Virus record (IMG/VR): IMGVR_UViG_3300027563_000599
Length of the DNA: 64,000 nt
Reading direction: 5' to 3' (one strand)
DNA from: an uncultured virus (IMG/VR IMGVR_UViG_3300027563_000599)
Lineage: Duplodnaviria > Heunggongvirae > Uroviricota > Caudoviricetes
Shown: positions 1 through 64,000 of the stretch, one piece after another
Numbering within the stretch: position 1 is the stretch's first letter
How the letters are laid out: each line of letters begins with the position of its first letter
Made by a program: the position numbers and the translations under genes
The notes under the pieces: generated by a model
What the model saw: only the letters and a program-made list of their open reading frames with translations
What the model was told of the DNA's origin: nothing
Databases searched by the model: none

Positions 1-627
1 GAAAACATTCGACCGTTTGAGGATCGACCACGCCGTGTGGGCTTTGCCGCACGTTTTGATCAAGAAAAGCAGCCGGGCTTCTTCATGGACCTGATTGAAA
101 TGTATGGATACTTGACCACAGAGCCGTGCGAGTTTGCTATCTATTCCGGTGGACCACTCAAGTCTAATAATCCTGAGTATGTGGAACGTGCCAGAATGTA
201 CGAGCGTGAAGGCAAACTGAAAATCTACGACAACATCAGTAAGAATGAATACTATGCTCACCTTAACAACACTCGTGTGCTGTTTAACTGTGCGCTACAA
301 GACTGGGTAAGTAATACAGTGAGCGAAGCAGATACTCTGGGTTGCAACGTGCTGTATCCTGCTTACCGCAGTTTCCCTGAAACTTTTAGTAATGACCCCA
401 ACCGGCTCTACGTTCCTTGGAGCATAGATGATGCTTATCACAAGATGCAAAACTTGTTGCGTGAACCGCATCACAATATGGGTCTGATCTCAGACTGGAA
501 CGACGGCACAGTGGATCGTGTGATTGATATCATGACTGGTCGAGGCGAGCAATGGAATCGTGCAGGCAATCGTTATCGCGACCATACTGCACATGAAAAA
601 TATCAAGTGAGAAGAATAGAAGAATGA
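1..627 (+). CDS. Glycosyltransferase (GT-B/GT4-like), C-terminal part; 5' truncated by window
   Basis: ORF open from window edge; GT4-like C-terminal motif VSNTVSEADTLGC..YP..RSFPE. Confidence 0.65.
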   Translation, partial: ENIRPFEDRPRRVGFAARFDQEKQPGFFMDLIEMYGYLTTEPCEFAIYSGGPLKSNNPEYVERARMYEREGKLKIYDNISKNEYYAHLNNTRVLFNCALQDWVSNTVSEADTLGCNVLYPAYRSFPETFSNDPNRLYVPWSIDDAYHKMQNLLREPHHNMGLISDWNDGTVDRVIDIMTGRGEQWNRAGNRYRDHTAHEKYQVRRIEE

Positions 628-821
628 CACCTCGGGAACAAAGTTTCTGCTATCTCAAGCAGTATATTTGTGCTCAAACAACCGCTCCTTGGATTGCCAA
701 AATGAACGACGTAGAAGATCGGGCTCGTTGTGCGTTACAGCACTTGGGTGGCATGGCAGGAGATTGGTATCCGTATCGTCATGAATGCCACTACTATTAT
801 CCACAAAGGAAACAAGAATGA
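624..821 (+). CDS. Hypothetical protein
   Basis: ATGA overlaps with both neighbours. Confidence 0.5.
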   Translation: MTPREQSFCYLKQYICAQTTAPWIAKMNDVEDRARCALQHLGGMAGDWYPYRHECHYYYPQRKQE

Positions 822-1765
822 ATGTAATAGTCACCGGAGCAGCCGGATACATTGGCGGACAGGTTGCCCTGCAGTTGAAAGACGCAGGGCATGTTGTCAC
901 AGGCATTGACTTTAGGCCGTTGCAGCCGCATCAAAAAGGCCTGCTCGACGGTTTTGTCTTGGCAGACTTTGACAGCGATACTGCGTATAAAAAACTACTG
1001 GATGTGCGGCCCGAAGCCATTGTACATTGTGCCGGCACCAGCTTGGTTGGCCCCAGTATCAAGCACCCCAGCACCTACTACTTCAATAACGTAGCCAAAA
1101 CACTACAGTTGATCACTTTCATAACACAAGCTATGCCCAAGACTAGATTCATCTTTAGTTCCAGTGCAGCCACATACGGTGAACCCATAATGACACCGTG
1201 TCAAGAAGTTGATCCTACTGAACCGGTTAGCCCGTATGGCGAAAGTAAACTGATGATCGACATGATGTTGGAATCGTATCATCGAGCATACGGACTTGAC
1301 TATGTGAGTTTCCGTTATTTCAATGCCTGCGGTGCAGATCCGCAAGCTAGACACGGTCAAGAACCCAATGCCACACACATCATTGCCCGTGTGCTGGAAA
1401 GCATTAGAGACAGCCAAACATTTACATTGTATGGCAACAACTATCCCACTCCGGATGGAACCTGTGTTCGAGACTATGTACACGTGAACGACATTGCTCG
1501 TGCTCATGTCATGGCATTGGATCAAGCAATTCCTGCAGGCGTTTACAATCTCGGATCCAACACAGGCACCAGCAATAGAGAAATCATTGCAGCCGCAGAA
1601 CGCATCACCGGACAGACCGTAACTATTGCAACAGGTGACCAACGTGCAGGTGATCCTCCTATACTCACTGCCAGTGCAGACAAATTTACCGCAGTGGCCG
1701 GTGCCTGGCAACAATATACTTTGGACGATATGATCTCACACGCATGGAAATGGTACACCAAATGA
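818..1765 (+). CDS. galE: UDP-glucose 4-epimerase
   Basis: TGAAGYIG Rossmann motif, SSSAATYG, YGESK, RYFNACGA, DGTCVRDYVHV. Confidence 0.9.
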   Translation: MNVIVTGAAGYIGGQVALQLKDAGHVVTGIDFRPLQPHQKGLLDGFVLADFDSDTAYKKLLDVRPEAIVHCAGTSLVGPSIKHPSTYYFNNVAKTLQLITFITQAMPKTRFIFSSSAATYGEPIMTPCQEVDPTEPVSPYGESKLMIDMMLESYHRAYGLDYVSFRYFNACGADPQARHGQEPNATHIIARVLESIRDSQTFTLYGNNYPTPDGTCVRDYVHVNDIARAHVMALDQAIPAGVYNLGSNTGTSNREIIAAAERITGQTVTIATGDQRAGDPPILTASADKFTAVAGAWQQYTLDDMISHAWKWYTK

Positions 1766-2352
1766 GTTTTGATAGCATACTAAAATTTGAACGAGATTTG
1801 GCTAAGTTTACCGGCGCACCTTACGCCGTGATGACTGATTGTTGCACCCATGCCATCGAGCTGTGTCTACGCTACGACCAAATTCGATCCTGTAGCTTTA
1901 CAGCGTTTACCTATCTGAGCATTCCTATGACCATGCACAAACTGGGCATCAAGTACAGTTTGGAAAACGAACCGTGGATTGGAGAATATCAGTTCCATGA
2001 CACCCGCATCTGGGACTCGGCTCGCAGGCTAGAAAAAGACATGTATCGTGAAGGTACTATGCAGTGCTTGAGCTTTGGCCACGGCAAACCCTTGCATATT
2101 GGGCGCGGTGGTGCCATCTTGTTAGACGATGTGGTTGCCTATGACACCATACTGTCTCAACGCTATGACGGTAGAGATCTTACAGTTTTGCCTTGGCAGT
2201 CGCAACAGGTATTCAAGGTGGGCTATCACTACAAGCCCACTATTGAAGAAGCCGAGCAGGGCTTGGTTCTGTTGGAAGGAGTTCGAAACAATCGACCTAC
2301 TCCTGTACATGTTGATTACCCAGATTGCAGAAAAATAACTATTGTGCCTTGA
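1762..2352 (+). CDS. Short DegT/DnrJ/EryC1-like PLP-dependent aminotransferase-family protein
   Basis: FERDLAKFTGAPYAV..CTHAIELCL; CLSFGHGKPLHIGRGGAI PLP-lysine motif; about half the normal length. Confidence 0.7.
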   Translation: MSFDSILKFERDLAKFTGAPYAVMTDCCTHAIELCLRYDQIRSCSFTAFTYLSIPMTMHKLGIKYSLENEPWIGEYQFHDTRIWDSARRLEKDMYREGTMQCLSFGHGKPLHIGRGGAILLDDVVAYDTILSQRYDGRDLTVLPWQSQQVFKVGYHYKPTIEEAEQGLVLLEGVRNNRPTPVHVDYPDCRKITIVP

Positions 2353-2377
2353 CAAGGTCCTAAATATCCTATATAAT
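2349..2377 (+). promoter_or_regulatory. sigma70-type promoter for folE
   Basis: TTGACA-N17-TATAAT. Confidence 0.7.
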
Positions 2378-2419
2378 ATAACACACGACATCCACGTCAC
2401 TAACTCGGAGAAATACAAA

Positions 2420-3250
2420 TTGACAACAGAATTTATACCAGATAGCCTTGCTAATTCCAAGATGGAATTTATGCCAGATCAATACACACCACTGGGCAAG
2501 GAAGTGTATGTTAAAAAAGAAACAGGCCTAGACGCCATGGCCGGCGACGGCGGCTACCAAGAAGCATACCTAGGCGATCATCTTCGCTTTAAAATGCGGC
2601 GTGATAACAAACGTTTCTGGGCCGGCGACAACATCAGCGACTACCTGCACGAAGGCGACATTGAACGACTGATTGATGAAGCCACGCCAGCATTTGAAAC
2701 TGTGCTGGATCGTTTGCTGATTGATAGAGAAACTGATCCAAACAGTAAGGGTACAGCAAGACGACTTGCTAAAATGTACTTTAATGAAATAATGGCAGGT
2801 AGATATGAACCAGAACCAGACGCAACAGCATTTCCAAATGACTCGGCGGATCGTTACGAAGGCATGCTGGTTGTTCGCAGTGAGCTTCGTAGTATGTGTA
2901 GCCATCATCATCAACCCGTTAGTGGCGTTGCTTATATTGGCCTTATTGCCGCACAGAAACTTATTGGACTGTCCAAGTACACCAGAATTGCACAGTGGTG
3001 TGCAAGACGAGGCACTCTCCAGGAGGAACTGGCTATTGACATTGCTCGGGAAATAATGAAGGCCACTGACGCTACCGATGTAGGTGTGTACGTACAAGCT
3101 GTGCATGGGTGCTGTGAGAATCGTGGCATTATGGCACACAGTAGTCTGACACAGACTACAGTGCTTAAAGGTGCGTTTAAAGATGACCAAAGCACAAAAA
3201 AAGAATTCTTTGACAATATCAAACTACAACAGGACTTTGCTCCAAGATGA
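2420..3250 (+). CDS. folE: GTP cyclohydrolase I
   Basis: [29 protein letters not shown] motifs; probable TTG start after GGAGA. Confidence 0.92.
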
Positions 3251-3579
3251 CCTATGTCGTAACCGATGACTGCATTTTATGCAAACACACTGACTGTGTA
3301 GAAGTGTGCCCGGTAGATTGTTTTGTTGAAGGACCAAACTTTTTAGCCATCAACCCAGACGAGTGCATTGACTGTGCAGTATGTGTTCCAGAATGTCCTG
3401 TTAATGCAATCTATGCTGAAGAGGATGTGCCGGAAAATCAACAGGCATTTATAAAGATCAATGCTGACCTTGCCGGCCATTGGCCCGCTATTACTCGACG
3501 CAAGGATCCCTTGCCAGATCATGAACGATGGACCAATGTGCCGGACAAATTACAACACCTAGATCGCGGCACAGTGTAA
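3247..3579 (+). CDS. fdxA: 7Fe ferredoxin (FdxA family)
   Basis: [26 protein letters not shown]...[12 protein letters not shown]. Confidence 0.92.
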
Positions 3580-3619
3580 AAATGTTATTGTATATTACTG
3601 TCATATAAAAGGAACCAAT

Positions 3620-4039
3620 ATGAATTTGCCGTACACACAAGAGATATTTCCTGGGTTGCCTCCGGAAATTAATAAACAACTTGCACCGTGGACCGAACGG
3701 GTACGTGAAGATTTCCATGTTGTAGTGTTTAACGATATCTATCCAGTGACGCCTGGGCACATGTTGTTTGTTCCAAAATTCAACACAGTGAGTGTGCTGA
3801 TGGATGCCATGCGCGATGCTGTTCAGCACGGCCAAGCGCAGGTTGAATCTGGCGAATGGGACGGGTTTAACATTGGCATGAATTACGGATCAGCTGCCGG
3901 ACAAACAGTGCCATGGCCACATGTGCATTTGATTCCACGCAGAGCAGGCGACGTAGAAGATCCTATTGGTGGCGTTAGAAACACCATTCCTGGCCAGGGC
4001 AATTATCGTACTGGCAGTTATAAACATCCTGATGTTTGA
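3620..4039 (+). CDS. HIT family hydrolase
   Basis: YPVTPGH; AGQTVPWPHVHLIPR. Confidence 0.88.
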   Translation: MNLPYTQEIFPGLPPEINKQLAPWTERVREDFHVVVFNDIYPVTPGHMLFVPKFNTVSVLMDAMRDAVQHGQAQVESGEWDGFNIGMNYGSAAGQTVPWPHVHLIPRRAGDVEDPIGGVRNTIPGQGNYRTGSYKHPDV

Positions 4040-4058
4040 CAGAATAAATATTCTTCTT

Positions 4059-4125
4059 CAGCGGACTTTAGAGCATCGACCCGCTATACAAACTCCGCTG
4101 CCTATGCTATAATCAACATAGGAGA
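4059..4125 (+). promoter_or_regulatory. Candidate preQ1-I-like riboswitch/structured 5' UTR of queD
   Basis: AGCGG/CCGCT stem, loop GAGC, A-rich tail ATACAAACTC, alternative CAGCGGA/TCCGCTG helix, CCTATG/CATAGG hairpin over the SD. Confidence 0.45.
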
Positions 4126-4130
4126 AATCA

Positions 4131-4676
4131 ATGGCAAAATATTATTCAACAAAAACCTACGGTACAGACAGAGGGCTGAGTTGCTGTTTTAGACAGTGGC
4201 GTGCCAAACACAGCCACTGCTCAACACTGCACGGCTACAGTCTCGGCATCAAATTGGTGTTTGAATGTGACACACTGGATGAGAAAAACTGGTGTATGGA
4301 CTTTGGCGGCCTCAAAGAATTCAAAGCCTGGGCAGATCACATGTTTGATCACACTTTGGTTATTGCCGAAGACGATCCCCAGCTAGAATTTTTCAAACAA
4401 ATGGCATTGATTGACACCAACTGGACTTTGCCCGAAACCGGTCCAGATGAAATGCAAGTTAATAGAGATAATTTTGAGCCGTATCAAAGAGGATCACTTT
4501 GCGACTTGCGTATTGTGCCCGGAGTGGGCTGTGAAATGTTTGCCAAAATGTGCTATGACAAAATGGCAGAACTGCTGGCCAGTGGTGATATGCGTTACCC
4601 AATCAATCCAACAGTACGAGTCAAGAGTGCAGAAGTGTTTGAACACGCAGGCAACAGTGCCACCTACGAAGGTTAA
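4131..4676 (+). CDS. queD: 6-carboxy-5,6,7,8-tetrahydropterin synthase (6-pyruvoyl-tetrahydropterin synthase family)
   Basis: HCSTLHGYS, MDFGGLK, FDHT, EVFEHAGNSATY. Confidence 0.85.
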   Translation: MAKYYSTKTYGTDRGLSCCFRQWRAKHSHCSTLHGYSLGIKLVFECDTLDEKNWCMDFGGLKEFKAWADHMFDHTLVIAEDDPQLEFFKQMALIDTNWTLPETGPDEMQVNRDNFEPYQRGSLCDLRIVPGVGCEMFAKMCYDKMAELLASGDMRYPINPTVRVKSAEVFEHAGNSATYEG

Positions 4677-4692
4677 AATTTAAATACAGTAT

Positions 4693-5514
4693 ATGAGTGA
4701 ATACAAAATAGCAGTATTGCTACCCACCAGAAGTAGAACCACAGCTCTTACTCAAAGTATAAGCAGTATAGTAAAATCAGCAGATAATTTGTCCTCCATT
4801 CAACTGTTGTTGGGATTCGACGACGACGATACCGCAGGACTGGATCATTTTTCTAAAGTGATACAGCCGTGGTTAGATCAGACTGAACTGGCGTACGAAG
4901 CACAGCTATTCAAAAGTATGGGCTACGCTGGACTCAATAGATACTACAATCATCTGGCCAAGTCAGCTGATGCTGATTGGTTGTTTGTGTGGAACGACGA
5001 TGCTGTGATGGACACACCTGGCTGGGACACAGTGATCAGTCAGTATACTGGTCAGTTCCGTCTGCTGAAACTGCACACTCACAACGACCATCCCTACAGC
5101 ATATTTCCCATTGTGCCTAGGGCCTGGTTTGAGGTTATGGGCTTGTTGAGTCGACATCAGATGATCGACGCCGAAGTTAGCCAAATGGCATTCATGTTGG
5201 ACATCATGCAGGTGATTGATGTGCATGCCACGCACAATCAGGTTGAACTGACCAAGGATGCCACTGATCCACTCAAGCCCAAGAGTCGATTCGAACACAA
5301 CCCCAAGAGTCCATTGGATTTTCATTATCCTGCCACTATACAACGGCGATACCGAGACTGCGAAACTTTGATGACCTACATGTTGTCGCAAGGCAATGCC
5401 AGTTCCTTACCCTGGTGGAACAGTGTCAAGGCCGGAACTCAGGATCCTTGGGAAAAATTAAGACTGATGGATGTCAACAAGCAGATGTCACAGTACAAGG
5501 TAAAATTATCATGA
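4693..5514 (+). CDS. Glycosyltransferase family 2-like protein
   Basis: VLLPTRSR N-terminus, FDDDD, WNDD motif. Confidence 0.65.
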   Translation: MSEYKIAVLLPTRSRTTALTQSISSIVKSADNLSSIQLLLGFDDDDTAGLDHFSKVIQPWLDQTELAYEAQLFKSMGYAGLNRYYNHLAKSADADWLFVWNDDAVMDTPGWDTVISQYTGQFRLLKLHTHNDHPYSIFPIVPRAWFEVMGLLSRHQMIDAEVSQMAFMLDIMQVIDVHATHNQVELTKDATDPLKPKSRFEHNPKSPLDFHYPATIQRRYRDCETLMTYMLSQGNASSLPWWNSVKAGTQDPWEKLRLMDVNKQMSQYKVKLS

Positions 5515-6731
5515 ACAACACCATTACCTACAGTCAACTAATTGATCGGTGCATGCTGACTTCTGCACCAGTGGAGAAAATATTAGATTTTGGTCAGCAT
5601 GCATTTGCCGACACCTTTGTCAGTGCAGATCAATTGAATCTCAGTGAACCAGTTTTTCCACTGCATGTGTACATGAATGCCGACAGCGGCAGTATACAAT
5701 TGGGCTATGCAAGTTCAGCTGAAGATCGCTACAACCTCTACAGCTACAGTTACACATCCAGCAATTCCAAAACTGCAAGGGATCATTGGGATGAGTATGC
5801 TGCCACTGTCAAGCAACGATGCCCAACAGGTTTTGCAGTGGAAATTGGTAGCAACGACGGCTACTTGATTGGTCAGTTTGGTGATAATGCAGTGGGCGTT
5901 GATTCAAGTGCAGACATGTGCCGAGTGGCTGAGTCACGTGGTGTTGCCACTGTGAATGCATTGTTTAACGAGGCAGTTGCTGTGACACTGTTGGAGCAAC
6001 ACGGACCGGCACAGGTAATTATGGCCAACAATGTGTTTAACCATGCCAACGATCCTGTGGCCTTTGCCCGGTGTGTTGAACAGTTGTTGAGCGCAGACGG
6101 CCTGTTTGTTTTTGAAGTGCCATATTGGGCCAGTATGATTGAGTCTGGGCGGTTTGTGGACATGGTGTATCACGAACATCCCAGTTATTTCACAGTGAAG
6201 AGCGTGTGGAATCTGTTGAAAACAGCCGGGCTTGAAATTGTAGATTTTGATGTGGTCAACTATCACGGCGGCAGTTTACGAATGTTTGCTCGTCGGGACA
6301 CCGGTGCTGCCATGCCATCGCAGGTAGCACAGGCAATTGATCGTGAAACCGAGATGGGCTTGTTCTCCCGAGATTTTTACACACAGCTACAGACACAATT
6401 TGCACAGAACCGAGACTGTTGGTTGGCAAATTTTTATGCAATAAGAACAGCAGAACCTGATGCTGTGTTCATTGGAGTAGGAGCAGCAGCCAAGGCCAAT
6501 ACCTGGCTGACCTGGCACGGTCTTAATGCAACACATCTGCACTGTGTGACCGACTCTAGTGAGTTTAAACAGGGAAAATTTACACCATTAACACGGATTC
6601 CAATTCTAGCAGATGAAGAGTTTGCTCAGCACAAGAATCCGTATGCACTGATATTGAGTTGGAACATTGGGGAAGGGCTCCGAAAGGCCATACTAAATAT
6701 CAATCCACAAACTAGATTTATTTCACAATGA
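5511..6731 (+). CDS. NDP-sugar C-methyltransferase (class I SAM)
   Basis: EIGSNDG, NVFNH, YHEHPSYF, HGGSLR, GAAAKANT, KQGKFTP, LSWN. Confidence 0.85.
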   Translation: MNNTITYSQLIDRCMLTSAPVEKILDFGQHAFADTFVSADQLNLSEPVFPLHVYMNADSGSIQLGYASSAEDRYNLYSYSYTSSNSKTARDHWDEYAATVKQRCPTGFAVEIGSNDGYLIGQFGDNAVGVDSSADMCRVAESRGVATVNALFNEAVAVTLLEQHGPAQVIMANNVFNHANDPVAFARCVEQLLSADGLFVFEVPYWASMIESGRFVDMVYHEHPSYFTVKSVWNLLKTAGLEIVDFDVVNYHGGSLRMFARRDTGAAMPSQVAQAIDRETEMGLFSRDFYTQLQTQFAQNRDCWLANFYAIRTAEPDAVFIGVGAAAKANTWLTWHGLNATHLHCVTDSSEFKQGKFTPLTRIPILADEEFAQHKNPYALILSWNIGEGLRKAILNINPQTRFISQ

Positions 6732-7135
6732 AACACTACAATATACACACCAACTCAGAACCCGGGTTAGGACAATTCACCGACGAGCGCGGCACAATTA
6801 CCGATTTATTTTATTCTCAAAATATCAATCATGGCTGTGTGATCACCAACGCACCCGGTGCTGTACGTGGCAATCACTATCACAAGCTGACCACACAGTA
6901 CACATTGGTATTGAGTGGCAGTCTCAGTTATTACTCAAGACCAGTGGATTCCGACCAAGCAGCTGAACTGTTTGTAGCAGGTCCTGGTGACATGCTGATC
7001 AGCGAACCCAACGAAATACATGGCATGAAGGCCGGCGCCGATGGCTGTACGTTTGTTGCCTATGCAGCCGGCCCACGCGGCGGTGCTGACTACGAGTCAG
7101 ATACCTATCGTGTAGACAGCATAGTGGGCCAATGA
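6728..7135 (+). CDS. Cupin (sugar isomerase/epimerase-like)
   Basis: DERG, RGNHYHK, EIHG. Confidence 0.75.
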   Translation: MKHYNIHTNSEPGLGQFTDERGTITDLFYSQNINHGCVITNAPGAVRGNHYHKLTTQYTLVLSGSLSYYSRPVDSDQAAELFVAGPGDMLISEPNEIHGMKAGADGCTFVAYAAGPRGGADYESDTYRVDSIVGQ

Positions 7136-7749
7136 CACGCCCAGCTGTTGCTATTTTTGGTGCCGGTGGCGGTATTGGCTCTGCTGTAAGGCGGCTATTC
7201 GATCCTGCTGAATACAAGATTGTTGATGTTGACCGTGCAATTATTGATTTAAAACTGCCTACGGCTGATCAAGAGATACACAAATTTCTAAGTGTGCTGG
7301 ATCCAGATATTGTGATCAACTGCGCCGGAGTGTTTGTAAGCGGACACTTGTCAGATCATCAAGAGACCATGTCAGTGAATGTAGGCAGCAATTGGTCCAT
7401 CATGCGGCACTATCTTTACACTGGCAATCAAAAGAAACCGGTGAACATAGTGATGGTGGGATCCAGCAGCTACACTGGCGGAAGAAAACAATATCCGTTG
7501 TACAGTGCCAGCAAGGCAGCCTTGTACAACTTGTGGCAAGGAGTCAGTGAGAATCTTGTCAACACTGACATACGTGTTCATTTGGTTAACCCAGTAAGGA
7601 CACTAACTCGAATGGCCACAGGTGGCCAAGCAAAAGATCCTGCGTTGGATTATCTTTTGCCCGAGCGGGTAGCGCAGGACATTTTTAAACTGGCAACAGG
7701 CACCGGTGCTAGTACTTGTGTAGACATAACATTTGAGGATGCAATATGA
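7132..7749 (+). CDS. Short-chain dehydrogenase/reductase
   Basis: GAGGGIG, NCAG, YSASK. Confidence 0.85.
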   Translation: MTRPAVAIFGAGGGIGSAVRRLFDPAEYKIVDVDRAIIDLKLPTADQEIHKFLSVLDPDIVINCAGVFVSGHLSDHQETMSVNVGSNWSIMRHYLYTGNQKKPVNIVMVGSSSYTGGRKQYPLYSASKAALYNLWQGVSENLVNTDIRVHLVNPVRTLTRMATGGQAKDPALDYLLPERVAQDIFKLATGTGASTCVDITFEDAI

Positions 7750-8519
7750 AAATAGGTATAATTGGAAAAGGCACAGTGGGCAAAGCTGTGTACGAAGGGC
7801 TAGAATATTTAGGACACACTATGTCGTTCTTTGATCCAGCATATGAAGGATCAGTGCTGGACCATGTGTTGGACACAGACTGTGTGTTTATCAGTGTGCC
7901 AACCAATCAGGCTGCCAACGGCGACTGTGACGTGTCAATTATTGATCGTACAATCGAAGATCTGGCCAAAGCTGATTACAAGGGATTAATCAGTATCAAG
8001 AGCACAGTGATCCCTGGCACAACTGATCGACTACAAACGTTGTACCCTCAGTTGAGATTGAGCATGGTACCAGAATTTCTCCGTGCAAAAAGTGCGCTGG
8101 CTGACTTTGTTTACAATCACGACCTGTTGGTAGTAGGCTGTAACAACAAAGCCGATGCTGACTTGATTGTGGAGATACACGGCAGTTTTCCCGAAAACAT
8201 TGCTCGCGTGACGCCCACTGAAGCTGAAGTGATCAAGTACTTCAACAACGTACATCATGCCATGAGTGTGACCTTTGCCAACATCACTTATGAAGTATGC
8301 GACAAGCTGGGCGCCAACTACATGAACGTGTACAAGGCCATCACCAAGCGTGACTGTATCAATCCACATTACCTAATGGCCAATCCAAACATGCGTGGCT
8401 ACGGTGGACACTGTTTGCCCAAAGATACCAGTGCATGGAACAATCTGATAAAAGATCTAGGTCTAGAGTTTGGCCTGATCCAATCGGTAATCAACGACAA
8501 CGAGAAATTTAACAAATGA
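7746..8519 (+). CDS. UDP-glucose/GDP-mannose dehydrogenase family protein
   Basis: GKGTVG, KSTVIPGTT, PEFLR, GYGGHCLPKD. Confidence 0.88.
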   Translation: MKIGIIGKGTVGKAVYEGLEYLGHTMSFFDPAYEGSVLDHVLDTDCVFISVPTNQAANGDCDVSIIDRTIEDLAKADYKGLISIKSTVIPGTTDRLQTLYPQLRLSMVPEFLRAKSALADFVYNHDLLVVGCNNKADADLIVEIHGSFPENIARVTPTEAEVIKYFNNVHHAMSVTFANITYEVCDKLGANYMNVYKAITKRDCINPHYLMANPNMRGYGGHCLPKDTSAWNNLIKDLGLEFGLIQSVINDNEKFNK

Positions 8520-9427
8520 AAATACTAGTAACCGGTGCCAGCGGCTTGTTGGGCACAGAAATCTGCCGACAGCTGAAAGAAAATTCCAACAACGAAGTGT
8601 GGGCCATGGATAACCATAGTCGCAGCTCAACCATTCCTCCCTGTGACAAGTTCATCGATGTGGATTTGACTGCCGGTGATGTAGCCTACGCCAACCTGCC
8701 GGTGGACTTTGATTACATCTATCACTATGGTGCAATCAACGGAACCAAAAACTTTTACGAGCGTCCAAACCAAGTGTTATGGAACAACATGGTGGGAGAC
8801 TTTAATATATTTGAGTTTGCCGGCATGAACACGCAATTGAAAAAATTAGTGTATGCATCCAGCAGTGAAGTGGTCAGCGATGATCCTGTGAGTCCAGTGG
8901 CCGAACACACTGACATCACAATCAACAACATCCACAATGCCAGATGGAGTTATCGCCTGCCCAAGATCTGTGCAGAAAACTACTTGACCAATAGCCCATT
9001 GCCCTATGTGATGATACGTTACTTCAACGTGTACGGCGACAACAGCAAGGCCGGTCACTTCCTGGCAGACCAAATTGCCAAGATCCAAAATGGTGTATTC
9101 CAAGTGGTTGGTCCAGAAGAAACACGCAGTTTCTGTCATGTGGAAGATGCTGTTCGTGCCACAATATTCTGTGCCGAAACACAGGTCAATCAACTGTTCA
9201 ACGTTGGCAATGACAGAGAAATTACCATTATGGATGCAGTGAAGGTCATTGCTACCGAATTTGGACATACTGACCCAGCCTGGACCGCCACACCTGGCCG
9301 AGCCGGCAGCACTGCTACTCGTAGGCCCAACATTGACAAACTCAGATCGGTCATGCCGGACTATGCGCCCATGTCATTCGAACAAGGTGTTGGTCGTATT
9401 ATTAAAAATTTAGTTGACAAGTCATAA
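8516..9427 (+). CDS. NAD-dependent epimerase/dehydratase
   Basis: TGASGLLG, ASSSEV, RWSYRLPK, RSFCHVED. Confidence 0.85.
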   Translation: MKILVTGASGLLGTEICRQLKENSNNEVWAMDNHSRSSTIPPCDKFIDVDLTAGDVAYANLPVDFDYIYHYGAINGTKNFYERPNQVLWNNMVGDFNIFEFAGMNTQLKKLVYASSSEVVSDDPVSPVAEHTDITINNIHNARWSYRLPKICAENYLTNSPLPYVMIRYFNVYGDNSKAGHFLADQIAKIQNGVFQVVGPEETRSFCHVEDAVRATIFCAETQVNQLFNVGNDREITIMDAVKVIATEFGHTDPAWTATPGRAGSTATRRPNIDKLRSVMPDYAPMSFEQGVGRIIKNLVDKS

Positions 9428-9448
9428 ACAGTTATTGTATAATAGTAC

Positions 9449-10345
9449 ATGAAATTAAAAGTATCTGAACTATTCTATTCCGCACAAGGTGAAGGACGCT
9501 TTATTGGTGTCCCATCAGTGTTTCTACGCACCTTTGGGTGTAACTTTAAGTGCGCCGGTTTTGGTATGCCGCCCGGTCAACTAAGCCACGAAGCCACTGA
9601 CATTGCAGCCAAACATGTCATGATCCAACCGTTTGCAAAGTTTGAAGACTTGCCACTGGTCAATACCGGCTGTGACAGTTATGCCAGTTGGCATCCGGAC
9701 TTTAAAGACCTAAGTCCGACCATTGACACAGACAAGCTGGTGGATCAAATGCTGGTCCTGACACCCAATCACAAATGGATACAGGACAACGGCAACGATG
9801 TTCATTTGGTCATCACAGGTGGTGAACCTTTGTTGGGCTGGCAACGTACATATCCGGAACTGTTGAGTGGTCCTGCCATGTTGGATCTACAGAATATCAC
9901 ATTTGAAACGAATGGTACTCAGGCTCTAAACCCACAGTTTAGGCAGTATCTGCTTAATTGGACACTGAACAGCAAACTGAACAGTCGAGCTGTTCGACGT
10001 ACCCCAGGTCAACTCACTTTCAGTGTCAGTCCCAAGCTCAGTGCCAGTGGCGAACGGTGGTCTGAAGCCATCTGCCCTGACATAGTGGCCAGTTATCAAG
10101 ACATTGGCACCACCTATCTTAAATTTGTTGTGGAAACAGAAGAACACTTTGCAGAAGTTGAACAAGCAGTAAAAGAATTCCGTGCTGGTGGCTTTACCGG
10201 TGTTGTATATGTTATGCCACAAGGTGGTGTGGTCACTCCTTATTCACAGAATCGTGTTAGAGTAGCAGACTGGGCTTGCAGCCGGGGCTACTATTACAGT
10301 CCTCGATTGCATGTGGACTTGTGGGGCAACGGCTGGGGCAAATAA
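9449..10345 (+). CDS. queE: 7-carboxy-7-deazaguanine synthase (radical SAM)
   Basis: ELFYSAQGEG, FLRTFGCNFKC...CDS (long insertion before third Cys), TGGEP, ETNGT, SPKL, PRLH. Confidence 0.88.
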   Translation: MKLKVSELFYSAQGEGRFIGVPSVFLRTFGCNFKCAGFGMPPGQLSHEATDIAAKHVMIQPFAKFEDLPLVNTGCDSYASWHPDFKDLSPTIDTDKLVDQMLVLTPNHKWIQDNGNDVHLVITGGEPLLGWQRTYPELLSGPAMLDLQNITFETNGTQALNPQFRQYLLNWTLNSKLNSRAVRRTPGQLTFSVSPKLSASGERWSEAICPDIVASYQDIGTTYLKFVVETEEHFAEVEQAVKEFRAGGFTGVVYVMPQGGVVTPYSQNRVRVADWACSRGYYYSPRLHVDLWGNGWGK

Positions 10346-10357
10346 TAAGGAAACTGT

Positions 10358-10750
10358 ATGGGTTTATTTGATCGATTTAAGAAAAAGCCGCCCGAGCCGG
10401 TGGCCAAAGAGCCGCCTGCACCGCGAGTCAAGGCGCCGGTAAAAACTGAAAAAGAAATTGCTACTGAAAAAGGCGAACCCTGGATTGCCATTCTCAGCAT
10501 GGATATTGATCCGGAAAATCTACATCAAGGCGCATTTGAACTGGATTGGAATGACAAATTTATTGCCAACTTGGTTCGTGCCGGATATCAAATGAAAGCC
10601 GACGACAAAGATTCGGACATTGTAGATCGCTGGTTCCAAAATGTCTGCAGACATGTGGTCATGGAAACCTGGGAACAGGAAGTGGCAAACAATCCCAATC
10701 GTGTGGTAAAATCACGAGACATCGGTGACGGCAGAAGCGAAGTATCATGA
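10358..10750 (+). CDS. Hypothetical phage protein
   Basis: AAGGA SD, clean ORF. Confidence 0.7.
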   Translation: MGLFDRFKKKPPEPVAKEPPAPRVKAPVKTEKEIATEKGEPWIAILSMDIDPENLHQGAFELDWNDKFIANLVRAGYQMKADDKDSDIVDRWFQNVCRHVVMETWEQEVANNPNRVVKSRDIGDGRSEVS

Positions 10751-11448
10751 TCTTGTATGTAAATGGCGATAGTCACACTGCTGCCGCTGAAGCAGTCAAC
10801 CCGCATGCGTTTGCCATGGACGATGGTCATTTGTTTTACATGGGCCGGGCCCCGCATCCAGAAAATTTAGCAGTGAGTTGGGGCCGGCGTTTGGCCGACG
10901 CACTACGAGCTGGTTTGCATTGTGATGCTGAGAGTGCTGCCAGCAACACTAGAATCTTAAGAACCACTAGAAATTGGCTGAAAAAGATACGCCACCCAGA
11001 AGAAGTGTTGATGGTGATACAATGGAGTACCTGGGAGCGCGAAGAATGGTTGATTGACGATGTGTACTATCAGATCGGTGCCAGTGGCATGGACGATGTA
11101 CCAGTGGAACATCAACAACGCTACAAGGAATTTGTGGTCGGCGTAGATTGGAAACAAAAGACTCAGCAGGCACACAATGAAATTTGGCAATTGCATACCG
11201 AATTAGACGAATTGGGTGTTAACCATATTTTCTTCAATGGCAATAATGATTTCAGCGCAATCGCTGACCGAAAAGACTGGGGTAACAGTTACATTGACCC
11301 TTACGAGCCTGCAGGCACATACAATGCTCGAATCAGAGCCACAGGAATACAAACAGTTGCACCCAATTCCTGGCATTTTGGCAAAGATGGCCATAGCTTT
11401 TGGAATCGTTTTATGTTACAATATATCAATGCAAACAACAAAGTCTAA
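10747..11448 (+). CDS. SGNH-hydrolase-like hypothetical protein
   Basis: N-terminal NGDSH, SN.RI block, C-terminal HF...GH. Confidence 0.55.
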   Translation: MILYVNGDSHTAAAEAVNPHAFAMDDGHLFYMGRAPHPENLAVSWGRRLADALRAGLHCDAESAASNTRILRTTRNWLKKIRHPEEVLMVIQWSTWEREEWLIDDVYYQIGASGMDDVPVEHQQRYKEFVVGVDWKQKTQQAHNEIWQLHTELDELGVNHIFFNGNNDFSAIADRKDWGNSYIDPYEPAGTYNARIRATGIQTVAPNSWHFGKDGHSFWNRFMLQYINANNKV

Positions 11449-11457
11449 GGGTTAAGT

Positions 11458-12465
11458 ATGCGTTATGTGTTGATTGACACGGCCAATATGTTTTTTCGTG
11501 CTAGGCACACTGCGTTTCGTGCCAGCGATGCTTGGGAAAAGGTCGGTGTAGCACTGCATACCACATTGATGAGCGCCAACAAGGTTGTGCGTCGATTTGA
11601 AGCAGATCACGTGGTGTTCGCACTGGAAGGTCGTAGCTGGCGCAAAGACCATTACAAGCCCTACAAGGCCAATCGTGCTGTGGCCAGAGCTGCACTAACC
11701 GAAACAGAAGCTGAAGAAGATAAAATGTTTTGGGAAACGTATGATAATCTGACTAAATACCTGGCAGAGAAAACCAACTGTAGTGTGATCAGATGTGCCA
11801 CTGCCGAAGGCGATGATATCATTGCACGTTGGATCGCTCTACATCCCCAAGACGAACACATTGTGATCAGCAGCGACACAGATTTTGTGCAGCTGGTGGC
11901 TCCCAATGTAAAACAATACAATGGTATCACAGACGAACTCATCACCACCGACGGCATCTTTGATGCTAAAAACAAGCCAGTTGTTGATAAAAAAACTAAA
12001 GAAGCAAAAGTCCCACCGAACCCGCAGTGGTTACTTTTTGAAAAGTGCATGCGAGGCGATACCTCAGACAATGTGTTCAGTGCATATCCAGGAGTACGCA
12101 CAAAAGGCACAAAAAATAAGGTTGGTCTCCAGGAGGCCTTTGCAGATCGAAACACCAAAGGCTACAATTGGAACAACATGATGTTGCAACGTTGGACTGA
12201 CCACAATGGCGAAGAACATCGTGTGTTGGACGACTACGAGCGCAATAGACAGTTGATTGATCTTACCCATCAACCCGAGGCTGTCAAAGACATCGTGGAC
12301 TTGGCCATTATTGAGCAGGTGTCTAACAAAGATGTTGGCCAAGTTGGCGTGAGATTCATGCAGTTTTGTGGCAAGTATGATCTGGTTCGGTGCAGTGAGA
12401 ATGCCGAAGGATTCAGTCGATGGCTGAATGAAACATATAAAGGAGTGCTAAGTGTTAATAGCTAA
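11458..12465 (+). CDS. rnh: 5'-3' exonuclease / T4 RNase H-like
   Basis: LIDTAN, WRKDHYKPYKANR, EGDDII, SSDTDFVQL, GDTSDNV. Confidence 0.85.
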   Translation: MRYVLIDTANMFFRARHTAFRASDAWEKVGVALHTTLMSANKVVRRFEADHVVFALEGRSWRKDHYKPYKANRAVARAALTETEAEEDKMFWETYDNLTKYLAEKTNCSVIRCATAEGDDIIARWIALHPQDEHIVISSDTDFVQLVAPNVKQYNGITDELITTDGIFDAKNKPVVDKKTKEAKVPPNPQWLLFEKCMRGDTSDNVFSAYPGVRTKGTKNKVGLQEAFADRNTKGYNWNNMMLQRWTDHNGEEHRVLDDYERNRQLIDLTHQPEAVKDIVDLAIIEQVSNKDVGQVGVRFMQFCGKYDLVRCSENAEGFSRWLNETYKGVLSVNS

Positions 12466-12889
12466 AGTGGTAGCAGACAAGCAGTTTTGGATTTTACAAC
12501 AAGATGATTGTAAGGTTGGCAACATCGAAGCCTGGAACGGCGGGTATCAAGTTCGAATCAACAATCAAGTAAAACAATTCAAAACTATCAAACTTGCTGC
12601 CAAGGAATCAAATATTGTGTTTGAAAAACAATCAAATCCAAAACCAAAAGACAACACCACTGTGTACGGATTCCCAGTGGTGGGCCGTTTTTATAATCCT
12701 GTGTGGGACGTGGCACATCACTTGCCAATGTACACCAAAACTCGCAAAAGCAAATCATGGTTTGCAGCCGGCTGGTACTCTGTCAAACGTGGTCGTAACT
12801 GGAAAGTTGTACGGGATCCCAAACTGATTGCACTGCAACGCTATCCTTACCAAGGCCCATTTAAAACTCAACAAGAAGTAACAGTATGA
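12452..12889 (+). CDS. Hypothetical phage protein
   Basis: GTG start with AGGAG SD, overlaps neighbours. Confidence 0.65.
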   Translation: MLIAKVVADKQFWILQQDDCKVGNIEAWNGGYQVRINNQVKQFKTIKLAAKESNIVFEKQSNPKPKDNTTVYGFPVVGRFYNPVWDVAHHLPMYTKTRKSKSWFAAGWYSVKRGRNWKVVRDPKLIALQRYPYQGPFKTQQEVTV

Positions 12890-13257
12890 CCAATCCTTTT
12901 AGAGATCAAGAAAAGTTTATGCGAGCTTGCGATCAAAGTGTTGGCAAGTTTAATGAACTACAGTATGCAATGTATGTTAAACTTATCGACGAAGAACATC
13001 AGGAACTGTTAGAGGCATCACTATCAGATGACCGTGTTGAGCAGTTAGATGCATTAATTGATATTCTAGTTGTTACCATTGGTGCTATTCACTCAATGGG
13101 CGCTGATGCCGAAGGTGCCTGGAAAGAAGTCATGCGAACTAACTTTGCCAAGATCGATCACGAAACAGGCAAAGTACGCAAGCGAGAAGATGGAAAAGTG
13201 CTGAAACCATTGGGTTGGACGGCACCTGAATTAAATACATTTTTAACACGGGAGTAA
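12886..13257 (+). CDS. MazG-like NTP pyrophosphohydrolase
   Basis: LIDEEHQEL, LDALID, N..K, REDGKVLKP. Confidence 0.8.
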   Translation: MTNPFRDQEKFMRACDQSVGKFNELQYAMYVKLIDEEHQELLEASLSDDRVEQLDALIDILVVTIGAIHSMGADAEGAWKEVMRTNFAKIDHETGKVRKREDGKVLKPLGWTAPELNTFLTRE

Positions 13258-13260
13258 ATT

Positions 13261-13950
13261 ATGTTTGAAACAAGTTATAATAACAGTGTGGCCTATCGCA
13301 GTGCCACCGAAATCAACTCGGCCATGGGCCGTGTGTACGGACACATGAGTCTGGCAGTGATCGTGAGTATGCTGGTCAGTTACTTTGTGGGCACCAGTCC
13401 AGAGTTGCTGGAGTTCTTCTTTACTGGTGTGCTAAAGTGGATTGTGATCTTTGCACCACTGGTGGCAATTTTTGGCATCAGCATGGTGTTGGCCAACAAC
13501 CCTAGTAAAAGCACCGCACAACTTTGCCTGCATGGATTTGCGGCCTTGATGGGGCTGAGCTTTGCAATGATCTTTGCTGTGTTTACCATGGGATCAATTG
13601 TGAGTGCGTTCATGGGTGCTGCCATCCTGTTTGGTGTAATGAGTGGCTACGGTTACTTTACCAAGCAGAGTCTCGACAGCGTGGGCAAGTTTATGTTTGT
13701 GGGCTTGATTGCCATTGTGATTGCCAGCATTGTGAACATCTTCATTGGTAGTACAGTTATGCAGATGGTGATCTCCGCATTGGCCATTATTATCTTTTTG
13801 GGACTCACTGCTTACGACACACAGAAGATTCGTGAAGAACTCAGTACCGAAACCAGCGACGTGGCTGAGGTTCGTGGTGCGCTGACCTTGTACATGGACT
13901 TTATCAATCTGTTCTTGAACCTGTTGCAGTTGTTTGGCGATAGAAAATAA
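13261..13950 (+). CDS. Bax inhibitor-1/YccA family membrane protein
   Basis: About 7 hydrophobic segments; AYDTQKI, ALTLYMDFINLF. Confidence 0.9.
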   Translation: MFETSYNNSVAYRSATEINSAMGRVYGHMSLAVIVSMLVSYFVGTSPELLEFFFTGVLKWIVIFAPLVAIFGISMVLANNPSKSTAQLCLHGFAALMGLSFAMIFAVFTMGSIVSAFMGAAILFGVMSGYGYFTKQSLDSVGKFMFVGLIAIVIASIVNIFIGSTVMQMVISALAIIIFLGLTAYDTQKIREELSTETSDVAEVRGALTLYMDFINLFLNLLQLFGDRK

Positions 13951-14156
13951 TGTTGCATATTCAACGGTTCATCGAAAGACTACAAGGTTTCGAAGCACGT
14001 GGTGCTAGAGACTTTACCATGCCCATCAAAGATGCCAAAGACCTACATGCAGATTTGACCAGATTGCTTATAACATTACAAGCCGCGAGAGAGTCTGCTG
14101 TAAGCACCGCACAAGAAAACACAATCAAGGTAGAAATGCAAGGCGGGTCATTTTAA
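13950..14156 (+). CDS. Hypothetical protein
   Basis: TAATG coupling. Confidence 0.6.
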   Translation: MLHIQRFIERLQGFEARGARDFTMPIKDAKDLHADLTRLLITLQAARESAVSTAQENTIKVEMQGGSF

Positions 14157-14200
14157 AAGTTCCTATATTGGCATAAATAAAAATGTAGGAGTTTAATGAT

Positions 14201-14497
14201 ATGAGCAGACCAAAACCCAAAGTTCTATTAGAACTGACAAACAAAAGCACATACAAGACCGAACAGGTCTTGTCGTCAACGGGCGTTTGGGCAGTGTTTT
14301 ATGACAACAGTCCTATCAATCTCAAAACCAGTAACATGCTGATACAACATCCTGGACCCAAGTACAAAAAGGTCAGTTTCTCCAATCCTGGGCATGCACA
14401 CAATCTTTCAAAAAAATTAAATGCACAGTTCAAAACAGACAAGTTCTCTGTGATTTTGTTGACCCAGGGCGACAAAGTTCAGCCCGGCAGTGCGTGA
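14201..14497 (+). CDS. Hypothetical phage protein
   Basis: ATAAATA motif and AGGAG SD upstream. Confidence 0.7.
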   Translation: MSRPKPKVLLELTNKSTYKTEQVLSSTGVWAVFYDNSPINLKTSNMLIQHPGPKYKKVSFSNPGHAHNLSKKLNAQFKTDKFSVILLTQGDKVQPGSA

Positions 14498-14852
14498 CAA
14501 ACTACTGCTGACCCAAGCACTGGTGGCCAATCTGCCAGAAGAATTTGCTGAGTCAGCAGAAGTCGCTGTTCGGACCTGGTGGGCCAATATTCGAAAAACT
14601 GGTGGGCTACGACTTACTGATCATGGATTCTATGTGTTCAGTCGTGTGTTGGAATTAACACACTATGATTTAGAAATTCAACCTGGACCGAGCACCCGTC
14701 GTACTATTTTGTCGTTGGACCGTAAACTGCAAAGTCCTTACTATATCAAAGTTGAAAAACGTATTCCGGTGGAGATTTGCATGTTTGGCAGTCGCGAAGC
14801 AGTGGTAGCTCAGCTGTACGGCAATTTGGAAAAGTTCCTGGTCAACTATTGA
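14490..14852 (+). CDS. Hypothetical protein
   Basis: GTG start overlapping previous ORF. Confidence 0.6.
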   Translation: MRDKLLLTQALVANLPEEFAESAEVAVRTWWANIRKTGGLRLTDHGFYVFSRVLELTHYDLEIQPGPSTRRTILSLDRKLQSPYYIKVEKRIPVEICMFGSREAVVAQLYGNLEKFLVNY

Positions 14853-14910
14853 AGATCGGCCTGCACTAAAAAATATTGGCAAAAAAACAGCAATTTGGAC
14901 AACCTGAGGG

Positions 14911-14939
14911 TTGACCTTGTATAAATAAACCTATACAAT
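14911..14939 (+). promoter_or_regulatory. sigma70-type promoter with embedded TATAAATA, heading the tRNA region
   Basis: TTGACC-N17-TACAAT; TATAAATA at 14920-14927. Confidence 0.7.
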
Positions 14940-14982
14940 ACACACATGCGCTGATAAAACGGCTCATGTAAATTTTAAAGAA

Positions 14983-15129
14983 ATGAAAATGCAAACGAAC
15001 TTGTTACATTCTATATCAAATTGTTCTGCCAAGCAGGCGGGCTTCACGCCCTCTATTTGGTTTGCAATTAATAGCATGTCATATGATCGCACACCAGAGG
15101 TTACCAGGGTCCGGGAGACCAAATTGTAA
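14983..15129 (+). CDS. Putative attenuator leader peptide (48 aa, all 20 amino acids)
   Basis: MKMQTNLLHSISNCSAKQAGFTPSIWFAINSMSYDRTPEVTRVRETKL*; 3' end overlaps antiterminator; SD weak. Confidence 0.55.
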   Translation: MKMQTNLLHSISNCSAKQAGFTPSIWFAINSMSYDRTPEVTRVRETKL

Positions 15130-15161
15130 GCAACAGTTTACAGTTAAACTCCAAGGACCCT
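15106..15161 (+). promoter_or_regulatory. Antiterminator hairpin
   Basis: AGGGTCC/GGACCCT, GGAG/CTCC, AATTGTAAGC/GTTTACAGTT nested helices. Confidence 0.6.
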
Positions 15162-15191
15162 AGGATTAAAACCCTAGGGTTTTTTGTTTTT
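15157..15191 (+). terminator. Intrinsic terminator
   Basis: ACCCTAGG/CCTAGGGT 8-bp stem followed by TTTTTGTTTTT. Confidence 0.8.
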
Positions 15192-15203
15192 AGCAAGGAG
15201 AAA

Positions 15204-15365
15204 ATGAAAAAATCAGATTTAAAACGAAGAATGCGCGAAGTAAGATTTACCACAGAGCATACTCTGACTGCGGATCAGCGAAATCAGTTGATACGAGATA
15301 AATTGGAACGTGCTCGGATAGAATCCGAAAATCGCAAACGAGTCAAGAATCAGCTTTTGACATAG
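15204..15365 (+). CDS. Small basic hypothetical protein (53 aa)
   Basis: AAGGAG SD; MKKSDLKRRMREVRFTTEHTL... Confidence 0.6.
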   Translation: MKKSDLKRRMREVRFTTEHTLTADQRNQLIRDKLERARIESENRKRVKNQLLT

Positions 15366-15554
15366 ATCTTCTTAAAGTGTTGACAGGAAACGAGGTCCTG
15401 TGCTACACTATAAACAAGCACAAACGGGCGGCGGCCAGGATGAAATCCCTTGTATGGGAGGAAAAATCGGTTCGTATTAAAGCATTCTTTAAGAACAGGC
15501 AGCCTAAGTATTTTAGAGTGCTTTAATACACACATTGGCGACAGTGTGTTACGT

Positions 15555-15631
15555 GTGGGTGTGTAGCTGAATGGTTAGGCCCCGGATTGCAAATCCGTAT
15601 CATGCAGGTTCAAGTCCTGTCACCCACTCCA
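15555..15631 (+). tRNA. tRNA-Cys(GCA)
   Basis: Loop TTGCAAA, T-arm GGTTCAAGTCC, U73-CCA; 5' register slightly irregular. Confidence 0.8.
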
Positions 15632-15642
15632 AATTTTATAAA

Positions 15643-16413
15643 ATGAAAAATATGAAATTATTTGCCATTGTGTTTTTTTGTGCAGCATTGACCAATGCTA
15701 CAGCTCGAACCAGTGAGCCCACAGTGTTGGTCTACAACATCAACGCACAGCACACGGAACTGAACCGTTATGCCGATCAGGTGAGATCCATGGCCAGTAT
15801 AACCAAGCTGATGACTGCCATGGTCGCACTGGATCACAACAGAGATCTACTACAGCCAATGATGTTGGGGAAAAACAGCGGTAGTCGATTGCCGCCTGGT
15901 CAGTACACCAGAGAGCAGTTGTTAAAGGCCATGTTGGTCAGCAGTGACAACGGAGCAGCCGAAGCCATCGCACAGGACTATCCCGGGGGCCGATCTGCAT
16001 TTGTAGCTGAGATGAATCGGCATGCTAAAATGTGGGATCTTCGAAATACTAAATTTGTAGATCCGTCGGGACTGGGCGTGTTCAATGTGACCACTGCGCA
16101 GGACCTGGCGGAGATGGTGCAGATTGCTGCCGGTTATTGGTTTATACAAGAAGTCAGCGGTCAACCCACTGTACAGTTAAAAAAGTCAGACCGAACTCGT
16201 GGCAACACTTTGAATCTCATTCACACATCTCAACAACTGATGGCAGAGTTTGACCGTGTGGCTGTGAGCAAGACTGGATTTACCACGCCAGCTGGGTGGT
16301 GTGTGGCCATGTTGGTGGAACACAACCGGCAACAGTATGCAGTGATTGTGTTGGGTGCCAGTTCCAAACTGGATCGCAATGCAATTATAAAGAAAGCGTT
16401 TAAAAATTTATAA
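15643..16413 (+). CDS. D-alanyl-D-alanine carboxypeptidase/endopeptidase (peptidase S11)
   Basis: Signal peptide; SITK, SDN, KTG catalytic motifs. Confidence 0.88.
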   Translation: MKNMKLFAIVFFCAALTNATARTSEPTVLVYNINAQHTELNRYADQVRSMASITKLMTAMVALDHNRDLLQPMMLGKNSGSRLPPGQYTREQLLKAMLVSSDNGAAEAIAQDYPGGRSAFVAEMNRHAKMWDLRNTKFVDPSGLGVFNVTTAQDLAEMVQIAAGYWFIQEVSGQPTVQLKKSDRTRGNTLNLIHTSQQLMAEFDRVAVSKTGFTTPAGWCVAMLVEHNRQQYAVIVLGASSKLDRNAIIKKAFKNL

Positions 16414-16417
16414 CATT

Positions 16418-16509
16418 GGCCCTGTAGTTTAATGGTAAAACGGCGGATTTATATCCCGTAAGCAACAGATAATTGGTTCATGTGGGTTCGAATCCCGCCG
16501 GGGCTACCA
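16418..16509 (+). tRNA. tRNA-Ile(TAT) with long variable region
   Basis: Loop TTTATAT, about 22-nt variable region, A73-CCA. Confidence 0.7.
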
Positions 16510-16515
16510 AATTCA

Positions 16516-16607
16516 GGAAGATGATGCAGCGGGGTTGGTCCTGCGACTGGCCTTGAAAACCAGGTTCTCTTAACAGGGATGGGGTTCGACTCCTCCGTCT
16601 TCCGCCA
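16516..16607 (+). tRNA. tRNA-Ser(TGA), 8/4-type fold
   Basis: GGAAGATG/CGTCTTCC acceptor, loop CTTGAAA, long V arm, G73-CCA. Confidence 0.75.
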
Positions 16608-16613
16608 AACAAC

Positions 16614-16703
16614 GGTGTGGTCCTATAATGGTATTAGAGCAGATTGCTAATCTGTCGCTCGGCGTAATCCGGGTTCTGAGTTCGAGTCTCAGTCACACCG
16701 CCA
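16614..16703 (+). tRNA. tRNA-Ser(GCT)
   Basis: Loop TTGCTAA, long V arm, GCCA. Confidence 0.88.
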
Positions 16704-16708
16704 ACATT

Positions 16709-16784
16709 GCCAACGTAGCTCATCAGGTAGAGCACCAGACTGAAAATCTGGGTGTGACTGGTTCGAGTCCAGTCGTTGGTACCA
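16709..16784 (+). tRNA. tRNA-Phe(GAA)
   Basis: Cloverleaf, loop CTGAAAA, ACCA. Confidence 0.92.
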
Positions 16785-16788
16785 ATCT

Positions 16789-16863
16789 GGGTCCTTGGTG
16801 AAATGGATATCATGCTTGGCTTCGAACCAAGTGGTGTGGGTTCGATTCCTGCAGGACCCGCCA
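16789..16863 (+). tRNA. tRNA-Arg(TCG)
   Basis: Loop CTTCGAA, GCCA. Confidence 0.88.
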
Positions 16864-16870
16864 AAAATTT

Positions 16871-16945
16871 AGCCGTGTAGCTCAGAGGAAGAGCAAACGC
16901 TTGATAAGCGTTAGGTCGACATTTCGAAACTGTCCATGGCTACCA
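16871..16945 (+). tRNA. tRNA-Ile(GAT)
   Basis: Loop TTGATAA, ACCA; imperfect T-stem. Confidence 0.85.
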
Positions 16946-16951
16946 GTCAGT

Positions 16952-17025
16952 GTATCTCTAATGTAATGGCAGCATGACAGTCTCCAAAACTGTTCGTCGG
17001 GGTTCGAGTCCCTGGAGGTACGCCA
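16952..17025 (+). tRNA. tRNA-Trp(CCA)
   Basis: Loop CTCCAAA, GCCA. Confidence 0.9.
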
Positions 17026-17066
17026 ACAATAACCCTACTGCAAGTAGTGTTAACTAAAGTACTAAG

Positions 17067-17232
17067 TTGACCAATTAACGGCAATTTGCTACAATAGAAG
17101 CAAGTTAAGAAATTAACTGGATCTGCAAATAACCCTACATGTTGTAGGGTGTTTGCAAAACAAATTGACTAGATATAGCCATTGTGCTATACTAGAGACT
17201 AGTTAGGAAATTAACTAGACGTTCTTTAAAAA
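17067..17232 (+). promoter_or_regulatory. Tandem sigma70 promoters followed by boxB-like hairpin and boxA-like sequence
   Basis: TTGACC-N17-TACAAT (17067), TTGACT-N17-TATACT (17165), hairpin CTAGTTA-GGAAAT-TAACTAG, CGTTCTTTAAAAA. Confidence 0.6.
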
Positions 17233-17262
17233 GTTGTTGTTTTTGGTAACCCGCAAGGGTTG

Positions 17263-17475
17263 CTATTTTAAAACATATTAAAGGTTACCTAGACCACTAG
17301 GCGACTGGGATGATGACAGTACCGACGGGCGCTGGTCAAGTCCAGGAGCATGAAGCAGGAGCAATCCGGATTTGCGGTGGGCCTTCTAGGAAGTAATGAC
17401 CGTGCAGGCCCTATGTAGACGTTGCATAGGGTAGAGACAGATGCACAATGGTTCCTTTAGTATTTTTTAATATAG
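17263..17475 (+). ncRNA. Unidentified structured RNA closed by a 22-bp terminal stem
   Basis: 20/22 paired ends; internal hairpin CCCTATGTA/TGCATAGGG; no ORF. Confidence 0.5.
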
Positions 17476-17477
17476 TT

Positions 17478-17553
17478 GGTCTTAAAGTGTTCATGGACGC
17501 ACGATGGCTTGTCACGCCATAAGAGTGGGGATCGTTACCCCCTAAGACCGCCA
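17478..17553 (+). tRNA. tRNA-Asp(GTC)
   Basis: Loop TTGTCAC, GCCA; atypical T-loop ATCGTTA. Confidence 0.82.
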
Positions 17554-17561
17554 ATTTTTTT

Positions 17562-17623
17562 GAGAGCCACATCGCCTGGACACTTCCCTCTTTGAGGCAC
17601 TAGGTCCTGCAACCGTGGCTCTC
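17562..17623 (+). ncRNA. Unidentified small structured RNA
   Basis: GAGAGCCAC/GTGGCTCTC 9-bp stem, GGAC/GTCC inner stem; followed by terminator-like CCCTGT/ACAGGG-TTTTT. Confidence 0.4.
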
Positions 17624-17684
17624 CTCCTTTAACACGGCCCTGTTCGGTTGCTTAACTGGACTGCTACAGGGTTTTTCTTTTCAT

Positions 17685-17759
17685 GCTCGATTCGTCTATC
17701 GGTTAGGACACCGGGTTTTCATCCCGGTAAGAGCGGTTCGATTCCGCTATCGAGTACCA
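17685..17759 (+). tRNA. tRNA-Glu(TTC)
   Basis: Loop TTTTCAT, ACCA. Confidence 0.9.
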
Positions 17760-17820
17760 AGTTTTGTTAGAGTGTCAGCAAGAGAAAGTCACGCTGTCTA
17801 GGTAAGTTCGAACTCAACAC

Positions 17821-17894
17821 GCCCTATTAGTATAATGGCATTACACCTGTTTTGTAATCAGGTTACGGCAGTTCGATTCTGTCATGGGGCACCA
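17821..17894 (+). tRNA. tRNA-Thr(TGT)
   Basis: Loop TTTGTAA, ACCA. Confidence 0.88.
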
Positions 17895-17902
17895 AGAATT
17901 AT

Positions 17903-17986
17903 GTGAGCGTGGTGGAATGGTATACACAGCAGACTTAAAATCTGCCGCCTTCGGGATTGAGGGTTCAAGTCCCTCCGCTCATACCA
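17903..17986 (+). tRNA. tRNA-Leu(TAA)
   Basis: Loop CTTAAAA, V arm, ACCA. Confidence 0.92.
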
Positions 17987-17992
17987 AGTTTA

Positions 17993-18078
17993 GGAGGTGC
18001 CGCCGTAATGGTATGGCAGCGGACTGTAACTCCGCCGGACTCAGGTCTCAATAGGTTCGATCCCTATCACCTCCACCA
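17993..18078 (+). tRNA. tRNA-Tyr(GTA)
   Basis: Loop CTGTAAC, V arm, ACCA. Confidence 0.9.
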
Positions 18079-18082
18079 GAAC

Positions 18083-18269
18083 GTTCTGTTTAATCAACAG
18101 ATAGTGCGACCCGCACGATGAGAAGTGGTGTGATAGCCACGGGTGGTAGTCTTTGAACCGAAAGGCCGCTGGCAATGCGATAACGGTTCCTGTCGGGAAG
18201 CGGGTGGAAGGTATGTGTGATGACTCCAAAGGTCTGATGTACTACAATTACCGCCGGGGGATGCAGAGC
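18083..18269 (+). ncRNA. Unidentified structured RNA (about 190 nt), possibly pseudoknotted
   Basis: GTTCTGT/GCAGAGC ends; GGTGGTAGT/ATTACCGCC; crossing ACCCGC/GCGGGT. Confidence 0.5.
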
Positions 18270-18273
18270 ATAT

Positions 18274-18347
18274 GGGGGATTAGTTAAATGGGATAACGGT
18301 AGCTTTGCAAGCTTCAATTAAGAGTTCGATTCTCTTATCCTCCACCA
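18274..18347 (+). tRNA. tRNA-Ala(TGC)
   Basis: G3:U70, loop TTTGCAA, ACCA. Confidence 0.9.
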
Positions 18348-18351
18348 ATTT

Positions 18352-18426
18352 AGGCCTTTAGTAAAATGAATATTACACTGGGCTACGAACCCGGAAGTGG
18401 GAGTTTGATTCTCTCAGGGCCTACCA
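18352..18426 (+). tRNA. tRNA-Arg(ACG)
   Basis: Loop CTACGAA, ACCA. Confidence 0.85.
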
Positions 18427-18447
18427 ATTTAAAACAAAGGAAACTTT

Positions 18448-18594
18448 ATGAAGAAACGTAAACCGATCGTGCGCGAACGTAACTGCTTCGTTCGTCTTGC
18501 ACTGTTCCGCAAAGCAGGTGCGCATCGCAAGAGCAACAAGGCTCTACGACGAGCACAAAAACAAAACCCATTAGGGGGTGAAACTTTAAGGTGA
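18448..18594 (+). CDS. Small basic protein, candidate ribosome-rescue (ArfA-like) factor; stop codon inside tRNA-Lys
   Basis: AAAGGA SD; MKKRKPIVRERNCFVRLALFRKAGAHRKSNKALRRAQKQNPLGGETLR*. Confidence 0.6.
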   Translation: MKKRKPIVRERNCFVRLALFRKAGAHRKSNKALRRAQKQNPLGGETLR

Positions 18595-18647
18595 AGTAAC
18601 TGGCTTTTAACCAGTAAAACTCGGATCGTTCCCGAGCACCCCTACCA
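18574..18647 (+). tRNA. tRNA-Lys(TTT)
   Basis: ACTGG-CTTTTAA-CCAGT, ACCA; atypical T-loop ATCGTTC. Confidence 0.82.
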
Positions 18648-18751
18648 TATAAAAACATATTCAAATGCTTAGGCCAGGCAGATGTAGCGGATTACAGCTC
18701 GACGACATGTTGGGTGGGCAGGTTCAATTCCTGCGGAGTATGTTTCTATAT
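18648..18751 (+). ncRNA. tRNA-like RNA with T-arm and extended terminal stem
   Basis: GCAGG-TTCAATT-CCTGC; closing stem 18644-18662/18736-18754; no CCA end. Confidence 0.45.
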
Positions 18752-18827
18752 GGTAATATAGCATAGTGGCTAATGCAGTTGCTTCATACGCAGCCTATCG
18801 TTGGTTCGAGTCCAACTATTACCACCA
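18752..18827 (+). tRNA. tRNA-Met(CAT), elongator (or Ile2)
   Basis: Loop TTCATAC, ACCA. Confidence 0.85.
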
Positions 18828-18841
18828 CGGTAACATTTTGT

Positions 18842-18915
18842 TGGGGGTTAGTGTAGCGGTAACACTACAGACTTTGACTCTGTCATCACTGGTTCGATCC
18901 CAGTACCCTCTGCCA
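18842..18915 (+). tRNA. tRNA-Gln(TTG)
   Basis: Loop CTTTGAC, GCCA. Confidence 0.88.
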
Positions 18916-18918
18916 ATT

Positions 18919-18993
18919 CTCGCCTTAGTATAATGGATAATACAAAGAGCTTCTACCTCTTGAATGTGGGTTCGATTCCTGCAGGCGAGGCCA
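18919..18993 (+). tRNA. tRNA-Arg(TCT)
   Basis: Loop CTTCTAC, GCCA. Confidence 0.88.
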
Positions 18994-19033
18994 CAATACT
19001 CAATTGACGATGATATCGTCAAATAAATAGAGG

Positions 19034-19927
19034 ATGATAAGATTATTTTTTGTTGCAGGTTCAAGAATTGCAGATTCAATACTTACCTTAAAGTTTGATC
19101 ACTTTCTTGACCCACAACCTGACCAAACATACATTTGTTTTGGCCCAGACCATAATCGAGAACCAATTGATCTGTTACAGATTTACCGAGATCATGGCAT
19201 TGATACTTCAAACATGACTGTTGTTTTTGACCAGCAATTGATGGAACGACAGTTGCTTCCAGAGTTTGACTATTACCAATTCTCAGGATGGATAGCCCAG
19301 CAATTTTTTAAATTACTGGCACTGGATCAAGTCAACAGCGACCGTGTGTTGATTCAAGATTGTGATACGTTTTCGTTGACGCCTTATCGATATTTTGATG
19401 GGTCAACCCCAAGGTATTACGTGATAGAAAATACCACACACAGTTTAGAATATTATCAATACGTAAAAAAGTTCACAGGGCAGGAACGTCAAACCAGTCA
19501 TTGTTTTGTCACAGAATTTATGCCTGTGCTAAAGAAAGACTGGGTGGCACTGAAAAATCACATAGAACAAACATACGGATGTAATTGGTTACTGGCCATG
19601 GCACAGGTGTTTTCCGCTGATGTCAATGCTAGTCCCGACAATTCTCCTCCAATTTGGTTTAGCGAATATGAACTTTTGGGCAATCTAGGGTTACAAAAAA
19701 ACCCCGATGCTGAATTTCAATTTCAAAATCGATTAAGCATTTATGATGACACCACTGGTTACTGGAAACAGCATGCTGACCACTATACCATTGAAGAATT
19801 TTTAAAACTAGATAATATTGACAAGTTTAACTGTGTTTGTATAAAATCAAGCACAGCAGTGGAAGAAGAACACCTGGTTCCAATTTTGAATTCAATTGTG
19901 TCTTGGAGTTCTCCACTCAACAAATAA
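19034..19927 (+). CDS. Hypothetical glycosyltransferase-like protein (DUF6492-like)
   Basis: GWIAQQFFKL, DCD, FSEYELLG motifs. Confidence 0.55.
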   Translation: MIRLFFVAGSRIADSILTLKFDHFLDPQPDQTYICFGPDHNREPIDLLQIYRDHGIDTSNMTVVFDQQLMERQLLPEFDYYQFSGWIAQQFFKLLALDQVNSDRVLIQDCDTFSLTPYRYFDGSTPRYYVIENTTHSLEYYQYVKKFTGQERQTSHCFVTEFMPVLKKDWVALKNHIEQTYGCNWLLAMAQVFSADVNASPDNSPPIWFSEYELLGNLGLQKNPDAEFQFQNRLSIYDDTTGYWKQHADHYTIEEFLKLDNIDKFNCVCIKSSTAVEEEHLVPILNSIVSWSSPLNK

Positions 19928-19928
19928 T

Positions 19929-20004
19929 GGAGTTGTTAGTGTAACGGTCAACACCACGGATTGTGATTCCGTTAATACGGGTTCGATTCCCGTACGACTC
20001 CCCA
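19929..20004 (+). tRNA. tRNA-His(GTG)
   Basis: G-1:C73, loop TTGTGAT. Confidence 0.9.
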
Positions 20005-20008
20005 GACT

Positions 20009-20083
20009 GGTTTCTTAGTTCAGCGGTAGAACGCTTGGTCGACATCCAAGAGGTCACTGGTTCGACCCCAGTAGGAACCACCA
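20009..20083 (+). tRNA. tRNA-Val(GAC)
   Basis: Loop TCGACAT, ACCA. Confidence 0.88.
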
Positions 20084-20085
20084 TT

Positions 20086-20159
20086 GCTCTTGTAGTTAAG
20101 TGGCATAACGGCTCCATGGTAAGGAGCAGTCGACAGTTCGATTCTGTACTTGAGCACCA
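20086..20159 (+). tRNA. tRNA-Thr(GGT)
   Basis: Loop ATGGTAA, ACCA. Confidence 0.82.
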
Positions 20160-20212
20160 AATTATCTGCAGACAAGAGATAGCAATAAATATTTTACACA
20201 ACAAGGACTCCA

Positions 20213-20371
20213 ATGAGATCAACATCAACATTCAAACTGGCCAAGCGAACAAAAACATTGCTGGCATTGCTAAAGTTTAAAGATCAACACGATCGCAACG
20301 AGTTCAAGCGAGCCATGATTGATGCACAGTTGTCGGCCGCAGTGCCGCAGTCGTTCAAAGAACGCAAGTAA
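20213..20371 (+). CDS. Small hypothetical protein (52 aa)
   Basis: ATAAATA motif and AAGGA SD; MRSTSTFKLAKRTK...AMIDAQL. Confidence 0.6.
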   Translation: MRSTSTFKLAKRTKTLLALLKFKDQHDRNEFKRAMIDAQLSAAVPQSFKERK

Positions 20372-20378
20372 AAAATAT

Positions 20379-20454
20379 TCCCCAGTAGCACAGCGGTAGT
20401 TGCACTTGACTGTTAATCAAGGTGTCCGTGGTTCGATCCCACGCTGGGGAGCCA
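20379..20454 (+). tRNA. tRNA-Asn(GTT)
   Basis: Loop CTGTTAA, GCCA. Confidence 0.92.
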
Positions 20455-20463
20455 AATTATTGT

Positions 20464-20546
20464 GGGCAAGTGGTGTAATGGTAGCCACGCTGGTCTTAGA
20501 AGCCAGTGCCTAGTGCGTGAGAGTTCGAGTCTCTCCTTGCCCACCA
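20464..20546 (+). tRNA. tRNA-Leu(TAG)
   Basis: Loop CTTAGAA, V arm, ACCA. Confidence 0.9.
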
Positions 20547-20559
20547 CATGTTAGTAGAT

Positions 20560-20633
20560 GCGGGATTAGTTTAATGGTCAAACGAAACCTTGCCAAGGTT
20601 TAGTCAGGAGTTCGATTCTCCTATCCCGCTCCA
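20560..20633 (+). tRNA. tRNA-Gly(GCC)
   Basis: Loop TTGCCAA, TCCA. Confidence 0.9.
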
Positions 20634-20651
20634 ATTATTAGAGACAACGAT

Positions 20652-21152
20652 ATGAAAAAGCTCAATCTAGAAGAAGTCAAGGCTTTTATCGAAGAACAAA
20701 CCCCAGAAACAAAAATCTACCTGGGCTGTGACAGTGAACGTGTTCGAGTCAACGGCGTTTGGTATGCCGACTATGTGTTGGCCATTGTGGTACACATCAA
20801 CGGCAACAACGGTTGCAAACTGTTTGGTGAAGTGCAACGTGAACGTGACTATGATCAAAAAACTTCACAGCCACGCATGCGGCTTATGACCGAAGTGTAC
20901 AAGGTGTCAGAACTGTATCTACGCCTAGGCGAAGTGTTGGAACATCGTCCTGTTGAAGTTCACTTGGACATCAACCCCAACGACCAATTCGGATCCAGCT
21001 GTGTGATATCTCAAGCAGTGGGCTACATCAAAGGTACCTGCAATGTGACACCACTGGTCAAACCCGATGCATTTGCTGCCAGCTATGCCGCAGATCGATT
21101 CAGAGGTCTGGGCACTGCACAACAGCGCAGTACGGTTAACAGTCGCAGATGA
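20652..21152 (+). CDS. RNase H-like YkuK family protein
   Basis: IYLGCDS, RLMTEV, EVHLDIN, KPDAFAASYAAD. Confidence 0.75.
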   Translation: MKKLNLEEVKAFIEEQTPETKIYLGCDSERVRVNGVWYADYVLAIVVHINGNNGCKLFGEVQRERDYDQKTSQPRMRLMTEVYKVSELYLRLGEVLEHRPVEVHLDINPNDQFGSSCVISQAVGYIKGTCNVTPLVKPDAFAASYAADRFRGLGTAQQRSTVNSRR

Positions 21153-21169
21153 TTTGGACAACTGCAGAG

Positions 21170-21198
21170 TTGACAGTCAACCCTGCGAGTGTTATAAT
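21170..21198 (+). promoter_or_regulatory. sigma70-type promoter
   Basis: TTGACA-N17-TATAAT with extended -10 TG. Confidence 0.7.
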
Positions 21199-21206
21199 AC
21201 AGAATA

Positions 21207-21296
21207 GGAAGCGTGTCCGAGTGGCCGATGGAACTGGTCTACTAAACCAGCATACGAGTAATCGTATCGTGAGTTCGAATCTCACCGCTTCCGCCA
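21207..21296 (+). tRNA. tRNA-Ser(ACT)
   Basis: Canonical Ser body (long V arm, G73), loop CTACTAA. Confidence 0.85.
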
Positions 21297-21297
21297 A

Positions 21298-21861
21298 TCC
21301 CGGTTTACTGTTTTTACGTTATAAAACAGCGTCCCTGAAACGATAGAACAGGGGGTACACTAGGACCTGACCTTACAGTCTCCTGTTCGGAGATACTGAA
21401 AACTGCCTAGGGTGAGGAACGCTAACCTTTACCATAAGAACAAATACGTAGACGGAGTAGTCAGCCCGGTCCGGGGCTCCTGTGGTGGGAGTAGCCGGAC
21501 ACTTTATTGAAGCACATACTGATTCGCGGGTGGATACCCCGAGATAGCCAGATCCAGGTTGAAGAACGGTTTAAGTGTGTTTCAATAAAGTGTTTTTGGC
21601 AGTAGGCCTTTGGCAACTGCCCGGAGAAGAGAAAGAGACGAGAGCTGACACCCATTATCGCTTCATGCGACGATGAACAAACTCTGGCCGGCGCCTTGAA
21701 AACGCCTCGTGCTTGTGTGAACTGGTCTTTATCTATCAACTTTGTGATTTGCTAACCAGACATATGCAGGTCTCTGTGCTTTGTGCATTGTGACTTGTGA
21801 GAGATTGAGAGATCAATCTCACTGTTATTTGTCCAGTTGGTCACTTGCTTTCTTGACTTCG
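21298..21861 (+). ncRNA. Series of unidentified structured RNAs
   Basis: About 560 nt without a credible ORF, dense in helices (see findings). Confidence 0.45.
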
Positions 21862-21898
21862 TTATTTTTTTGTTGTATAATTGATCAAAAGGAAATGT

Positions 21899-22468
21899 AT
21901 GAATATCAGTCTACGTAAAGCAAGTGCATTGCAGAACAGCATCAACGATGCTGTCAAAGGTATCGACCTTAAAGGTCAAGTCAGCTTGACAGAGTTCCAC
22001 GCTCCTGTGATGGAAATTGACAAGGCCACCGCAGAGTTTAAGGCCAATCTGGCCCGACGTGATGCTTTGGTGCGAGCTCTGTATGACATTCGTGCGCAGG
22101 TCAGTGCTGTCAACAGCCGTGTGGGCGTAGACGACAAGCTGACTCAGATTGCCTTTCTTGAAAAGCAGATTCAGAACTACACAGCATTGAGTGCAAATGA
22201 AGTTCGTGAACAAGAAGCAGTCGTGTTGGGCAAGTTGGACAAGATTAAAAACCGTAAAGAAGATACTCGCAGTATCTACGGTTTTGAAAGCACAGTGACC
22301 ACCACAGTGTTCACAGAAGCTGATATCAAAGGTTTCAAGGCCATTGTGACCAGTGCCAAAAAGGCCAAACAAAAATTGCAAGACGAAGTGTTGGAATTGA
22401 ATGTGCGCATAGACATTGCTCTGAGTGAGCAGACTGTGCAACATTTGACAGCAGAAGGTCTTTTGTAA
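21899..22468 (+). CDS. Hypothetical helical/coiled-coil protein
   Basis: AAAGGA SD; MNISLRKASALQ...KLQDEVLELN. Confidence 0.75.
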   Translation: MNISLRKASALQNSINDAVKGIDLKGQVSLTEFHAPVMEIDKATAEFKANLARRDALVRALYDIRAQVSAVNSRVGVDDKLTQIAFLEKQIQNYTALSANEVREQEAVVLGKLDKIKNRKEDTRSIYGFESTVTTTVFTEADIKGFKAIVTSAKKAKQKLQDEVLELNVRIDIALSEQTVQHLTAEGLL

Positions 22469-22475
22469 ACATTAT

Positions 22476-22550
22476 CGCGGGGTACGTCAGTGGTAGACCG
22501 CCAGGCTCATAACCTGGAAGCCGGAGGTTCGAGTCCTTCCCCCGCAACCA
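22476..22550 (+). tRNA. tRNA-fMet(CAT), initiator-like
   Basis: C1:A72 mismatch, loop CTCATAA. Confidence 0.85.
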
Positions 22551-22568
22551 TTATATAGGTAAAGTATT

Positions 22569-22643
22569 GCCCGATTAGCTCAGGGGTAGAGCAACCGCCT
22601 TGTAAGCGGTAGGTCGTCTGTTCGAATCAGACATTGGGCACCA
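22569..22643 (+). tRNA. tRNA-Thr(TGT), second copy
   Basis: Loop CTTGTAA, ACCA. Confidence 0.9.
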
Positions 22644-22649
22644 GTAATT

Positions 22650-22726
22650 CGGAGTGTGGCGCAGTCTGGTAGCGCACCTGGTTTGGGACCAGGGGGTCCA
22701 AGGTTCGAATCCTTGTACTCCGACCA
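22650..22726 (+). tRNA. tRNA-Pro(TGG)
   Basis: Loop TTTGGGA, ACCA. Confidence 0.93.
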
Positions 22727-22747
22727 ACTACAAATGAGTAAAACAGC

Positions 22748-23152
22748 ATGTATACAGATCTAATGGCCAGTGAGTTAATGTTAGCAAAAGTGCGAGGAAG
22801 CAATATCTACGCACAGAATCTCTATGCAGCCATGTGCAACAACGAGTTCCAGCGACTGGATGTGATGGACATTCTACGCGACCAGCGTTGGAGTTGCAGT
22901 TGGCGCAGTGCCGGCGGAATTGTGGCCGAAATGCGTGATTGTAACGAAGACTACCTGGACTACTATTGCAGTGGAATACGCGGTAGTACAGATCTCAGTG
23001 CTGAAGAATTTGCTATGATGGATCCAGATCAGCAGATACGACACAAAGAACTCTTAGCATTTGTATCAGAAACTGTGGTTACCGACGAGATTGAAGAGGA
23101 TCTACGTAGTATAGGGTGGGTAGTAGTGGAAACAACCGAAATAGACTTTTGA
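22748..23152 (+). CDS. Hypothetical phage protein
   Basis: YAQNLYAAMCNN..WSCSWRSAGG. Confidence 0.7.
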   Translation: MYTDLMASELMLAKVRGSNIYAQNLYAAMCNNEFQRLDVMDILRDQRWSCSWRSAGGIVAEMRDCNEDYLDYYCSGIRGSTDLSAEEFAMMDPDQQIRHKELLAFVSETVVTDEIEEDLRSIGWVVVETTEIDF

Positions 23153-23174
23153 GCTGTTTCTGCGTAAATACTAG

Positions 23175-23942
23175 ATGCAGAAAACTTATCGCTCTATTTT
23201 TATTAGTGATGTACACCTTGGCACCAGAGATAGTCAAGCGGATAAGTTAAACAATTTTCTCAAACACAATACCTGCGAAACATTGTACCTTGTAGGCGAC
23301 ATTCTAGACATTTGGAAGATACAGCAAAACAAGTGGCGCTGGAAACAAAGCCACACCAATGTGGTAAGACGCATACTGGGCTTTGCCAAACGTGGCACTA
23401 GAGTGATCTACGTGGCAGGCAATCATGATGAATTCCTAAGGCCCTTGATGCCGTATGGTATTGGCTTTGGCAACATTGAAATAGCCAATCAGACGGAGCA
23501 TATAGGTGCAGACGGCAAACACTATCTAGTGACTCACGGCGACCTGTTTGATGGTATTACACGCCTAGCGCCTTGGCTAGCATTTTTAGGAGACAAAGCA
23601 TATGATATCATCCTTTCTATCAACACTAAGTTTAATTGGATTCGTCGCCGCATGGGTTTTGGGTACTTTAGCCTTAGCAAGTATCTTAAGCACAAGGTTA
23701 AAAAAGCAGTAGACTTCATCTTTCAGTTTGAAAAGAACCTAGTGGCCTACTGTAAGAAGCGTGGCTTTGATGGAGTGATCTGCGGGCACATACATCATGC
23801 AGAAATAAAAATCATAGATGGCATTGTGTATATGAATGACGGCGACTGGGTGGAATCATGCACTGCTCTGGTAGAGCATCACAACGGTCGTTGGGAAATA
23901 GTTACCTGGACTCAGGAGAAAGACGCTCATGCAACTCAGTGA
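23175..23942 (+). CDS. Metallophosphoesterase, UDP-2,3-diacylglucosamine hydrolase-like
   Basis: SDVHLG, GDILD, GNHD, HGD, GHIH, NDGDWVES. Confidence 0.88.
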   Translation: MQKTYRSIFISDVHLGTRDSQADKLNNFLKHNTCETLYLVGDILDIWKIQQNKWRWKQSHTNVVRRILGFAKRGTRVIYVAGNHDEFLRPLMPYGIGFGNIEIANQTEHIGADGKHYLVTHGDLFDGITRLAPWLAFLGDKAYDIILSINTKFNWIRRRMGFGYFSLSKYLKHKVKKAVDFIFQFEKNLVAYCKKRGFDGVICGHIHHAEIKIIDGIVYMNDGDWVESCTALVEHHNGRWEIVTWTQEKDAHATQ

Positions 23943-24639
23943 TAAAATTACCATTGTGGTGCCTTGTAAAAACGAGGAAAACTACATTGCACATTTGCTA
24001 ATGCACCTACGCCAACAATCCGTAGGCAATACTAGAATCATCATCGCCGACTGTTCTACAGATCGTACCAGAGAAGTTATTCAAGCAACAAAGGGCGATC
24101 TGAATGTGGAAATCATAGACGGCGGCCCGGTCAGTGTTGCAAAAAACAACGGTGCTGAACTAGCAACTACTCCTTACATCCTGTTCATTGATGCTGATGT
24201 TCGCTTCTTCAAACCCACAGTTATTCAAGATGCAGTTGACACACTGGAATCCAAAGACTTGGATCTTGTGGGATTGAACATCCGATGCTACGATAGAGAC
24301 CTTAGAGCCCGGATTGGATTTGGTATTTTCAACACAGTAAACCATGCATTGAAGTATTTTAGTCCATTTGCAGTGGGAGCATTCATGCTGACACGACGTG
24401 ATCGGTTTGAAGAATTTGGCGGATTCCCTCACAACTTTGTAACCAGCGAAGACTACTTCTTATCCCGCAAATATAAACCCAGCAAGTTTAGAATTGTACG
24501 ACATCACTGTGGCCAAGACAGTCGCAGATTTAAAAAGATGGGCTACATGGGCATGGCCCGATATCTAGTCAAGAACTTTGTGAACCGCAACAACGCAGCC
24601 TACTGGGACAAGTTAGAATCATCCAGATACTGGAGTTGA
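23929..24639 (+). CDS. Glycosyltransferase family 2
   Basis: VVPCKNEE, STDRT, DAD, GGF..ED. Confidence 0.88.
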   Translation: MQLSDKITIVVPCKNEENYIAHLLMHLRQQSVGNTRIIIADCSTDRTREVIQATKGDLNVEIIDGGPVSVAKNNGAELATTPYILFIDADVRFFKPTVIQDAVDTLESKDLDLVGLNIRCYDRDLRARIGFGIFNTVNHALKYFSPFAVGAFMLTRRDRFEEFGGFPHNFVTSEDYFLSRKYKPSKFRIVRHHCGQDSRRFKKMGYMGMARYLVKNFVNRNNAAYWDKLESSRYWS

Positions 24640-24722
24640 TGCTGGAACCCTGGCTCACTTGTATTTTTCAATCTTGCGTAAACTAGAGAATAAATAAATC
24701 TAACAACACAAAGGAAAATGCT

Positions 24723-25298
24723 ATGTATAAACTTATTCATTTAGATTGGCTGCCGGCAATACCTGAAAATCTGCTAGGGTACAACCTAGACATGGAAGAT
24801 CGTATCATGCTGGCCAACCTACCGCGTATGCTCAAAAAAGACGGTGTTGAATTTGCCGAAGGTGTATTTAGAAAACAACAGGCAGCTCCTGAAATAGAAC
24901 CGTGGTTGAAAGAAAATATTGTAACAGACTGGAAAGAAATGGGTTACATGCGCATGACTGGTGTGCTTGGTCCCCACCTGGATAGAACCAGATTCTACGT
25001 CTTGACCTATATAATCAAGGAAGGCGGTGCAAATGTTGAAACTGTGTATTACGAACCCAAAACCAACCAGCTGGATCTTGGCATGATGGACAGTCGTGTG
25101 GACGACTACGACCAATTGCAAGTGACTGAAAAATTCCATATGAAAGAAGGCAACTGGTACCTGCTGTATGGTAGAGGCGATCTACACAGTGTAGAAGGCT
25201 GCACAGACACTAGAATAACTTTACAAATAAGTTTTGTCCGAGACCCCATTGATGATGGCATAATCAAACACGCCAATCAGAAACAGTTGGCACTGTGA
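24723..25298 (+). CDS. 2OG-Fe(II)/cupin-fold-like protein
   Basis: PHLD...LHSV...R motif; paralog of 26619 and 29401. Confidence 0.55.
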   Translation: MYKLIHLDWLPAIPENLLGYNLDMEDRIMLANLPRMLKKDGVEFAEGVFRKQQAAPEIEPWLKENIVTDWKEMGYMRMTGVLGPHLDRTRFYVLTYIIKEGGANVETVYYEPKTNQLDLGMMDSRVDDYDQLQVTEKFHMKEGNWYLLYGRGDLHSVEGCTDTRITLQISFVRDPIDDGIIKHANQKQLAL

Positions 25299-25616
25299 TG
25301 TTGGCCGCCTGACTAATTGACAAAAATTTTTTGAACTTGTCAGTTGTATAAATAGAAATAGCAGCGCCAGAGTCTCTGACGCCAGAATTGCAAATTGACG
25401 CTTGACATAGTGATGTCTTTACTGTTATACTATAACATAACGCCGATACCTGTAAGTAGAGTTCTTCTACAAGCTACCCCAAAACGTTATTTAATGAATC
25501 ACTTCATTTTAAAATGAGGTCGCGATCAAAATTTTTGCAACATTGCAATAAAGTATCAGTCAGCGGCCGCTTTTGAAATTGAAGTAAATGTGAAATATTT
25601 TTTAAGGTAATCTTAT

Positions 25617-26579
25617 ATGAAAAAAATTATTGCGGCATTTGCTATTGCAGCCGCTACAACATCTGTATTTGCTGAATCACCTGTTAAGTTCAGCGGCCGG
25701 GCCGAGATTGGAGCATATAATCCAATAGCTTCAGACAAGTCAAACACAATTGACCAAGTGGGAAACGCTCGTACGTTCTTGGCACTGGAAGCCAAAGAAG
25801 ACCTAGGTGCGGGCACAACAGTGGGATTTGATGCACAGTCTCGTTTCAAAATAGCCAATGGTAATTCAAGCTACGGCGAAAACATATTTGAACGCACCAG
25901 ACTTTGGATTGACTCTCCATACGGTAAACTCAGCGCCGGCAAGTACACAACAAATCTAGGTTCGGCTATTTTTTGGACTAGTCCGCTTAGAGATGATGGT
26001 GCATTGGCATCTCACGCAACTATGGCTTTTCCTCGACAAGCAGGTCAAGTGTCTTATTCAACTCCGAGAATCGCCGGCTTCCAGTTTGAAACAGTGCGAG
26101 CTTACAACGATCAACAAGTTTCTTCAACCAGTGTGGTAACTCCCACTCCAGGCGGCCACAACCTAACACAAAACTCATTGACCTATGTGAACTTGCCATT
26201 TAGAGCATATTATGGCCAAACCAACAACTATGCTGTGGTACAACAGACCAACCAACAATTCGGTGCTGTATACGATTTTGGTAAATTTTTGCTCATGACC
26301 GCACGAAGCGTAGACAGCAACGGTATTGTTTCCAGACTAAGTGGCGTAAAAGATGATGTATTAACTTCATTCGGTGCTCAGACCAAGTACAATCAATTTG
26401 AGTTTGGCATTGCCACTCTTTCTTCCGAACAGAGCGCTTTTCAACGCAACACTGTGTCTGCACACTATGTGCTGAGCAAACGCACCAGGATCATAACACA
26501 GGTGGCCAAGTCCAGTGGTCATGTTACCAAAACATCCAATGGTGTTGGCACATATTTTGCGTTGGCACACACATTCTGA
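25617..26579 (+). CDS. Gram-negative trimeric porin (Betaproteobacteria-type)
   Basis: Signal peptide, EDLGAG, YSTP, LSKRT, C-terminal HTF. Confidence 0.85.
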   Translation: MKKIIAAFAIAAATTSVFAESPVKFSGRAEIGAYNPIASDKSNTIDQVGNARTFLALEAKEDLGAGTTVGFDAQSRFKIANGNSSYGENIFERTRLWIDSPYGKLSAGKYTTNLGSAIFWTSPLRDDGALASHATMAFPRQAGQVSYSTPRIAGFQFETVRAYNDQQVSSTSVVTPTPGGHNLTQNSLTYVNLPFRAYYGQTNNYAVVQQTNQQFGAVYDFGKFLLMTARSVDSNGIVSRLSGVKDDVLTSFGAQTKYNQFEFGIATLSSEQSAFQRNTVSAHYVLSKRTRIITQVAKSSGHVTKTSNGVGTYFALAHTF

Positions 26580-26618
26580 TCTGCCGATCTAACTTGCAAA
26601 CTCAAAGGACATATATCA

Positions 26619-27266
26619 ATGGCACCATTGTTTACTTGGATTCCAATGCCGCACTTGCCGACTGTTCCTGAACATTTCATTGCCGAGGCACGGCGTGTTG
26701 CTCGTCCAAAAATAAATCATGATGAATACTCTCAGATACAGAAAGGTTACCACACCGGAACTTATCTGCATCGAAAGATCACTGTCAAAGGCAACACAGT
26801 GACAACTAGACATCAGCAGGCATTTGAGATGAGTCCCGAGTGGACCCAATGGTGTCAAGAAAATATATTTCCCAATTTTCGCGAAACCACAGTTCGTATC
26901 AGTGTAGGCGACAGTGACACTCACGGTGCGCATGTGGACAAGCCTGGAAAAATACGACTGTTTTATCTAATTGACCGTGGCAGTGATTCTGCAGAAACAG
27001 TGTTTTATCACAAGCCCGGTAAGCCGGTGGTTTACAACATGCAAGACTATCAAGCAGCAGATCCCATTTACGAATTGGATCATGACCAATTGATTGAACT
27101 AGAGCGTGTGCAATTCCCCGTGGCACAATGGGTGTTGTTCAATGGATGCATTTTGCATTCTGTGGAAAAAAACATCGGTGCCAGATTGAATCTCACTGTG
27201 GATATTGATCCTTCCGCATTGCAGTTTCATGTTATCCCTAACCTAAAGGAAAGTATAAATGTTTAA
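26619..27266 (+). CDS. 2OG-Fe(II)/cupin-fold-like protein
   Basis: AHVD...LHSV...R. Confidence 0.55.
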   Translation: MAPLFTWIPMPHLPTVPEHFIAEARRVARPKINHDEYSQIQKGYHTGTYLHRKITVKGNTVTTRHQQAFEMSPEWTQWCQENIFPNFRETTVRISVGDSDTHGAHVDKPGKIRLFYLIDRGSDSAETVFYHKPGKPVVYNMQDYQAADPIYELDHDQLIELERVQFPVAQWVLFNGCILHSVEKNIGARLNLTVDIDPSALQFHVIPNLKESINV

Positions 27267-28248
27267 AAAATTAATTTTTATTGCTGGTATGATTTTGTCA
27301 GTTGGCTCTTGGGCCAACAGCACAGTCCCTCCAATGCCCCCGGAACTTGTAGACAAAACTATCAAGGTCATAGTCTGTAGAGCAGCTGGTGCCCAAACAG
27401 ATGTCACACAACGATTTATCTTGGAGCAGGTTAAACAATTGACTGGGTTGAAATTTATTGTTGTCAATCAGCCTGGTGCGCAAGGTCTCATTGCTGCTCG
27501 AGAAGTAGTAGGCAGTACGCCAAATGGTCTCACACTGTTTGCCGGAGACAACACCAATCATGTGATCAATCCAGTGATTCCCCCAATAGGAGCGGTGGAC
27601 ATGAACCTGTTGCCGGCAATTGCTATTCATGTGTTTAGTCCGCAATTTTTCTATGTCAGCGCCAAGAGCAATATCTATACTCTTGATGATCTTGCCAATG
27701 CTGCCACCAATGCTGCCAAGAAAAACAAACAGTTCAATGCTGGACACCCCACAGTTCATTCTATGTTGATTCAATCTGAATTTTTTGCAAAGAATGGTGT
27801 CGACAATGTTAATTTTGTGCCCTACACAAGAGCCACAGAGATGCCTATTCAGATCGATCTGGGAGATCTTGACGTGTATTTGAGCTCAGGTGCCGACAAC
27901 AAACAGTTTGTTGACAAAGGTATTTTGAGAGCAGTGGGCACCAGTTGGAATACTAGCTTGCCCATTTATCCCAATGCTCAGCCAATTGCCACACACCTTC
28001 CTGGCTTTAAATCAAATCAACAGCAGTTGATTGCTGTTCACCAAGATACTCCGAAACACATCAAAGAATACTACAACAAGATATTTAGAATTGCAGCAAA
28101 CACTGTGGAAAGTCAGGAACGTTGGAAGATGTTTAGTTTAATGTCGGGACACGATCTTGATATCAATGCTGTGCAAAAAGTCATTGAACAAGAAAGAGAT
28201 GCAACTCGTCGCATGCATGATAGAATACAAAAACTAAAGAAAGACTAA
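27259..28248 (+). CDS. Tripartite tricarboxylate transporter substrate-binding protein (Bug/TctC-like)
   Basis: Signal peptide, AAGAQTD, VVNQPGAQGLIA, PNGLTL, VPY. Confidence 0.78.
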   Translation: MFKKLIFIAGMILSVGSWANSTVPPMPPELVDKTIKVIVCRAAGAQTDVTQRFILEQVKQLTGLKFIVVNQPGAQGLIAAREVVGSTPNGLTLFAGDNTNHVINPVIPPIGAVDMNLLPAIAIHVFSPQFFYVSAKSNIYTLDDLANAATNAAKKNKQFNAGHPTVHSMLIQSEFFAKNGVDNVNFVPYTRATEMPIQIDLGDLDVYLSSGADNKQFVDKGILRAVGTSWNTSLPIYPNAQPIATHLPGFKSNQQQLIAVHQDTPKHIKEYYNKIFRIAANTVESQERWKMFSLMSGHDLDINAVQKVIEQERDATRRMHDRIQKLKKD

Positions 28249-28251
28249 TCC

Positions 28252-29391
28252 ATGTTACCAGGTGCATATGATACACACGACAGCTATTGGTCAGTCGACG
28301 GGCATGCTACTTACAGCAAACTTGACGCACTGTCTCGTTGCCAGGGCAATATCGGCCGTGTGAAATATCACTGGATGGAAAATACCTGGGATCACGTGGA
28401 TTTTTCTCGTGATCCCATTCAAGACTGGGACACCTTGTGTAGAGCCCGAGCACAACAGATAAGAGACACTCACAAATGGGTCTGTCTTTGGTACAGTGGA
28501 GGATATGACAGTGCTCATATCCTAGAAACATTTATCCAAGCACAGTTGCCAATTGATGAAATTGTTGTGTTTGATCAAACCAGTTATTTTGATGATGGCG
28601 AAGTGGGTGTGGCATTAAAAACTGCACAAAAATACAAGGACACTCACAATGCTCAGGTTGTGATTAATCAACTGGACATTGGATGGGGGTTTATCCAAGA
28701 GCAATTTAAAAAAAATAACTGGATTGATCAACCCGGAGACAACACTCGTTTCACAAGATCTTATTGGGGAGCCAGGCGTGATCATGCATTGACTAATAAT
28801 CAGATTACTGATCGTGCTGATGTGGTTGGGCACGAAAAGCCCCGGCTAGATATCTACCAAGGTCAATGGAGAACCTTCATGCCAGACTCATTGGTGGGTC
28901 TGACTTCCGGATCGGGCATCACACAATTTTATACCAGCCATCAATTTCCTGAACTGCATGTTAAACAAGTACACATGGCCATTGATTTTTTTGAAAATAA
29001 AAAAATAAACACGCCTGAATTGATTCACAAATTTCAAAGTTTTACATTTGGCGACAACTCTTTTTATCAGTTGTCAGGGCCCGTCAAAAGCTATTATCTT
29101 GATTGGAATCTAGCACTGGGACGCCGACTACCGATTCACATGGCCAGTATTCTCGGCAGTCAAAAATCCAGTGCAGTGCATACCGACGTCACTGCACCAA
29201 AAGATCGAAAAGTATTGCTGCATGCAAAACAGTCTGAATCATTGGCATTTGATCGATATCAACAAGGCATCAATGATATAAATTCAATTTTTAAAGATTG
29301 GCGACCCTGGTCCACTACAGATGGACAGAAAAAATTGCCAACCATTTGCAGCAAATTCTATGCTGTGGAACCAGTGAAATTAACTACCTAA
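28252..29391 (+). CDS. PP-loop (adenine nucleotide alpha-hydrolase) family protein
   Basis: RAQQIRD...LWYSGGYDS. Confidence 0.55.
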   Translation: MLPGAYDTHDSYWSVDGHATYSKLDALSRCQGNIGRVKYHWMENTWDHVDFSRDPIQDWDTLCRARAQQIRDTHKWVCLWYSGGYDSAHILETFIQAQLPIDEIVVFDQTSYFDDGEVGVALKTAQKYKDTHNAQVVINQLDIGWGFIQEQFKKNNWIDQPGDNTRFTRSYWGARRDHALTNNQITDRADVVGHEKPRLDIYQGQWRTFMPDSLVGLTSGSGITQFYTSHQFPELHVKQVHMAIDFFENKKINTPELIHKFQSFTFGDNSFYQLSGPVKSYYLDWNLALGRRLPIHMASILGSQKSSAVHTDVTAPKDRKVLLHAKQSESLAFDRYQQGINDINSIFKDWRPWSTTDGQKKLPTICSKFYAVEPVKLTT

Positions 29392-29400
29392 GGAGATCAA

Positions 29401-30003
29401 ATGTTTACTGCAATACCTTTACCAAACTTACCGCAGATACCGCAGGATCTATTGAATTACAAGTTCCAGGATCTTGTGGATTACGAATTCAAGTGTCCTT
29501 GCGAATATCCAGATCAACAGTATCAAAAGGAGCGTGAGGTCAAACACAACGGCGAAATAAAACAGGCTGGCAAATATAGACGCATGAGCCTAGAGACAAA
29601 ACCTTTTTGGAGCAGTGGACCAGATCTTGAACAATGGCTCAAGGAAAATATCATAGACGACTGGCGCGATGTTGGAATCAGTTTCAACGATGGGCCATTG
29701 TTGGCTCCGCACTTAGACCGCACAAGACTGTACACACTACAGTATCTTATCGATGCAGGCGGAGACAATGTACAAACAGTTTTTTACGATGTCAAAAGCA
29801 ATCAAGCTGATTTTGTCACACACTACATGCACATCAACGACTACAACGACTTGGAACCCATTGAACAATTTGTTTTCAAACCAGGAGAATGGTGGTTGAT
29901 ATATGGTCAAACATATCATAGTGTTGTCAACATAGAAGGCACAAGAAATGCTGTTCAAATTGGATTTCTTAAAAATCCCCACAACAAACTTAAAGACAAA
30001 TAA
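29401..30003 (+). CDS. 2OG-Fe(II)/cupin-fold-like protein
   Basis: PHLDRTR...YHSV...R; shares WLKENI.DW and GG.NV.TV.Y with 24723. Confidence 0.55.
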   Translation: MFTAIPLPNLPQIPQDLLNYKFQDLVDYEFKCPCEYPDQQYQKEREVKHNGEIKQAGKYRRMSLETKPFWSSGPDLEQWLKENIIDDWRDVGISFNDGPLLAPHLDRTRLYTLQYLIDAGGDNVQTVFYDVKSNQADFVTHYMHINDYNDLEPIEQFVFKPGEWWLIYGQTYHSVVNIEGTRNAVQIGFLKNPHNKLKDK

Positions 30004-30043
30004 TTTATTGTGAGTTAACAGTTATGTATAATAAATAATAGTT

Positions 30044-30369
30044 ATTGCTGTATGAAGCCGATAAAAATGGATTCAAGACGCGGGTTCGACTCCCGCCACC
30101 TCCACCTAAGTGTATAAGGTATATTTAGGTGGGGGTGACCAGGTTATCGATTGGGTCAGAAGTATTGAAGTGGACAGCTCGGCAAGGTAGAAGCCGTAGG
30201 ATTGGGGCAACCCGGTCGAAGACACAAAAAACGTAAATGCAAACGCAAATACAGGCGAAGTAACTGTTTCAGGCAAGAGCGTCAAGTTCTCTGCTCGTTC
30301 AGTGAAAGCCGAATCTTTCGCAGTCTAACCACTGGCGTAGGGTAAGACATACCTCGTAACAGAAACTCA
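30044..30369 (+). ncRNA. ssrA: Circularly permuted (two-piece) tmRNA
   Basis: GACGCGGGTTCGACTCCCGCCACCTCCA acceptor piece precedes GGGGGTGAC..TCGA coding piece (G3:U70); resume codon after GTAAAT; tag ANANTGEVTVSGKSVKFSARSVKAESFAV* (30239-30328). Confidence 0.85.
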
Positions 30370-30392
30370 GAACCCGCTTCGGCGGGTTTCTC
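30370..30392 (+). terminator. Intrinsic terminator after tmRNA
   Basis: AACCCGC-TTCG-GCGGGTT hairpin. Confidence 0.75.
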
Positions 30393-30531
30393 TATTGATT
30401 TTGCCTATAGACATCATTAAAATATATTTGACAAGAATCCAACAAAGTCGTTGACTTGATTGATATATACTGGTATAATAACGTATCAGTGTTTACACTG
30501 AGATAGATTTCATTTTTAACAGGAGAAACAT

Positions 30532-31092
30532 ATGAAAACAGTTGGTGATAAATTGACCCCATTCGCAGTCACAGGCGTCAAGCCCGGACAGCCAGAAGAT
30601 GCCTTCTACACAATTACAGAAAAGAGTTTTGAAGGCAAGTGGAAAGTAATCGTTTACTATCCAAAAGATTTTACATTTGTATGCCCTACAGAAATTGTGG
30701 CCTACGACAAGTTGGCTGGTGACTTTGCTGATCGTGACGCAGTTCTACTGACAGGCAGCACAGACAACGAGTTCTGTAAAGTGGCATGGCAAAAGAGCCA
30801 CGATGACTTGCGTAAGATCACACACCACCAGTTTGCTGACACAGCCCGCCACCAACCTGGTGAAGAACGCGGTGGTGTAAGTTTGATTGAACAACTGGGC
30901 GTGTTCTATGCTCCAGCCGGTGCCGCACTTCGCGCCACATTCATTGTGGACCCAGACAACGTTATCCAACATGTTACTGTGAACAACTTGAACGTTGGCC
31001 GTAGTCCAGAGGAAACACTTCGTGTATTAGATGCGCTACAAACTGGCGAACTATGTGCATGTAACCGTACAGTGGGCGGTGAGACTCTATAA
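30532..31092 (+). CDS. ahpC: Peroxiredoxin (alkyl hydroperoxide reductase C)
   Basis: YPKDFTFVCPTE, GRSPEE.LR.LDALQ. Confidence 0.93.
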   Translation: MKTVGDKLTPFAVTGVKPGQPEDAFYTITEKSFEGKWKVIVYYPKDFTFVCPTEIVAYDKLAGDFADRDAVLLTGSTDNEFCKVAWQKSHDDLRKITHHQFADTARHQPGEERGGVSLIEQLGVFYAPAGAALRATFIVDPDNVIQHVTVNNLNVGRSPEETLRVLDALQTGELCACNRTVGGETL

Positions 31093-31173
31093 CCAATTTG
31101 GTTAAAACGGAGTTGACAATAACAGCAATATCTGTTACAATTAACACATTTGTCAACTCCCATTAGGAATATC

Positions 31174-31605
31174 ATGTTCAGTGTACTAAAATTTATCTAT
31201 ATCTTGTTTAAGGCTTTCAGAGACGGACTCAATCCCAATCTCAACAGTCTGCGCTATGCTCCTACCTATTTGAAATATTTCACCAGTATTATGTTGGCCT
31301 GTTTTTGGTGCCTGGCATTTGGTCTTTACATTGGTGAATTATTGACCATTGGCTACAACATGATTGGACACATTGCACTGATCACCATGGCGTTCAGCAC
31401 TGGTTATATCATGCAGTTGTTCAAGAAAACATATGGTCCCAGACAGGGCACTGTAGAATATCTGCGTATGCCAGATTACAGCAGTCGTTGTGATGAACTC
31501 ACTGAACAACAACGCCTTGCTAAAATCCAAGAATGGAATCAACGCAATGTTTGGAATGATCCCAAGCTGTCTGAAAAAGATAAAGAAGCTCACTACAGTG
31601 CATGA
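31174..31605 (+). CDS. Hypothetical membrane protein
   Basis: Two hydrophobic segments; SD AGGA. Confidence 0.6.
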   Translation: MFSVLKFIYILFKAFRDGLNPNLNSLRYAPTYLKYFTSIMLACFWCLAFGLYIGELLTIGYNMIGHIALITMAFSTGYIMQLFKKTYGPRQGTVEYLRMPDYSSRCDELTEQQRLAKIQEWNQRNVWNDPKLSEKDKEAHYSA

Positions 31606-31692
31606 ATATGACCATTGATGAAATTATTTTTGCCATAGTTATGGTAACCGTAGTGGGCATAGTGCTGTGGGATATGTACAAGGACAAAGAAA

Positions 31693-31824
31693 ATGAACCC
31701 GGAGAATAACGAACCTGAAAAGGATCCAGTGGAAGATGTAGTCAAACACATACACATTGTGATCCCTGTTATGGGAGCAGTGCTGAGTTTTATGCTGGCT
31801 TTCATTGCCATCACAATGGCTTGA
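31693..31824 (+). CDS. Small membrane protein (43 aa)
   Basis: MNPENNEPEKDPVEDVVKHIHIVIPVMGAVLSFMLAFIAITMA*. Confidence 0.5.
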   Translation: MNPENNEPEKDPVEDVVKHIHIVIPVMGAVLSFMLAFIAITMA

Positions 31825-31856
31825 CACTAAGTAATATTTTTAAAAAGGAAAATTGT

Positions 31857-32156
31857 ATGAAAATCTCTATTGTATTAGCACTATTGTGCAGTTTATCTGC
31901 CACTGTCCAGGCACAAGATGCCACACAGGGCAAAGTCAAATACGCTTCATGTGCAGCCTGTCACGGCGCTCAAGGACAGGGCGGAGTTGGACCAAAACTA
32001 CAGGGTCAAAAAGTCGAGGCTGTTGTGAAGAAACTCACTGCCTATAAGAACAAGCAACAGGTCGGACCACAAAGCCAACTCATGTGGGGCATTGCTGGCG
32101 GACTTACTCCTGCTGACATCAACAACATTGCGGCCTACACAGCCACATTGAAGTGA
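31857..32156 (+). CDS. Cytochrome c (c553/c4-like)
   Basis: Signal peptide, CAACH, distal Met. Confidence 0.9.
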   Translation: MKISIVLALLCSLSATVQAQDATQGKVKYASCAACHGAQGQGGVGPKLQGQKVEAVVKKLTAYKNKQQVGPQSQLMWGIAGGLTPADINNIAAYTATLK

Positions 32157-32157
32157 C

Positions 32158-32457
32158 TTGAAATACCTCTTACTTCTTGTTCTGTTGGCAGTTGAACTAG
32201 TAGCGGCGCAGTCAGTCACTGTGGAAAAACCTTTACAGTGTGGTGATACAAAAAGTCTATTTCAGGCCTTGACCGGAGAAGACTACAAAGAAATGCCCAT
32301 ATGGTGGGGCATTGAACCTGCTACTGTGTCAAGATACAGTTTGTTTGTAAACGAACAGACCAAAACATGGACATTAATTCAGTTTGATGAAAACATGGCC
32401 TGTATACTAGGTGTGGGCAATGCCAGTACTCGAATATTTAACGGACCCAAGATATGA
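32158..32457 (+). CDS. Hypothetical secreted protein
   Basis: Signal peptide, two Cys. Confidence 0.6.
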   Translation: MKYLLLLVLLAVELVAAQSVTVEKPLQCGDTKSLFQALTGEDYKEMPIWWGIEPATVSRYSLFVNEQTKTWTLIQFDENMACILGVGNASTRIFNGPKI

Positions 32458-32909
32458 ACGACATCTTTAAAAACTATTGGCAACGATTACCAGATTTAGA
32501 TTGGAGCCATATCCTGTTGAGGATTCCCCTGGCTCTGGTGTTTATCACTCAGGCTCTAAGTAAAATGCCATTTGATGCCGCAGGCGGTGAAGCCTTTGGC
32601 GTACCTGCATTGGTATGGTGGTTTGTGGTATATGGAGAATTTGCCGCAGGCGTGGGCTTGCTGGCAGGTGGCTTGACTACACTGCCACGCATTATCGACA
32701 ATCCGGCAGTGGCAGTGATAGGCGACATGCTGACCCGCTTCAGCGGTATTGTGATGTGCTGTATTGCCACTGGTGTGATATGGACTGTGATCAAACCTGA
32801 AAGTTTATTGGCTTTCATTGTGTCTGATTACCTGCACTTTAGCCTTTGGGCAGGCGGATTGTATTTTGCACTAAGAGGAAACTGGGCAGTGGCAGTGAAC
32901 AAGAAATGA
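32454..32909 (+). CDS. DoxX-family membrane protein
   Basis: LLRIPLALVF...K, GEF..G. Confidence 0.65.
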   Translation: MNDIFKNYWQRLPDLDWSHILLRIPLALVFITQALSKMPFDAAGGEAFGVPALVWWFVVYGEFAAGVGLLAGGLTTLPRIIDNPAVAVIGDMLTRFSGIVMCCIATGVIWTVIKPESLLAFIVSDYLHFSLWAGGLYFALRGNWAVAVNKK

Positions 32910-32918
32910 GAACTCAAC

Positions 32919-33668
32919 ATGGTGTTTGAAGAAACTGTAACTGCGGTGCATCACTGGAGTGATCGGACTTTCAGTTTTAGGACAACCCGCAATGCGGCGT
33001 TTAGATTCAACGCCGGTGAGTTTGTGCTGATTGGCATCACGTACGAAGGAAAACACATAAGAAGAGCCTACAGTATAGTGAGTCCGCCCTGGAGTGAGGA
33101 ACTGGAGTTTCTCAGTATCAAGATAGCCGACGGTGCATTGACTAGCCGATTGCAACATATCAAGCCAGGCGATCAAGTCATTGTTGGTGACAAGCCCACT
33201 GGCACACTGCGAAATGATGCTTTGCTCAAAGGCGGCGAACTGTGGTTGTTAGCCACCGGCACTGGTATTGCTCCGTTTATGAGTCTGGTACAAGATTTAG
33301 AAACTCTAGAAACTTGGTCTCGAATACATTTGGTACACAGCGCACGAGATTCCGTAGACTTAGCATATCAAACGGATTTAATCACTGCTTTCTTAGATCA
33401 CCACAGATCCGGCGAGCTGCATGACACTATCAAAAGTATAGTAAATTATCAACCCTTGGTCACTGGGCAAGGCGATCCTAGAATCACAACTCAACTGACT
33501 TCGGGCGAATTGGCTATCAATACTGCTCAGGACAAGATCATGCTGTGCGGCAACATGACATTCAACAAAGAAGTTATAGCATGGTGCGAACAGCAGGGTA
33601 TGGTAGAAGGCAGCCTACGCGAACCAGGTCAATATGTAGTTGAACGAGCGTTTGTAGAAGCAGTATGA
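32919..33668 (+). CDS. fpr: Ferredoxin-NADP+ reductase
   Basis: RAYS, GALTSRL, TGTGIAPF, MLCG, ERAFVE. Confidence 0.92.
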   Translation: MVFEETVTAVHHWSDRTFSFRTTRNAAFRFNAGEFVLIGITYEGKHIRRAYSIVSPPWSEELEFLSIKIADGALTSRLQHIKPGDQVIVGDKPTGTLRNDALLKGGELWLLATGTGIAPFMSLVQDLETLETWSRIHLVHSARDSVDLAYQTDLITAFLDHHRSGELHDTIKSIVNYQPLVTGQGDPRITTQLTSGELAINTAQDKIMLCGNMTFNKEVIAWCEQQGMVEGSLREPGQYVVERAFVEAV

Positions 33669-33681
33669 TTAAAAACAGTGT

Positions 33682-33900
33682 ATGAACATAATTAAATGGG
33701 TGTGCTTTAGCATCATGCTGGCAGGAGCCATAGTGGTCAGTTTCAATCTAGATCCCATCGTAGGTATCATATTGTTGTTTGCAGGCAATGCCGCTTGGCT
33801 GGCCACTGCGGTGCGTACAAAAGATTGGCCTAGTGCCGCAAACTTTGCCATGTTGGCCACAGTGTGGTTTCTTGGTATTGTACAATATTATAAAGGATAA
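33682..33900 (+). CDS. Small membrane protein
   Basis: Three hydrophobic segments. Confidence 0.55.
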   Translation: MNIIKWVCFSIMLAGAIVVSFNLDPIVGIILLFAGNAAWLATAVRTKDWPSAANFAMLATVWFLGIVQYYKG

Positions 33901-33907
33901 TCGTGAT

Positions 33908-34306
33908 ATGAAATTATGGAAAAACATTGACATTGCAATCTTAGACAGTTTGCCCAACACTGCGGTTGGATACGAGCAAAGAATTACCATTCCTGAATTT
34001 ACTTTTTTAGGCAAGCACGATCAACCAGATTTTGGCAGTATCAAGTTGTGGTTTTATGGCCAAGACAAAACTATTGAATTAAAAAGTTTAAAAAATTATC
34101 TTTTTCAATATCGAGATACCGTGATAAGTTATGAGAGATGCATAGATGTATTATACAAACATCTTATGGAGACCTATCAACCTGTGCGTCTGCGTGTTCA
34201 AATAGATTTTAGACCTAGAGGTGGAATCAGCAGTTGTATGACTGCCGACAGTGATTGGGGCCACTTAGGAGGTACTGATAAGTTATGGCAAGACCACAAG
34301 GAATAA
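33908..34306 (+). CDS. QueF-like T-fold protein lacking the catalytic Cys
   Basis: [32 protein letters not shown]. Confidence 0.75.
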
Positions 34307-34308
34307 CA

Positions 34309-35529
34309 ATGATTGATTACACAGCGTTTCCAGTCTACTTGGACTACAGTTCAACCACACCTATGGATCCACTAGTGGTAGATGCCATGATTCCTTACAT
34401 GCGTGAGCAATTTGGCAATCCTGCGTCACGCAGTCATGCCTACGGCTGGTCAGCTGAAGCCGCAGTAGAACAAGCCCGACAACATGTGGCTGACCTAGTG
34501 TCAGCAGACCCTAGAGAAATTGTGTGGACTAGTGGTGCTACCGAAAGCATTAATCTTGCCATCAAAGGTGCGGCCAAGTTTCGTAAGAGCCAAGGCCAAC
34601 ACATCATCACTGTGAAAACTGAACACAAGGCCACCTTGGATGCTTGCCGTGAACTAGAACGAGATGGCTGGCAAGTGACCTATCTTGATGTACAACCTAA
34701 TGGCCTAATTGATATGTCTCAATTGACATCAGCTATTCAGCCAGATACTGTGCTAATCAGTGTGATATATGTCAACAACGAAATTGGTGTAATACAAGAC
34801 ATTGAGGCCATTGGTGAACTATGCCGTAAGGAAAATATTGCGTTTCATGTGGACGCGGCACAGGCCACTGGTAAAGTAGAGATTGATCTACAACGACTCA
34901 AGGTTGACCTGATGAGTTTTTCAGCACACAAAACCTACGGTCCCAAAGGCATTGGTGCATTATATGTGCGCCGAAAACCCAGAATGAGAATCGAAGCACA
35001 GATACACGGTGGCGGTCATGAACGTGGCATGCGGTCAGGTACTCTAGCCACACACCAAATTGTGGGCATGGGTGAAGCATTTAGGCTGGCCAAGATACAT
35101 TTACAGGAAGAAACTGCCCGAGTGAGAACTCTGCGTGATCGACTGCTGGCAGGACTAGAAACCATTGAACAGGTGTTCATTAACGGTGACATGATTCAGC
35201 GTGTGCCACATAACCTTAATATCAGTTTCAACTATGTAGAAGGTGAAAGCATGATCATGGCTTTGAAACAGTTGGCAGTGAGTTCAGGTTCAGCCTGCAC
35301 AAGTGCCAGCCTTGAACCCAGTTATGTGTTACGAGCACTAGGTCGTAATGATGAGCTGGCGCATAGTAGCATACGATTTACTCTAGGACGCTACACTACA
35401 GAACAAGAAATAGACTTTGCTATTGAATTGATTCAACGTAAGATTGCTAGACTGAGAGAGCTAAGTCCACTGTGGGAAATGTACAAGGACGGCATTGATT
35501 TGGACACCATACAGTGGGCAAGCCATTGA
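34309..35529 (+). CDS. iscS: Cysteine desulfurase
   Basis: [34 protein letters not shown]. Confidence 0.96.
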
Positions 35530-35544
35530 CAACGGAAAACAAAA

Positions 35545-36693
35545 ATGATAGATACAAGAATTAAAACAGTTTTGCACAATGAAAGTGTTAGACAACACAA
35601 TACCATTGAACTGATTGCCAGTGAAAACTACACCAGCCGAGCAGTGATGGATCTGTGTGGTAGTATACTCACAAACAAGTATGCCGAAGGGTTGCCCGGT
35701 AAACGCTACTACAATGGCTGTGCGAATGTGGATGAGATTGAAAATATTGCCATTGAATACGCTACTCAACTGTTTGGTTGTGCTTATGCCAATGTTCAAC
35801 CGCATTCAGGTGCCAATGCCAATCTAGCAGTGTTCAAGGCATTCCTCAAGCCTGGTGATGTAATTGTGGGTATGGATCTAGCATCAGGTGGACATTTGAG
35901 TCACGGTGCTAAAGTAAATGCTAGCGGTGCATGGTTTGACTCACACTCATATGGGGTAGATGCTGACGGATTTATTGACTACAACGCTGTGGCACAGTTG
36001 GTCTGGGACACTAGACCTGTGATGCTGATTGCTGGTGCCAGTGCTTACAGTCAAGTTATCAACTGGGCCAGGTTTCGAGAGATTGCTGATTCAGTGGGTG
36101 CATTATTATTGGCGGACATTGCCCACTATTCGGGCCTGATAGCAGGTGGAGAATATCCCAGCCCGTTTCCGCATGCTGATGTTGTGACTACCACAACACA
36201 CAAAGGTCTACGTGGACCCAGAGGTGGTATGATCATGTGGAACGATCCTGATCACTCTAAGAAAATTAACGGTGCAGTATTTCCCGGCACACAAGGTGGT
36301 CCACTCATGCATATCATTGCCGGCAAGGCACAGTGTTTCTACGAAGCACTACAGCCAGAGTTTAAGCAATATGCCCAACAGGTACGGATCAATGCTGACA
36401 CAATGGCCAAGACTTTTATGTTGTCCGGAGTTAATGTGGTCAGCGGCGGCACCGAATGTCATATGTTTACCATTGACTTGACCACTGAACAACTGAGCGG
36501 GCGTGAGTATGCTGACAGATTAGAACAGCACGGTATTACAGTAAATAAGAACGGTGTACCAGGAGAGACACGTAGCTTTGCTGAAACATCAGGTGTGCGT
36601 ATTGGAGTAGCTGCCGAAACAACTCGCGGACATGATCAAGTATGGTTTCATGAACTTGCTCTACGTATGATAGACATTTTAAGGAACGGATAA
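35545..36693 (+). CDS. glyA: Serine hydroxymethyltransferase
   Basis: LIASEN, NKYAEG, GGHLSHG, TTTTHKGLRGPRGG. Confidence 0.96.
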   Translation: MIDTRIKTVLHNESVRQHNTIELIASENYTSRAVMDLCGSILTNKYAEGLPGKRYYNGCANVDEIENIAIEYATQLFGCAYANVQPHSGANANLAVFKAFLKPGDVIVGMDLASGGHLSHGAKVNASGAWFDSHSYGVDADGFIDYNAVAQLVWDTRPVMLIAGASAYSQVINWARFREIADSVGALLLADIAHYSGLIAGGEYPSPFPHADVVTTTTHKGLRGPRGGMIMWNDPDHSKKINGAVFPGTQGGPLMHIIAGKAQCFYEALQPEFKQYAQQVRINADTMAKTFMLSGVNVVSGGTECHMFTIDLTTEQLSGREYADRLEQHGITVNKNGVPGETRSFAETSGVRIGVAAETTRGHDQVWFHELALRMIDILRNG

Positions 36694-37316
36694 TGTTAGA
36701 AACCATTTGCGATACATTAGTTGAAGCATATAAACGCAACTGGATTACCAGTCGTGATGGTAATGTGAGTATTCGTCATCACGACCGTGATCACTTTTAT
36801 ATCACACCTAGCGGTGTACGTAAGCAGACACTACAACCGGACCAGTTTAAGAAGATTGATGTATTAACACATTATGACTGGACTGAATTGCCTTATACTG
36901 ATATCAGTGCTAATCTCAATCCCAGTGGAGAAATTCCCTTACACTTTGGCTTACAACGAGAAATGGGGCAACACAGTGATGAAGTAAGAGTAGTAGTTCA
37001 TCTACATCCCACTTATTGCATTGCCGCCATGCATGCCGGAATTGACCTAAGCACTATTAGTGCAGCGTTTCCAGAACTCAACCGTTATACCAAGGTAGCA
37101 CCCAACGTAGGGGATGTGCCTCCTATCAGTCAAGAGCTTGCCAACCGCTGTCATGAGAATTTAGGTTTGGATGAAGATGGCAATATTGATTACGACATTG
37201 TGGGTATCAAAGGACATGGTGTTGTAGCCATTGATACCAGCCCGTGGCGGGCTTTTGAACACATTGAACGATTGGAACATATTTGTCAAATTGTTCTAGC
37301 ATCAGGGAGATATTAA
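36693..37316 (+). CDS. Class II aldolase/adducin family protein
   Basis: DGNVS, ITPSG, PSGE..LH, HLHP, GHG. Confidence 0.85.
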   Translation: MLETICDTLVEAYKRNWITSRDGNVSIRHHDRDHFYITPSGVRKQTLQPDQFKKIDVLTHYDWTELPYTDISANLNPSGEIPLHFGLQREMGQHSDEVRVVVHLHPTYCIAAMHAGIDLSTISAAFPELNRYTKVAPNVGDVPPISQELANRCHENLGLDEDGNIDYDIVGIKGHGVVAIDTSPWRAFEHIERLEHICQIVLASGRY

Positions 37317-37317
37317 A

Positions 37318-37953
37318 ATGAGTTACATTGTAGGATCTCTGCCGCCGATCAAATGTTTTGTCAAACGAGAGTTTCTCTACAACTTTGAAAAGGGACACGG
37401 AGAACTTGAACCTGCTATCTGGGTCAGTCTCAAAGCACTACGTGGACAGGTGTTTCGTATTGAAAGTCTGTTGCCCAATTACGGTGCATTGTATGACAAA
37501 CTGCCTATACATGCCTATGTGTGGAAAGAGGACCATAGCAATTGTTTACCAATTGATACCCTACAGCTTTGGGACTGCATGGGTTATCGTTTTACCATTG
37601 TTGAGAAAATAGGTCTACGCAATCTTGGCGTTAAGTTCTTAGGCAAAGATCGAGAATGGCACCACGGGACCTATTTGTTCACTGTGGATTTTTGTGCAGA
37701 TGGCATGGATGTGGACACAGGCTTTACTGAAGTAGCGGAAGAACACAAGAGCTTCAACTTTATCCGTTTGGAAAATGGGCAGTTTGCTTGCCAGCCCAAC
37801 AACAGATGTTTATGGTATGATCAAAGTTTAATCTCAGGTGTGACGAAATTCCCGGACTTTGTCGCGGCACAGACCATATACACAGTGGACGGTACACGCA
37901 AGTGGACCGCAGGAGATGATTGGTTTTATAACATAGAGGAAAGAAAAGAATGA
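37318..37953 (+). CDS. Hypothetical phage protein
   Basis: YGALYDKLP, EHK, QPNNR. Confidence 0.7.
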   Translation: MSYIVGSLPPIKCFVKREFLYNFEKGHGELEPAIWVSLKALRGQVFRIESLLPNYGALYDKLPIHAYVWKEDHSNCLPIDTLQLWDCMGYRFTIVEKIGLRNLGVKFLGKDREWHHGTYLFTVDFCADGMDVDTGFTEVAEEHKSFNFIRLENGQFACQPNNRCLWYDQSLISGVTKFPDFVAAQTIYTVDGTRKWTAGDDWFYNIEERKE

Positions 37954-38456
37954 GTTTTAACGAAACAATCAAAGGCGCTTTGCCAGACTATGCCAAAGAT
38001 ACACGACTGAATCTGGATGCAGTACTGCTTCGTAGCACATTGGATGCCGACGTAGCCATGGGCTGTGCAGTGGCTGCCATGGCTGCAACCGGCAACGGCA
38101 AGGTACTGGCTGTGTTGTTGGCAGATGCACCTGTTCACGCAGATGCCGCTATGACGGCCGCCAGCATTATGGCACAGAACAATGTATGGTATCCTTACGT
38201 TGAAATGGCCGACGACGAACAGTTGAAAGGCTTGCCAGCACAGTTGCGCATGAATGCAATCGCCAGTCACGGTGGAACTTCCAAATCAAACTTTGAAGCA
38301 TTTAGTTTGGCCGCAAGCATTGTGGGCAAATGTCACTTCTGTGTAAAAGCACATTACGAAACATTGAAACAAGAAGGCTACACAGTGGAACAACTTCGTG
38401 ACATTGGCCGCATTGCCGCAGTAATGAATTCAGTGGCCAAAGTGCTGAACAGTTGA
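37950..38456 (+). CDS. ahpD: Alkyl hydroperoxide reductase D
   Basis: LPDYAKD.RLNL, MAQNN, CHFC..H. Confidence 0.9.
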   Translation: MSFNETIKGALPDYAKDTRLNLDAVLLRSTLDADVAMGCAVAAMAATGNGKVLAVLLADAPVHADAAMTAASIMAQNNVWYPYVEMADDEQLKGLPAQLRMNAIASHGGTSKSNFEAFSLAASIVGKCHFCVKAHYETLKQEGYTVEQLRDIGRIAAVMNSVAKVLNS

Positions 38457-38848
38457 TGAAACGCATTGTAGTCAACGGTACATTTGATATCCTACACTCG
38501 GGGCATTTGGCTTTGCTGAATTATGCCCGGAGTTTGGGAGACTATCTTGTGGTTGCTATAGATTCAGACCGACGTGTAAAAGAATTAAAGGGCCAGGCTC
38601 GTCCTGTAAATACACAAGCAGAACGAGCAGAACTTCTAAGCAATCTTCGAGCAGTAGACCAGGTCAGCATATTTGATTCTGACCAAGAACTGATTGATAT
38701 TGTTGCAGGATGTGCTGTAATGGTCAAAGGGTCTGACTATCGCGGTCGTGCCATTGTTGGTGATCAGGTGATACCAGAAATAATATTTTTTGAAAGAATA
38801 CATGGATTCTCAACCACAGAAAAAATTCAAGATATTACTAGTAGGTGA
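38456..38848 (+). CDS. Heptose-phosphate adenylyltransferase-like (RfaE domain II)
   Basis: NGTFDILHSGH, KG..RP, KGSDY, STT. Confidence 0.85.
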   Translation: MKRIVVNGTFDILHSGHLALLNYARSLGDYLVVAIDSDRRVKELKGQARPVNTQAERAELLSNLRAVDQVSIFDSDQELIDIVAGCAVMVKGSDYRGRAIVGDQVIPEIIFFERIHGFSTTEKIQDITSR

Positions 38849-39551
38849 TAACTGCAAAGACATTTACCAATACGGTACAATAGATAGACTAAGTCCTGAA
38901 GCTCCAGTTCCTGTATTTGTTCCCACTCGCACTGAAACTCGTGACGGCATGGCCGGCAATGTGTTTAATAATCTAATGGCACTGGGATGTGATGCGAACT
39001 ATCTACATGGCGAAACATCAACAAAAACAAGACTAATCGATACACGTAGCAAACAGCAAATTGTCCGTATAGACAACGATATCAAATCAACTCCTATTAC
39101 ATTTGAAACAGCTATACCCGATGTGTATGATGCTGTTGTAGTCAGCGATTACAATAAAGGAACAGTTAGCTACGAACTGATTGAAGAACTGATTGAATTA
39201 AGTATTCCAATTTTTATAGATACCAAGAAAGCAGACTTGGGACGTATGCAAGGTGCATGGGTAAAGATCAATGATTTAGAATACAGCAAGATTACTAGCG
39301 AATGTTCCGGATTAATTGTTACGCATGGTGCCAATGGTGCAAGTGTAATACATCATGATATCACCTGCTCTGCCCCTACTGTAGAAGTGAGTGATGTCAC
39401 TGGTGCTGGCGATACTTTTCTTGCCGCCCTAGCATACAAGTATTTGATAACAGCAGATATCAAACTGTCTGTAGAGTTTGCAACTCGTGCAGCGTCAATT
39501 ACAGTACAGCATTTGGGTGTATATGCACCACGTTTAGAGGAAATTAAATGA
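38802..39551 (+). CDS. Heptose-7-phosphate kinase-like (RfaE domain I, PfkB)
   Basis: RLSPEAPVPV, SDYNKG, DVTGAGDT. Confidence 0.85.
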   Translation: MDSQPQKKFKILLVGDNCKDIYQYGTIDRLSPEAPVPVFVPTRTETRDGMAGNVFNNLMALGCDANYLHGETSTKTRLIDTRSKQQIVRIDNDIKSTPITFETAIPDVYDAVVVSDYNKGTVSYELIEELIELSIPIFIDTKKADLGRMQGAWVKINDLEYSKITSECSGLIVTHGANGASVIHHDITCSAPTVEVSDVTGAGDTFLAALAYKYLITADIKLSVEFATRAASITVQHLGVYAPRLEEIK

Positions 39552-39907
39552 CACGATTACATGGTCAAGTAACCAAAGGATGGGGCTCCGAAGAAATCTG
39601 GGCATCCAATGACAAATACTGTGGCAAGTTGATGCACTTCAACACTGGTGCAAAATTTAGCATGCACTTTCATGCAGAAAAAGACGAGTCTTGGTATGTG
39701 CTCAGTGGCAAGTTCAGTGTGTACTACATTGACACCGATGATGCAAGTGTGCATGTGGCAGAATTAAATCCCGAAGACACATGGCATAACCGACCATTGC
39801 TGCCGCATCAATTGGTTTGTGTGGAAGCAGGTACCATTATAGAAGTTAGTACCCCGGACAGTGTAGAAGACAACTATCGTGTGGGCAAGGGCGACAGTCA
39901 AAAATGA
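39548..39907 (+). CDS. Cupin domain protein
   Basis: KGWG, SMHFH..K.E, PHQL, EVST. Confidence 0.8.
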   Translation: MTRLHGQVTKGWGSEEIWASNDKYCGKLMHFNTGAKFSMHFHAEKDESWYVLSGKFSVYYIDTDDASVHVAELNPEDTWHNRPLLPHQLVCVEAGTIIEVSTPDSVEDNYRVGKGDSQK

Positions 39908-40218
39908 AATATCTGGTGGATATCGACGGCACAATCTGCACCAACACATTTGGTGATTATCAAAATGCACAACCGTTTGTGGACAGGATTGAGCACTTTA
40001 ACAACCTGTTTGATCAAGGTTATGAAATACATTATTGGACAGCAAGAGGCGGCAATTCTGGTGTTGACTGGACCCTACTCACCAAGCAACAATTTGCCAA
40101 TTGGCAAGTAAAATACACAACATTAAAATTGGGCAAGCCCACATACGACATCTGGATTGATGACAAAGCTGTAAACAGCGAGGTATACTACAATGAAAAT
40201 ATTATTAACAGGACATAA
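39904..40218 (+). CDS. HAD-like phosphatase
   Basis: DIDGT, TAR, KP, DD. Confidence 0.75.
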   Translation: MKYLVDIDGTICTNTFGDYQNAQPFVDRIEHFNNLFDQGYEIHYWTARGGNSGVDWTLLTKQQFANWQVKYTTLKLGKPTYDIWIDDKAVNSEVYYNENIINRT

Positions 40219-40966
40219 AGGCTTTATTGGCAGCCACATACTAACAGCATTGGAGGCGTACGAGCATGATGTTTCTGTGTATGAATGGGGCGAGCAGTTG
40301 CCGTCGATAATGGAACAGGACTGGGTCATCCACTGTGGTGCCATCAGTAGCACAACTGAGCGTGACTTGGATAAGATCATGCGTCAGAACGTGGACTTCA
40401 CTAGACAGTTGTTCGACGCTTGCAAAACATACGGAGTCAACATGCAGTATTCCAGCAGTGCTAGTTTATATGGTATGGGCACTGACTTTAGTGAAACTGC
40501 ACCATTAGATCCACGCACTCCGTATGCCTGGAGCAAGTATCTGTGTGAATACTATCATAGACAACATCAGGGTGGTAACACAGTGCAAGGGTTTCGTTAT
40601 TTCAATGTGTACGGGCCCGAAGGCGAAGAACACAAAGGCAAGCAGGCCAGTCCATACGCACAGTTTAAACGTCAAGCAGAAGAAACTGGCCGAATTCGAG
40701 TGTTTGAAGGCAGCGATAAATTCCTACGTGACTTTGTTCCAGTGAGCCAGATTGTGGACACTCATTTAAAATTCTTGAATGTGAAAGAAAGCGGCATTTG
40801 GAATGTGGGCACAGGTCAGCCTAGAAGTTTCATGGCAGTGGCAGAAGAATTTGGTGTTCCTATTGACACTATTCCCATGCCCGATATTCTTCGAGACTCC
40901 TATCAACAATACACCTGTGCTGATATGACCAAAACCCAACAAACTCTAAAAATTACCCAAAAATAA
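40193..40966 (+). CDS. hldD: ADP-L-glycero-D-manno-heptose 6-epimerase-like
   Basis: GFIGS, GAISSTTE, YAWSK, FRYFNVYGP..HKG, YQ.YT.AD. Confidence 0.78.
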   Translation: MKILLTGHKGFIGSHILTALEAYEHDVSVYEWGEQLPSIMEQDWVIHCGAISSTTERDLDKIMRQNVDFTRQLFDACKTYGVNMQYSSSASLYGMGTDFSETAPLDPRTPYAWSKYLCEYYHRQHQGGNTVQGFRYFNVYGPEGEEHKGKQASPYAQFKRQAEETGRIRVFEGSDKFLRDFVPVSQIVDTHLKFLNVKESGIWNVGTGQPRSFMAVAEEFGVPIDTIPMPDILRDSYQQYTCADMTKTQQTLKITQK

Positions 40967-41076
40967 TTGTGGCCATCTGCTTGACAACAAAATCAACTTG
41001 TAGTACAATTGACTTATGATTATTGGTATTAGACAAAATTCCGGTACTAAATAATCTATTGTTCAAAGCACAAATT

Positions 41077-41152
41077 GGGTCGTTAACTCAGTTGGTAGAG
41101 TTCCTGCCTTACACGCAGGCTGTCGGCGGTTCGAGCCCGTCACGACCCACCA
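41077..41152 (+). tRNA. tRNA-Val(TAC)
   Basis: Loop CTTACAC, ACCA. Confidence 0.93.
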
Positions 41153-41161
41153 AGAATTTAT

Positions 41162-41235
41162 GCGGGATTAGTTTAATGGCAAAACAGCAGATTTCCAATC
41201 TTCGGTCAAGAGTTCGATTCTCTTATCCCGCTCCA
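41162..41235 (+). tRNA. tRNA-Gly(TCC)
   Basis: Loop TTTCCAA, TCCA. Confidence 0.88.
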
Positions 41236-41259
41236 GTTTTAATGCGTTAAGAAACCAAT

Positions 41260-41466
41260 ATGCAAATATCAAGAGCTGAACAAAGTGTTATAAGATATAA
41301 CCTAGAGCAATATCGCAATCAACAGATACGATTAGAAAAAAATCGAGCCGAAGATTATAGTAAGGTCATTGAGAAACGCAGAGTAGAGCAAATCATAGCA
41401 GATCGAGTGCGTCGAAATCTTCGGTTAGATTTAGACAAAGGTCGACATATTGACATAGAATGTTAA
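41260..41466 (+). CDS. Hypothetical protein
   Basis: Clean ORF ending [10 protein letters not shown]. Confidence 0.6.
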
Positions 41467-41473
41467 GGAAACC

Positions 41474-42760
41474 ATGGATTACAAAGTAAAAGATATCAGC
41501 CTGGCTGGTTGGGGTCGTAAAGAAATTGCAATTGCCGAACACGAGATGCCGGGCCTGATGGCCATTCGTCGCGAATACGCAGGACAAAAACCATTAGCAG
41601 GCGCACGTATTGTGGGCAGTCTGCACATGACCATTCAAACGGCTGTGCTGGTTGAAACCTTGATTGAACTAGGTGCCACAGTGCGCTGGAGTAGTTGCAA
41701 CATTTTTTCAACACAAGACCAAGCCGCGGCTGCTTTGGCTGCACGAGGCATTCCTGTTTTTGCTTGGAAGGGCGAAACCGAAGAGGAATACTGGTGGTGC
41801 ATCGAGCAGACTGTGCGCAGTGCCGATGGTTGGACTCCCAACATGATTTTAGATGATGGTCATGACTTGACAGGTTATATCCATGATCGTCATCCAGATC
41901 TCATCCCTGGCATCAAAGGAGTCACAGAAGAAACCACCACAGGCATTCACAAGTTGTTGGAACGCATTGCGGCTGGTACCCTGCGGATGCCGGCCATCAA
42001 CGTAAATGATTCGGTAACCAAGACCAAGTTTGATAACCTTTATGGTTGCAGAGAGAGTTTGGTAGATGCTATCAAACGTGCCACTGACGTTATGATTGCT
42101 GGCAAGGTTGCAGTGGTGGCCGGCTACGGAGATGTGGGCAAGGGATCCGCACAGGCCTTGCGAGCACTGAGTGCGCAGGTTTGGGTTACCGAAGCGGATC
42201 CTATCTGTGCGCTACAAGCTGCCATGGAAGGCTTCCGTGTGGTCACCATGGAGTATGCCGCAGACAAGGCTGACATCTTTGTCACTGCTACCGGAAACGT
42301 TGACATTATCACACGCCAGCACATGAATGCGATGAAGAACAATGCCATTGTATGTAACATTGGTCACTTTGATACAGAGATTGATGTTGCTGGTATTCGT
42401 GACTGTGTATGGGAAAACATTAAGCCACAAGTGGACCATGTGATTTTCCCCAGTGGCAAACGCATCATCCTGTTGGCCGAAGGACGCTTGGTCAATCTCG
42501 GCTGCGGCACCGGACATCCTAGTTTTGTAATGAGCAACAGTTTTACCAACCAGGTGATGGCACAGATTGAACTGTATAACAACACTGACCATTACCAAGC
42601 AGGCCAGCTGTATCTGTTGCCCAAACACTTGGATGAAAAAGTTGCACGACTGCACCTGGAACAGATCGGCGCAGAACTCACTACAATGACTGAAAAACAG
42701 GCCGCCTACATTGGCGTCACTGTTGCAGGTCCTTTCAAGCCGGAAACCTATAGATACTAA
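41474..42760 (+). CDS. ahcY: S-adenosylhomocysteine hydrolase
   Basis: [38 protein letters not shown]. Confidence 0.97.
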
Positions 42761-42816
42761 ATGGTTGACCAAATTCTCCATTTATGCTATAATACTTGAT
42801 TAGATGGAGAATTGCT

Positions 42817-43284
42817 ATGCCTTGGATTGAAAACGTAGCAGCCGCAGACATCTCTACCGGATTTCATCATGCGGCTGGCGAAAACAGCATGCTGATCCAG
42901 ATCATGGATCCTGCTTCTTCTTGGTGGCCCGAGCCGGTTCGTCCGTTTAAAGAAACGCATCGATTTGAATTCTTGGATGCCGAGCGTGACGATAACTTTG
43001 CTGACGACGCAAAAATCACCCCTGCACAGGCCGAGGAAATTGTAGCACTGCTCCAGCATGCTTTGGCTCAGCGTATGAATGTGGTTGTTCATTGCATGGC
43101 CGGTATCTGTAGATCGGGTGCAGTGTGCGAAGTCGGAGTGATGATGGGCTTTGATGACTGTGAGCGGTTCCGTAGTCCCAACTTATTGGTCAAACACAGC
43201 CTGATGCGGGCACTGGGCTGGACCTATGACGCAGATGAAAAGCCAAACATCGACGATTGGCAAACTTTTAAACCTATTTTATAA
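42817..43284 (+). CDS. Protein-tyrosine/dual-specificity phosphatase-like protein
   Basis: HCMAGICRS (CX5R). Confidence 0.75.
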   Translation: MPWIENVAAADISTGFHHAAGENSMLIQIMDPASSWWPEPVRPFKETHRFEFLDAERDDNFADDAKITPAQAEEIVALLQHALAQRMNVVVHCMAGICRSGAVCEVGVMMGFDDCERFRSPNLLVKHSLMRALGWTYDADEKPNIDDWQTFKPIL

Positions 43285-43298
43285 GAAAGGAGCAAGAT

Positions 43299-43904
43299 AT
43301 GCCTAGTGTATTTTTAGTTAGCGACACGCACTTTGGTCACACTGGTGTCTGTCGCTTCACACGTAACGACGGTGTTACAAAACTTCGCCCATGGGACAGT
43401 CCCGAGGAAATGGACGAAGCCATGATCAAGGCATGGAACGAACGGGTGAAGCCTACTGACAAGGTGTACCATTTGGGTGATGTTGTGATCAACCGCAAAG
43501 CGTTGAGGACCTTGCATCGTTTGAACGGTGACAAGGTCTTGATTCGCGGTAACCACGACATCTTTCCAGATAACGAGTACCGCACTTACTTCCGAGAGTT
43601 ACGTGCCTACCATGTGATGAATGGGATGATCTTGAGTCACATTCCGTTACACTCAGAATCGTTGGGACGTTTTGGTACCAACATTCACGGACACTTGCAT
43701 GCAAACCGCGTGAAGCGGGCTCGTGGAGTAGATGCCAAGACTGGTGAAATCTTGTACAGCGACGAGATTGACCCACGTTACCATTGTGTCTGTGTGGAAC
43801 AGACTCCGGACTTTGCTCCGATCTTGTTTGAAGACGTTATCAAACGCATCGAAGCAGAAGGTGGCAGTGTAGGGTTTAAAAACGGCAACGGACCTACAAT
43901 GTAA
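43299..43904 (+). CDS. Calcineurin-like phosphoesterase
   Basis: SDTHFGH, LGD, GNHD, HGHLH. Confidence 0.88.
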   Translation: MPSVFLVSDTHFGHTGVCRFTRNDGVTKLRPWDSPEEMDEAMIKAWNERVKPTDKVYHLGDVVINRKALRTLHRLNGDKVLIRGNHDIFPDNEYRTYFRELRAYHVMNGMILSHIPLHSESLGRFGTNIHGHLHANRVKRARGVDAKTGEILYSDEIDPRYHCVCVEQTPDFAPILFEDVIKRIEAEGGSVGFKNGNGPTM

Positions 43905-43925
43905 AAACTAATACTCAAGTACTAC

Positions 43926-43957
43926 AAAAGCCCTACTAACACTAGGGCTTTTTTTTG
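43926..43957 (+). terminator. Intrinsic terminator
   Basis: AAAAGCCCTA/TAGGGCTTTT stem with T-run. Confidence 0.75.
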
Positions 43958-43993
43958 ATTGACCAATAATTCCCATTTTGCTATAATAATAAC

Positions 43994-44230
43994 ATGAAGA
44001 AATTAGATACAAACGAAATTTTGCAGTGGGCAGGTGCCGTGTTTATTGTAGCAGGGCATAGCCTCAATGCAGTAGGGCCAACAGCCCATCCTTACAACAT
44101 TCTTACATTTTTTATTGGGACTATTTTGTTCCTGATCTGGACTGTGCGTGTTGCAAATAAACCACAGATGTTTGTGAACCTTGTCAGTGTGGCAATTGGG
44201 CTTTTGGGACTTGTAAAAGCCTTAGGTTGA
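43994..44230 (+). CDS. Small membrane protein (probably leaderless mRNA)
   Basis: ATG 6 nt after the -10 box; hydrophobic. Confidence 0.6.
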   Translation: MKKLDTNEILQWAGAVFIVAGHSLNAVGPTAHPYNILTFFIGTILFLIWTVRVANKPQMFVNLVSVAIGLLGLVKALG

Positions 44231-44285
44231 CCGAATATTCCCATTTTGCTATAATACTTGTATAGAAACTAAAAAGGAGCCAGAG

Positions 44286-44537
44286 ATGAACAAGATCACA
44301 GTGACCATCGAATTCTCGGAAAAAGAACTGCAGGCAGTATTTGAAAATCTGCCAGGCGTTGAAATCGTTGACGCTCGCAAGATGCAAAAGATCATGCAGA
44401 GTAAGAAATTTGCCCGGGCATTGGCCCACGACGTCAAAGAGGCATACATTCAAACCTGGCGTGAAAAACCTGAGTGGGAAGTCTTGGAACAACTGGGCTT
44501 GACCGTGGCGATGGAAGATACCACACAATACAGTTGA
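44286..44537 (+). CDS. Hypothetical protein
   Basis: AAGGAG SD, own promoter. Confidence 0.7.
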   Translation: MNKITVTIEFSEKELQAVFENLPGVEIVDARKMQKIMQSKKFARALAHDVKEAYIQTWREKPEWEVLEQLGLTVAMEDTTQYS

Positions 44538-44604
44538 CATTTTGGTTGACCGAATATTGCCCTTTTGCTATAATATAGCATAGTTTAACAAAAAGGAGTT
44601 CAAA

Positions 44605-44895
44605 ATGGGTTTAAGATACGATACATTAGGCGAAATAATTACTCAAAACGAGCAAGAAAAGCGTGAAGTCCGCATGTACGGTGTGACCGAGGCTGGCATG
44701 CGTGAAGCAGTAGAATCGTCGATCACTTTCAAATTCAGTGGCCCCGCAATGGTTGTAGCCGGCATGATGAGTGACGCACAAGAAATGATGGCCTACGAAC
44801 AACCGGACTTCAACACCATCGAAGATCAGCGCCAACTGCTGAACCGTGCCAAATTTGTCTTGTTTACCTACATCATGGACAAGCAAAACGGTTAA
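44605..44895 (+). CDS. Hypothetical protein
   Basis: AAGGAG SD, own promoter. Confidence 0.7.
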   Translation: MGLRYDTLGEIITQNEQEKREVRMYGVTEAGMREAVESSITFKFSGPAMVVAGMMSDAQEMMAYEQPDFNTIEDQRQLLNRAKFVLFTYIMDKQNG

Positions 44896-44908
44896 TCAAG
44901 GACCTGTG

Positions 44909-45115
44909 ATGAACCAAGACTACACCATGTACATCTACAAACGAGATCGTCGTTGCAAAACAGGCGAACGACTGTTTTCAACCACAGTTTGGCGCGATCG
45001 CTCGGATGCTGGCATACGACGTGAATGCAATGAACTATACGATCTTTACCCGGCCACACAGGGCTGGAGGTTTGAGTGCCATCCGCACATGATGCCTGCT
45101 TTGGCAACACACTGA
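44909..45115 (+). CDS. Hypothetical protein
   Basis: AAGGA SD; YIYKRDRRCKTGER. Confidence 0.6.
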   Translation: MNQDYTMYIYKRDRRCKTGERLFSTTVWRDRSDAGIRRECNELYDLYPATQGWRFECHPHMMPALATH

Positions 45116-45185
45116 AGCATGCGGCATTGACCAATAAATTGCAATCTGCTACAATTAACACTTGAAACACTTAGAAGGAAACTCC

Positions 45186-46271
45186 ATGTCAGACAATCGT
45201 ACAGTTACATCCACCCAAGCTCGTAAAAGCCTGCTCAAAGCATTCAAAGTCAAGCGTCCCATGTTCTTGTGGGGTCCTCCTGGCATCGGTAAATCCGAGC
45301 TGGTAGAAGAAATTGCTAAAGAACTGGGCGGTATCATGTACGATTGCCGTTTGGGACAAATGGAGCCCACTGACATTCGTGGTATCCCGTTCTATAACAA
45401 AGAAATTGGCAAAATGGATTGGGCTCCTCCAATCGACTTGCCGGACGAAGAAACTGCCAGCCAGTATCCCATTGTGGTCTTGTTCCTGGACGAAATGAAC
45501 AGTGCCGCAGGTTCCACACAGGCAGCGGCCTATCAGTTGATCTTGAACCGACGCATCGGCAAATATCGGTTGCCGGACAATGTTGTTATGGTGGCCGCAG
45601 GCAATCGTGAAAGCGACAAAGGCGTTACCTTTCGTATGCCCACTCCGTTGGCAAACCGATTTATTCACCAAGAGATGAAGGTGGACTTTGCCAGCTACCA
45701 GACCTGGGCAGTTAAGAACAAGATCCATCAGGATGTTGTGGGTTACTTGAGTTTTGCCAAGCAGGACCTGTACGACTTTGATGCCAAGAGTTCCAGCCGT
45801 GCCTTTGCTACACCGCGTAGCTGGACCTTTGTGAGCCAGCTGTTGGAAGACGACGACGGTGACAACGACACCTTGACCAACCTGATTGCCGGTACCATTG
45901 GTGAAGGCCTTGCTGTGAAGTTTATGGCTCATCGCAAGATCAGTTCAAGGTTGCCCAAGCCCGAAGACATCCTGAGTGGCAAGGTGCATGACTTGGAAGT
46001 TAAAGAAGTGAGTGCCATGTACAGTTTGGTTATCTCCATGTGCTATGAGCTCAAAGATGCAGTGGCTCGCGGAGTGCCTGACAAAGAGTTCCATGCCATG
46101 TCTGACAACTTCCTTGGCTATATGATGAAGAACTTTGAGACAGAGCTGGTGGTTATGGGTTCGCGTATTGCACTTACCACATACGACTTGCCATTCCAAC
46201 CTACCAAGCTCAAGAACTTCGATCAGTTCCACAGCAAGTACGGCAAATACATTTTGCAAGCTCGTGCCTGA
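45186..46271 (+). CDS. MoxR-like AAA+ ATPase
   Basis: GPPGIGKS, LFLDE, AAGN, NRF, TPRSW. Confidence 0.9.
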   Translation: MSDNRTVTSTQARKSLLKAFKVKRPMFLWGPPGIGKSELVEEIAKELGGIMYDCRLGQMEPTDIRGIPFYNKEIGKMDWAPPIDLPDEETASQYPIVVLFLDEMNSAAGSTQAAAYQLILNRRIGKYRLPDNVVMVAAGNRESDKGVTFRMPTPLANRFIHQEMKVDFASYQTWAVKNKIHQDVVGYLSFAKQDLYDFDAKSSSRAFATPRSWTFVSQLLEDDDGDNDTLTNLIAGTIGEGLAVKFMAHRKISSRLPKPEDILSGKVHDLEVKEVSAMYSLVISMCYELKDAVARGVPDKEFHAMSDNFLGYMMKNFETELVVMGSRIALTTYDLPFQPTKLKNFDQFHSKYGKYILQARA

Positions 46272-46520
46272 TTGCGGTACACTGTACACAATTCTACACA
46301 CACCGGATTCCAGCATGCAGTCACAATGACTGGCATGTTGGATTTCCATGCTGTTAGGCAATGGATGACTCAGACATACGGTCATGCGGAAAATGTACAA
46401 AAACTAAATCCGCAGGAGGCCTCTCCTTGCTGGTCCTGGGACTTGGTGTATCGTTATTATGTGATACATCTCAAAGGCGACCGCGAACTGACCTGGTTTC
46501 AAATGAAGTTTGGTACATGA
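46272..46520 (+). CDS. Hypothetical protein
   Basis: ORF ending ELTWFQMKFG; start uncertain. Confidence 0.5.
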   Translation: MRYTVHNSTHTGFQHAVTMTGMLDFHAVRQWMTQTYGHAENVQKLNPQEASPCWSWDLVYRYYVIHLKGDRELTWFQMKFGT

Positions 46521-46523
46521 CCC

Positions 46524-46799
46524 ATGTCCAAGATTACAGTAAAAAAACTCTTGATTGTGTTTCATAGCCCCGGAGACTGGAGTGCCATTTACTCCAGAAT
46601 TTTAACAGATTTCGGTATGGGCATGATAGTGAGACCACGCATGCGACGTGAGTTGGGATTCACATATCGTTATCACCAAGGGCTGGTTCCAGTGGAACAT
46701 CCAACTCTCAATGGCCCCGGCATGTACTACGAAGAACAGGTTCATTTGGATTTTTACAGTGAGCAGGCCCAAACTTGGTTTTCCTTAAAATATCTTTAA
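46524..46799 (+). CDS. Hypothetical protein
   Basis: ORF ending TWFSLKYL. Confidence 0.6.
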   Translation: MSKITVKKLLIVFHSPGDWSAIYSRILTDFGMGMIVRPRMRRELGFTYRYHQGLVPVEHPTLNGPGMYYEEQVHLDFYSEQAQTWFSLKYL

Positions 46800-46856
46800 A
46801 TTTTGTTGACCCGGTGGGGTACTAAATATGTATCTCTACCAACTCTCCTTTTGCCA

Positions 46857-47474
46857 ATGTTATATCAAGTCTCAAATCCGTTAATGAAAAATTACGACTG
46901 GCGTCGATTGCAATCAGTTGCCAGTCATCTCTTTTCAAAAGTGGATCAAGGCTATTTTGACAGCAGCGTGTTGTGGCAGCCGGCGTATGATGCTAAAATT
47001 TTTAATATCGGTTGCCACGGTAGTGTGATTGTTAGCCAAAGTTTGACCAACAATTCTTTGTGGTATACTTGGACTGGACCGCTGTTGGAAATTACTGTTC
47101 CGTGGTGCAAGGATGTTAGACAACGGTTATTGAAGAATCAACTTAACTTTGTTAACTTCACTTACACATTGCACTTTGAGAATATCAACGCACATATTGA
47201 CGGGAAAACAGATCAAGAAAAAAATCTAGGAAGTTGCAATATCAATCATATTATTGCTTCCGACAGTGCCGAATCGTTTACATTTACTGAGTCAGATGCA
47301 GTGCAACAAAGGTATCCGACCATTCCGGGTAACACATGGTTGATTAATACCAATGTTGTTCACGGCGTGATCAATCAAGGTCGACGAGAAGTGTTCCAAG
47401 TAAAGTTTCATCAGCCGTTTGAGCAGGTACGAGACTTTTTTATCTCTAACCCAAATTTTTTTCATGTTAACTGA
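46857..47474 (+). CDS. 2OG-Fe(II)/cupin-fold-like protein
   Basis: AHID...VHGV...R. Confidence 0.5.
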   Translation: MLYQVSNPLMKNYDWRRLQSVASHLFSKVDQGYFDSSVLWQPAYDAKIFNIGCHGSVIVSQSLTNNSLWYTWTGPLLEITVPWCKDVRQRLLKNQLNFVNFTYTLHFENINAHIDGKTDQEKNLGSCNINHIIASDSAESFTFTESDAVQQRYPTIPGNTWLINTNVVHGVINQGRREVFQVKFHQPFEQVRDFFISNPNFFHVN

Positions 47475-47874
47475 TATTGACTTGGTATTCAACATTGAAA
47501 GAGCCAATGATTCGTCAATGGCCATGCAGATTGAGTCAAACAACCAAGTGTTGTATTCCGGGAAAGATTTTGACAATGGCAGACACCGGGTCAGTTTGAA
47601 AATAAACACCGCTGGACATTTGGATTTTATCTTGTCTAACAGACATGATCAAGACACTGTGTGTGATTCTCAAGGCAGTATTGTTGAAAACAAACATGTT
47701 TGTTTATTGTCTTTAACAGTGAATGGATTTCAAATTGAAGGTTACAAACTTGATTCAACAGTGATAACCAGTACCGGTCATCCTGTATTTTGGAACTACA
47801 ACGGAACTGTACGCCTGACCATTGATCATGATGATCCCGTGATTTGGATTATCAACAACAAACAGTTATGGTAA
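47464..47874 (+). CDS. Hypothetical protein
   Basis: Clean ORF preceding radical SAM gene. Confidence 0.55.
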   Translation: MLTDIDLVFNIERANDSSMAMQIESNNQVLYSGKDFDNGRHRVSLKINTAGHLDFILSNRHDQDTVCDSQGSIVENKHVCLLSLTVNGFQIEGYKLDSTVITSTGHPVFWNYNGTVRLTIDHDDPVIWIINNKQLW

Positions 47875-47884
47875 ACAATTTCAA

Positions 47885-49405
47885 ATGAAAGTAGTTATAT
47901 TATCTGTCCCCTACTGCGAACCTTATCCAATGGTTGCGCCGGTCCTGCTGAGTGCTTGTTTAAATCAGGCCGGCATTGACAGTGTGGGTATTGATTTTTC
48001 GGCCAAGTTTCTTGCACAGGTTGCCAATGATCCAGAATTTATTACACTTAAAAATTTATTGGTCTTGGGTTATGTGGTAAAATCCAAACTGAGCCGTAGG
48101 ATGTTTAAGAAAGTTTATAAATTTACTAAAAATTTTCTCAAACAATTACACGAACAATATCAGCCCGAATACATAGGTCTCAGTATTTTTACATCTGAGA
48201 GCTTGGATTTTGGCATGCTGATGAGTTATATGTTGCGCAAGTATTGGCCTGAGACTCGAATCATGGCCGGCGGCAAGGGGTTAGAAGTATCTCACAGTGA
48301 TGGCAATAAACACTATGACATTTGGATCAATAATCTAATCGCCGATTTGGTGATTGTTGGTGATGCAGAAAAAGAAATCATCGAAAGTTTAAAGCATGAC
48401 AAGACCGGATTGATTTTTTCAGCTGCTCAGACCAAGCAAGACCTCGACGATATTCCTGTGCCAGCCTGGGATCAATATGATTTGTCGTTCTATCAGTCAC
48501 TGAGTGAATATCGTGACCAACAGACACACAACAGTGAACCTTATATGACCATCACCGGTAGCAAAGGCTGTGTTAGACAATGTACATTTTGCGATGTCAG
48601 TAGCTTCTGGCCGGATTATATCTATCGTGATCCTGTCAAGGTTGCAAACGAAATTATCCATAACTATCAAAATACCGGCATAAAAAAGTTCACGTTCACT
48701 GATAATCTAATCAATGGCAGCATCAGTAACTACAGAACAATGAACCAGGTGCTGGTTGATACTATTCCGCAAACTATTAAATATTCCGGTTATGCTATTT
48801 TTAGAGGCAAAGATGAAATGCCTGACAGAGATTTTAAACTGGCAGCCGATGCCGGGTGCGAGAGATGGGGTGTTGGGGTTGAGTCTGGCAGTGAAAAAGT
48901 CAGATTTGATATGAAAAAAAAGTTCAGCAACGATGACCTAGACTGGAGTGTCAGAGCTCTGCACAAATACAACATAGTGCAAAATTGGTTGTTAATGGTT
49001 GGTTACCCAACCGAGACAGAAAAAGATTTCAAAGATACCAAGCAGTTGTTGATCAATTATGCATCATTTGCAGTGAACAAAAGAATTGTGTTGGGAATCA
49101 CTCCCACGTTTGCGTTGTTGAACAACAGTCCGTTGTTGGCCGACTCCGAAATGGCACAAAGATACGGAATCGAACACAATCATAACAATCATAACAACAA
49201 GTTCTGGACCAGCACTCGATATATGGACAACGATTATCCAGCAAGATCCCGTCGATTCAAAGAATTGGTAAGACTGGCTCAGGACCTGGGATACTCGTTC
49301 AATGATTCAATGCCAGTACAAAAATGGCACCAAGAGATCGAAAGTTTAGATAAAATTTACAATGAAACCACGCATAAAGTTTTTGCTATCCGTTCAGGTC
49401 AATAA
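47885..49405 (+). CDS. B12-binding-domain radical SAM protein
   Basis: SKGCVRQCTFC, GVESGSEKV, VGYPTET; N-terminal cobalamin-binding-like domain. Confidence 0.85.
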   Translation: MKVVILSVPYCEPYPMVAPVLLSACLNQAGIDSVGIDFSAKFLAQVANDPEFITLKNLLVLGYVVKSKLSRRMFKKVYKFTKNFLKQLHEQYQPEYIGLSIFTSESLDFGMLMSYMLRKYWPETRIMAGGKGLEVSHSDGNKHYDIWINNLIADLVIVGDAEKEIIESLKHDKTGLIFSAAQTKQDLDDIPVPAWDQYDLSFYQSLSEYRDQQTHNSEPYMTITGSKGCVRQCTFCDVSSFWPDYIYRDPVKVANEIIHNYQNTGIKKFTFTDNLINGSISNYRTMNQVLVDTIPQTIKYSGYAIFRGKDEMPDRDFKLAADAGCERWGVGVESGSEKVRFDMKKKFSNDDLDWSVRALHKYNIVQNWLLMVGYPTETEKDFKDTKQLLINYASFAVNKRIVLGITPTFALLNNSPLLADSEMAQRYGIEHNHNNHNNKFWTSTRYMDNDYPARSRRFKELVRLAQDLGYSFNDSMPVQKWHQEIESLDKIYNETTHKVFAIRSGQ

Positions 49406-49757
49406 CAGCAACGGTCCAGTCTCTTACACTGTGTCCCCGGCCAACAGGACCTGGATTGAGGATGGATTGAATTGGCATGAAATTGAGTATGATCCTCGCA
49501 ACCAATTGCGTGTTTCTGTTGCCATGACCAAACCCGAAGATAGTCACAGTCATATAGTTGTGGGCAATCTACAGGCCAATGGAGTGAAAATAAATGACAT
49601 TGATCAGTGTGGTGTATACGTAAGAGATGACACCAACTGCCATCAGAACGGTGCATACGGTTACATGGCCTGGTCCGGCACATACACATTCAAAATAAGA
49701 TTTGCCCCACAATTACACAATTTTGTCATATATCTGCTGAATATTGGTAAATCTTAG
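49362..49757 (+). CDS. Hypothetical protein
   Basis: ORF overlapping radical SAM end. Confidence 0.55.
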   Translation: MKPRIKFLLSVQVNNSNGPVSYTVSPANRTWIEDGLNWHEIEYDPRNQLRVSVAMTKPEDSHSHIVVGNLQANGVKINDIDQCGVYVRDDTNCHQNGAYGYMAWSGTYTFKIRFAPQLHNFVIYLLNIGKS

Positions 49758-49818
49758 CACTTGACCATTAATTCTAGATCTGCTATAATATACACATAAA
49801 GCAACAAAGGAACGCTAC

Positions 49819-51093
49819 ATGAGCAAAGCAGGCACCACAGCAGATACCAAAGACAGCAACAAATTTGCCAATCTTCTCGGTAAAACTGACCCCAAACTTG
49901 ATCGCGAAGTTCGCGAAAAACTGACCACAGCTCGTGTGGGTTTGTTATTGAAGGCCAGTTTCTTCGGCAATTTGTCCACTAGATTAAAATTGGTCAATGC
50001 TGACGAATGGTGTAGTACTGCTGCCACAGACGGTCGTAATTTTTATTACAATAGCCGTTTTGTGAACATGTTGCGCCCACGAGAAATAGAATTCCTGTTT
50101 GGACACGAAGTGTTGCATTGTGTTTATGACCACTTTGGACGTCGAGGTGATCGAGATCCACAGTTATGGAACATTGCTGACGATTATTGTGTCAACGGAG
50201 ACTTGAAAAAACACGGTGTTGGCGAGTTCATCACCAGTGTGCCTTGCCTGTACGACAAAAAGTACGAAGGCCTGTGTGCTGAAGAAGTCTACGACATCCT
50301 GTACGAAAATGCCGAGAAGATCGACATCGGCAAATTGATGGATCAGATGATCGACGAGCACTTGGATGGCGAAGGCGATCCCGACGGTGACGAAGAGGGC
50401 AAAGGCCGCCCAAAGTTATCACCAGAAGAACGTCAACAGATCAAGGACGAAATCAAAGAAGCCATGTTGTCGGCAGCCGCAGCCGATGCCGACGGTGCTG
50501 GCAATTTGCCCGCAGGTGTTCGACGCATTCTCAAAGATCTCACAGAGCCACAGATGAACTGGCGCGAACTGTTGCGTATGCAATTGGAGAGCACTATCAA
50601 GAGTGACTACACTTGGATGCGAGCCAGCCGCAAAGGTTGGGACATGGATGCTGTGATGCCAGGCATGAAGCTGGAGCCCATGATTGATATTGCAGTGGCA
50701 GTTGACACGTCGGGGTCTATTGGTGGAGCCATGCTGAGAGACTTCATGAGCGAGATACAGGGCATTATGGATTCGTTCCCGGCGTACCGAATCCATGTGG
50801 TCAGTTTTGACACAGAAATCTACAATCCTGCTCAATACGACAGCGAAAACTTGGACAGTATCTGCGACTACGAGCCAGCCGGTGGTGGTGGCACAGACTT
50901 TGACTGTGTGTACCAGTATTTGAAACACAACGAGATTGAGCCCAAACGCTTGGTCATGTTCACAGACGGCTATCCGTTTGGTAGCTGGGGCGACGAGAAC
51001 TATACAGAAACAGTGTTTATCTTGCATGGCACTAGAACTATCGTTCCACCGTTTGGTCAATACGCCTATTACGGCAAAGAAGAAGAGAATTGA
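49819..51093 (+). CDS. Metallopeptidase-like + VWA domain protein (DUF2201-type)
   Basis: TAATDG, HEVLH, DTSGS MIDAS, GGGTDF, FTDG. Confidence 0.88.
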   Translation: MSKAGTTADTKDSNKFANLLGKTDPKLDREVREKLTTARVGLLLKASFFGNLSTRLKLVNADEWCSTAATDGRNFYYNSRFVNMLRPREIEFLFGHEVLHCVYDHFGRRGDRDPQLWNIADDYCVNGDLKKHGVGEFITSVPCLYDKKYEGLCAEEVYDILYENAEKIDIGKLMDQMIDEHLDGEGDPDGDEEGKGRPKLSPEERQQIKDEIKEAMLSAAAADADGAGNLPAGVRRILKDLTEPQMNWRELLRMQLESTIKSDYTWMRASRKGWDMDAVMPGMKLEPMIDIAVAVDTSGSIGGAMLRDFMSEIQGIMDSFPAYRIHVVSFDTEIYNPAQYDSENLDSICDYEPAGGGGTDFDCVYQYLKHNEIEPKRLVMFTDGYPFGSWGDENYTETVFILHGTRTIVPPFGQYAYYGKEEEN

Positions 51094-51105
51094 GGAGTGC
51101 CAAAG

Positions 51106-51285
51106 ATGAACGAACGCATTAAACAGCTTGCATTAGAATGCTACAACCCTTACTCAAACTTTGATCACGAAAAGTTTGCTGAGTTGATTGTGCGGGATTG
51201 TGCTCTTACTGCTGGCCTAATGGAACATGAAGGTCGCAACGGTATTGGCGCACAACTACTAGATAATTTTGGAATTGCGGAATGA
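51106..51285 (+). CDS. Small hypothetical protein (MNERI family)
   Basis: MNERIKQLA...EKFAELIVRDC. Confidence 0.6.
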   Translation: MNERIKQLALECYNPYSNFDHEKFAELIVRDCALTAGLMEHEGRNGIGAQLLDNFGIAE

Positions 51286-51548
51286 ACGAACGAATTCGAC
51301 TACTTGCCGAACAGGCTGGGTATTACCTATACGACTTAACAGAAACACACGAGTGTAAAACTGTCGAAACTGACAGCACCGACGAGTGGGTTACATTAGA
51401 AAAGTTCGCCCAATTGATTTTACAGGAATGTTTAACTATATGTCAGCACAATGCTGAAGATGATGATGATCAATTTGATTTGGGTAGAGTACATCAGTCA
51501 AAAGAAATTACACACCTTATCAAAAAACATTTCGGAGTTGAAGAATGA
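51282..51548 (+). CDS. Small hypothetical protein (MNERI family)
   Basis: MNERIRLLAEQAG...EKFAQLILQEC...KHFGVEE. Confidence 0.65.
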   Translation: MNERIRLLAEQAGYYLYDLTETHECKTVETDSTDEWVTLEKFAQLILQECLTICQHNAEDDDDQFDLGRVHQSKEITHLIKKHFGVEE

Positions 51549-51802
51549 ACAAACCTATTAATGACTTTGATGACATGCCAGAAATGACCGATGAAATGAT
51601 GAATGAGTTTAAAGCAATTACGCCTGTTGATTTACATTTAGGTGCCGCAGAAGTCAAACCCTTTGGTCAACATTCGTGGGTAGACCAACATGGTCCCAAG
51701 CCACTAGGACCTGGAATCATTGCATTGGATGTGTTGATTGTATTTTTATCTTGTGCAATGTGTTGGCTTACTGTCAATGTTTGGATTTGGACTTTTAGTT
51801 GA
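51545..51802 (+). CDS. Hypothetical protein with C-terminal TM
   Basis: ATGA coupling; hydrophobic C-terminus. Confidence 0.5.
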   Translation: MNKPINDFDDMPEMTDEMMNEFKAITPVDLHLGAAEVKPFGQHSWVDQHGPKPLGPGIIALDVLIVFLSCAMCWLTVNVWIWTFS

Positions 51803-51898
51803 AGAGACATCGAGATATGACAGCATTTTGGATTCAGTTCAGCATTATGATTGCAATAGTGGTCTATGTAGCAGTGATTGTTGTGCCAGAGATATGGA

Positions 51899-52123
51899 AT
51901 GATCAATAAACTTGAACAGTTGATGTACCAAGCCGGACTTACTGCACAAGGCTGTTGGGATGAGATGGACGACTACGATCGCCGCGCCATCGAACGTCTT
52001 GCTAAACTGATTGTGCTGGACTGTGTTGACCATGTCGAAACATGGGAAAAAGATAGTCGCAATCATATTTCATACCTGTTGAAAAATTATTATGATCAAT
52101 TTGCTCGATTTGATCTAAATTAG
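51899..52123 (+). CDS. Small hypothetical protein (MNERI-like)
   Basis: LEQLMYQAG...ERLAKLIVLDC. Confidence 0.55.
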   Translation: MINKLEQLMYQAGLTAQGCWDEMDDYDRRAIERLAKLIVLDCVDHVETWEKDSRNHISYLLKNYYDQFARFDLN

Positions 52124-52178
52124 CCCTAACAAGCAACAAAAAAAAATCGTTGCTTTGTTTTTTATATTAAATATCTAT

Positions 52179-52382
52179 ATGGAAAACAAAGAAATTACTA
52201 TTGCCGATTTAAGTCTGTTAAAAGACATAGTAGATCTGGCCAGCACACGCGGTGCATTTCGTGCCGCAGAAATGAAAGACATCGGCGAAGTGTACAACAA
52301 ATTGGTTGTCTTTCTCGATGCAGTAGTAGCACAAGCCAAGGCTCAGGAGCAGTCCGAAGCCACCCAAACACAAGGAGAGTAA
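52179..52382 (+). CDS. Hypothetical phage protein
   Basis: ITIADL...ASTRGAFRAAEM. Confidence 0.7.
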   Translation: MENKEITIADLSLLKDIVDLASTRGAFRAAEMKDIGEVYNKLVVFLDAVVAQAKAQEQSEATQTQGE

Positions 52383-52384
52383 TA

Positions 52385-53134
52385 ATGGCATTTATGAAAC
52401 ACGTTGGTAAACACGGAGATCGCAAGGTCTGCATCTTATTCCGTCAGGTCCCAGGCGAAGATCACATGAGCCTAGTTATCTATCCCGAGACACTACAGGC
52501 ACACTGGCAAGACGCCACGCAAAAAGTCTTGGAAAGCACTATTGGTCAAAGCGCAGAGGAATTTGCCGATGCACTGCATCGCAGTTACTTCCCAGACGGT
52601 CGTCCTATTTTAGAAACACTGCACCAAGAGCGCATGATCAAGAAAGTACGTTCCAGTGACATCATTGTTACACCCAATGGTACTGCAAAAATTCGCTTGG
52701 ACGAACTCAACAAGATGTTGAACGAAATGAAAACAGGCGAAGCTGCCATCAAGCGTATGGCCGAGAATGATGCCAGCCGCGGCATGGTAGCACCTGAAGT
52801 CAAACGCAAGGCAGAAGCTGAGTACAAGGCCGGACAGGCTGCTAAATCAGCACCGGGCTATGTTGCTCCTCCAGTTCTGCGAGCCGGCGAAGGCGGTGCA
52901 CTGACTGATAGAGACATTGCTGCCAACATGCTGTCACAGGCACAGGCCATGGAAGCCAATGCCAAGCAGATGATTGCCGAAGCAGCACGTATGAAAAAAG
53001 ATGCCGAGCGCATGGATCCCACAGTGAGCAGACCCAGCAAAGCAAAGTTGGTAGTGGCTGAGACGGCAGCGCCGGTCAAACGCACACGTGGTCCTAACAA
53101 AGTTAAAACTACCGTAGCAGATGCAACACAATGA
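52385..53134 (+). CDS. Hypothetical phage protein
   Basis: GGAG SD; MKHVG N-terminus. Confidence 0.75.
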   Translation: MAFMKHVGKHGDRKVCILFRQVPGEDHMSLVIYPETLQAHWQDATQKVLESTIGQSAEEFADALHRSYFPDGRPILETLHQERMIKKVRSSDIIVTPNGTAKIRLDELNKMLNEMKTGEAAIKRMAENDASRGMVAPEVKRKAEAEYKAGQAAKSAPGYVAPPVLRAGEGGALTDRDIAANMLSQAQAMEANAKQMIAEAARMKKDAERMDPTVSRPSKAKLVVAETAAPVKRTRGPNKVKTTVADATQ

Positions 53135-53423
53135 TGACTTCCTCACAGCCTGGGAACACATTGTTGCTGACGTATCAAAAACTGATGTCCCACTTGAGTG
53201 TATTAAAAAAATAGTAATTAAATTTCATGGTGGGCGTCAGAAAACGTTTAATCTGTCCGCACTGCAAAAACAAGGAATGAGCATTAATGAAATTGAAACC
53301 ATGCTGACTCGAACCTTGACTGAGCTAGACAATGAAATTCGTGACATAGATTTTGTTGTGGATGTGAGTGCTGTGGCCAACATGGTGCAACCAGAAACCA
53401 ACAAAATTCTAAGCGGTCTGTAA
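53121..53423 (+). CDS. Hypothetical phage protein
   Basis: WEHIVADVSKTDVP. Confidence 0.65.
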   Translation: MQHNDDFLTAWEHIVADVSKTDVPLECIKKIVIKFHGGRQKTFNLSALQKQGMSINEIETMLTRTLTELDNEIRDIDFVVDVSAVANMVQPETNKILSGL

Positions 53424-53425
53424 TC

Positions 53426-54118
53426 ATGAATGTTAAACTTGTATCATACAGCCAGCCAACTGTAGAATTTGCCGGCATGGGTGTTGATGATGCACAGGAA
53501 CTTGTTGCGTATTGTGCCCGTGTATCCAATCCGGCCAACCAACTCAACACCGAGACATCAGAGCGACTTATCCGATACTTGGTCAAGCACCAACACTGGT
53601 CGCCCCTTGAAATGGTGTCCGCCTGTATCGAAATCACCACTACCCGTGACATCGCCCGACAGATTCTACGTCACAGAAGTTTTAGCTTTCAAGAGTTCTC
53701 CCAGCGATATGCTGATCCTACAGCTGAACTCGATGAAGCGTTTGTGTTACGTGAGGCACGATTTCAAGACACCCGGAATCGACAGAACAGCGTAGACTTT
53801 GACATGACGGATGAGTCGCAACGGCTCTTGGCCTATGAATGGGAACGTGCTCAAAAGCGTGTGTTGTATGCTGTCAAGAAAGAGTACAAGTGGGCCATTG
53901 ACAATGGCGTTGCCAAAGAACAAGCTAGAGCTGTGTTGCCCGAAGGTCTTACTGTAAGCCGCATGTACATGAATGGTACCCTGCGTTCATGGATTCACTA
54001 CATGGAATTACGTGCTGCCAATGGTACACAACGAGAACACCAAGACATTGCTTGTGCCTGTGCTCAAGCCATTGCAGCAATTTTTCCAATGACCAAGTCA
54101 TTTAATGAACTGAAATGA
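53426..54118 (+). CDS. thyX: Flavin-dependent thymidylate synthase
   Basis: HWSPLE, RQILRHRSFSFQEFSQRY, EQARAVLP. Confidence 0.95.
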   Translation: MNVKLVSYSQPTVEFAGMGVDDAQELVAYCARVSNPANQLNTETSERLIRYLVKHQHWSPLEMVSACIEITTTRDIARQILRHRSFSFQEFSQRYADPTAELDEAFVLREARFQDTRNRQNSVDFDMTDESQRLLAYEWERAQKRVLYAVKKEYKWAIDNGVAKEQARAVLPEGLTVSRMYMNGTLRSWIHYMELRAANGTQREHQDIACACAQAIAAIFPMTKSFNELK

Positions 54119-55065
54119 TTACCATCTATCTTGGTGATGTGTCTGATTATCTAAGACAACAAGCCATTAAATCTGATCCGGCTGCGCAGTTAATCACAGT
54201 AGAAAATTACAAAAATCTAAACACTGGCACATACTTTACCAGTTTGGGAGAGTTGAGCAGTTTAACAATGCTAGGCGAAGTGCTACAGCAGGCCGACTGC
54301 ATTGTGTACTCGCCGCCACCAGGTGAGTGGAGTGACTGTTTTTTTGGCAAGAGTCATATGCAAACCTGGACTGAAGATTATTTAGATATATTTAAATTCA
54401 GATGCAAGATACAGAATTACAACACCAAAGCGCCTGAATTTGATCAGATATTAACACTTGCCGACACAAGAAAAACAGACAGTTCGCAATTGTGGATCGC
54501 TGGATGTAGTATAACTCACGGAGAAGGTGTAAGCGACAACATGCGATATGGACAATTATTGGCAGAACGATTAGATACTGACGTAAGTTTTTTAACACGT
54601 CGAGGTTCATCCATTGCTTGGGCAGCCGATCAAATTCTTAGATCAGACATCAGACCCAATGATACTGTGGTCTGGGGGTTGACAGCTCATGCAAGACTTA
54701 TGAGATTCGAAATGAACAAATTCAAGGGTTTTGTGTTGGGCTCCAAAGAACACACACAATCAACAATGGATTATTGTACTAGTGATCAAGCTCTATATCA
54801 CTCTGTTATTGCTGTACACCAGGTAATTAACTTTTGCGCAAAAATACATGCAAAATTAATATTGGCCAGTGTGTTTGACCGATCGGTTGTTGACTATATT
54901 CAAGACTTTCCTAATTTAGTAATGTTAAACGGACTCTGGGGCAGAGACATTGGCCATATGTTTATGGATCTGGGTTCAGACTCAATACATCCCGGAATCA
55001 AAACACATGAATTTTATGCTGATCAAATCTATCAAAAAATACAAACGTCGGTTGCACCAACATAA
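54115..55065 (+). CDS. SGNH-like hypothetical protein
   Basis: GCSITHG, C-terminal D..HPG..H. Confidence 0.55.
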   Translation: MITIYLGDVSDYLRQQAIKSDPAAQLITVENYKNLNTGTYFTSLGELSSLTMLGEVLQQADCIVYSPPPGEWSDCFFGKSHMQTWTEDYLDIFKFRCKIQNYNTKAPEFDQILTLADTRKTDSSQLWIAGCSITHGEGVSDNMRYGQLLAERLDTDVSFLTRRGSSIAWAADQILRSDIRPNDTVVWGLTAHARLMRFEMNKFKGFVLGSKEHTQSTMDYCTSDQALYHSVIAVHQVINFCAKIHAKLILASVFDRSVVDYIQDFPNLVMLNGLWGRDIGHMFMDLGSDSIHPGIKTHEFYADQIYQKIQTSVAPT

Positions 55066-55085
55066 AAATTGTGCTACAATGTGTT

Positions 55086-55415
55086 ATGGCAATAACGCAT
55101 AACCATTGGACTGAATACGCACACTGGAAAGCTGCCGAAGTAAAAATCATCGACAACCGAGCAGTACGGTTTCGTGATGTCTGTGTACACGAAATGCATG
55201 TGGGTGATGTGGATGATCCTGACATATATGTGGCACAACACATATGGGAATGGCAACAGACCGAAGCAGGGGAGTTTGTCATGACTCATGCTGTGGATAA
55301 ACCTTACTGGATTCGTGCAACCGATCATCTCACATACGGACATGTATATCGTATTGTGGCCAGGCTCGCTGAACCAGACGAACTCTTCTGGACATTAAAA
55401 TGGGGTAGTATATGA
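55086..55415 (+). CDS. Hypothetical phage protein
   Basis: GDVDDPDIY..WEWQ..G.FVM. Confidence 0.65.
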   Translation: MAITHNHWTEYAHWKAAEVKIIDNRAVRFRDVCVHEMHVGDVDDPDIYVAQHIWEWQQTEAGEFVMTHAVDKPYWIRATDHLTYGHVYRIVARLAEPDELFWTLKWGSI

Positions 55416-56383
55416 GAATATTAGTAACAGGCGGCCTTGGGTTGATCGGACACAATGTAGTGTCACGACTGCAGGCGCAAGGACATCGAGTAATTGTATT
55501 AGATTCCAAAACAACCTACGGCATTGTGCCGCAGAGTGAAATTGACTACTTGATGCTGGAACGTAGGATAAAAATTGCCCCAGATACCAATGTGTATGCG
55601 CACGACATCTGTGATGCAGACGCAGTAGAACATGTGTTTGATGTAGAGCGTCCTGACGCGGTGATACACATGGCCAGCTTTCCTAGGCAGAAAGTTGTCA
55701 ACGCTAACCCGGCCTGGGGTAGCCGTGTAATGATGGAAGGATTGATCAACCTTTGTGAGAGTGCCAAAAGGCATGGTATTAGACGCATGGTCTACATCAG
55801 CAGCAGTATGGTGTATGGTGACTTTGCGGATCAAGTCACAGAAGATCACCCGTGCAGACCCATCGGGCAGTACGGCATTATGAAGTTAACAGGAGAAGAT
55901 ATTGTCAAGGATTACCGTCGCCGCGGCGCTTTTGATTATGTTGTTGTTAGGCCCAGTGCTGTCTACGGTCCCTTGGACGTGGAGGACCGAGTGGTTGCAA
56001 AGTTTATGCTTGCCGCAATGCGAGGCGGCGTTCTTACAGTTAATGGGCCAGGGGAAACGCTAGACTTTACCTATGTGGATGATGCAGCCGACGGTGTCGT
56101 GGCCGCTGCCACTAAGGACACAGCCGCAAACAATACCTACAACATCACCCGTAGTCAGTCGGTGACACTGTTGGCCGCAGCCGAAATGATTGTGAACTGT
56201 GCGGGACAGGGCAAGATCTCAGTACAGGATCGAGACTTAAACTTTCCCAGTCGCGGTGCACTGAACATCGATCGTGCAAGAACTGTGCTGGGCTACAATC
56301 CCACAATAAACGTTGAACAAGGATTTCAAAAATATTATGAGTGGATTAGCAATTCCGTTTACTGGTCTAAAAACTCAGTATAA
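55412..56383 (+). CDS. NAD-dependent epimerase/dehydratase
   Basis: TGGLGLIG, SSSMVYG, YGIMK, DFTYVDD. Confidence 0.88.
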   Translation: MRILVTGGLGLIGHNVVSRLQAQGHRVIVLDSKTTYGIVPQSEIDYLMLERRIKIAPDTNVYAHDICDADAVEHVFDVERPDAVIHMASFPRQKVVNANPAWGSRVMMEGLINLCESAKRHGIRRMVYISSSMVYGDFADQVTEDHPCRPIGQYGIMKLTGEDIVKDYRRRGAFDYVVVRPSAVYGPLDVEDRVVAKFMLAAMRGGVLTVNGPGETLDFTYVDDAADGVVAAATKDTAANNTYNITRSQSVTLLAAAEMIVNCAGQGKISVQDRDLNFPSRGALNIDRARTVLGYNPTINVEQGFQKYYEWISNSVYWSKNSV

Positions 56384-57437
56384 CCGTCTCCGCAAGGAGA
56401 TACTGGACGCCACTGACCAAGTGCTACGGTCAGGTCAACTCATGAACGGACAATATACACAGTCATTTGAGTTTTGGCTGGCCCGCAAGAACGGTGTCAA
56501 GCATGCTGTGACCTGCCACTCGGGTACCCATGCTCTAGAGATACTTGCCAGTTACTGGATGCAATTTGAAAACATAAATCCGCCTACGGTTGTGTTACCG
56601 GCTATGAGCTATGTTGCCACTGCCAATGCATTTATTCGTGCCGGATGGGACGTTTACTTTGCTGATGTAGATGCCTACGGTGTGATTGATCCCGACACTA
56701 TTCCGCATACACTGAGTTATCAGGCCATTGTGTTGGTGGGATTGTATGGTACTGCCATGACACACTATATTCGTGTAACGCATTGGCAAAAATGGATTAG
56801 TGAAAATACCATTGTGATAGAAGATGCTGCCCAACATTGGTTGGCAGCCGATTGCAAACGTATTGGCAACGGCAGTGCCATCAGCTTTGATCCCATGAAG
56901 AACTTGGCCTGCTACGGCAACGGCGGTGCTGTGGTCACTGACTCAGACGATCTTGCTGACTTTGCAAAAGATTTTAGAGACAACGGTAAACACACTGGTC
57001 ACAGATCCGCAGGATCTAATTCACGCATGAGCGAACTAGACTGTGCTACCATGCTGATCAAGGCCGCACACCTGGATTCATGGCAATCACGGCGCAGAGA
57101 CATTGCTGAGCAATATATACAAGCATTCAAAGATGCTGACCTGCGTTGCTTGATTGACGATTCAAACTTCCACAATCATGCGTTTCATAAATTTGTTGTT
57201 GAAGTGGACAACCGAGATCAAGTCAAGACTGCGTTGGCCGAAAAAGGTATCGAGACCAAAGTTCATTACGAATACGCATTACCAGAACTTTCTGTGTATC
57301 GACAGTATCCAGCACCAGACATGATGGGTGCATGCCATTCTCTTACTCGTCGTTGTTTGAGTCTGCCAATCTATCCTGAACTGACTGACTCCGAAGTCAA
57401 ATACATCACTGATCAGGTGTTAGATTGCGTCGCATAA
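56337..57437 (+). CDS. DegT/DnrJ/EryC1/StrS aminotransferase
   Basis: SGTHAL, EDAAQ, SFDPMKNL..GNGG, LSLPIYP. Confidence 0.9.
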   Translation: MSGLAIPFTGLKTQYNRLRKEILDATDQVLRSGQLMNGQYTQSFEFWLARKNGVKHAVTCHSGTHALEILASYWMQFENINPPTVVLPAMSYVATANAFIRAGWDVYFADVDAYGVIDPDTIPHTLSYQAIVLVGLYGTAMTHYIRVTHWQKWISENTIVIEDAAQHWLAADCKRIGNGSAISFDPMKNLACYGNGGAVVTDSDDLADFAKDFRDNGKHTGHRSAGSNSRMSELDCATMLIKAAHLDSWQSRRRDIAEQYIQAFKDADLRCLIDDSNFHNHAFHKFVVEVDNRDQVKTALAEKGIETKVHYEYALPELSVYRQYPAPDMMGACHSLTRRCLSLPIYPELTDSEVKYITDQVLDCVA

Positions 57438-60400
57438 ACGCATAGCTGGCCAACCAGGCCCACTCATAGCTTTTCCGAAGTTCCGTGTGGTTGCCGTTGA
57501 CTTCTTCATAAAACTCCACAGCATCTTGTGCACCTTTTGAGCTCCAGTGTCCATTGGCAATGGTGCCAGAGTCTTCCTTTAACCAAACTTTTAGTCTATA
57601 TTCATTTTCCACGTCGGGCAAACTTGCACGTAGTTTAAGTGCTTCACGGAAAGCAGTACGCCAGGCCATCCAAGGTGTTTCAGCATACATTGCTGTGCCA
57701 CTGACAATAGGTACAACTTCGTGTGCTTGGTCTAGTGTAAAATCCAAACCAACGCCGGTGTTCTCCAATGCCAATTGCCGGTTGTAGGCAATCATGGCCT
57801 GGTGACCGTATACCAATCCATTTACAGGATTACCAGCATGGAAAATATAGTGCTTGGGCTGTTGCATACGATCAGGTTGCCAGGTCCAATCAAACATTTG
57901 ATTCACTTCTAGCTTGGCAAACACAGCAAAAAACCAAGGTGTGGTGCTGGCTCTAGCAGCCGCATGATATGCTGCCACTCGTCCGTTTACACCTTCTATC
58001 ACATGAACACGGTTTGTGTACCTTGACTCGTTGGCCAAATACATTGTCATCTGCAAATAATTGGACTTGGCATTGGGTTCACCATTGCTGATAAACACAA
58101 TGTCCAACGGATTGTCTTTCAACCAGCGACGTGTTTTATCAATATAAGCATAGTCGTATAACTGTGTGCGTATATCGCCCACTGCTGTTCTCGGCACAAC
58201 AACACTGGTTGCTCCATTGGTCAACGGCACAATTGTTTTGGTTTCTTTGCGCCACAACGGAACAGTGACCATATCGCCCGGTACATAATCAGTTGTGGTG
58301 AAAGTGGCCAATGGACCTGCCCAAGCAGTGGTTTTAACTGCATCCACATGACTGTCCTGACTGTGCCGAATCACTGGCATGGGCCTACGTGGTACTGAAC
58401 GGCGCGGCACATAGTTTACACTGTACCATTCCAACAGGGCTTTCTTTTCTGCACGTTCAGCAAAGGTAGGCACATGCATGTAGAACGTATCGCCAAACTT
58501 TTCTTTGTCTGACGCAAACACATGCAACATGGTGCTTTGCCATGTTTCTGGATGCCATGTAAAGTCAAAGTTGGTATAGTCGCAGATACTACTACATACC
58601 CACACATGTTCGTATTCGCCTACTAGGCTCTTGGCCAAGCGTATCAGTGTATCTCTGTAGTTGTCAAAGTAACGCACCTTTCGAACCGTTCCGTCAATCT
58701 GCCCAGCTGCACCATCCAAGTGATCTATTTCAAATATGGGTGCTGCTTCCTTTTTGACTTCAGCTCGCATCATGTCCACGTACTTGAACTCTGTAGCCCC
58801 GGGCATGCGATACTGTGGCCCACCAGTCTTTTGGTGCTGTGTGGCAAACTGATAGATGTAAGGTGGTTCACCCGGGTCTGGCTGCCAGCTAAAGTCCATG
58901 TCAGTTAGGTCAACATGTTTTGGAATACTCCAGTTGGTCATGTCAACTAACAATTTGGCTATGGGTCCGGTCATGTACTTGTGTTCAGTGGCACCTGGCA
59001 TGTGATATTCCACAGTGGACATTACTTCGGCAGAATGCCACTGATTACCAAACACATAGATGTAGGGCGGGCTTCCAGGTTCTGGTCTCCAGGTATAGTC
59101 CCATTCACAATCAACCAGTGTATGCCAATGATTATCATGATTGGGCAACAACTGTGCGGCAATATCCATGTACTTGCGTTCAGTGGCCTCCAGCATGTGG
59201 TATTCTACTGTGGGCATAACTTCTGCACTATAGTACTGATTGCCAAACACATAGTTGTACGGGGGTGAGCCAGGATCGGGTTCCCACGACCAATCAAAGT
59301 CTGCAGGATAGTGATGTATAAACCGTGTCGGATCGCCGCACCGACGAGCCCGCGGATGATCCATGTATTTGATTTCTTCAGCACCTGCTACACAGTATCT
59401 CAGTGCCGGACGTTGTTCCGGAGTGAGCCACTGATTACCAAACACATAGATGTAAGGAGGATCGGTGGGATCGGGTCTCCACGAATAATCAAACTCTGCA
59501 ATATCGTCTAGCAATTCCCAAGCAGACATATCTTGCGCTAGTGTAGCAACAATATCATCTACATACTTGATTTCGGTTCCGCCAGCATTGTATACCACAG
59601 TGGGTTCTAGCACAGCTGAGTTCCACTGGTTGCCAAACACATATGTCATTGGCGGATCAAACGGATTTGGTTCCCACGAGTAATCAAATTTGCTCACTGC
59701 TAAATTATGGCCAAACAATTGGGGTTGCGGAAGTCTTGTTGTGCGACGATCCATGTACTTGACTTCTGTTGCACCTGGTACATGATACTTGACACTGGCT
59801 TTGAATTCGGGCGGATTCCATTGATTACCCCACACGTAGATGTAAGGAGGATCGTTGGGATTAGGTACCCATGTCCAATCCCAGGCAGCATCATCAATGT
59901 CTTCGCAGATCACCCAATCAGCCATGCAACCCCACAAACGTGCAACCAGTGAGTCAACAAACTTGTCTGACGTAGCACCAGGCATTTCGTACACAAGTGT
60001 GGGCATTTCTGTAGCTGGCCAATGCTGATTGCCAAAAACATAATTGTAAGCAAGTTCAGTGTTGTCAGGGTGCCATGAATAATCAAATTTAGCAACATCT
60101 TCCAACAACTTCCAGGCAGTTTTATCTGGCAGTCTACGATGTTGTATTTCTACATACTTGCGTTCAGTTGCACCCGGTACTACATAACAGGCACCTCCGT
60201 TAGGTTGCCACTGTGTAGCAAATTCATAAACGTATGGCTGTTCTGTATTGCTGGGATGCCAACTATAATCAACACTAGATACATCAACTGTGTCGGGTGT
60301 TATCCAATTGCTGTAGTTAGATAATTTACGATGCTGTATTTCTACATACTTGCGTTCAGTTGCGCCTGGCACTGTGTATACTGCACCTCCGTTAGGTTGC

Positions 60401-61398
60401 CACTGTGTAGCAAATTCATAAACGTATGGCGGATCTCCAGGATCTGGTGTCCACGAGTAATCTACACCGGTTGGGTCAATGTCGTCGGGAACTGACCAAT
60501 TGGTTTTATTTCCCAACAGTGTAACAGGCTGGTCCATGTACTTGCGTTCAGTGGCGCCTGGCACATGGTATTCAACTGTGGGCATCTTTTCCGCAGGCCA
60601 CCATTGATTACCCCACACGTAGATGTAAGGAGGATCTCCTGGATCTGGTTCCCAACTCCAATCAAACTCGCAAGGATACAAGCAAGTGAACTTACTGCTG
60701 TCGGGCAATCGCACTGTGCGAATAGTGTCCATGTATTTTTTTACAACAGCATCGGGTGCATGATATTCCACACTGGCACGAACTTCTGCCGGCCAATGCT
60801 GATTTCCAAACACATAGATCATTGGAGGATCAAACGGATTTGGATGCCAGTGGAACACAGGATCCGCGGGGTCTACACAATCATACACTTGCCAGTCCTG
60901 ACGATTGGACTGTGTACGAGCAACAAATGTATCCATGTACTTGCGTTCTGTTGCACCAGGAATTCTATACTCCGGTCCGCCCGCACGATCCCAATCCCAC
61001 TCTACAGGAAACTCATAGATGTAAGGGGGATCAACAGGGTTGGGCGCCCATCTGAGATTTATGCTGGCAGGATCAATCCATTCGGGGATATGCCAAAAAT
61101 CAACATCGGGTAATCTATGCACTTGATGATCTGTGTGGTAATTTGTTTCACGATATCCATCTTTGGGTATAAGATAAACTCCAGCATCCAGTTGATATTG
61201 ATCCAACCAGGCATGTCGCTGATCAGCTTGCCACGGCACCGGCTCCCAAAGAAAATCAAAGCCAGTGAAGTCTGATAAGTAATTTACAAACCAAAAGAAA
61301 CGTGTACGACTCTGCTGTTGTGCTTGTTCAATGGTATCTACTGCCTGCTCATGCGCAAACAAATTGGGCTTTTTTCCAGAATAAAATACATCAAACAT
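57406..61398 (-). CDS. 1330-aa protein with about 12 tandem ~63-aa Trp/Pro-rich repeats and a C-terminal glycosyltransferase-like domain
   Basis: Repeat DYSW.PDP.DPPYIYVFGNQW....PTVEY..PGATE.KY; C-terminal DIVFISNGEPNA, NPVNGLVYG, AWRTAFRE. Confidence 0.8.
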   Translation of the reverse strand: MFDVFYSGKKPNLFAHEQAVDTIEQAQQQSRTRFFWFVNYLSDFTGFDFLWEPVPWQADQRHAWLDQYQLDAGVYLIPKDGYRETNYHTDHQVHRLPDVDFWHIPEWIDPASINLRWAPNPVDPPYIYEFPVEWDWDRAGGPEYRIPGATERKYMDTFVARTQSNRQDWQVYDCVDPADPVFHWHPNPFDPPMIYVFGNQHWPAEVRASVEYHAPDAVVKKYMDTIRTVRLPDSSKFTCLYPCEFDWSWEPDPGDPPYIYVWGNQWWPAEKMPTVEYHVPGATERKYMDQPVTLLGNKTNWSVPDDIDPTGVDYSWTPDPGDPPYVYEFATQWQPNGGAVYTVPGATERKYVEIQHRKLSNYSNWITPDTVDVSSVDYSWHPSNTEQPYVYEFATQWQPNGGACYVVPGATERKYVEIQHRRLPDKTAWKLLEDVAKFDYSWHPDNTELAYNYVFGNQHWPATEMPTLVYEMPGATSDKFVDSLVARLWGCMADWVICEDIDDAAWDWTWVPNPNDPPYIYVWGNQWNPPEFKASVKYHVPGATEVKYMDRRTTRLPQPQLFGHNLAVSKFDYSWEPNPFDPPMTYVFGNQWNSAVLEPTVVYNAGGTEIKYVDDIVATLAQDMSAWELLDDIAEFDYSWRPDPTDPPYIYVFGNQWLTPEQRPALRYCVAGAEEIKYMDHPRARRCGDPTRFIHHYPADFDWSWEPDPGSPPYNYVFGNQYYSAEVMPTVEYHMLEATERKYMDIAAQLLPNHDNHWHTLVDCEWDYTWRPEPGSPPYIYVFGNQWHSAEVMSTVEYHMPGATEHKYMTGPIAKLLVDMTNWSIPKHVDLTDMDFSWQPDPGEPPYIYQFATQHQKTGGPQYRMPGATEFKYVDMMRAEVKKEAAPIFEIDHLDGAAGQIDGTVRKVRYFDNYRDTLIRLAKSLVGEYEHVWVCSSICDYTNFDFTWHPETWQSTMLHVFASDKEKFGDTFYMHVPTFAERAEKKALLEWYSVNYVPRRSVPRRPMPVIRHSQDSHVDAVKTTAWAGPLATFTTTDYVPGDMVTVPLWRKETKTIVPLTNGATSVVVPRTAVGDIRTQLYDYAYIDKTRRWLKDNPLDIVFISNGEPNAKSNYLQMTMYLANESRYTNRVHVIEGVNGRVAAYHAAARASTTPWFFAVFAKLEVNQMFDWTWQPDRMQQPKHYIFHAGNPVNGLVYGHQAMIAYNRQLALENTGVGLDFTLDQAHEVVPIVSGTAMYAETPWMAWRTAFREALKLRASLPDVENEYRLKVWLKEDSGTIANGHWSSKGAQDAVEFYEEVNGNHTELRKSYEWAWLASYAFMRRNLTPDQ
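60143..60430. repeat. Near-identical DNA direct repeat (192-bp period) inside the repeat protein
   Basis: 60143-60238 and 60335-60430 share TGTATTTCTACATACTTGCGTTCAGTTGC and GCACCTCCGTTAGGTTGCCACTGTGTAGCAAATTCATAAACGTATGGC. Confidence 0.85.
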
Positions 61399-62488
61399 GA
61401 TAAGAATAGACGAGATTTATAATAATACTTTTTGGCCATGGATAGAAAAAAATCTACCAGGTACGAGATTGTTTTTTTGTGATCCGCCAGGGCGAACTGA
61501 TCCGGATGCTTTATTTAACATGGGCAGCGACAGCATTGTAGAAACTGACTATGTGTGGATGCACGATCAGGAACCGTGCTGGGTGGAAGAATATCAGCCA
61601 TTGTTTGACGATGTTATCAGACGAAACCATGATATACGTACCAACCCGCCGGGCCATGTTGTTGTAAGTGAACACGGCGAGTATGTTGAGCGTCTGTGTG
61701 AAAAATATGGCTGGAAAAGTCATTATTATTTTTATCATGGCTGGGCCTGTCAGGATTGGTTTCGTGGTTACGACAAAACATTCTTAATTCCTCGTGCAAG
61801 AGATCGTGCACCTACACGGACGTTCATGAGTCCCAATCGCATTGTGGGCGGCAAGCGTGATCATCGTGTGTTGTTTTTGTATAATGTATTCAAACAGGGC
61901 CTGGAGCATAATCACATCAGTGTGCCACGCATCTGCCAATATGAAAATGTTGACATTGGTGTAATAGCTAACAAGTATTGTAACACATATCCAGATATTT
62001 CGCAAGTGTTTGAACAGGCCACTTTGCCAAGATTGTTTGTGGGCGAAGAATCACAACAAATGACCAGTTGCTGGTTAGGTAACTATACCGAAGCACAAGA
62101 CAGCTTGGTATATGTGCCCACCGAAACACTATACTTTGGTCGCAGAACACACATAACAGAAAAAACATTCAAAGCCATTGCATTAGAAATGCCATTTGCA
62201 TTGGTGGCGCCGGCACACAGTTTAGAGTATCTGCGCAGTTACGGATTCCAAACATTCAGTTCAGTGTTTGATGAAAGCTATGACACCGAAACCGACGACA
62301 CGGTGCGTGTGGAAAAGGTCACTAGGTTATTAAAAGACCTAGACTGCTTGTCACCTAAAGAACGCCAAGAAATACATCGTGCTTGTTTACCTATTGTGGA
62401 ACACAATTATAATCATTTTTACAAAGGTGGTTTGACAGATGTGCTCTGGCCCGAACTTATAGGTATGTTGGATGGCCTACGCAAATAA
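61397..62488 (+). CDS. Hypothetical protein (glycosyltransferase-like TEKTFK family)
   Basis: ET...ITEKTFKAI...PF, YLRSYGFQTF..DESYD. Confidence 0.6.
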   Translation: MIRIDEIYNNTFWPWIEKNLPGTRLFFCDPPGRTDPDALFNMGSDSIVETDYVWMHDQEPCWVEEYQPLFDDVIRRNHDIRTNPPGHVVVSEHGEYVERLCEKYGWKSHYYFYHGWACQDWFRGYDKTFLIPRARDRAPTRTFMSPNRIVGGKRDHRVLFLYNVFKQGLEHNHISVPRICQYENVDIGVIANKYCNTYPDISQVFEQATLPRLFVGEESQQMTSCWLGNYTEAQDSLVYVPTETLYFGRRTHITEKTFKAIALEMPFALVAPAHSLEYLRSYGFQTFSSVFDESYDTETDDTVRVEKVTRLLKDLDCLSPKERQEIHRACLPIVEHNYNHFYKGGLTDVLWPELIGMLDGLRK

Positions 62489-63659
62489 TTTTGTTGCTGA
62501 TCGTGTGGTACGCGGCAAGGCATATCCGGCCCTGGCACGTTGGTCAGCAAATCCCTACACTGCTGAATGGCGACAGTTTGTACAGCATTGGCCCAATACT
62601 GTGCCTGCAGAACTGTACGAGCATTTTAACACACACGGAATAGCATACAAATTATCAGACTTGAACAGTGCGGCCGCTGGCGCATACTACACAGTTGGTA
62701 TAGGATTTTTTAACTTTGATGTTGATTACTTTGCCTTGATGAGCGAAACAGTACGACGACAACTACGTCGAGAAGAACTCACTGTAGTATTCTACTATCA
62801 CGAAGGCGACAATCCATTCAGAATCAAGGACCGATTGGATGAGCTGTGCCAGAATCATTTGCTGCCGCCCCGCTGCTATCGGTTTGTTAGTGGCAATACA
62901 GCAGCTGATGCTATTCCTGGCTTTGCATATTTTCCAGACCATGAACTGCTGTATTGGCATCGCAATCGAGAAATTGCGCCAATACCGATACACTCTAAAC
63001 AGCGATTGCGTGACTTTACAGTACTAAGCAGAACACACAAATGGTGGCGAGCCACTGTAATGACTGACCTGCATTGCACAGGACTGTTAGAAAACAGTTA
63101 CTGGAGTTATGGCACAGATATTGTTGCCGGCGAAGCCGAAACTGACAATCCTATCGAAGTGGATACACTGAATATTCGAGCAGATATCAAACAGTTCCTG
63201 GCCAATGGTCCTTACACTTGTGATGCAAAAACTGCATCGCAACACAACGATCATCATGTGATTGAATCAGACCACCATGCAGAAAGTTATTGCAACATAG
63301 TGTTGGAAACTCACTTTGATGCCGACGGATCTGGTGGCGCATTCCTGACAGAAAAAACATTCAAAGCAATCAAACACGGGCAACCATTTGTGATCGTGGG
63401 CTGTACAGGGTCTTTAGCCGCATTGAGAAAGCTGGGCTATCGCACATTTGATCATGCCATAGACAACAGTTACGATACTATACAAAACAATACAGAACGT
63501 TGGATTGCTGTTCGTCGAGCTATTGCACAATTAAAGTCGCAAGACCTGCTAGCCTGGTTTGAAAGTTGCCGCAGTGACACAGAACACAACCAACAGTTAT
63601 TTTGCAGCACAAAAGCTGACAGATTAAATACTCTACTAGAAAGAATACACAATGATTAA
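62472..63659 (+). CDS. Hypothetical protein (glycosyltransferase-like TEKTFK family), paralog of previous
   Basis: LET...LTEKTFKAI..QPF, LRKLGYRTF..DNSYD. Confidence 0.6.
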   Translation: MAYANNFVADRVVRGKAYPALARWSANPYTAEWRQFVQHWPNTVPAELYEHFNTHGIAYKLSDLNSAAAGAYYTVGIGFFNFDVDYFALMSETVRRQLRREELTVVFYYHEGDNPFRIKDRLDELCQNHLLPPRCYRFVSGNTAADAIPGFAYFPDHELLYWHRNREIAPIPIHSKQRLRDFTVLSRTHKWWRATVMTDLHCTGLLENSYWSYGTDIVAGEAETDNPIEVDTLNIRADIKQFLANGPYTCDAKTASQHNDHHVIESDHHAESYCNIVLETHFDADGSGGAFLTEKTFKAIKHGQPFVIVGCTGSLAALRKLGYRTFDHAIDNSYDTIQNNTERWIAVRRAIAQLKSQDLLAWFESCRSDTEHNQQLFCSTKADRLNTLLERIHND

Positions 63660-64000
63660 TTCCTACACCAGTTGGCAGCCGTTAGAAGAAGTTATCGTGG
63701 GTCGTGCATACAGCCCAGACTACTTTGATTTTATCGAAGATCCACAGGTTCGCAACCAGTTGCAACAGATCCTGTACGAAACCCAAGAAGACCTAAACAA
63801 CTTACAAAAGACCATCGAGACCTATGGTGCTCGTGTGCGTCGACCCAACTTGCCGCCCAAGGATCAATTTGTTTGGTGGCAAACAGAAAACGGTGGTGCA
63901 CCGCTGCCGCCCTTGACACCGCGTGACTGGCAAATCAGTCTTGGCCAAAAGCTGTTACGTGTGTTGCCCATGGAAGAACTGGATGAAATTTGCGAAGAAT
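63652..64000 (+). CDS. Amidinotransferase-family protein, N-terminal part; truncated by window
   Basis: MINSYTSWQPLEEVIVGR...ETQEDL...VRRP...TPRD. Confidence 0.7.
   Translation, partial: MINSYTSWQPLEEVIVGRAYSPDYFDFIEDPQVRNQLQQILYETQEDLNNLQKTIETYGARVRRPNLPPKDQFVWWQTENGGAPLPPLTPRDWQISLGQKLLRVLPMEELDEICEE

Follow-up and report, generated by a model that had tools for sequence, protein, structure and literature searches.

Leader-peptide attenuators of enterobacteria include trpL, hisL, leuL, thrL and pheL, together with the multivalent ilvL and ivbL. In the pyrBI and pyrE leaders a ribosome that follows closely blocks the terminator, so that read-through results, and the signal is UTP-dependent pausing of the polymerase. 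The T-box, mainly a Gram-positive element, is untranslated, binds one uncharged tRNA and controls aminoacyl-tRNA synthetase or amino-acid genes. The presence of tRNA arrays in phages has long called for an explanation. As far as the portions of the sources consulted go, pheL is described as a leader-peptide attenuator (PMC3082878), and the rationale given for phage tRNA arrays is codon compensation and escape from tRNA-cleaving defences (PMC10264068, PMC11555353). At the level of abstracts, the control of these arrays is hardly addressed in the literature, and a full-text search returned no abstract describing attenuation of phage tRNA genes or a leader peptide with all 20 amino acids; the "pangram" sensing logic proposed below is unlike any attenuator described in the abstracts found.

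The locus analysed here lies in the window, i.e., the whole 64,000-nt stretch of DNA from an uncultured virus, and its features are collected in Table 1. The original prediction had taken it for an attenuator at the head of a tRNA array; the tRNAs do lie downstream, but a 53-aa ORF and an RNA of ~180 nt (RNA X) intervene. We consider it probable that the locus is a ribosome-mediated attenuator that is on by default, senses every charged tRNA and gates the small ORF, RNA X and the first tRNAs. It resembles the trpL-type attenuators in its short ORF, in a stop placed to mask the 5′ arm of the antiterminator, and in an antiterminator and a terminator that share a segment; as with them, a stalled ribosome is predicted to lead to read-through. 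Unlike those leaders, the phage leader has no single-amino-acid run (none of the leader ORFs shows a codon run devoted to a single amino acid or a small group of them), each of the 20 amino acids being present and the rare ones once. It also differs in having no protector (1:2) hairpin: none was found in the whole-leader fold, and the hairpin within the ORF does not pair with the 5′ arm, so that the state without translation is predicted, on the folding model, to be read-through (ON). Furthermore, the phage switch would gate a non-coding RNA and tRNAs, not biosynthetic enzymes: amino-acid biosynthesis or aminoacyl-tRNA synthetase genes were not found among the gated genes, which are the small ORF, RNA X, tRNAs and a Peptidase_S11 gene.

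As in pyrBI and pyrE, the outcome would be set by the distance between ribosome and polymerase at a terminator close to where the leader ORF ends; unlike in these systems, a close ribosome is predicted to cause termination, via disruption of the antiterminator. With the T-box the locus shares a cis-acting terminator/antiterminator switch that, as proposed here, reports the charging state of tRNA, whereas the phage leader is an ORF and matches no T-box model. Rfam (release 15) at gathering score found only tRNAs and a permuted tmRNA in the whole window; by E-value the best hit in 14800-15400 had an E of 1.5, and at 16 homolog loci only tRNAs were returned, with no leader, T-box or other riboswitch family. 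Conserved Trp, Asp and Pro in a short leader are also features of TnaC, whose Trp-Pro spacing of 12 residues equals that between Trp26 and Pro38 of the window leader. The spacing varies (14 residues in the leaders L012 and L003), the Pro is replaceable and termination is intrinsic, so that we regard this likeness as a coincidence.

Table 1. Features of the attenuator locus and of the genes behind it, in window coordinates
Feature	Position	Strand	Details
Promoter	14911..14939	+	-35 TTGACC 14911-16, -10 TACAAT 14934-39
5′ untranslated leader	14945..14982	+	small hairpin in fold; A-rich, weak ribosome-binding region
Leader ORF	14983..15129	+	48 codons, stop TAA 15127-29
Possible in-ORF hairpin	15057..15097	+	TTGGT..GC.ATT pairs with AAT.GATCGC..ACCAG; spans the conserved W...DRTPE codons
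Antiterminator	15106..15161	+	outer helix, GGAG/CTCC, inner stem carrying the stop codon
Antiterminator outer helix	AGGGTCC 15106-12 / GGACCCT 15155-61	+	read from sequence
Antiterminator middle helix	GGAG 15114-17 / CTCC 15149-52	+	read from sequence
Antiterminator inner stem, 10 bp	15122-31 / 15136-45	+	holds stop TAA 15127-29
Intrinsic terminator	15153..15191	+	core stem 15157-64/15173-80, 8-nt loop, U-tract
Optional small ORF	15204..15365	+	53 aa; SD AAGGAG 15195-15200; first gene past terminator
RNA X, putative structured RNA	15372..15553	+	~180 nt; fold z -4.52; uncatalogued family
First tRNA stretch	15555..17025	+	tRNA-Cys, Peptidase_S11 gene, tRNAs Ile, Ser, Phe, Arg, Ile, Trp

Relatives of the locus were found among uncultured freshwater jumbo-phage contigs. 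The matches listed include 131 terminator-anchored homologs, a lower bound (at least 131), and 61 leaders anchored on RNA X were collected as a separate set; the window's own locus was represented by a 28-kb record whose sequence matches it exactly over 14400-15600. By blastn, neither 14400-15600 nor RNA X matched any of 50,697 GenBank phage records, and a tblastn search with the neighbouring RNase H gene gave relatives at 52% identity or less, in PA5oct and other jumbo-phage groups. A pattern scan of genome contigs returned at least 120 rows, almost all of them chance, and the two plausible matches among those listed come from small contigs in Bacteroidota MAG bins, too little evidence for assigning a host.

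The promoter coordinates of the original prediction proved right: a sigma-70-like scan gave a 17-nt spacer and 10/12 consensus matches, and the spacer contains TATAAATA at 14920-27. Promoter-like sites are not in excess in the window (23, vs 19.4 +/- 4.7 in shuffles). A sigma-70-like site (at least 10/12) lies no more than 90 nt from the ATG in 118/130 listed homologs, and TAAATA is present in 92/130. In four studies (four lake or freshwater runs), metatranscriptome contigs identical to the window begin at 14945, 14946, 14961 and 14963. The first two, which come from two studies, start 6-7 nt past the -10 box, and from these contig starts we infer that the transcript begins at about 14945/6. 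Three contigs cross the terminator and reach 15397-15430, i.e., they end inside RNA X, and among contigs identical to the window none covers 14770-14863, upstream of the promoter. These are assembled contigs and hence give no termination efficiency. The caveat that the SD of the leader ORF is weak was well placed, and in 31 homologs the ATG is only 6-11 nt after the -10 box, i.e., they are nearly leaderless.

A recount of the leader ORF agreed with the 48 codons, the 36 distinct codons (ATA, TTA, AGG and CGG among them) and the full amino-acid set by codon 40 that had been reported for it. The start is likelier to be 14989, as in close relatives, which would leave 46 codons; the 46-aa product still has all 20 amino acids. 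An ORF that ends inside the antiterminator hairpin was kept in 131/131 listed terminator-anchored homologs. The leader frame is open in all 131, and the others in 0-20 (the other forward frames in 11 and 0); length changes among the homologous ORFs keep the frame, and 126 of these ORFs end in TAA, the other 5 in TAG. The 169 unique peptides range from 27 to 67 aa, share less than 40% identity between 28 clusters, and matched no Pfam or PHROG family.

The helices of the antiterminator can be read directly from the sequence and place the stop codon within an arm of the hairpin, as originally described. The arms of the terminator are ACCCTAGG (15157-64) and CCTAGGGT (15173-80), followed by the U-tract, and a terminator scan extended the GC-rich stem to 12 pairs (15153-15184). 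Both structures need 15157-61, as the 3′ arm of the antiterminator and in the 5′ arm of the terminator, so that the helices are mutually exclusive; this overlap, too, had been correctly recognized. The minimum-energy fold of 15100-15190 is the antiterminator (-35.5 kcal/mol, z -5.03; -28.6 kcal/mol for the antiterminator alone), and it is kept in the fold of 14940-15195 (z -4.73). When folding was constrained by a ribosome at codon 39 or earlier, the antiterminator was again obtained (-33.6 kcal/mol, vs -35.5 for the free RNA), whereas with the ribosome placed at codon 44 or on the stop codon the 12-bp terminator resulted. The modelled terminator hairpin forms only with the ribosome over 15094-15139. 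The antiterminator is the stronger structure in 131/131 listed homologs and in 61/61 RNA X-anchored leaders, with family medians of -23.5 kcal/mol vs -12.9 for the terminator and a median z of -3.5 for its inner segment across homologs.

Conservation of two covarying, competing helices, which the original prediction had called for in relatives, was found. Pairing is found in 99.4% of cells of the outer antiterminator helix and in 100% of those of the terminator stem, which has 8-9 contiguous bp in 131/131 listed homologs. The shared column 74 covaries with both of its partners, column 6 in the antiterminator (AU 24, GC 16, GU 2, other 2) and column 91 in the terminator (CG 18, UA 16, UG 10). 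As triplets, the 131 listed homologs have G-C-G in 48, A-T-G in 38, A-T-A in 34, the wobble forms G-T-A/G-T-G in 5 and a mismatch in 6. GGGTCC falls in different reading frames in different homologs, and lineages with wholly different arm sequences retain the overlap and its logic. With the RNA X-anchored leaders, which have 17 distinct arm 7-mers, 55/61 minimum-energy folds have 60% or more of the terminator 5′ arm paired with upstream sequence, and the mean upstream pairing is 0.75 vs 0.41 with the upstream part shuffled.

The position of the stop was another feature to be looked for in relatives, and it was found to be constrained: in the 131 listed homologs the arm starts 14-32 nt before the stop, with 22-34 nt between the stop and the shared arm (7-32 nt and 23-39 nt, respectively, in the set with other arms). 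Judged by the dimensions of the ribosome, which served to assess stop-codon placement, a terminating ribosome is predicted to cover the antiterminator 5′ arm and to leave the shared arm free. We infer that the leader is translated, and the switch would then work as follows. Transcription would begin at about 14945. A ribosome that keeps pace with the polymerase to the last codons or the stop (15127) would sit on the 5′ arm 15106-12; with this arm masked, 15155-61 would pair with 15173-80, the terminator would form and a transcript of ~240 nt would end there. If the ribosome were absent, or stalled earlier since a charged tRNA is short, the much stronger antiterminator would form first, and RNA polymerase would continue into the small ORF, RNA X and the first tRNA genes. 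Output of tRNA would therefore rise when any amino acid is decoded slowly and fall when the pool suffices. The interpretation as an attenuator, advanced in the original prediction, is supported at the sequence level by the kept ORF, the stop placement, the double covariation and the tRNAs downstream in 41/41 homologs.

The same structures could belong to a self-contained small gene, in which the peptide and/or the ~240-nt terminated RNA acts in trans, the hairpin serves to stabilise the 3′ end, with the terminator simply closing the gene. In favour of this, a promoter and a strong terminator both belong to the locus itself, and in some relatives a separate promoter follows the terminator. For Sinorhizobium, the parts of the reports consulted describe leader peptides, and small RNAs derived from attenuators, that act in trans (PMC6614838, PMC7968998). 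The peptide also has a partly conserved motif, W...(S/N)DR(T)PE, with synonymous exchange of CGC and CGT; together with the conserved 8-9-nt loop of the terminator, this motif points to constraints outside the attenuator model. However, a stabilising hairpin need not rival a terminator, and here the overlap is kept with wholly different arms, the antiterminator being always the stronger fold (131/131 listed homologs). Moreover, RNA contigs cross the terminator and RNA X begins no more than 75 nt past it in 20/82 relatives, the peptide matches no protein family, and outside a few positions it is free to vary while its amino-acid set stays. A self-contained gene is thus quite unlikely.

In the window, 3/161 ATG ORFs of 35-60 aa have all 20 amino acids, and since the promoter-like sites are at shuffle level as well, the pattern in this single genome is not beyond chance; the significance of the all-20 leader comes solely from the comparison with relatives. 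The earlier caveat that codon diversity is barely above random therefore holds for the single genome and fails across relatives, where 129/169 unique leader peptides (pooled, listed homologs) are complete. The original prediction had asked whether relatives retain a leader ORF containing all, or most, of the amino acids although the peptide diverges; an ORF was present in 131/131, with that proportion of complete peptides. In the first set 106/130 peptides were complete (82%), vs 3-4% under a composition null and 16.8% under a column-shuffle null. Tree simulations from an all-20 ancestor left 18-19% complete and reached the observed 82% in 0/100 runs. When peptides were grouped into 28 clusters at 40% identity or more, 16 clusters were mostly complete vs 0.91 expected, with a maximum of 7 in 200,000 simulations. 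Among the small ORFs next to the leader in these phages, the full set occurs in 3/98.

Residues present once change place. Cys, Trp, His and Tyr are mostly single copy; Cys, encoded only at 15022-24 in the window leader, occurs exactly once in 113/130 peptides, yet is spread over 30 alignment columns, and His, absent from no leader peptide, occupies 26. Tyr precedes the conserved Trp in 46 peptides and Asp-Arg in 58, with both in only 2; counted as independent pairs, this Tyr switch gave a median p of 0.125 (10 pairs, i.e., few). In addition, the complete set lies entirely upstream of the antiterminator in 80/106 complete peptides, vs 16.8 +/- 3.8 with random residue order. With a stricter ribosome edge of +12 nt, all 20 lie upstream in only 16/130 peptides. 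The family comparison shows that the leader peptide is under selection for the full amino-acid set. The 40/169 incomplete peptides include short ones (27-34 aa) that lack 2-8 amino acids.

These data lead us to give somewhat more credence than doubt to a universal gauge, in which one codon per amino acid is kept in the ~37 codons ahead of the antiterminator, so that shortage of any charged tRNA would turn on RNA X and the phage tRNAs. The signal could be a shortage caused by a host anticodon-nuclease defence or by phage-induced loss of host tRNA, and the benefit to the phage would be confined to tRNA shortage, since extra tRNA does not remedy amino-acid starvation. If this is true, phages gauge the decoding capacity of the host and respond with their own tRNAs, lake jumbo phages of a large clade survey the whole decoding pool through one tiny ORF, and leader-peptide attenuation widens from a single metabolite to the whole tRNA pool; the leader would also be a compact natural 37-codon reporter for shortage of any amino acid or tRNA.

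A coupled attenuator might instead gauge overall translation capacity or infection stage, and not each charged tRNA, i.e., it would read ribosome availability, transcription-translation coupling or host shut-off. The ribosome-free default is predicted read-through, so that any loss of coupling would induce, and the 31 nearly leaderless homologs tie the switch to initiation conditions. Nor did the amino acids missing from the leader match the tRNAs missing from the array. We had considered that the leader might be a list of the array's amino acids, and there was no clean match in the two phages checked, whose records are 45-58% complete: one has a leader without D, H, Q and V and 23 tRNAs in 16 kb without A, D, F, H and Y, and the other a leader without C and E and a downstream block without D, E, Y and C. 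A capacity gauge needs no full set, yet completeness is far above every null, single-copy residues move instead of vanishing, and the set is concentrated ahead of the antiterminator. We therefore hold a pure capacity gauge to be unlikely.

Some codons lie where the universal gauge would misread them. At least one amino acid is coded only inside the antiterminator in 26/106 canonical complete peptides and in 11/20 of those with other arms, and under the proposed model a stall at such a codon should favour termination. Tail-codon-only amino acids would then be sensed with reversed sign, which would suit a switch of opposite polarity in which stalling terminates. In a related post-transcriptional variant, a ribosome translating through the hairpin would determine how RNA X and the pre-tRNAs are processed or how stable they are, or else how the small ORF is translated, and the ends of the RNA contigs of three runs at 15397-15430, in RNA X, may mark a processing site. 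Against these readings, the SD of the small ORF lies past the U-tract and is unpaired in folds, many relatives do without the small ORF, and the geometry (14-32 nt and 22-34 nt) is that of classical attenuators; we judge them very improbable.

Behind the switch, the small ORF is kept in most homologs, and where it is absent RNA X follows directly after the terminator. Its product matches phrog_20536, a family of unknown function, weakly (E 0.0058), and has on average 16.6 distinct amino acids (98 homologs). RNA X shows conserved loops and covarying stems among relatives, and its 5′ domain was found downstream in 82/87 homologs; in 20 of these 82 it begins no more than 75 nt from the terminator, which leaves too little space for a separate RNA X promoter there. 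RNAalifold on a MAFFT alignment of RNA X, a poor alignment, gave 3 pairs only. Rfam returned no match for RNA X by E-value in 15185-15640 or at the homolog loci, and a likeness to a reduced RNase P RNA was set aside, since it lacks Rfam support and the 3′ part is not conserved.

Coverage of all 20 amino acids by the tRNAs was as originally reported; the count of 29 was not, ARAGORN giving 28 at 15555-22726 and 2 at 41077-41235. The Peptidase_S11 gene among them (~15643-16413) matches Pfam PF00768 at 1.8e-34. The first stretch of the array, in which it lies, reaches to the next promoter-like sites, at 17067 and 17165. Same-strand tRNA genes lie 221-741 nt downstream in 41/41 homologs with enough flank. 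Promoters that might bypass the switch had been listed at four places, of which 17067, 17165 and 21170 were found, together with 19818 and 21853. The remaining one, at 15380-15409, is probably not a promoter: its hexamers belong to conserved covarying hairpins of RNA X and are missing in relatives. Some relatives also have strong promoters in the stretch that runs from the terminator through RNA X to the tRNAs. Later promoters bypass the switch, which is hence one input among several.

The possible hairpin within the leader ORF came from RNAalifold applied to 64 diverse leaders aligned by codon. Its pairs are mostly conserved with little covariation, so that constraint at the RNA level and at the peptide level are inseparable here; on the folding model it is a possible candidate for an RNA polymerase pause hairpin. 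Finally, the leader codons favour NNT for His, Tyr, Asp and Asn, which is suggestive, the comparison being with the genes of this window alone.

The promoter, the leader ORF, the long antiterminator hairpin that holds the leader stop, and the overlapping intrinsic terminator were all found in the window as predicted (see the table below). The leader region folded far more stably than its shuffles did (z -4.73 over 14940-15195, z -5.03 over 15100-15190), and its minimum-energy fold was the antiterminator, not the terminator. ARAGORN detected 28 tRNA genes between 15555 and 22726 and two more at ~41.1 kb, so that the predicted coverage of all 20 amino acids stood for the genes taken jointly, but the predicted count of 29 did not. 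In addition, of the 161 window ORFs that start with ATG and encode 35-60 aa, 3 contain all 20 amino acids, in line with the caveat that codon diversity was near random, and promoter-like sites are as frequent in the window as in shuffles; the single-genome pattern is by itself within chance expectation.

Coordinates of the leader, of the switch and of the features that follow it in the window
Feature	Coordinates	Details
Promoter	14911-14939	TTGACC, 17 nt, TACAAT; 10/12 consensus matches
Leader ORF	14983-15129	48 codons; 36 distinct codons; all 20 amino acids in the first 40 codons
Antiterminator, outer helix	15106-12 / 15155-61	
Antiterminator, further helices		GGAG/CTCC and a 10-bp inner stem carrying the TAA stop (15127-29)
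Terminator, 5' arm	15157-64	Overlaps the 3' arm of the long hairpin
Optional small ORF	15204-15365	53 aa; good SD; weak match to phrog_20536 of PHROG
RNA X, structured RNA	15372-15553	Fold z -4.52; homologs e.g. L012, L250, L324

The likeness to trp/his/pheA-type attenuators claimed in the original prediction extends to the four structural criteria of the leader-peptide attenuators, all present in the window element, but not to their runs of regulatory codons, which the leader lacks, their protector hairpin (no trp-like one was found in the leader folds and none is present in the element) or their biosynthetic targets, which are not the genes gated here. In the portions of the literature available to us, neither attenuator control of phage tRNA genes nor an all-amino-acid leader peptide was found described. 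The observation of an all-amino-acid leader locus is confirmed, and its interpretation is supported at the sequence level, since the comparative tests proposed for it (retention of the ORF, of its amino acids, of its stop position and of the tRNA genes behind it, and covariation of the helices) hold in relatives.

No GenBank phage record matched the locus, and in the neighbouring RNase H/flap-endonuclease gene PA5oct and other jumbo phages share no more than 52% identity with the window; many uncultured relatives are present in IMG/VR. These were collected with three anchors: the exact terminator 32-mer (7 loci; identity to the window was complete in 4, 89% in one and 71-77% in three); degenerate patterns for the DRTPE codons (at least 120 loci) and for the shared arm, where terminator and antiterminator overlap (15157-61), plus the terminator (at least 120 loci); and a leader-blind pattern for RNA X, the structured RNA that separates the switch from the first tRNA (at least 120 further loci). 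The counts are samples and not a census, because each pattern gives lower bounds only, and the first two anchor sets hold part of the sequence fixed by design. The small contigs that carry two family members, L379 and L410, are assigned to Bacteroidota MAGs (an uncultured lake Bacteroidetes bin and a Marinifilum bin), which is a weak hint of host range, or a binning artefact.

Among the matches listed, all 131 unique terminator-anchored elements carried an ORF of 41 or more codons that starts with ATG and ends between both arms, with frame-preserving length differences and TAA (126) or TAG (5) as the stop, and alternative frames were rarely open (11 and 0 elements for the forward frames; 20, 2 and 0 for the reverse ones). 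The DR codons alternate between CGC and CGT among homologs, which points to coding constraint. The GGGTCC of the 5' arm is read in differing frames (AGG GTC C in the window, GGG TCC in the homologous locus L006), and thus this arm appears constrained as nucleic acid. By these comparisons the leader is a real ORF, with predicted translation. The leader mRNAs of 31 homologs listed may be leaderless, since their ATG lies only 6-11 nt past the -10 box. A two-codon mini-ORF (ATG CGC TGA, 14946-14954) at or beside the inferred transcript start is retained in the 89%-identical L008 and gone in more distant relatives. The promoter spacer contains TATAAATA (14920-14927); TAAATA, which we take to be the phage T4 late-promoter consensus, was found in 92 of 130 homologs among the matches listed.

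We then compared the amino-acid content of the leaders with several null models. The matches listed gave 130 unique peptides with a mean length of 47 aa (41-67 aa), which contained 20 (106 peptides), 19 (21) or 18 (3) amino acids; after addition of the RNA-X-anchored set, 129 of 169 were complete. In this leader-blind set alone the share was 40 of 61, and the complete ones included peptides of only 38-41 aa and 21 of the 34 whose arms are non-canonical. Random windows of the phage's ORFs, or draws from the family composition, were complete in 3-4% of cases at 46-48 aa and in 0.6% at 38 aa, and within-column shuffling of the alignment gave 16.8% (maximum 27%). Independent-site evolution from a complete ancestor along a flank-only tree, calibrated to the observed divergence, yielded 18-19% (maximum 38% in 100 runs) vs the 82% observed at the tips. 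When the peptides were grouped at ≥40% identity, 16 of 28 clusters were mostly complete (0.91 expected, maximum 7 in 200,000 simulations). Among 98 unique small ORFs that neighbour the leaders in these phages (median 53 aa), only 3 were complete, with a mean of 16.6 distinct amino acids vs 19.8 for the leaders. These results indicated that the amino-acid set of the leader is under selection, its signature being that residues relocate without being lost. In the 130 peptides listed, Cys occurs once in 113, twice in 10 and is absent from 7, yet it uses 30 alignment columns, spread over all four parts of the peptide; His is in every peptide and uses 26 columns. Tyr lies directly before the conserved Trp in 46 peptides, directly before Asp-Arg in 58 and at both sites in 2, and 23 of the 24 with neither site have Tyr at another place. 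On the flank tree, Cys was lost 6 times, and at least 31 changes of Tyr state and 60 of Cys location class were counted, figures possibly inflated by tree error; a strict independent-pairs test agreed in direction (4.2 opposite and 0 same of 10 pairs) but had too little power (median p 0.125). Among the matches listed, 40 of 169 peptides were incomplete, and one clade has leaders of 27-34 aa without 2-8 amino acids. In the two phages compared, the amino acids absent from the leader did not match the tRNAs absent downstream.

Across 44 diverse sequences, pairing was complete in the terminator (100% of cells) and nearly so in the outer helix (99.4%). Covariation with both partners is seen at the sole variable column of the shared segment, which forms AU (24), GC (16), GU (2) or other (2) combinations in the antiterminator and CG (18), UA (16) or UG (10) in the terminator; in the 131 elements listed the triplets were G-C-G (48), A-T-G (38), A-T-A (34), wobble G-T-A or G-T-G (5) and mismatches (6). 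Most switch pairs are invariant in the terminator-anchored set, in part a consequence of the way its members were gathered; this concern is removed by the leader-blind set, in which 34 leaders have other arms (the whole set contains 17 different 7-mers) and the terminator 3' arm is again similar to the upstream arm. In 55 of 61 leader-blind elements listed, at least 60% of the terminator 5' arm paired upstream in the minimum-energy fold (mean fraction 0.75 vs 0.41 with the upstream part shuffled). The antiterminator was the more stable fold in all 131 (median -23.5 vs -12.9 kcal/mol) and all 61 elements listed, and its inner segment had a median z of -3.5 in the 44 sampled sequences. The comparison indicates that the switch is conserved as a switch. 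The attenuator model does not account for the conserved W...(S/N)DR(T)PE motif or for the terminator loop, which in the window has 8 nt (ATTAAAAC, 15165-15172) and in most homologs 9 nt, conserved as A(T/C)TAAA(A/C)AC, with ATTAAAAAC in 51 of 131 among the matches listed; so long and conserved a loop suggests a role besides closing the hairpin.

The stop position is also kept in the homologs listed, at 14-32 nt from the start of the antiterminator arm and 22-34 nt from the shared arm. A ribosome covers ~30 nt and unwinds ~11 nt 3' of the first P-site base; with these values, constrained folds of the window left the antiterminator intact with the A site at codon 39 or earlier and gave a 12-bp terminator with the ribosome at codon 44 or the stop. 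Read-through would then be the default, and termination would occur only if a translating ribosome arrived in time. Of the 106 complete canonical peptides listed, 80 contain the whole amino-acid set already in the ~37 codons that precede the arm (16.8 ± 3.8 with random residue order, maximum 32), a count sensitive to the assumed ribosome edge, since at +12 nt 16 of 130 peptides qualify; in the other-arm set, at +8 nt, 9 of 20 complete peptides do. On balance we favor, with some reserve, a ribosome-mediated attenuator that is ON by default and senses the supply of every charged tRNA. A hairpin inside the ORF (15057-15097) shows little covariation; as a candidate pause site it might cause RNA polymerase pausing.

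Four metatranscriptome runs, each of a different study and of lake or freshwater origin, contained the locus as assembled contigs. RNA contigs identical to the window span 14946-15397, 14945-15430 and 14963-15428, those of the fourth run span 14961-15111 and 15090-15240, and none of the four runs covered 14770-14863. Two contig starts lie 6-7 nt past the -10 box, in agreement with the predicted promoter, and RNA contigs span the terminator; as the contigs give no strand, ends or ratios, this is a hint, not a measurement, of promoter activity and terminator read-through. The contig ends of three runs fall within 33 nt (15397-15430) in the 5' part of RNA X, and coverage is low over 15428-15521; these ends may reflect either RNA processing or a break in the assembly.

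Downstream, same-strand tRNA genes were found 221-741 nt past the terminator (median 465) in each of the 41 elements whose downstream sequence reaches 1 kb, the first tRNA differing in identity, and 7 of 46 elements had a tRNA within the available upstream sequence. Among the matches listed, the small ORF (50-55 aa, strong SD, core ...HTL(T/S)..(E/D)Q...LI..K(L/I)ERA...) follows the terminator in most relatives and is missing in others. RNA X, with no match in Rfam, has conserved loops and covarying stems: hairpins with the loops AACGAGG and CACT(A/T)TAAACA, single-stranded AAACGGGCGG, a long helix enclosing a variable insert, and a 3' hairpin ~10 nt ahead of the tRNA. It was found in 82 of 87 elements listed, and in 20 of these 82 it lies at most 75 nt from the terminator, so that in those relatives it would be made only by read-through. 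Strong promoters follow the terminator or RNA X in some relatives, and additional promoter-like sites, foreseen as a possible bypass, lie inside the window tRNA array; the switch would therefore be one input, and in the window phage its reach probably ends near 17.0 kb. Within the array lies a Peptidase_S11 (D-Ala-D-Ala carboxypeptidase) gene (15571-16413) with a signal-peptide-like N-terminus, whose longest ORF call overlaps tRNA-Cys, so the true start is probably near 15643. Two tRNA calls are unusual, a 90-nt 'tRNA-Ser' with anticodon ACT (21207-21296) and a 92-nt 'tRNA-Ile' (16418-16509; anticodon TAT) whose extra arm is long. The phage also encodes a permuted (two-piece) tmRNA at 30015-30419 (Rfam RF04321, 93 bits at 30046-30271), for which ARAGORN predicted a 29-residue tag.

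Follow-up and report, generated by a model that had tools for sequence, protein, structure and literature searches.

A conserved mini-gene of freshwater jumbo phages that runs into tRNA-Lys and may be translated from a stop-less message

Can the maturation of a tRNA deprive the gene in front of it of its stop codon, and what kind of protein would be made in this way? We analyzed a 64,000-nucleotide stretch of DNA from an uncultured virus (IMG/VR record IMGVR_UViG_3300027563_000599), referred to here as the window, in which a short open reading frame (ORF) sits between two tRNA genes and has its first in-frame stop codon inside the second. RNase P cleaves at the 5′ end of tRNAs. Expression from nonstop mRNAs has a precedent in arfA and brfA, where tmRNA tags the products for degradation unless trans-translation is overwhelmed. 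The initial annotation of this DNA proposed that tRNA maturation removes the stop codon of the ORF and that the product is an ArfA-like, tmRNA-gated ribosome rescue factor.

Anatomy and expression of the ORF

Read on uncut RNA, the ORF (18448-18594, plus strand) encodes 48 amino acids followed by TGA (MKKRKPIVRERNCFVRLALFRKAGAHRKSNKALRRAQKQNPLGGETLR), and 16 of these residues are Lys or Arg. A Shine-Dalgarno motif read from the sequence, AAGGA (18438-18442, plus strand), lies 5 nt before the ATG at 18448, in agreement with the good ribosome-binding site and K/R-rich, 48-residue product described initially. Upstream, tRNA-Arg(acg) (18352-18426, plus strand; ARAGORN and Rfam) has its 3′ end 21 nt before the ATG. 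Downstream lies tRNA-Lys(UUU) with an encoded CCA (18574-18647, plus strand; ARAGORN, ttt). Its full cloverleaf with anticodon UUU was confirmed, and it matches Rfam RF00005 over 18574-18644 (model positions 1-71) with 49.3 bits (gathering score 29). The 42 codons ahead of this tRNA (18448-18573, plus strand; MKKRKPIVRERNCFVRLALFRKAGAHRKSNKALRRAQKQNPL), seven of which are Lys codons, form the conserved core and the predicted product of a stop-less mRNA. The last seven codons are tRNA sequence (GGETLR and the stop), giving an overlap of 21 nt. The first in-frame stop, TGA at 18592-18594 (plus strand), corresponds to tRNA nucleotides 19-21; counted on the sequence, these are the last two bases of the D-loop and the first base of the 3′ D-stem strand. 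ARAGORN and Rfam therefore bear out the earlier description of an ORF that runs 21 nt into tRNA-Lys, with the TGA placed more exactly at the D-loop/D-stem junction. RNase P is predicted to cut at 18573/18574, the 5′ end of the tRNA, and this would remove the stop codon, while the 3′ end of tRNA-Arg(acg) would define the 5′ end of an excised mini-mRNA of approximately 147 nt. The other protein genes of the window's tRNA array provide an internal control: all four stop ahead of the next tRNA, with gaps of 2-55 nt (stop/tRNA start at 16413/16418, 19927/19930, 21152/21207, and 22468/22476).

Metatranscriptome contigs cover part of the region from 18000 to 19000, with the body of tRNA-Lys outside the covered parts. 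A 155-nt contig from run X15 matches 18441-18573 without a single difference, and the match stops precisely where RNase P is predicted to cut. As a hint of processing this is weak, since it comes from one contig in one run at a depth of 2.6, and contigs cannot show true ends. The 22 letters that follow 18573 in this contig are absent from the window, 175 loci, IMG/VR, and JGI metagenome contigs; they contain GGATCC and are perhaps a linker. Further RNA contigs, related in sequence, lie over 18642-18754, with depths of 564 (X16) and 63 (X18).

The ORF is almost certainly a real gene. Its shortness, its position among tRNAs, and the lack of an annotation in many records might suggest a chance frame in a conserved tRNA-Lys leader that codes for no protein. 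However, the substitution pattern contradicts that idea, which we regard as extremely improbable. Over a 25-codon core, dN/dS is 0.125 (61 distinct DNAs, 1295 pairs), and a homolog in phage BUCT-ZZ01 preserves AGAHRKSNKALRR through changes that are nearly all synonymous, including the multi-nucleotide Ser change agc>tca. Shine-Dalgarno-like motifs precede the homologs in 62 of 66 distinct upstream regions, an N-terminal domain is common to 590 clusters, and copies of the family are also found away from any tRNA.

The product is a very basic, two-helix protein of about 42 residues and belongs to a family that has no catalog entry but is found widely among jumbo phages of fresh water. At E ≤ 1e-3, the family comprises at least 590 clusters at 50% identity, with predicted lengths of 42 to 192 amino acids and the conserved domain nearly always N-terminal; it was counted in 61 of 83 candidates. 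Ten residues are invariant (R11, N12, R21, A23, G24, H26, R27, K28, K31, and R34), within and around the conserved stretch RKAGxHRKSNKAxR and its invariant motif G-x-H-R-K. The AF2 model of the 42-residue core has helices at 13-23 and 30-39 (pLDDT 74), and a Foldseek search with this model against the PDB gave no matches at E ≤ 10. No fitting family name emerged from Pfam, NCBIfam, and PHROGs for the ORF, from Pfam and NCBIfam for 60 members, or from Pfam for 147 further representatives; sub-threshold matches in these scans (CP2, TPR_WDR35, and similar) were set aside as noise. The only match in a profile search of the PDB (E ≤ 10) was to an unrelated synthase (6gw3_D). The ESM Atlas held unnamed clusters only, one with DUF7230 on 26% of its members (score 0.87), a label that was rejected as it is absent from the Pfam scans. 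Literature searches found no paper on the family. Its carriers include lake jumbo phages, in which it is a highly conserved small gene.

The junction in related phages and bacteria

If homologs ordinarily stopped ahead of the tRNA, the proposal in the initial annotation would lose its footing. The phage family behaves otherwise. Among 105 distinct phage neighborhoods (103 assessable), the first in-frame stop lies inside tRNA-Lys(UUU) in 67, and all three frames are represented; the first set examined comprised 82 places, 75 of them with the stop inside tRNA-Lys(ttt). In 99 of the 103 assessable neighborhoods (100 when L142 is corrected), a tRNA or a long helix comes ahead of any stop. In 32 of these, plus L142 as corrected, the tRNA-Lys arrangement gives way to an uninterrupted helix of 14-26 bp, which starts at codon 36-47 and precedes any stop. 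Only three of the 103 (L064, L066, and L073) have neither a tRNA nor a long helix at the stop. Rfam at E ≤ 1 revealed no hidden tRNA between the ORF core and the stop in these three or in L077 and L080, nor did ARAGORN with introns allowed in L064, L066, L077, and L080.

The junctions are diverse in detail. They involve 42 distinct tRNA-Lys sequences and differing upstream tRNAs, 37-45 full codons ahead of the tRNA, and overlaps of 8, 10, 13, 15, 16, 21, 23, 26, 29, and 30 nt; some ORFs read through the entire tRNA. Of the 78 places with an upstream tRNA, 45 have 17-26 nt between the end of that tRNA and the ATG. The tails encoded by the tRNA are 2-10 amino acids long and vary by clade (GGETLR, GV, GL, EV, SIAQLVEQ, and others). 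Matching by 5- and 6-residue words with a shuffle control (4-residue words were dropped as too permissive), we found tails that share a 5-residue word with translated tRNA-Lys in 41 of 147 cluster representatives, versus 1 of 147 shuffled tails.

In a sister clade ("...EKSKK"), a long hairpin occupies the codon position at which the tRNA would otherwise begin. An unbroken helix of 14-26 bp begins at codon 39.7-43.7 in all 39 assessable loci (40 were retrieved, one of them truncated); the helices represent 24 distinct sequences with compensatory changes, and none is followed by a U-tract. The in-frame stop wanders, being found in the 3′ arm, just past the hairpin, or inside the next tRNA, and the tails, 11 to more than 50 residues long, are scrambled by frameshifts. 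Judged by its structure, the cut in this clade would fall at a long RNase-III-type hairpin. The window itself has a long-stemmed element at 18644-18754 (plus strand) that starts at the ACCA end of the tRNA, with a closing stem of ACCAUAUA.AAACAUAUUC paired with GAGUAUGUUU.UAUAUGGU and a fold z of -4.57. In 53 of 61 distinct flanks, the 3′ end of the tRNA marks the start of a helix of at least 10 bp. The element is probably a processing hairpin, and, from the similarity of the arms, probably the same one that lies directly 3′ of the ORF in the tRNA-less sister clade.

Copies with ordinary stops also exist. Nine of 12 bacterial loci, of Thiomonas/Burkholderiaceae type, have their own stop and no tRNA there, as well as a conserved acidic C-terminus (...RSRKxxxE); no significant hairpin was found at the stop of Thiomonas-type loci (z +1.3 to -2.2). 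L091 alone among the bacterial copies has a marked hairpin (z -4.8), with the stop in its loop. The copy in phage ACP17 likewise ends with an ordinary stop. Because the Thiomonas-type and ACP17 copies carry such stops, the protein does not need the stop-less design. Thiomonas-type copies lie upstream of LemA and GIDE genes, without an RNA-repair context, and their flanks (Wzy, Uma2, LemA, and GIDE) showed no link to translation. In a Pseudomonadales metagenome-assembled genome, a single locus, the gene directly follows RtcB and lies beside a tRNA cluster with tRNA-Lys(ttt) and an HNH nuclease gene. As weak context, ArfA (PF03889) was detected in none of five bacterial genomes that carry a homolog, while the E. 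coli control was positive.

Comparison with known rescue factors

ArfA recruits RF2 to hydrolyze peptidyl-tRNA on stop-less ribosomes, places a conserved KGKGS tail in the empty mRNA channel, and shows synthetic lethality with ssrA. The initial annotation saw a likeness to ArfA in size, charge, and a loose "N..LFR..G.H" pattern only, and the pattern did not survive Pfam, PDB profile, and hhalign tests. Using E. coli arfA (PF03889; L095:6435-6650) as the comparison locus, we found no PF03889 match for the ORF (E ≤ 10), 60 members, or 147 representatives (E ≤ 0.01; 207 members in all). Alignment of the family (A2) with a shallow ArfA alignment of 24 Enterobacteriaceae sequences only (A3) by hhalign gave a probability of 0.07% and an E of 0.72. 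The PDB profile search at E ≤ 10 likewise returned no match to ArfA, BrfA, ArfB, or SmpB, with BrfA chains covered if present in that copy of the PDB. Homology to ArfA is not supported by these sequence comparisons; what stands is a real gene with an anatomy that favors a cut about 40 codons in, before any stop.

The resemblance is one of design. Like ArfA, the mini-protein is small and very basic, and in both the annotated ORF extends past the conserved part into a poorly conserved tail. In arfA, an RNA structure inside the ORF, either an RNase III hairpin or a terminator, removes the stop; the 14-26 bp hairpins at about codon 40 in the sister clade may do the same. Unlike ArfA, the mini-protein has no KGKGS motif and no similarity in sequence or profile, its active part would be about 42 residues rather than 52-55, and the gene is phage-borne, with a predicted cut by RNase P at a tRNA that is not described for ArfA. 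The E. coli secG-leuU co-transcript offers a parallel for the cut itself, as a coding message directly upstream of a tRNA is parted from it by RNase P, which makes the mRNA 3′ end. There, the stop lies ahead of the tRNA; in the mini-gene, where the RNase P cut is predicted, that cut would remove the stop codon.

Other factors offer further points of comparison. Loss of the stop from the ArfA mRNA leads to repression by tmRNA, and BrfA (YqkK of B. subtilis) is a small basic factor whose mRNA ends before the stop and which is regulated by trans-translation (PMC8012679). BrfA is described there as unrelated in sequence to ArfA, which shows that such factors arise independently. The product of our mini-gene is likewise a small basic protein from a message predicted to end before its stop. 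However, BrfA uses a rho-independent terminator inside the ORF, whereas the structures after about codon 40 here have no U-tract, and the KH motif of BrfA is unmatched, the family motif being G-x-H-R-K. Francisella ArfT is also basic, at about 40 residues, and its KKGGSTNKK stretch loosely resembles RKAGxHRKSNK; in arfT, neither a terminator nor an RNase III site precedes the stop, and the amount of mRNA is independent of ssrA (PMC6299226), whereas the mini-gene has a tRNA or hairpin at that place. The ArfT-like family list of Burroughs and Aravind consists of GsiB and seed-protein-type proteins. No KGG/GsiB-type match was found in 60 members (Pfam and NCBIfam) or 147 representatives (Pfam). 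Judged by family models and published descriptions, the family appears distinct from the ArfT-like proteins, which the KGG/LEA models presumably represent.

A proposed tmRNA-gated reading and its alternatives

With no stop of its own and an ORF that runs into a tRNA or hairpin, the gene looks built for translation from a cut message. We consider this stop-less-by-processing logic well supported, because a stop in the tRNA or a helix before the stop recurs across the family, the other array genes stop early, and an RNA contig breaks at the RNase P site, albeit as a weak hint. The message is thus probably designed to lose its stop. In the proposed sequence of events, the gene would sit within a polycistronic tRNA precursor, from which 3′ processing of the upstream tRNA and an RNase P cut at the 5′ end of tRNA-Lys(UUU) would yield a mini-mRNA of about 147 nt that ends after codon 42 with no stop. 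Ribosomes would stall at its 3′ end, and tmRNA, from the host and from the phage itself, would tag the product for degradation, so that untagged protein would build up only when trans-translation is saturated. We infer that cleavage outruns translation and that the product is tagged; on uncut precursors, ribosomes could finish at the TGA within the tRNA. For such tagging, the phage would have machinery of its own: the window encodes a permuted (two-piece) tmRNA with a tag ORF (30015-30419, plus strand; ARAGORN), which matches Rfam RF04321 at 30046-30271 with 93 bits against a gathering score of 47. A permuted tmRNA was also present in seven of seven other phage records carrying the tRNA-Lys-type gene (only carriers were counted), with canonical ...ALAA or ...LMAA tags in five of the six relatives' tmRNAs examined. 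The protein would most likely bind ribosomes and help to clear stalled or stop-less complexes, as an analog rather than a homolog of ArfA and BrfA. Such a rescue-type function is a tentative suggestion, and the full account, with a stop-less message and a tmRNA-gated rescue-type protein, is at best slightly firmer and somewhat more likely to fail in some part than to hold throughout. It also leaves the choice of tRNA-Lys(UUU) as a partner unexplained.

Other accounts must be weighed against this one. The ORF may be a normal but tightly packed gene, read by ribosomes either during transcription or on the precursor before it is cut, with termination at a stop that happens to lie in a tRNA or hairpin. 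Compaction, together with a junction that is not easily broken up, would then account for the overlap, and the function, for example RNA or DNA binding, would be unrelated to trans-translation. Phage genes commonly overlap their neighbors, and the chromosomal relatives and the ACP17 copy function with ordinary stops. Since just 2-11 codons link the core to the tRNA, we estimate that finding no chance stop among them would, taken alone, not be surprising. We nevertheless find this account unlikely, given that the other array genes, four of four, keep their stops 2-55 nt before the next tRNA, that the tails are unconserved in frame and length while the core is constrained (dN/dS of 0.125), and that the structure, whether tRNA or helix, always starts at codon 37-47. 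Moreover, RNase P cleavage of tRNAs is routine, and some fraction of the mRNA, if not all, must therefore be left without its stop.

The partner tRNA raises two further possibilities. Translation of a Lys-rich mini-ORF into the 5′ half of tRNA-Lys could control maturation of the tRNA: with abundant tRNA-Lys, ribosomes would open up its structure, and with a shortage they would stall upstream at AAA/AAG, giving an attenuator-like feedback in which the peptide is secondary. The partner is specifically tRNA-Lys(UUU) in 67 of 105 neighborhoods while other neighbors vary, seven of 42 codons specify Lys, and the ORF physically enters the acceptor stem and D-arm. However, the amino acid sequence is strongly conserved, with most of the ten invariant residues other than Lys; the family persists without an adjacent tRNA-Lys (the 39 hairpin-clade loci, the Thiomonas type, and ACP17); and the depth of overlap ranges from 8 to 30 nt, with some ORFs crossing the whole tRNA. 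We therefore consider such feedback improbable. A role in counter-defense appears marginally less probable still. PrrC-type and PARIS-type host nucleases cut tRNA-Lys, and a phage tRNA-Lys(UUU) could replace the cleaved host tRNA while the mini-protein blocks the nuclease or frees ribosomes that have stalled on Lys codons. The tight linkage to tRNA-Lys(UUU) fits this idea, as does the Pseudomonadales gene that follows the RNA-repair ligase RtcB, since rescue systems paired with RtcB exist (PrfH-RtcB; PMC9304027). However, the RtcB context comes from that single locus, adjacency to tRNA-Lys is lost in the hairpin clade, and the Thiomonas copies beside LemA/GIDE have no RNA-repair neighbors.

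Returning to the stop-less reading, it is directly testable, as the family has a cultured carrier. Synechococcus phage BUCT-ZZ01, which infects S. elongatus PCC 7942, has the gene as CDS UTS52149.1 with the same 21-nt overlap with tRNA-Lys, and encodes a permuted tmRNA. In its most extended and speculative form, which we think unlikely as a whole, the family would be a fourth, independently evolved class of back-up rescue factor. It would be phage-borne, made stop-less through RNase P (RNase III in the sister clade), and would accumulate only when tmRNA, including that of the phage, is saturated. It would travel with tRNA-Lys(UUU) as a cassette that sustains translation when the host cleaves tRNA-Lys or shreds mRNAs. 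If the stop-less reading is true, tRNA processing can act as an expression switch that ties protein output to trans-translation capacity, and ArfA and BrfA, the few factors known to be regulated through stop-less mRNAs, would be joined by a large phage family that has no name yet and comprises at least 590 clusters at 50% identity. On the same reading, jumbo phages would not only supply tRNAs and tmRNA of their own but also manage stalled ribosomes. Should the rescue function prove wrong, there would still be about 100 independent junctions of a conserved stop-less ORF into processed RNA to explain.

The open reading frame, its family and the junction with tRNA-Lys

The mini-protein gene (18448-18594, plus strand) begins with an ATG five bases downstream of a Shine-Dalgarno (SD) motif, AAGGA (18438-18442, plus strand), and encodes 48 residues, 16 of which are lysine or arginine. 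Its first in-frame stop, a TGA at 18592-18594 on the plus strand, occupies nucleotides 19-21 of a tRNA-Lys(ttt), at the junction of D-loop and D-stem. This tRNA was placed at 18574-18647 (plus strand) by ARAGORN and at 18574-18644 by the Rfam tRNA model, with a matching cloverleaf and anticodon (49.3 bits). Since the ORF ends at 18594 and the tRNA starts at 18574, the frame enters tRNA-Lys by 21 nt; the coordinates, ARAGORN and Rfam thus agree with the overlap of a K/R-rich, SD-preceded ORF described in the initial annotation. The window's tRNA array offers an internal control: its four other protein-coding genes all stop 2-55 nt short of the next tRNA.

The window itself resembles part of a phage genome, with 30 tRNA genes, a permuted tmRNA and many auxiliary metabolic genes, and was found in sequencing runs from freshwater or lake metagenomes. 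Two of its tRNAs, as called by ARAGORN, carry anticodons unusual for bacterial systems: a 92-nt tRNA-Ile (tat, 16418-16509) and a 90-nt tRNA-Ser (act, 21207-21296). Genes for GTP cyclohydrolase I and for QueD-like (PTPS) and QueF-like proteins (2342-4676 and 33779-34306) suggest a phage 7-deazaguanine (queuosine/preQ) pathway.

The ORF is a genuine gene, and the family to which it belongs is large and unnamed. A homologue is annotated in the Synechococcus phage BUCT-ZZ01 (ON615601.1, Kyanoviridae) as a 48-aa CDS, UTS52149.1, which shares AGAHRKSNKALRR with the window ORF, differs from it by nearly all synonymous codon changes and likewise overlaps its own tRNA-Lys by 21 nt. A word-seeded protein search yielded relatives in 61 of 83 candidates, and a full profile search at E<=1e-3 recovered 590 clusters formed at 50% identity, 84 of which reach E<=1e-10; predicted lengths range from 42 to 192 aa, with the family domain at the N-terminus in nearly all clusters. 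For an ungapped core of 25 codons, compared across 61 distinct DNA sequences in 1295 pairs, dN/dS was 0.125, and 62 of 66 distinct copies are preceded by an SD-like motif. A 60-sequence alignment shows ten invariant residues (R11, N12, R21, A23, G24, H26, R27, K28, K31 and R34), and from it AlphaFold2 predicted two helices, 13-23 and 30-39 (pLDDT 74). No fitting model for the family was found in Pfam, PHROGs or NCBIfam.

The conserved feature of the family locus is the junction with tRNA-Lys. We surveyed 82 places, comprising the best 80 of 173 IMG/VR relatives, the window and BUCT-ZZ01, and in 75 of them the first in-frame stop lies within tRNA-Lys(ttt), so phage homologues do read into the tRNA; one further place runs off the fetched DNA and six terminate elsewhere. 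The overlap measures 8, 10, 13, 15, 16, 21, 23, 26, 29 or 30 nt, a spread by which all three frames are represented. Several types and 42 distinct sequences are found among the partner tRNA-Lys genes, 37-45 full codons precede them, and the upstream tRNA neighbor differs among places (Arg, Ala, Gln, Gly, Met, Ile, Glu or Cys). Where there is an upstream tRNA, its end lies 17-26 nt from the ATG in 45 of 78 places. Processing of the upstream and downstream tRNAs would then free a mini-RNA of about 150 nt on which the SD and its ORF are the sole features. The junction was also visible among 147 cluster representatives known as protein only: 41 had tails sharing a five-residue word with three-frame translations of the surveyed tRNA-Lys set, compared to 1 of 147 when shuffled. 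For example, tails like ...AQLVEQ..AFN..GSNP are the D-arm, anticodon loop and T-arm read as protein.

A sister clade with a long hairpin

Two of the six exceptions, loci L077 and L080, belong to a clade of sister phages with a core ending in ...EKSKK. Among 80 loci retrieved in a second scan, L096-L135 represent this clade, one of them cut. All 39 assessable loci showed an uninterrupted helix of 14-26 bp in the minimum free energy fold, with the 5' arm beginning at codon 39.7-43.7, and the ORF is still without a stop ahead of the structure. There are 24 distinct helix sequences with compensated differences (e.g., UAAAGCAUAC/GUAUGCUUUA versus UGAAGUGUAU/AUACACUUCA). Some stems close a structured insert of 70-110 nt. 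No U-tract follows any of the stems, and frequently the next tRNA begins immediately 3' of the stem. The in-frame stop may lie in the 3' arm, a short way beyond the stem or even in the next tRNA; among close relatives, frameshifts scramble the tails and the stem is retained. At four loci (L105, L120, L127 and L129), the ORF crosses the entire hairpin and meets its stop only in the tRNA that comes next (Arg-tct or Met-cat).

Directly at the ACCA end of its tRNA-Lys, the window has a comparable element of about 110 nt (18644-18754) with an 8+10-bp closing stem (fold z-score -4.57). Of 61 distinct flanks, 53 have such a helix, at least 10 bp long and starting at the ACCA end of tRNA-Lys; what the helix encloses varies greatly. 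RNA contigs from a related phage cover the window's element at depths of 564 and 63, and it may be either a processing hairpin or an independent small RNA. Its arms (UAUGAAAGCAUACU...) are similar to the arms seen in the hairpin clade (UAUAGUAAAGCAUACU...), and that clade probably did not invent its hairpin independently. Given this likeness and the frequency of the helix after tRNA-Lys, we infer that the clade lost tRNA-Lys and retained the downstream element.

When both scans were merged and duplicates removed, 105 distinct neighborhoods remained. The stop is inside tRNA-Lys(ttt) in 67, a helix of at least 14 bp starts at codon 36-47 in 32, two run off the fetched DNA and four fall elsewhere. 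One of these four, L142, belongs with the hairpin cases once its wrongly placed start is corrected, leaving three true exceptions: L064 has weaker hairpins spanning the stop (z -3.3), L066 has a z of -2.5, and L073 stops 4 nt ahead of a tRNA-Val. Rfam revealed no hidden tRNA in L064, L066, L073, L077 or L080, nor did intron-allowing ARAGORN in L064, L066, L077 or L080. About 300 nt upstream of the mini-gene, L073 also carries a GOLLD RNA (768-1223; RF02032, 223 bits) with an embedded tRNA-Asn (830-903).

Homologues outside the tRNA-Lys phages

Twelve bacterial loci carry a homologue. Nine are of a Thiomonas/Burkholderiaceae type with an N-terminal extension, their own stop and a conserved ...RSRKxxxE end; no tRNA or significant structure was found at the stop of these nine. 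In five scanned loci this type lies upstream of LemA, with GIDE next in three. In Achromobacter anxifer (L090), the ORF traverses an entire tRNA-Lys(ttt) within a 12-tRNA array. In a Pseudomonadales MAG (L091), an 8-bp hairpin (z -4.8) holds the TAA in its loop; this copy is directly 3' of RtcB, and a tRNA cluster including Lys(ttt) and an HNH gene lies 2.5 kb downstream. The island (L189:8454-13658, contig 23 of genome G006) reads RtcB ligase, mini-protein gene, two unknown ORFs, tRNA-Arg/Lys(ttt)/His/Gln, HNH endonuclease and tRNA-Phe, and is surrounded by ordinary chromosomal genes. The L083 copy, whose 851-bp contig was assigned to a Paceibacterota MAG by binning, starts 20 nt past a tRNA-Arg and has its own stop and no downstream tRNA. 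Acidovorax phage ACP17 (KY979132.2) has an unannotated homologue (L082:2480-2632; ...RERNPLVKPSLFRKAGRHGKSNKALRK...) with a normal stop and no tRNA nearby; it lacks ATG, GTG or TTG at the expected start and overlaps the preceding gene's stop and the next gene's start. ArfA was found in none of five bacterial genomes with a homologue, with E. coli in the control set positive.

A probable stop-less message and the possible role of the protein

The initial annotation had also noted a likeness to ArfA, in size, charge and a loose sequence pattern only; kinship with ArfA is not supported by our comparisons. When all PDB sequences were searched with the family profile (E<=10), the one hit was an unrelated synthase, and ArfA, BrfA, ArfB and SmpB were absent; hhalign against an ArfA alignment made of E. 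coli arfA (L095) plus 23 further Enterobacteriaceae sequences gave a probability of 0.07%; and Foldseek with the predicted model found nothing. The ArfT-like family of Burroughs and Aravind is made up of GsiB and seed-protein-type proteins, and no Pfam or NCBIfam model of that type matched the mini-protein family. The mini-protein family's RKAGxHRKSNK may loosely resemble KKGGSTNKK of ArfT (PMC6299226). PMC8012679 describes ArfA, BrfA and ArfT as small basic proteins, mutually unrelated, with poorly conserved terminal residues in ArfA and BrfA. There, arfA contains a stem-loop leading to termination or RNase III cleavage and brfA a terminator ahead of its stop; consequently, both products are translated from stop-less mRNAs, and trans-translation represses them. 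At the level of the gene, the phage family bears the same signature, in a tRNA and in a hairpin architecture.

Parts of the window occur in six metatranscriptome runs, all as contigs. One 155-nt contig (run X15, depth 2.6) is identical to 18441-18573 and continues with 22 letters found in neither the window, 175 fetched loci, IMG/VR nor JGI metagenome contigs. The break falls exactly at the predicted RNase P site, which, as one contig from one run and of a kind that cannot prove an RNA end, weakly suggests a cut at 18573. Elsewhere, several metatranscriptome contigs cover the 195-nt gap between tRNA-Tyr and tRNA-Ala (18079-18273) at depths up to ~110; it has no Rfam match at gathering score. 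The window's permuted tmRNA (30015-30419, Rfam 93 bits) has counterparts in all seven other phage records surveyed, each a carrier of the tRNA-Lys-type gene (G007-G012, each at least 93% complete, and BUCT-ZZ01). Five of six relatives' tmRNAs examined encode short canonical ...ALAA/...LMAA tags (e.g., ANDSKFALAA). The window's predicted tag is unusually long (ANANTGEVTVSGKSVKFSARSVKAESFAV), and one relative (L180:1470-1959) has ANVNKTVTVSGKNIKFSARSAKEALAV. Neither kind of tmRNA was found in G013, a complete hairpin-clade genome; the mini-gene therefore does not depend on a phage tmRNA.

We consider it likely that the mini-gene's mRNA is built to be cut near codon 40, and the strongest argument is the recurrence of the same signature in the tRNA and hairpin architectures. 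That the protein acts on stalled ribosomes is a more tentative proposal, somewhat short of an even chance, drawn from the stop-less logic, its size and charge, and its company (tRNAs, tmRNA and once RtcB). An ordinary compact gene would be an unlikely explanation, and an ORF that controls tRNA-Lys maturation a less likely one. Slightly less probable again is a counter-defense cassette with tRNA-Lys, which overlaps our main reading, and a non-coding leader is scarcely credible. Among the titles and abstracts returned by full-text searches, we found neither a phage protein of this kind nor a stop-less mRNA made by RNase P. While stop-less regulation of the ArfA/BrfA type is already known, the proposed trigger, the protein family and the phage carrier would be new here.
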